Shown in pieces: positions 1 to 13,220 of a DNA stretch of 13,220 nucleotides. The position numbers and the translations under genes were made by a program. Positions within the stretch are counted from its first letter, which is position 1. Each line of letters opens with the position of its first letter. A model generated the notes under the pieces. The model was given only the letters and a program-made list of their open reading frames with translations, ran no database searches and was not told where the DNA came from. The stretch is from an uncultured bacterium (lineage in GTDB: Bacteria; Hydrogenedentota; Hydrogenedentia; Hydrogenedentales; JAEUWI01), in contig CAXBPH010000198.1 in assembly GCA_963977445.1 (NCBI GenBank), forward strand, positions 1-13,220. Direction: 5' to 3'.

Positions 1-1
1 C

Positions 2-226
2 GGCGCGTGGGTAGCGATGGCGGACACCGAAGGCCGCTTCGCGGACCTGGACCAGCTACCGATTCTACACACGACCGACGGCACGCACTTTCGGGTCTAT
101 GGCATCACCGACTGGCGTACGGACAACGAATGGGTCTACGGCGGGGATATCACGCTCTGGGAGAGCGCAGACGGTGGCAAGACCTGGAGCGAAGGAAGGA
201 TTTTGGCCACGGCTTTCAGGAGTTGA
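2..226 (+). CDS. 3' part of an Asp-box/BNR-repeat (sialidase-like beta-propeller) protein; 5'-truncated by the window edge and apparently frameshifted near 200-210
   Basis: The frame is open from base 2 (GAWVAMADTEG...). It contains the Asp-box motif WESADGGKTWS and GC-rich third positions, and stops at TGA 224-226 shortly after the motif. Confidence 0.7.
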   Translation, partial: GAWVAMADTEGRFADLDQLPILHTTDGTHFRVYGITDWRTDNEWVYGGDITLWESADGGKTWSEGRILATAFRS

Positions 227-396
227 ATAAGGTCATGGACTACGCCGGGGACGGCCCCCTCTTCATTGCCGGCGAACCCACGGGCGCGTGGCCGGAAGGC
301 TGGGAAAAGACCGACTTCACCCACTACGACAATCCGTCCCGCCGGGATAAGAAGCTGTATGCCTTCGATATCGATGGCGGGCTCGTTGGCGGTTGA
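205..396 (+). pseudogene. Out-of-frame C-terminal continuation of the Asp-box protein (GHGFQELNKVMDYAGDGPLFIAGEP...KLYAFDIDGGLVGG*)
   Basis: Protein-like sequence with G/C-ending codons switches from frame 2 to frame 1 at about 205. One extra G at 205-206 would join the frames (…GRILGHGFQELN…). Confidence 0.6.
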
Positions 397-521
397 AGGC
401 TGTGTAGCCGACCTTCGGTTGTGGGTTGTCGTCAAGGTCGTGGGGCGAATTGCGTCCCAATGCTGCTGGGACGGTGGGGGCAGGGCGTTGCGCCTGGGTG
501 AATAAACTGGCATTTAAAATA

Positions 522-700
522 AGGATCTTGGACATTCCTGTCCGAGGCAAGGAGGGCCTGCGTCTTGAAGTTCGCTTGTCGTTTTTAGTGGCCATTGCGT
601 TTCCAGTTTATGTCTTTTCGCCCACCGCGCTTGACGCAGATTTTTGGTGGCGTTTGCAGTTTTCGTGTGCTTTGCCTCGGACAGGAATGTCCAAGATCCT
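522..700. repeat. REP-doublet (REPIN-like) element: perfect 29-bp inverted repeat with a 121-bp spacer
   Basis: AGGATCTTGGACATTCCTGTCCGAGGCAA (522-550) is the exact reverse complement of TTGCCTCGGACAGGAATGTCCAAGATCCT (672-700). Each arm has an internal hairpin GGACA-N4-TGTCC. Confidence 0.8.
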
Positions 701-708
701 GTTGTTGG

Positions 709-761
709 TTGCTCCCGGCCGGGCGTGTGGGTATGATGCGGGACGAAGGAGAACTATCATG
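709..761 (+). promoter_or_regulatory. sigma70-type promoter plus RBS for the 759 gene (copy 1 of a duplicated cassette)
   Basis: TTGCTC (709-714), 17-bp spacer, TATGAT (732-737), AAGGAG (746-751), ATG at 759. The same boxes are conserved in copy 2 at 13102-13154. Confidence 0.65.
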
Positions 762-2144
762 TCTATGGGAATTTTGGGGTGTTCGTATTTAAGGTTGATG
801 GCGGCGATGGTCCTGTTGCTATCGGGCTCGCTTTTTGGGGCGGTGGCGGAGCCCATCGACGTTGGGAGTCGTCTGGAGCTCTTTGTTGACGATTACCTTA
901 TTGAAGGTATGGACAATGTGGCGTTGAAGCTCCACGAGCCCGTGCTGGCCGCGGCACCAACGGGGGATGTGGATGAATTGGAGTATGGGACGATCCTTAA
1001 AGATGGGGACGTCTATCGGCTTTACACCCGTGCGCGACACAACTCCCGGCTGGATGGCGATGAGGGAGAGTATACGCGCTATTTTGAGAGCACCGACGGG
1101 CGCGATTGGGTGGCGCCCGATCTGGGCTTGTTTACGGTGGAGGGGACGGATTGGAAGAACGTGATTCTCCATGAGCCTCCCTTGTGCCATAATTTCTCAC
1201 CCATGATCGATGCCCGACCGGGCGTGCCTGCCGAGGAACGTTTTAAGGCCCTGGGCGGTACGGGGAGCTTGGGGGGCGTGGGCTTGGTGGCTTTTGTTTC
1301 AGGGGATGGGATTCATTGGCGTAAGCTGGCACCCGAGCCCGTGATCCCGCCGACGGTGCCGTGGGAAAACGTCCACCTCTTTGACTCCCAGAATGTCGCG
1401 TTCTGGTCGGAATCGGAGGGGCGCTATGTGTGCTATTTCAGAAGCTACGACGGCCTGCGGAAGATAGCGCGGATTGAGTCGGAGGACTTCATCCATTGGA
1501 CGAACCCGAAAGAGTTGATGGTCAATTCAGAAGGGGAGCATCTTTATCCCTCCCAGACCCATCCTTATTTCCGTGCGCCCCATATTTACATCGCCATGCC
1601 GACGCGTTTCTATCCGGACCGGGGCGAATCGACGGATATCCTCTTCATGTCGACCCGGGGCGATGCCCTCTACAAGCGTCCCTTTCATGAGGCCTTCATT
1701 CGCCCTGGATTGGACCCGGCGCGGTGGGGCAACCGGTCGAATTATGCCGTGTTGAATACCGTACCCACGGGGCCTGCGGAGATGTCTATCTACACCACGC
1801 CCATGCGCCGCTTCACCTTGCGCACGGATGGATTTGTGTCGGTGCATGCGGGCGCAACGATGGGGGAGATGGTGACGAAGCCGCTGACGTTTTCCGGCAA
1901 GGAACTGGTGGTGAATTGCGCTACCAGTGGTGGCGGCAGTCTGGGTGTGGAGATTCAAGATGAAACGGGCACCGCGGTGGCTGGCTTTGGGCGAGATGAC
2001 AGCCTGCGCTTTGTGGGTGACGCCATCGAGACGGTGATAACCTGGACCGGCGGGAGCGACGTGTCCTCCTTGGCGGGTAAGGTAGTACGGCTGCGTTTTG
2101 AATTGGCCGACGCCGATCTCTACGCGATTCAGTTTCACGATTAG
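759..2144 (+). CDS. Secreted beta-propeller glycoside-hydrolase-like protein (GH32/GH43-fold-like hypothetical), 461 aa
   Basis: RBS AAGGAG precedes ATG 759. Signal-peptide-like LMAAMVLLLSGSLFGAVA is followed by IDVGSRLELFVDDYLI, repeated SxDGxxW/SxDFxxW blade motifs and a C-terminal beta-sandwich (DGFVSV...GKVVRLRFELADADLYAIQF). The ORF-track start at 426 runs through the inverted repeat and is unlikely. Confidence 0.8.
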   Translation: MSMGILGCSYLRLMAAMVLLLSGSLFGAVAEPIDVGSRLELFVDDYLIEGMDNVALKLHEPVLAAAPTGDVDELEYGTILKDGDVYRLYTRARHNSRLDGDEGEYTRYFESTDGRDWVAPDLGLFTVEGTDWKNVILHEPPLCHNFSPMIDARPGVPAEERFKALGGTGSLGGVGLVAFVSGDGIHWRKLAPEPVIPPTVPWENVHLFDSQNVAFWSESEGRYVCYFRSYDGLRKIARIESEDFIHWTNPKELMVNSEGEHLYPSQTHPYFRAPHIYIAMPTRFYPDRGESTDILFMSTRGDALYKRPFHEAFIRPGLDPARWGNRSNYAVLNTVPTGPAEMSIYTTPMRRFTLRTDGFVSVHAGATMGEMVTKPLTFSGKELVVNCATSGGGSLGVEIQDETGTAVAGFGRDDSLRFVGDAIETVITWTGGSDVSSLAGKVVRLRFELADADLYAIQFHD

Positions 2145-2200
2145 AGCTGCTATTGGTTAGTTCGCGCCGAAGAAATGGTGTTGGGCGGCGGGGTGGGCGG

Positions 2201-2241
2201 ACGAAAAATGAAGCGGATAGTCCGGGGACTATCCGCTTCGT
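2201..2241 (-). terminator. Intrinsic terminator of the leftward cytochrome operon (between convergent genes)
   Basis: Perfect inverted repeat GAAGCGGATAGTCC/GGACTATCCGCTTC (2210-2239), followed on the - strand by ATTTTTCGT; 35 bp past the stop at 2275. Confidence 0.8.
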
Positions 2242-2274
2242 GATTACTGGGCGTGTTGGCTCTTGTCGGGCCTA

Positions 2275-2874
2275 TTATTTTTTCGCCTTGGTGGGGTTGG
2301 GGTGGGCGATGATGGCCTTGGCCTGTTCGAAGTCGAAGCCTACTTTGGAGCCGTCCTCCTTGGTGAACTGTTCGGTGTTCCAGGTGGGGCTTTCTTCGTT
2401 GTGGCACTTGCGACAGGTTTCTTCTTCAACCGCCATGAGGTGGGCGGTCCAGTCGATTTCGTCGGCAGTTTTCTTCTTGAACATGACATCCCGACCGTCG
2501 GCGAGGTGGTTGGAACCTGGACCATGGCAGGTCTCGCATTGGACGCTGTCTTCGGCCTTGATCTTTTTGGGGATGGATTCAGTGGCGAGGTCGTAGCCTG
2601 TCACGTGGCATTTCACGCATTCGGGTGCTTCGTGGGGAGGCACGGTAAGACCCCGTTCGGTGGCGATTTTTTTGGCCGCGTCACTTTGCAGGGCTTCGAA
2701 GGCGTGGGCGTGTTTCATATCTTTCCACACCGTCCATTGGGCCCCTTCGGGCTTTTTATTGTGACAGACCTTACATTGGTCCTGACCGATGTATTCGGCA
2801 TCCTGGGCAGGGGCAAAGCCGACGACCAAGGTCAATGTAAGGGTGGCGATGAGGTGCTTGTGTATCGTACGCAT
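2275..2874 (-). CDS. Periplasmic tetraheme cytochrome c, c554-like family, 199 aa
   Basis: GAAGGAG RBS before ATG 2874; Sec signal (MRTIHKHLIATLTLTLVVGFAPA); four CxxCH (CKVCH, CVKCH, CETCH, CRKCH); family-typical YIGxxxCxxCH, W...HAHAFEAL and VQCExCHGPGS. Confidence 0.9.
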   Translation of the reverse strand: MRTIHKHLIATLTLTLVVGFAPAQDAEYIGQDQCKVCHNKKPEGAQWTVWKDMKHAHAFEALQSDAAKKIATERGLTVPPHEAPECVKCHVTGYDLATESIPKKIKAEDSVQCETCHGPGSNHLADGRDVMFKKKTADEIDWTAHLMAVEEETCRKCHNEESPTWNTEQFTKEDGSKVGFDFEQAKAIIAHPNPTKAKK

Positions 2875-2951
2875 GGCATTCTCCTTCATGTTATCCGACG
2901 TCGCGACCATCCCGGTCACACACGAACCGTGGTTGGGCGAGTCGATTTTCG

Positions 2952-4025
2952 TTATTCATGGCAGACCCTGCAGCTGACCGAGTTGTTGGTAAGGTGCGGG
3001 GCCTTATGAGGTAGCCCGCCGGGGTGGCATTCCGCGCAATTGGCGGGATAGATGCCCAGCGCGTGGGGGGAGCGGCCCGACTTCCGGTGTTCGATGTTTT
3101 CGTGGCAAACGGTGCACGAGGTTTCCTGGGGCGGGAAGTGGCAGGAGACGCAATGCCTGTTGGCCGCGCCACTGAAGCCGGCCCGGTGGGATTGGGGCTC
3201 GGTTTTCTCGTGGCACTTTATGCAGGCGTCTTCCTCGTGACATACCGCGCAACTCTGCTGATCGATCATGGCGCGGAGTCCGTGGGGCTTCTTTCGCCAG
3301 GCCACGGTGTGGTTTTGCGGCTTTTCACGGCGGTGGCAGTCGTCACAGGAGGCAACGGTGTCGTGGCAGGTGGCGCAATACTGGGGGTCAAATTGGGCTT
3401 CATTGCCGTGGACTTTGGTCCATATTTCGGGCGAGTCGTGGGCGATTCGCGCACCCGCCCGAAACTTTGGCCGTGTCTCTGCGGTGATTTCACTGTGGCA
3501 TACGGTGCAATCGTTTGCGGCGAAGTGGGCGTTGGGTTCTCCCGATTCGAGGAGGGGGGCTTCGGCGTCGCTGTGACAATCCATACACCAGGGCATGAGG
3601 GGCCCCTTGGGTAAATCGGGGATCTCGCCCGGGGTCTTGTGGCATTCCATACAGTCAATGGATGCATCGATGTGGGGCGTGTGGCCAAAAATGGTTTCTA
3701 CGCTCATCCGCTTGATAAGGGGTGATATCGACAGGTCTTTTCGGGTGTGGCAAAACATGCAGGAGGATTTGTCTTTCGCTTCCTCGTCGATTTCGTGGCA
3801 GATGCTGCAGAGGTCATGGCCCGGCATGACGTGGCCCCCGTCTTCCCAGGCGTGGCACGTGGCACAATCGAGGGATTGCTCGATGTGGGCCTTGTGTCCC
3901 GATTTAAGGCCACGATCGGGTGTCGTCTGGCCATGGCCAAAGAACCCGCTACTGGACACGGTGGCGAGGCTGACAAAAATGACGGTTGCCAGGGCAGTCC
4001 ATTGGTATCCCGGCCTGCGGAACAT
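2952..4025 (-). CDS. 14-heme periplasmic c-type cytochrome (c3/c7-like modules), 357 aa
   Basis: AAAGGAG RBS before ATG 4025 (an alternative ATG at 4043 overlaps the porin stop); hydrophobic signal; 14 CxxCH counted; no lipobox Cys. Confidence 0.9.
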   Translation of the reverse strand: MFRRPGYQWTALATVIFVSLATVSSSGFFGHGQTTPDRGLKSGHKAHIEQSLDCATCHAWEDGGHVMPGHDLCSICHEIDEEAKDKSSCMFCHTRKDLSISPLIKRMSVETIFGHTPHIDASIDCMECHKTPGEIPDLPKGPLMPWCMDCHSDAEAPLLESGEPNAHFAANDCTVCHSEITAETRPKFRAGARIAHDSPEIWTKVHGNEAQFDPQYCATCHDTVASCDDCHRREKPQNHTVAWRKKPHGLRAMIDQQSCAVCHEEDACIKCHEKTEPQSHRAGFSGAANRHCVSCHFPPQETSCTVCHENIEHRKSGRSPHALGIYPANCAECHPGGLPHKAPHLTNNSVSCRVCHE

Positions 4026-4042
4026 GTTCACTCCTTTACGCA

Positions 4043-5770
4043 TCAGAAACGCAACCGATAGCCCATCCGAGCGCGCCAGTAGGGCGAGTCGGGACTATCG
4101 TCTTCTTCGAATGAAAATTTGCCATAAATTTCCTGGTCTTCACGGAAGGTCCACGAAAGATCGGTAAAGAGGCGGTATACATTCTCGCGGGTATCAACTA
4201 CCCGCGTGGCATTCGCCTGGGTCAGGTAGGAAAAGCCCGGATATACATTGGGCAGGAGGGCAACGACGGTCGCATCAAAGAGGGCGTAGGCTTGGTCGTA
4301 TTCCACGAGGCGGTCCTTATAGCGCACGAAGTCGACCCCGGTACGCCAGTCCACCTGTTTCCAGGATTTACTGATTTCCCCGGTAAGGGTCCAGGTGCCT
4401 TCGCCGTTCGATACATTCCAATACTCCACCGAGGTAGACAGGTCGAAGCCCTTGTAGAAATCTTCCACGTAGAGTACGGTGCCCACCCGCTGGTAGTCGC
4501 GGTTGCCCGAGTAAAAGTCGTCATTTTTCCCGTTGCGCAGTTCCCCTTCGAGGGAGAGCGTGATTTTCTTCGTGATGGGGCGGTGGAGTCCCAGATAGAG
4601 GGTCTGCTGTTCACGATATTGGCCCAGCACCTGATAGAAGGGGGAGAGATCGGCGGTGGTGTCGCCTACCGTGTTGAAGAGCTGGCGGTAATCAATGTCG
4701 TAGAGGAGGTCGAGACGGGGGATATAGCCGTTGAGACTCAGGGTAAGCTCGTCGAGGTTGCTGCCAAGCATGCCGATTCGGGCGAAGGCCCGGGTGTTGG
4801 GGCCGAAATTGTGCCAGAAGCTCAGGGTTACTTTGCTATCGTTGATTTCATCGGCGATGGGGCGGCTATACCCACGGAGGAGGCTCGTCCGACGTTTTGA
4901 GACGCCGTAACGACTTTCTTCGGCGTAGTAGGTGTCCAGGGCGATTCGGGTTTTGTTGGTGGGCACATAGGCGGCACCCCCACCGACGACCAAATCACTG
5001 CTGGTATCGCGATAGACCGATGCCCGGGCACCGGCGAAGGCATACCATTCGAATTGGTTGAGCCGCTTCTTGATATAGAGGCCATCAATGCGATTGTAGG
5101 CCGCCCCTTCCTGGATGCGCTGCCGTCCAATGCGGATGACCGAGTTGTCGCCCAACACATCATCAACATCCGCATAGAGATAGAGGAGTCGTGCCTGCAC
5201 ATCGGAGCTGGACGCGTCGTTGATGTCCCGTAGGACGCTGGATTTATTGCTATCGTCGCTCAGGTCCTGGTGGAGCCAGAGGGAGGCCCGAAGGTGCAGC
5301 CGGGGATACTTGGGTGGGTCCACATCAAGGCGGAGGTACTGGCTCACATCGAAATCGCTGTCACGGCGGGAATACACGCTATCGAATTCGGTTTCGAAGG
5401 AGCCGCGATACCAGGGCGCAGAAGGTTTAGCAGCAGGCGCTTCAGCTTCCAGTGCTTCAGGGGATTCGGCAGTGGGCTCATCGGCTCCCGCTTCGCTCGG
5501 GGCCTCAGCGGCTTCGACCGGCGTTGGTTCTTCCGTCGCTGCGGCTGCAGGGGCTTCAGCGGCGACGTCGGTCGCTTCGGAGACTATCGTTGCGTCTTGT
5601 GCGGGCGGGCTCTCCTGAGACCGGGCATCCATAGATAAGACAAATCCGGTCAGCAGCATTACGCGTGGGAGCCAGCATTGATAGCGGGCTGTTATGTTGC
5701 GCCAGGAAGCCAAGGTCGTGGAACTTTCCATCGTGGGATGTTCTCGATTGGTCATCCGCGTAAACATCAT
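4043..5770 (-). CDS. Outer-membrane beta-barrel protein, putative porin of a porin-cytochrome conduit (~575 aa; start uncertain)
   Basis: Alternating amphipathic, aromatic-rich strands; C-terminal beta-signal WRARMGYRLRF ending in Phe; RIGRQ motif; acidic Ala/Glu/Pro N-terminal linker; lies between two multiheme cytochromes with TGATG stop/start overlaps at 5770 and 4043. Confidence 0.82.
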   Translation of the reverse strand: MMFTRMTNREHPTMESSTTLASWRNITARYQCWLPRVMLLTGFVLSMDARSQESPPAQDATIVSEATDVAAEAPAAAATEEPTPVEAAEAPSEAGADEPTAESPEALEAEAPAAKPSAPWYRGSFETEFDSVYSRRDSDFDVSQYLRLDVDPPKYPRLHLRASLWLHQDLSDDSNKSSVLRDINDASSSDVQARLLYLYADVDDVLGDNSVIRIGRQRIQEGAAYNRIDGLYIKKRLNQFEWYAFAGARASVYRDTSSDLVVGGGAAYVPTNKTRIALDTYYAEESRYGVSKRRTSLLRGYSRPIADEINDSKVTLSFWHNFGPNTRAFARIGMLGSNLDELTLSLNGYIPRLDLLYDIDYRQLFNTVGDTTADLSPFYQVLGQYREQQTLYLGLHRPITKKITLSLEGELRNGKNDDFYSGNRDYQRVGTVLYVEDFYKGFDLSTSVEYWNVSNGEGTWTLTGEISKSWKQVDWRTGVDFVRYKDRLVEYDQAYALFDATVVALLPNVYPGFSYLTQANATRVVDTRENVYRLFTDLSWTFREDQEIYGKFSFEEDDSPDSPYWRARMGYRLRF

Positions 5771-6813
5771 CAAGGCCGTGCCCCGATGATTTCGTAGATA
5801 GTTTGTAATGCTTCGTTGTTTTGCAGATCACGTTCGTCGTGTATAGCACCCGAATTGGGCGTGCCCCCATCGTGACATCCGGTCACACCGGCACAGGAAT
5901 TGGGTGGCGCGGGCTCTTCCCCAAGCGCCACGGCGTCATTGGTGGCCAGGGGCGGAATCGTAAACAAGGTGTGGTCATGGGCGCGGATGGATCCATCCAT
6001 GGCCAGTTTGGGGGGGAGGTGACACCCGGTACAGCGACTCGCACCCGTACCAGTGGGGTCGACAGGGTGCATGGGACCCGTGTGGAAGTCTACGTCGTCG
6101 TCGGTCTCAAACCCGAGATTGAAACTCTGGTGACATTGAAGACAAAGGCGATTGTCCTTGGGCTCGGCCCGGAACATGCCCTTCTTGTGCATGTCGTGGC
6201 AGCTCGAACAGGTTGCCACGTTCTGGGTAGCGTGGCCGCTGAGGAAAAACTCGTCCACTTGCCCTTCATGGCATTTACCACACAAGAGCCCGTAATTCTC
6301 ATTGCTGAACCGGGAGGGTGACGAACTGCTGATGGTCATGCCGCCCATTTTGTGCACATCGTGGCAGTCGGTGCAGGTGGCGGCACCGCTAGCGAAGTGG
6401 TTGGTGGCCAGGAAACCCTGAGCGGTCCCGCCGTCGGGCGCGGTCATGTCGGCGTGACACTCCGTACAGGCGGTGTGGCGTTTATCGAAGGGGTAACGAT
6501 TGGGGTTGTCGATAAAAAGTCCGGTTCGTCCCCCTTGCTGCACGTGGGCCAGGCCCGGACCATGGCAGGATTCGCAGGAAATGGATTGATGGGGGCTCAT
6601 TCGGTATTCCTGTCGATCAGACGCACTGCGGCCGTCGTGACAGGCGAGACAGGTCGTCGTGCCTACTTCACCGGGGCCCGGGCCGGTCGACTCACAACTG
6701 TCCATGCCCAGACTCATGCCGGTGACGGCAAGAACGACCAAGTACAGCATACTTGATTGGAGGGCGGGGCGGGTGGCCCGGCTTGCGCCACATTGTCTGA
6801 TCAGAGACCCCAT
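5770..6813 (-). CDS. Multiheme c-type cytochrome, probable lipoprotein (8 CxxCH plus one CX5CH), ~347 aa
   Basis: Motifs CLACH, CESCH, CTECH, CTDCH, CGKCH, CSSCH, CLQCH, CTGCH and CAGVTGCH. Hydrophobic stretch LYLVVLAVTGMSLGMDSC ends in Cys followed by a G/P/S/T linker. GGAG lies upstream of ATG 6813 (alternative GTG start 6834). Confidence 0.88.
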   Translation of the reverse strand: MGSLIRQCGASRATRPALQSSMLYLVVLAVTGMSLGMDSCESTGPGPGEVGTTTCLACHDGRSASDRQEYRMSPHQSISCESCHGPGLAHVQQGGRTGLFIDNPNRYPFDKRHTACTECHADMTAPDGGTAQGFLATNHFASGAATCTDCHDVHKMGGMTISSSSPSRFSNENYGLLCGKCHEGQVDEFFLSGHATQNVATCSSCHDMHKKGMFRAEPKDNRLCLQCHQSFNLGFETDDDVDFHTGPMHPVDPTGTGASRCTGCHLPPKLAMDGSIRAHDHTLFTIPPLATNDAVALGEEPAPPNSCAGVTGCHDGGTPNSGAIHDERDLQNNEALQTIYEIIGARP

Positions 6814-6930
6814 GATGTGTTTTATTTCTCCCACGTCATCGTTTACCGGAATTCTTTGCGAGCGTTAGGCTACCCTGTGCCGCGTGACAGGTGGGTAAGC
6901 TGGTGGTACGAAGGCACTCGAAGATATATA

Positions 6931-6947
6931 AGCAAACATCCTGCCAA
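6931..6947 (-). promoter_or_regulatory. sigma54 (-24/-12) promoter of the leftward porin-cytochrome operon
   Basis: The - strand reads TTGGCAGGATGTTTGCT versus consensus YTGGCACG-N4-TTGCW: one mismatch, exact GG-N10-GC spacing, about 120 bp upstream of the start. Confidence 0.7.
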
Positions 6948-6980
6948 GTTATCGTGTACTAAGGAATTGGGTGTTTCCTC

Positions 6981-7009
6981 AAGGTATCACGACGTCGCGC
7001 GCCTGTCAA
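6981..7009 (-). promoter_or_regulatory. Candidate sigma70 promoter, leftward
   Basis: On the - strand: TTGACA, 17-bp spacer ending in TGA (extended -10 TGn), then TACCTT. Confidence 0.45.
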
Positions 7010-7032
7010 TTGTTGATATGGTCTGCCCCAGA

Positions 7033-7052
7033 AGTGTACTGAATTGAACACT
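7033..7052. promoter_or_regulatory. Candidate enhancer (UAS) for a sigma54 activator
   Basis: AGTGT-ACTGAATTGA-ACACT, a TGT-N10-ACA palindrome with 5-bp arms, located between the two -24/-12 promoters. Confidence 0.4.
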
Positions 7053-7267
7053 ATTGTCTTTTTTGTGTTGGGCAAATGTGTGCTAGTGTAGTTGTGTTAT
7101 GCGGGTGTTAATTGGGCTATACATATGGTTGTTTTTGTTGCCAGCCTGTCGAACTCAAGGCAGAATTCCATGAATCGGTTGTTTTTTCAGGGGTGTAGAG
7201 GAGACGTCCGTTGGATTGGGGCTGCGTTGTCTTCCTTACACACATAGGGAAGTCGGATAGGGCGTTC

Positions 7268-7284
7268 TTGGCACGGAATCCGCA
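7268..7284 (+). promoter_or_regulatory. sigma54 (-24/-12) promoter of the rightward mtrC/imcH-like operon
   Basis: TTGGCACGGAATCCGCA: perfect -24 box TTGGCACG, GG-N10-GC spacing, degenerate -12 (CCGCA); about 155 bp upstream of ATG 7440. Confidence 0.55.
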
Positions 7285-7439
7285 TGCACAGCAACAGGTC
7301 GATTGCATCTCATTATGCAGTGCCCGTTAATCAAGGGAGTAGGGCAGTCGTCATCGAGAATTGAAACGAGAGACTTGTGGAAAGGTGGTTGCGGTAACTT
7401 GAGACCGGAGCCCCGCGACATCGAAGGGAGAAGGTTGTC

Positions 7440-9521
7440 ATGACTAGGAAGAGCCAGTTCAGGTGGAGAAGCCAGATGGGGGTGAGCGTGCTGCTGATGT
7501 TCTTGATAGCATCGGCTATGTTTTCCGGTTGCCCCGTAGTTACAACGCCCGATCCAAACCCGGATCCTGATCCTACACCGACGCGGGTGGTGGTTGAGCC
7601 TGTCTCTACGTCTCCCGGATTGAACGTCGTAATAAATTCGGTGAGGATTCCAGGTGATCGACGTCCGCTGGTTTCTCTGGAGCTTCGGGACGACGCGGGT
7701 GAATTGATTCCCCTTCGTGAGCTGGGGGACGCACGCTTCATTCTCGCTTACCTCGATCCCGCACCACCGGAAGGCAGTACGGCCCGATTTGTGAGTTACA
7801 ACACGCAGACGGAGACGGCTGATGGTCGTAGCGCGCTGCAGGCAACGTACGACGGGGGACGGCTGGATGGTATGACGCAGGAGGACGACGGGACCGTAAC
7901 GTATCGTTTCACGACGGCGATTCCCGAAGGCTATCCTACGGCTGCAACCCATCAGCTTGGGGGACAGCTTGAACGTCTTTTTCCCATCGATGGTGTAGAG
8001 TATCTTGCCAATCCTGTATTTTCATTCCGGCCCGATGGTAGTGGAACACTTTTATCCCGGGAATTGGTAGAAACCGCTTCCTGCAATGTCTGTCACACCC
8101 GCCTCCAGGTCCATGGGGCACGCCGGGAAGTCCAGCTGTGTATCCTGTGCCACAATGCTGGATCAACGGATGCAAATTCTGGTAATTCAGTTGATTTCGC
8201 CCAGATGATTCACAAGATCCACCGGGGGGCCGATTTACCCAGCGTGTTGGACGGTGAGGCCTATCAGATTGTAGGATTCCGGAATTCAGTCCATGATTAT
8301 TCCGGCGTCCACTTTCCACAGCCCGTTCAGAATTGTGATTCCTGTCACTCCGGGGCATCCATGGCGGAGACCTACATGACTGCGCCGACCATCGCTGGTT
8401 GCGCCTCGTGTCACGATAGGACGTGGTTTGGTGATCCCTTTGCTGCACCCGCTGGTTTTGAAAACCACATTGCGGGTCAGCAGGTTGATGACAAGCTCTG
8501 CGCCCTGTGCCATACCCCGACGGCCCCTGGCCCTGCGCCCATCTTTGAAGCGCACCGGCTTGCTACCGAGAGTCCGTTGGCTCCGGGCCTGATGTTGACG
8601 GTAAACGAGGTGAACACGGCCAATACCGAAACGGGTGCCGCGGTGACCATAAACTTCACGGCAGCCAACAAGGATGGCGTTCCCTATGCGGACCTCAGTG
8701 ACCTGTCTACCGTTGCTGCGACCCTGGCCTACCCGGTCAGGGACTATGAGCAGGCCAACCGTGAATCCATCAACGGGGCCAACGCTACTGCCAGAGAAAA
8801 TGGTAGCTTCGATTACACCTTCAACACGGAAGTGCCTTTAGACAGTGAGGAGACCTTCGCGGTCGCAATGGACGGACGATTGAACTTTGCCTTCGGCGAC
8901 AAGACGCTTACCCAAGGTACGTCCAGTAACGGACGCATGATATTCACCGTCGACGGCAGTGTTCCCGTAGAGCGCCGCAAGATTATCGACGATGCCAAGT
9001 GCAATGCGTGTCACAGTGAAGTTCGCCTCCACGGAAACCTTCGGGTTGGTGTAGACAGCTGTGTTATGTGTCACAACCCCAGTGCCACGGATGTAAATCG
9101 TCGTCCGGAAGATCAGGGAAATCCTGAAAGTATCAATTTCAAGGATATGATTCACCAGATCCACCGTGGCTCGGCGCTGGAAACTCCGTTTTCCGTGTAC
9201 GGATTCGGTAGCACGGAACACGACTTCACTGAGATTGAATTTCCCGGTGACCTGCGGAACTGTGAGATCTGCCACGTGGATGGGTCCTTTGATATACCCC
9301 TCTCCATGGACGCCCTCTCTACGGTTGTCGCCGATGGAGAGACGGTCCTGCTCGAAAAACTACCCGTGCGGGCCTCCTGCACCTCGTGTCACGACAGTCT
9401 GATTACGGAAGTGCACGCCGTCGTGAACAGTGATTCCGGTGCTCGTGTTGAATCCTGCGCAGTCTGTCACGACAGCAGTTCGGACTTCGCTATCATCGAC
9501 GTCCACAATATGGGGCCGTGA
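7440..9521 (+). CDS. OmcA/MtrC-family decaheme c-type cytochrome, outer-surface lipoprotein, 693 aa
   Basis: Lipobox ...ASAMFSG-C; Pro/Asp tether; two heme-free beta domains each followed by a pentaheme cluster (5+5 CxxCH); family motifs R-x-(V/I)-x4-CNxCH..L..HG..R, MIH(K/Q)IHRG and FP...NCxxCH. Confidence 0.93.
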   Translation: MTRKSQFRWRSQMGVSVLLMFLIASAMFSGCPVVTTPDPNPDPDPTPTRVVVEPVSTSPGLNVVINSVRIPGDRRPLVSLELRDDAGELIPLRELGDARFILAYLDPAPPEGSTARFVSYNTQTETADGRSALQATYDGGRLDGMTQEDDGTVTYRFTTAIPEGYPTAATHQLGGQLERLFPIDGVEYLANPVFSFRPDGSGTLLSRELVETASCNVCHTRLQVHGARREVQLCILCHNAGSTDANSGNSVDFAQMIHKIHRGADLPSVLDGEAYQIVGFRNSVHDYSGVHFPQPVQNCDSCHSGASMAETYMTAPTIAGCASCHDRTWFGDPFAAPAGFENHIAGQQVDDKLCALCHTPTAPGPAPIFEAHRLATESPLAPGLMLTVNEVNTANTETGAAVTINFTAANKDGVPYADLSDLSTVAATLAYPVRDYEQANRESINGANATARENGSFDYTFNTEVPLDSEETFAVAMDGRLNFAFGDKTLTQGTSSNGRMIFTVDGSVPVERRKIIDDAKCNACHSEVRLHGNLRVGVDSCVMCHNPSATDVNRRPEDQGNPESINFKDMIHQIHRGSALETPFSVYGFGSTEHDFTEIEFPGDLRNCEICHVDGSFDIPLSMDALSTVVADGETVLLEKLPVRASCTSCHDSLITEVHAVVNSDSGARVESCAVCHDSSSDFAIIDVHNMGP

Positions 9522-9572
9522 TTTTTAGGCGACCTTACTGAAACGACAATCTGTAACAGTTGAACTAGCGAC

Positions 9573-9598
9573 GGGGAAGGTGAGGTGTCACCTTCCCC
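9573..9598 (+). terminator. Intercistronic stem-loop (partial terminator or mRNA stabiliser)
   Basis: GGGGAAGGTGA-GGTG-TCACCTTCCCC, a perfect 11-bp stem; only a weak U-tract follows. Confidence 0.55.
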
Positions 9599-9640
9599 TG
9601 ATTATGATGTAGATAAACAAACCGGGTAGGAGTCAGATTC

Positions 9641-11071
9641 GTGGTGAAAGAGGAACGTGGTTGGAGAGGTGCCTTGGGCCAACTTATCTGGCGCAATTGG
9701 CTGACACTTTTTGGCAGTAGCCTGACGACCGTGAGTGCTGGAGCGATCATCGTTTTTCTGGCCCTGGAATTTTCTGGTGTTCCCCTTTCGCCCTATATCG
9801 GTATCCTCAGCTATCTTCTGCTGCCAGCGGTGTTTATTCTCGGCTTATTGTTTATTCCGCTGGGCGCCTACCTGGATCGCCGCCATCGACGGCGGAACAA
9901 CATTACCGAAACGCCCCATATTAAACTCGATTTCAACAGCCCACGGATGCAGAAGCTGGCGGTAATCGTAGGGTTTCTGACCCTCTTCAACCTCATCATC
10001 GTTTCCATCGCCAGCTACGAAGGCGCGGTCTATATGGAGTCCGTCGCGTTCTGTGGTCAGACCTGTCACACCGTCATGGAGCCGGAGTTCATGGCCCACA
10101 TGGACTCACCCCACGCCATGGTGAAATGTGTGGACTGTCACATCGGACCCGGAATTCCGGCGCTGGTCCACGCGAAGCTGAATGGCCTGAATCAGGTTTA
10201 CGGCGTATTGACCGGGAGCTATGAACGGCCCATCCCGGCGCCGGTTCACAATCTGGCCGATGCCAATCTCACCTGCGGTGAATGCCATAACGGAAATAAA
10301 GACTTGGGTGATATTCTCAAGGTAACGACGGACTATGGTCTTGATGATGAGAATACGCCCCTTACCTCGGTGCTTCTCATGCACGTCGGTGGGGATGGGG
10401 ATGGTATTCACGGTTGGCATCTTGATCCTGACCGGGAAATTACGTATTACGCGCCCGACGACGACCGCAGTGTGGTCAGTTATGTGAACGTGAAAAATCC
10501 GGACGGTACTACGGTGGAATACTTTGCCGATGGCGCAGAGATTTCGCCAGCGACTTTGAAGCCCGACGCACTGCGCCGTATGGATTGCACCGACTGTCAC
10601 AATCGCGCTACCCACCAGTTTTCCATGCCTGGGCCCGCGCTGAATGCCGCCCTCGACGACGGACGACTCGACGTAGGGCTGCCTGCGATCAAACAGGCGG
10701 GACTGGATGCCCTGGAGCACGCGGTTGATTCGGAGGATGGGCTCCGTCTTATTTCGGATGAAATTACGGCGTTCTATACCGAAAATCATAGTGAGGTGGT
10801 CGCGGAAAAAGCAGCATCAGTTGACGCAGCCATCGCCACAATTCAGGCCATTTACCGTCGCAATATTTTTCCAAAAATGAGTATTGGCTGGGGTACTTAC
10901 CCAGACCACAATGGACACACGCAGTTCGACGGTTGCTTTCGTTGTCACGATGACGGCCACAGCAGTCGGGATGGTGAACATGTAATCAGCCAGGACTGCA
11001 CCATGTGCCACAATGTGGTGGCCTGGCAGGAAGAAAATCCCGATATCCTGGCTACGCTTGGCGTCCAATAG
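9641..11071 (+). CDS. Inner-membrane multiheme cytochrome c with NapC/NirT domain, ImcH-like putative quinol dehydrogenase, 476 aa
   Basis: AGGAG RBS before GTG 9641; three N-terminal TM helices; FCGQTCHTVMEPE and SPHAxVxCVDCHIGPG NapC/NirT motifs; six heme motifs (CGQTCH, CVDCH, CGECH, CTDCH, CFRCH, CTMCH). The architecture matches Geobacter ImcH as I recall it. Confidence 0.88.
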   Translation: MVKEERGWRGALGQLIWRNWLTLFGSSLTTVSAGAIIVFLALEFSGVPLSPYIGILSYLLLPAVFILGLLFIPLGAYLDRRHRRRNNITETPHIKLDFNSPRMQKLAVIVGFLTLFNLIIVSIASYEGAVYMESVAFCGQTCHTVMEPEFMAHMDSPHAMVKCVDCHIGPGIPALVHAKLNGLNQVYGVLTGSYERPIPAPVHNLADANLTCGECHNGNKDLGDILKVTTDYGLDDENTPLTSVLLMHVGGDGDGIHGWHLDPDREITYYAPDDDRSVVSYVNVKNPDGTTVEYFADGAEISPATLKPDALRRMDCTDCHNRATHQFSMPGPALNAALDDGRLDVGLPAIKQAGLDALEHAVDSEDGLRLISDEITAFYTENHSEVVAEKAASVDAAIATIQAIYRRNIFPKMSIGWGTYPDHNGHTQFDGCFRCHDDGHSSRDGEHVISQDCTMCHNVVAWQEENPDILATLGVQ

Positions 11072-11151
11072 GGAAATACGCCATGGCTGTCTATTTAGCC
11101 GAGGCTGCACGATTTCTTACCGGGCGCAGCGATGATGAGAAAGGGGAGGTC

Positions 11152-11787
11152 ATGAAGATTTCTGAGACCGTAATTTTAGTCGGTGCCACACTCTCGCTCA
11201 TAGGGTGTGTTACGCCACAGGCGCGGTATGAAACGATTCACGAGGCGGCAACAGAAGGGAAGGCCCGCGATGTAGCCGCTCTGGTTGATGGCGGGGTTTC
11301 CGTCAATGAGCGGGGTGAGTATGGCATGACGGCCCTGCATTGCGCCGCTGCGTGGGGTAGCGAAGACATTATGGGCTATCTGATTCGTCGTGGTGCGGAC
11401 ATCAACGCGGAGAATGATTGGGGGTTGACGCCCTTGCATATTGCTGCGGCCCGTTGCCATGACCAGGATGTGATTTTCCTGCTCGATAATGGGGCGGATG
11501 TAAACGCGCTTACCCATGCCCATTGGACAGCCCTTCACTATGCGGCTTCCCGTGGGAATCGCCTGGTCGCAGAATCGCTCATCCAGCGGGGCGCGGCGTT
11601 GGACGTGCAGACCCAGACGGGGGATACGGCCCTCCATCGCGCTGCCCGCAATGCCAGTGAGGATGTGGTCAAGGTATTGCTGGCGGCGGGAGCCGACGTG
11701 AAGATCCGTAACGAGGCGGGTGAAACACCGAAAGAAAGTGCGCTTCGGGAGGGGCAGACTGCCATTGCTTCTCTGTTTCCTGGTTGA
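11152..11787 (+). CDS. Ankyrin-repeat lipoprotein, 211 aa
   Basis: GGGGAGGT RBS before ATG 11152; lipobox LSLIG-C; five ~33-aa repeats GxTALHxAA..G....V..LL..GADVN plus a capping repeat. Confidence 0.92.
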   Translation: MKISETVILVGATLSLIGCVTPQARYETIHEAATEGKARDVAALVDGGVSVNERGEYGMTALHCAAAWGSEDIMGYLIRRGADINAENDWGLTPLHIAAARCHDQDVIFLLDNGADVNALTHAHWTALHYAASRGNRLVAESLIQRGAALDVQTQTGDTALHRAARNASEDVVKVLLAAGADVKIRNEAGETPKESALREGQTAIASLFPG

Positions 11788-11968
11788 CGATTCTTGGTAT
11801 CCCTGTTTTCTGAGGGAAGATCCGCACTTGCATCCACAACCTTCGGCGGCGGAGACGCATTGCTTGAGGGTTATACCCCGGGCGGCGTTGATTTTAGAAT
11901 GGTGAGTTTAGAATGGCGATGGCGATGGTTGACGGCACGGTGCACCGTGGGCCAAGGGCGCGCCTCTA

Positions 11969-12829
11969 TCAGTTCAGGTCGAGGGCCAACATGCGCCGGG
12001 CTTCTTCGTTTCGATAGCGGTGGCGCAGGATTTCGTAGAGCGTGCCATAGACCATCGCGGCAACGCCGCCCATTGTCACCAGGGGAAGCCACAGGTCCCG
12101 CACTGCCCCCAGAGCGATGAATGCCACGCCTGCCGCCACGGCAATAGCTCCCAAGATGGCGATGGCGAGGGTGCCCGCTAATACCACGCGTTTCCCCTGG
12201 CTCTTCGATGACAGTTTCGCGCTGATTGCGCCCCACAGGCCGCAGGAGATTCCGAATGTCAGATAGGCGACGCGGGACGATGCTGGGGCGCCTGAGGGCC
12301 CCTGGGAGGTCAGGCTCATGTTGCTCAAGGTCACGGTGCCGGGCCCTTCGAAGCGGACCCCAAGGCGGGCGGCCTCCAGGGGCTGGCCCGACTGGAGGAA
12401 GAAGGGTGTTGAAACGTCACGTCCTGGTGTGGTGCCTGTGAAGGGGGTATTTAAGGCTCGGGAAAAATAGGCCATACCGTCAATTACGGCATACATCTCC
12501 AGGTAGGCGGGCCCCGTCACCGGAGCGCTCGTCGGCGTCGCGCTGGACATGGTCGCATTGAAGGCGAGCCGGGCGTCCTCCGCACCAATTTGTCCACCGG
12601 TCACCATCACGCGGAGGGACCGATGAAAGGGATCTTCCGTGGCTGCCCCATCCGCCGCCTGGATGCGTGCAATGAGACGATCGAGACGGCTGCGCAGGGT
12701 GGGGTAGGACACGCCGTATTCGCTGGCCAAGGCCTTCAAGGATCCCGATGCCAGGACAAAGCGGCGAATGAAATGGATGTCTTCTTGTTCCAGGGCCTGA
12801 AGCCATGGTGGTAGCCTCCGATCGTCCAC
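11969..12829 (-). CDS. DUF2089-like HTH domain fused to a partial beta-sandwich and a 3-TM C-terminal region, 286 aa
   Basis: AGGAG RBS before GTG 12829; N-terminal WLQALEQEDIHFIRRFVLASGSLKALASEYGVSYPTLRSRLDRLI is the DUF2089 signature; then AYLEM...YFSR...TPFFL...EGPGTV and three hydrophobic segments. Confidence 0.8.
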   Translation of the reverse strand: MDDRRLPPWLQALEQEDIHFIRRFVLASGSLKALASEYGVSYPTLRSRLDRLIARIQAADGAATEDPFHRSLRVMVTGGQIGAEDARLAFNATMSSATPTSAPVTGPAYLEMYAVIDGMAYFSRALNTPFTGTTPGRDVSTPFFLQSGQPLEAARLGVRFEGPGTVTLSNMSLTSQGPSGAPASSRVAYLTFGISCGLWGAISAKLSSKSQGKRVVLAGTLAIAILGAIAVAAGVAFIALGAVRDLWLPLVTMGGVAAMVYGTLYEILRHRYRNEEARRMLALDLN

Positions 12830-12869
12830 GGGTACTCCTGTGTGTTTAACTTAGTTAATGTCTGGTTGA

Positions 12870-12898
12870 GTTATATTCAAATTAGCTTCCGCTGTCAA
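12870..12898 (-). promoter_or_regulatory. Near-consensus sigma70 promoter of the DUF2089 gene
   Basis: On the - strand: TTGACA (12898-12893), 17-bp spacer, TATAAC (12875-12870), in an AT-rich tract. Confidence 0.75.
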
Positions 12899-12980
12899 TA
12901 TAATTAAAGCGGAGTTGACTAAAGTTAAATAATGTGTTTTGTTGGGGGCGTGGGTCGGCGGTAGGAACTTGGGTGTTCCT

Positions 12981-13015
12981 CACGGGCAAGTCTTGCAGAC
13001 TTGTCCGTGCCACCC
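12981..13015 (-). repeat. REP-like palindrome (GTGG-led)
   Basis: CACGGGCAAGTCT-TGC-AGACTTGTCCGTG (13-bp stem with one G-T pair) followed by CCACCC, i.e. GGGTGG directly 5' of the hairpin on the - strand. Confidence 0.55.
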
Positions 13016-13100
13016 TTGCATTCGGTTCTATTGTCTGATGGCGGCGTGGGTGGTGTACGAGGGTTCCGACACACGAACCGCTATTGTCGGTTCGGGCCTC

Positions 13101-13155
13101 GTTGCTCTCCGAACCGGTTGTGGGTATGATGCAGAACGAAGGAGAACTCTTATGT
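13101..13155 (+). promoter_or_regulatory. Copy 2 of the promoter-RBS-ATG cassette, opening only MFTRIKS*
   Basis: 43/55 identical to 708-762 without gaps; TTGCTC-N17-TATGAT, AAGGAG and ATG 13152 at identical spacing. Confidence 0.7.
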
Positions 13156-13174
13156 TTACGCGTATTAAATCATA

Positions 13175-13220
13175 GTTAATCCACCGGCTCTGCCGGTGAG
13201 AATTCATCAGGCTCTGCCGT
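13175..13220. mobile_element. Possible end of an IS200/IS605-type element or REP (runs off the window)
   Basis: Hairpin CACCGGC-TCT-GCCGGTG (13182-13198) and a second GGCTCTGCCG at 13210-13219. No transposase is visible in the window. Confidence 0.3.

Follow-up and report, generated by a model that had tools for sequence, protein, structure and literature searches.

Gene and feature content of the locus

Within the window, by which we mean the whole 13,220-nucleotide stretch of DNA analysed, positions 2275..11787 hold five multiheme cytochrome genes and one gene for a predicted outer-membrane barrel, with every open reading frame present at the coordinates listed here. The first-pass annotation had counted five cytochromes with 42-43 heme motifs and a beta-barrel; our count is 41 CxxCH motifs and two conserved variants (CX5CH and CX3CH), 43 in all, and the barrel has been modelled. 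Open reading frames with at least three CxxCH motifs number 17 in the 7.1 Mb genome and, because five of these 17 sit in the locus, the clustering of multiheme genes is not a matter of chance. Periplasmic and surface placements follow from signal and lipobox sequences judged by eye. The features are as follows.

2210..2239, minus strand: terminator-like hairpin of 13 pairs, closing the left arm
2275..2919, minus strand: A, c554-like tetraheme cytochrome, 4 CxxCH, probable start 2874
2952..4043, minus strand: B, 14-heme cytochrome and predicted wire, 14 CxxCH, probable start 4025
4043..5773, minus strand: C, beta-barrel of the outer membrane, outside any named family, plug-less, 22 predicted strands, C-terminal Phe
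5770..6834, minus strand: D, lipoprotein cytochrome, 8 CxxCH and one CX5CH, probable start 6813
6931..6946, minus strand: sigma-54-type -24/-12 site oriented towards the left arm, with the same site in G008, G001, G004 and G002
7036..7051, no strand assigned: imperfect palindrome between both promoters, candidate shared regulator site
7269..7284, plus strand: sigma-54-type -24/-12 site oriented towards the right arm, also in G008, G001 and G004 (by script) and G002 (by alignment)
7440..9521, plus strand: E, OmcA/MtrC-family decaheme lipoprotein, 10 CxxCH, 5+5 hemes
9641..11071, plus strand: F, candidate quinol oxidase of the inner membrane, ImcH family, 3 helices, CX3CH and 5 CxxCH
11152..11787, plus strand: G, ankyrin-repeat protein beginning with a lipobox-like sequence, last open reading frame in the coordinates of the first-pass annotation

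Scanning of 28 D, 16 E and 16 F loci for sigma-54-type sites gave 4, 3 and 0 matches, respectively, all in the same genus and none outside it. The palindrome, a motif defined only after the alignment had been viewed, is perfect in G004 and near-perfect in G008 and G002. A link through it between the locus and the C62 operon found no support in relatives: G008, G001 and G003 all have the operon, and none of them shows the palindrome near it with at most one mismatch. The terminator scan as a whole returned 12 sites where 9.7 were expected, so the hairpin is proposed on its position and stem length, and a scan for sigma-70 promoters stayed at chance level (5 found, 4.9 expected). G occurs in five same-genus loci, has at most weak similarity in other genera, and reads as a genus-restricted passenger; this ankyrin-repeat frame went unmentioned in the earlier description.

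The barrel and its partner cytochromes

The predicted fold of C is a 22-stranded barrel (mean pLDDT 82.3, pTM 0.74), preceded by a signal and an unconserved low-complexity linker. Neither Pfam nor NCBIfam gave a match at E 0.01, and the MtrB/PioB models (TIGR03509, PF11854) matched neither C nor, at E 0.01, any of 51 close members of its family, with one weak match among 14 distant members. The family counts 538 representatives at E 0.001. A search of solved structures with barrel alignment A1 matched no chain at E 10, and a fold search with C returned general barrel matches only, the top Z of 19.6 being tied with an usher and MtrB (6r2q_B) appearing at rank 22 (Z 15.9, rmsd 5.9, 344 aligned). 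With 22 predicted strands and no MtrB family match, C is not an ordinary MtrB. The source label of one homolog, TonB-dependent receptor, was ruled out for C, which has no plug domain and no match to that family. Profile searches of contigs depended on the query, a single barrel sequence giving no match and the barrel alignment 19 loci; two apparent barrel-cytochrome fusions (P0253, P0060) read on inspection as frameshifted assemblies and were left out of the fusion count.

Of 30 clusters of distant barrel relatives looked up, 7 carry a taxon name; these names comprise Brocadiales, Planctomycetota, Omnitrophota and SAR324 and include neither Geobacter nor Verrucomicrobiota, and the three Atlas clusters listed are commonest in Planctomycetota, Nitrospirota and Myxococcota. 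These affiliations weigh against a reading in which the function is unchanged and the conduit belongs distantly to an already described non-Mtr family, either ExtB/ExtE (ExtEFG) of Geobacter or the EET3/EET4 clusters of peat Verrucomicrobiota, as does the description of ExtEFG without MtrC. The architectures nevertheless invite the comparison: the available text of PMC6148476 describes ExtEFG with a barrel of 21 predicted strands, a lipoprotein of five hemes and a periplasmic cytochrome of twelve, set against 22 strands, 7-9 hemes and 13-14 hemes here, and peat porin clusters, in the part of 10.64898/2026.05.27.727921 available, have 8-13-heme and MtrC-like models. We consider such kinship possible, if doubtful; it is the chief challenge to viewing the conduit as new.

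The gene for B directly follows the barrel gene in every one of the 30 relative loci whose sequence extends to that side, and a multiheme gene does so in all 25 such distant loci; across loci the B protein has 13-17 hemes and always lies behind the barrel. It combines an ActA/QrcA-like N-terminal half with a repeat-like 8-heme C-terminal half. The N-terminal half resembles ActA both by sequence (6lod_A, E 1.8e-7) and by fold (6btm_A, Z 7.0, rmsd 4.6, 136 aligned). In the C-terminal half the model is poor (pLDDT 41-66, residues 191-280), and since the model is weak the lack of a solved match in a fold search with this half does not argue for a new fold. Over 105 aligned sequences B has 14 invariant histidines outside the motifs, as expected of a bis-His wire with 14 hemes.

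D keeps both its CX5CH and its lipobox cysteine in 30 of 30 aligned proteins. Its heme count varies over 30 relative loci (6 hemes in 13, 8 in 16, and a protein of at least 21 hemes in one), and it is absent or replaced in most distant loci; by these comparisons D appears optional in the system. On TIGR03508 (DmsE/MtrA, cut-off 192.2 bits) B scored 16.5 bits and D 70 bits, with D also weakly similar to MtrA itself (6r2q_A, E 1.6e-5), so the partner of the barrel is not an ordinary MtrA.

That the weak MtrA/DmsE resemblance belongs to D and not to B could mean that D fills the barrel while B serves as a periplasmic or inner-membrane-anchored bridge like ActA or QrcA. The ActA-like N-terminal half of B would suit such a role, as would its N-terminus, which here and throughout its genus is hydrophobic and has no lipobox; in about 23 of 30 relatives, judged by eye, B is a lipoprotein. 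The loss or replacement of D in most distant loci and its variable heme number, set against the constant position of B behind the barrel, make this arrangement unlikely, and we retain B as the predicted wire.

A carries a signal peptide without lipobox and is likely periplasmic. It matches the Pfam c554 domain (PF13435, 65.6 bits, cut-off 20.8), has three invariant histidines outside the motifs and is present in 15 of 33 relative loci. Equivalence to Nitrosomonas cytochrome c554 was rejected (NF043010, 55.7 bits against a cut-off of 400).

The MtrC- and ImcH-family proteins and their co-occurrence with the barrel

E scores 419.5 bits on TIGR03507 (cut-off 209.3) and 184 bits on PF22113, and its closest solved relative is MtrF (3pmq_A, E 1.3e-27). 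Its hemes fall into two groups (residues 215-354 and 521-673), and the lipobox cysteine, Cys31, is invariant in 17 of 17 sequences. Shewanella MtrC carries a redox-active cysteine pair; a pair of this type was sought in E and is absent, all 21 cysteines being accounted for by 20 heme-binding residues and the lipobox. F has three hydrophobic N-terminal helices, a CX3CH invariant in 17 of 17 F proteins, and similarity to PF03264 (a NapC/NirT-like segment) and NrfH, and its helix and heme positions agree with the ImcH rows in the available supplement of PMC6295460. On these family features F appears to fit the ImcH family.

Labels on homologs point to Candidatus Hydrogenedentota, a phylum that is little known and for the most part uncultured. 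Across 109 genomes of the phylum, 47 have both the barrel and MtrC, 56 neither, 5 the barrel only and 1 MtrC only, counts that include kin genomes which are not independent. The two arms thus co-occur in other genomes, with 6 discordant cases. Over 61 genomes, barrel, MtrC and ImcH are all present in 29, all missing in 27 and partly present in 5. In 30 of the 47 genomes barrel and MtrC lie within 12 kb on one contig; in the other 17 they lie on separate contigs, some of them long. These 17 genomes, together with the opposite strands at this locus and the MtrC-like proteins outside porin operons reported for Desulfuromonadia in the accessible part of PMC11492766, could be taken to mean that MtrC-ImcH and barrel-wire are separate modules with a niche and a promoter region in common and no contact. 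A barrel match is missing from only 1 of 48 MtrC genomes, however, and distant lineages have barrel, B and MtrC consecutively on a single strand, the genes overlapping or separated by short gaps, which makes independence of the modules very unlikely.

The distant relatives, some of them labelled Planctomycetota, have their runs of barrel, 13-heme wire and MtrC accompanied by ImcH or CbcL-like genes. An MtrC-like gene lies behind B in 15 of 17 distant loci extending past B, the remaining two (L084, L098) showing none in the stretch covered; among nine full-length distant MtrC-like proteins, seven pass TIGR03507 and two fall slightly below. The inner-membrane partner is an ImcH-like gene directly upstream of the barrel in four distant loci and a CbcL-like multiheme/cytochrome b protein in L081, L085 and L046; both ImcH and CbcL are described as quinol oxidases of extracellular electron transfer (EET) in the text available of PMC6295460. 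Because distant relatives carry barrel, wire and MtrC in one run, these three form the core and D is optional. A and D, included in the scheme of the first-pass annotation, are both present here but prove accessory to the constant core of barrel, 13/14-heme B and MtrC. Rather than being a one-off hybrid, the arrangement is found in about half of the phylum's species, and distant lineages have a related form. Searches of plasmids gave no match to B, E or F.

No MtrB exceeded its cut-off in the 109 phylum genomes, where no positive control for MtrB exceeded it either, and MtrA/DmsE did so in one (G015, a true match at a contig end). A canonical mtrAB that might serve this MtrC was not found elsewhere in the genome, which is 94% complete and subject to the same limit of the MtrB control, nor was one found in the single-contig relative G008. 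With barrel and partner distinct from MtrB and MtrA, the arms co-occurring and mtrAB not found, the overall interpretation of MtrC/ImcH with a non-MtrAB conduit is supported. The locus had also been called self-contained; it does hold the five cytochromes and the barrel, but RpoN, cytochrome c assembly and menaquinone genes lie elsewhere in the genome, which encodes MqnC and cytochrome c assembly proteins. For a possible exposure of E at the surface by way of type II secretion, the genome has seven secretin matches, unassigned to any particular secretion system.

Proposed electron path and comparison with known systems

Taken together, the results make an outward electron-export chain likely, in which the MtrC-family protein E is predicted to draw electrons from a non-MtrAB barrel and a 13/14-heme wire. 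We infer an order of carriers in which 14-heme B is predicted to sit inside the barrel and binding, topology and electron direction are likewise predicted. F would oxidise menaquinol at the inner membrane, and electrons would cross the periplasm via tetraheme A or pass straight to B through its ActA-like head. With its thin 8-heme tail, B may then thread the plug-less barrel C, with MtrC (E) and, in Hydrogenedentota, lipoprotein D as putative surface receivers; the terminal acceptors may be Fe(III)/Mn(IV) oxides, humics, electrodes or partner cells. The cluster probably lets these bacteria respire with extracellular minerals or humic matter as electron acceptors.

Three heme-copper oxidase-family genes occur in the genome, one with an ActA-like pentaheme nearby, so the chain could in principle run inward, with Fe(II), reduced humics or a partner cell as electron donor and oxygen or nitrogen oxides as acceptor, or run in both directions; Mtr-type conduits are described as reversible in the accessible text of PMC6295460. 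The same text ties ImcH solely to quinol oxidation and, among organisms with known EET, places ImcH homologs only in Fe(III) reducers, and known uptake systems are reported without MtrC analogues in the available part of 10.1101/2022.03.26.485925. We judge inward or bidirectional flow distinctly improbable and favor export.

No description of this cluster was found in the literature searched on Hydrogenedentota EET/mtrC and on Planctomycetota MtrC-ImcH-porin, a coverage outside which most subscription papers lie. We see about an even chance that it is an undescribed, independently built conduit, fed by ImcH or CbcL, that serves as the standard partner of MtrC in about half of Hydrogenedentota species, in Planctomycetota and in others. 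If so, MtrC would be a plug-in terminal untied from MtrAB, and mineral and humic respiration would have been overlooked in these phyla. The survey in PMC8805035 demanded mtrC, mtrA and mtrB in one cluster and mentions neither imcH nor Hydrogenedentes. MtrC is usually regarded as one piece of MtrCAB, and where surveys demand all three MtrCAB genes, such systems are missed or scored by MtrC alone. The accessible part of PMC10809760 reports a screen that flagged 15 Hydrogenedentota genomes as iron reducers. The proposal, if right, would supply a concrete extracellular respiration machine for a phylum with almost no known physiology and account for orphan MtrC matches in sediment metagenomes. The barrel would then be a marker gene family without a Pfam model, and B a compact new wire.

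With Shewanella MtrCAB, a system of MtrC/MtrF/OmcA, MtrA and MtrB together with CymA, the locus shares the plan of barrel, wire and surface decaheme, E being a TIGR03507 member with 5+5 hemes and a lipobox. The MtrB barrel has 26 strands, whereas the barrel here is predicted to have 22 and does not match MtrB, the wire has 13-14 hemes and an ActA-like head, the quinol oxidase is ImcH- or CbcL-like, and E is without the extra cysteine pair. Geobacter ExtEFG/ExtABCD and OmbB-OmaB-OmcB likewise combine a lipoprotein cytochrome, a barrel and a long periplasmic cytochrome in each operon but, by their descriptions, differ in heme counts and have no MtrC. F resembles Geobacter ImcH in its three N-terminal helices, membrane-side CX3CH and matching heme positions; it differs in having six hemes rather than seven (family range 5-9 CxxCH in the available text of PMC6295460) and in lying beside mtrC and a barrel gene, that text recording no mtrAB/mtoAB adjoining imcH.

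The peat EET3/EET4 clusters of Verrucomicrobiota, reported as expressed in situ in the accessible part of 10.64898/2026.05.27.727921, are likewise porin-multiheme clusters of divergent sequence, their models including 8-13-heme and MtrC-like ones; compared by description, they belong to other phyla, and the main text available names no ImcH, CbcL or Hydrogenedent. PCC3 and PCC4 (PMC5566968) are also porin-cytochrome clusters of neither the Mtr nor the Omb type and include an inner-membrane partner, and neither matches the locus: in PCC3 the median heme counts are 34 and 21 and the partner is a 5-helix, cytochrome b-like protein, and PCC4, with heme counts of 4, 5 and 10, lacks an extracellular cytochrome. 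The pentaheme ActA/QrcA of alternative complex III resembles B over its N-terminal half, in both sequence and fold, but B adds an 8-heme tail and adjoins an outer-membrane barrel rather than an ActBC/QrcBCD complex. The general hallmark of porin-cytochrome conduits, a conserved gene for a large plug-less barrel adjoining multiheme cytochrome genes, is present here.

Composition of the locus

The window is one entire contig of a 7.1 Mb genome that is 94% complete, and the locus consists of two divergent arms.

Genes of the two arms (window coordinates)
2275-2919, minus strand: A, c554-like tetraheme cytochrome (left arm)
2952-4043, minus strand: B, 14-heme cytochrome, a predicted wire (left arm)
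4043-5773, minus strand: C, predicted barrel (left arm)
5770-6834, minus strand: D, lipoprotein cytochrome (left arm)
7440-9521, plus strand: E, OmcA/MtrC-family decaheme cytochrome (right arm)
9641-11071, plus strand: F, ImcH-family inner-membrane quinol oxidase candidate (right arm)
Probable start 11152, plus strand: ankyrin-repeat protein (right arm)

Within the left arm, stop and start codons overlap at the D/C and C/B junctions. The first-pass annotation had counted 42-43 heme motifs in five multiheme cytochromes, and our count is 43 (four in A, 14 in B, eight plus a CX5CH in D, ten in E, and five CxxCH plus a CX3CH in F); these genes make up five of the 17 ORFs with at least three CxxCH motifs genome-wide. 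Among close homologs, most rows that bear a name read Candidatus Hydrogenedentes or Hydrogenedentota; others are labeled differently, for example Nitrospiraceae, and the phylum name therefore rests on the majority.

The family assignments proposed for the right arm are borne out. E is a clear OmcA/MtrC member (TIGR03507, 419.5 bits versus a cut-off of 209.3) whose nearest solved chain is MtrF; its lipobox cysteine is invariant and it has no spare cysteines. F combines three helices and its six heme motifs with a NapC/NrfH-like segment, and its helix and heme positions agree with those of ImcH in supplement rows of PMC6295460, the last heme excepted. In the left arm, C has no family match; it is predicted to fold as a plug-less barrel of 22 strands, and fold searches returned barrels in general, with MtrB no higher than rank 22. 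D is a lipoprotein that is weakly MtrA-like with a score far under the cut-off, and these results for C and D agree with the earlier description of a non-MtrAB conduit. B joins an ActA/QrcA-like N-terminal half to a repeat-like eight-heme tail. Fourteen non-motif histidines of B are invariant across 105 sequences, a pattern that would fit bis-histidine ligation of every one of its 14 hemes. Although A carries the c554 domain of Pfam, its identification as the Nitrosomonas cytochrome c554 equivalog was rejected, A falling outside the equivalog model.

Elsewhere in the window, a 572-residue ORF at 426-2144 (plus strand) matches nothing in Pfam or NCBIfam, appears by eye to be a secreted glycoside hydrolase-like protein and is not kept beside the locus in relatives. 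At 11969-12829 (minus strand) a DUF2089 helix-turn-helix domain is followed by an in-frame membrane region, which may represent two genes or a fusion.

Conservation within and beyond Hydrogenedentota

The first-pass annotation had proposed a self-contained locus, and across genomes the arms do co-occur. Among 109 phylum genomes, each at least 85% complete, the barrel is present in 52 and MtrC above cut-off in 48 (both in 47, barrel only in five, MtrC only in one, neither in 56), and a 61-genome sample divides into 29 with the full set of barrel, MtrC and ImcH-like gene, 27 with none of the three and five with part of the set; these counts come from kin genomes and for that reason carry no p-value. 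Where both barrel and MtrC occur, they lie on the same contig at most 12 kb apart in 30 genomes and on separate contigs in 17. MtrB above cut-off was found in none of the 109 genomes, a zero that leans on the curated model since control genomes scored under the cut-off, and PF11854 (MtrB/PioB) in none of 61. MtrA/DmsE exceeded its cut-off in one of 109, a true member. That genome, G015, also has a cytochrome of 21 or more CxxCH motifs in the position of D, upstream of the barrel, and the contig ends within it (locus L043, 2-1288).

Of the 31 relatives whose genomes match the barrel, 30 supplied loci, 33 in total. In every one of the 30 loci whose sequence continues past the barrel on B's side, the next gene is a B with exactly 14 hemes. 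On the other side, D stands before the barrel in 29 of 30 loci, with eight hemes in 16 and six in 13; a larger cytochrome stands there in the remaining one. A was seen in 15 of the 33 loci, and E and F in 16 each. The divergent layout recurs in ten other genomes and is shuffled in seven, one of which has D, C, B, A, E and F all on one strand.

A barrel profile search gave 538 representatives; seven of 30 clusters looked up had a taxon label, being Brocadiales, Planctomycetota, Omnitrophota, SAR324 or plain bacterium. Scanning metagenomes with 14 distant barrels yielded 28 loci, including one (L078) whose barrel falls in a cluster labeled Planctomycetota and one (L091) with a neighboring gene bearing PSCyt2/PSD1 domains. 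A multiheme gene is next after the barrel in all 25 distant loci with sequence on that side and is B-like in 24. Sequence continues past B in 17 loci; in 15 of them an MtrC-like gene shares the strand, mostly directly after B (one is partial and weak, and two loci are apparently from one organism), and in two none was found. TIGR03507 passes seven of nine full-length distant MtrC-like proteins, the others scoring 205.7 and 188.6. In four distant loci the gene immediately upstream of the barrel is ImcH-like, CbcL-like genes are found downstream in two, and c554-like genes occur in six. Distant loci mostly lack a protein closely corresponding to D. What this chiefly adds to the first-pass annotation is that the constant unit is the barrel, B and MtrC, served by an exchangeable quinol oxidase.

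Several relatives have features of their own. CbcL-like proteins with 11-17 CxxCH motifs fused to a cytochrome b domain lie near the barrel operon in L046 (7625-9592, genome G032), L081 and L085. Distant MtrC-family proteins in L072-L097 reach about 950 residues or more, with a large insert between the two heme groups. P0217, a barrel relative whose cluster has 105 members, is labeled Candidatus Brocadiales, the anammox order, and may correspond to the porin-cytochrome that has been reported for anammox bacteria. Another barrel relative, P0274, has a long N-terminal membrane region, by eye ResB-type cytochrome c biogenesis-like, which may be a fusion or reflect misassembly.

Regulation of the two arms

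The inter-arm gap spans 600 bases and contains one sigma-54-type site facing each arm, with a palindrome located between them.

Sigma-54-type sites
6931-6946, minus strand: faces left arm
7269-7284, plus strand: faces right arm

These are the only matches in the window to a pattern that was defined only after the alignment had been seen, with 0.41 expected and 15 of 200 shuffles reaching two; the pattern occurs 232 times genome-wide. Both sites are also found in genomes G008, G001, G004 and G002, the pattern was not found at loci outside the genus, and RpoN is encoded in the genome. The paired sites, their recurrence in the genus and the presence of RpoN together suggest that the two arms are controlled jointly in this genus.

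In this genome the palindrome's strongest match lies about 200 bases upstream of an operon on contig C62 (23874-28374, L101) encoding a tetraheme cytochrome, a 4Fe-4S protein, an NrfD-like membrane protein and an HAO-like octaheme cytochrome in one run; the palindrome was not found near the C62-type operon in three relatives. In genome G022 (L030) a run of tetraheme, 4Fe-4S and NrfD genes directly follows ImcH. Contig C25 (9050-21031, L100) holds three more multiheme ORFs, with 10, 4 and 5 CxxCH motifs and no NCBIfam match over cut-off.

Proposed electron path and relation to known systems

From the observed gene content, families and co-occurrence we infer every contact, topology and direction of the following path. 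F would most likely oxidize menaquinol (MqnC is present in the genome) and pass electrons via A, or directly, to the head of B, whose tail would cross the outer membrane within C, so that E together with D could hand electrons to an outside acceptor. Outward flow is favored because, in the accessible portions of the sources, ImcH is tied to quinol oxidation alone (PMC6295460) and uptake systems reportedly lack MtrC analogues (10.1101/2022.03.26.485925), and we regard the locus as probably an outward conduit. Counting against a firm mechanistic claim are three heme-copper oxidase-family genes in the genome, the poorly modeled tail of B, and the anchoring of B, which by eye is a lipoprotein in some 23 of 30 relatives and not here.

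A literature search on Hydrogenedent and mtrC found no report. The available text of PMC8805035 surveys full mtrCAB clusters only and mentions neither imcH nor Hydrogenedentes, and PMC6295460, in the available text, found no mtrAB adjoining imcH and does not list Hydrogenedentes. Excerpts of PMC12133095 place MtrC with mtrAB in Desulfobacterota, at times in a separate operon, and those of PMC11492766 note MtrC-like proteins outside porin operons. In one screen, 15 genomes of Hydrogenedentota were picked out as possible iron reducers, with no locus described in the accessible part (PMC10809760). The cluster is likewise not described in the available portions of PMC7399161, PMC11475568, PMC10732223, PMC9769843, PMC12545173 and 10.1101/855817. 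A partly accessible preprint (10.64898/2026.05.27.727921) reports that Acidobacteriota and Verrucomicrobiota contain four divergent porin-cytochrome clusters, featuring 8-13 hemes and MtrC-like models; compared by text description alone, these clusters may bear on the novelty of this conduit. That the conduit family itself is undescribed and is MtrC's regular partner is, in our judgment, evenly balanced. As far as the accessible descriptions go, ExtEFG (PMC6148476) has a similar outline but lacks MtrC, and PCC3 and PCC4 (PMC5566968) both differ from this locus. The locus is a real, conserved system, predicted to work like a porin-cytochrome conduit, and is not a member of MtrCAB; the most fitting description is a non-MtrAB wire that ends in an MtrC-family terminal, a system common in Hydrogenedentota that also occurs in distant lineages.
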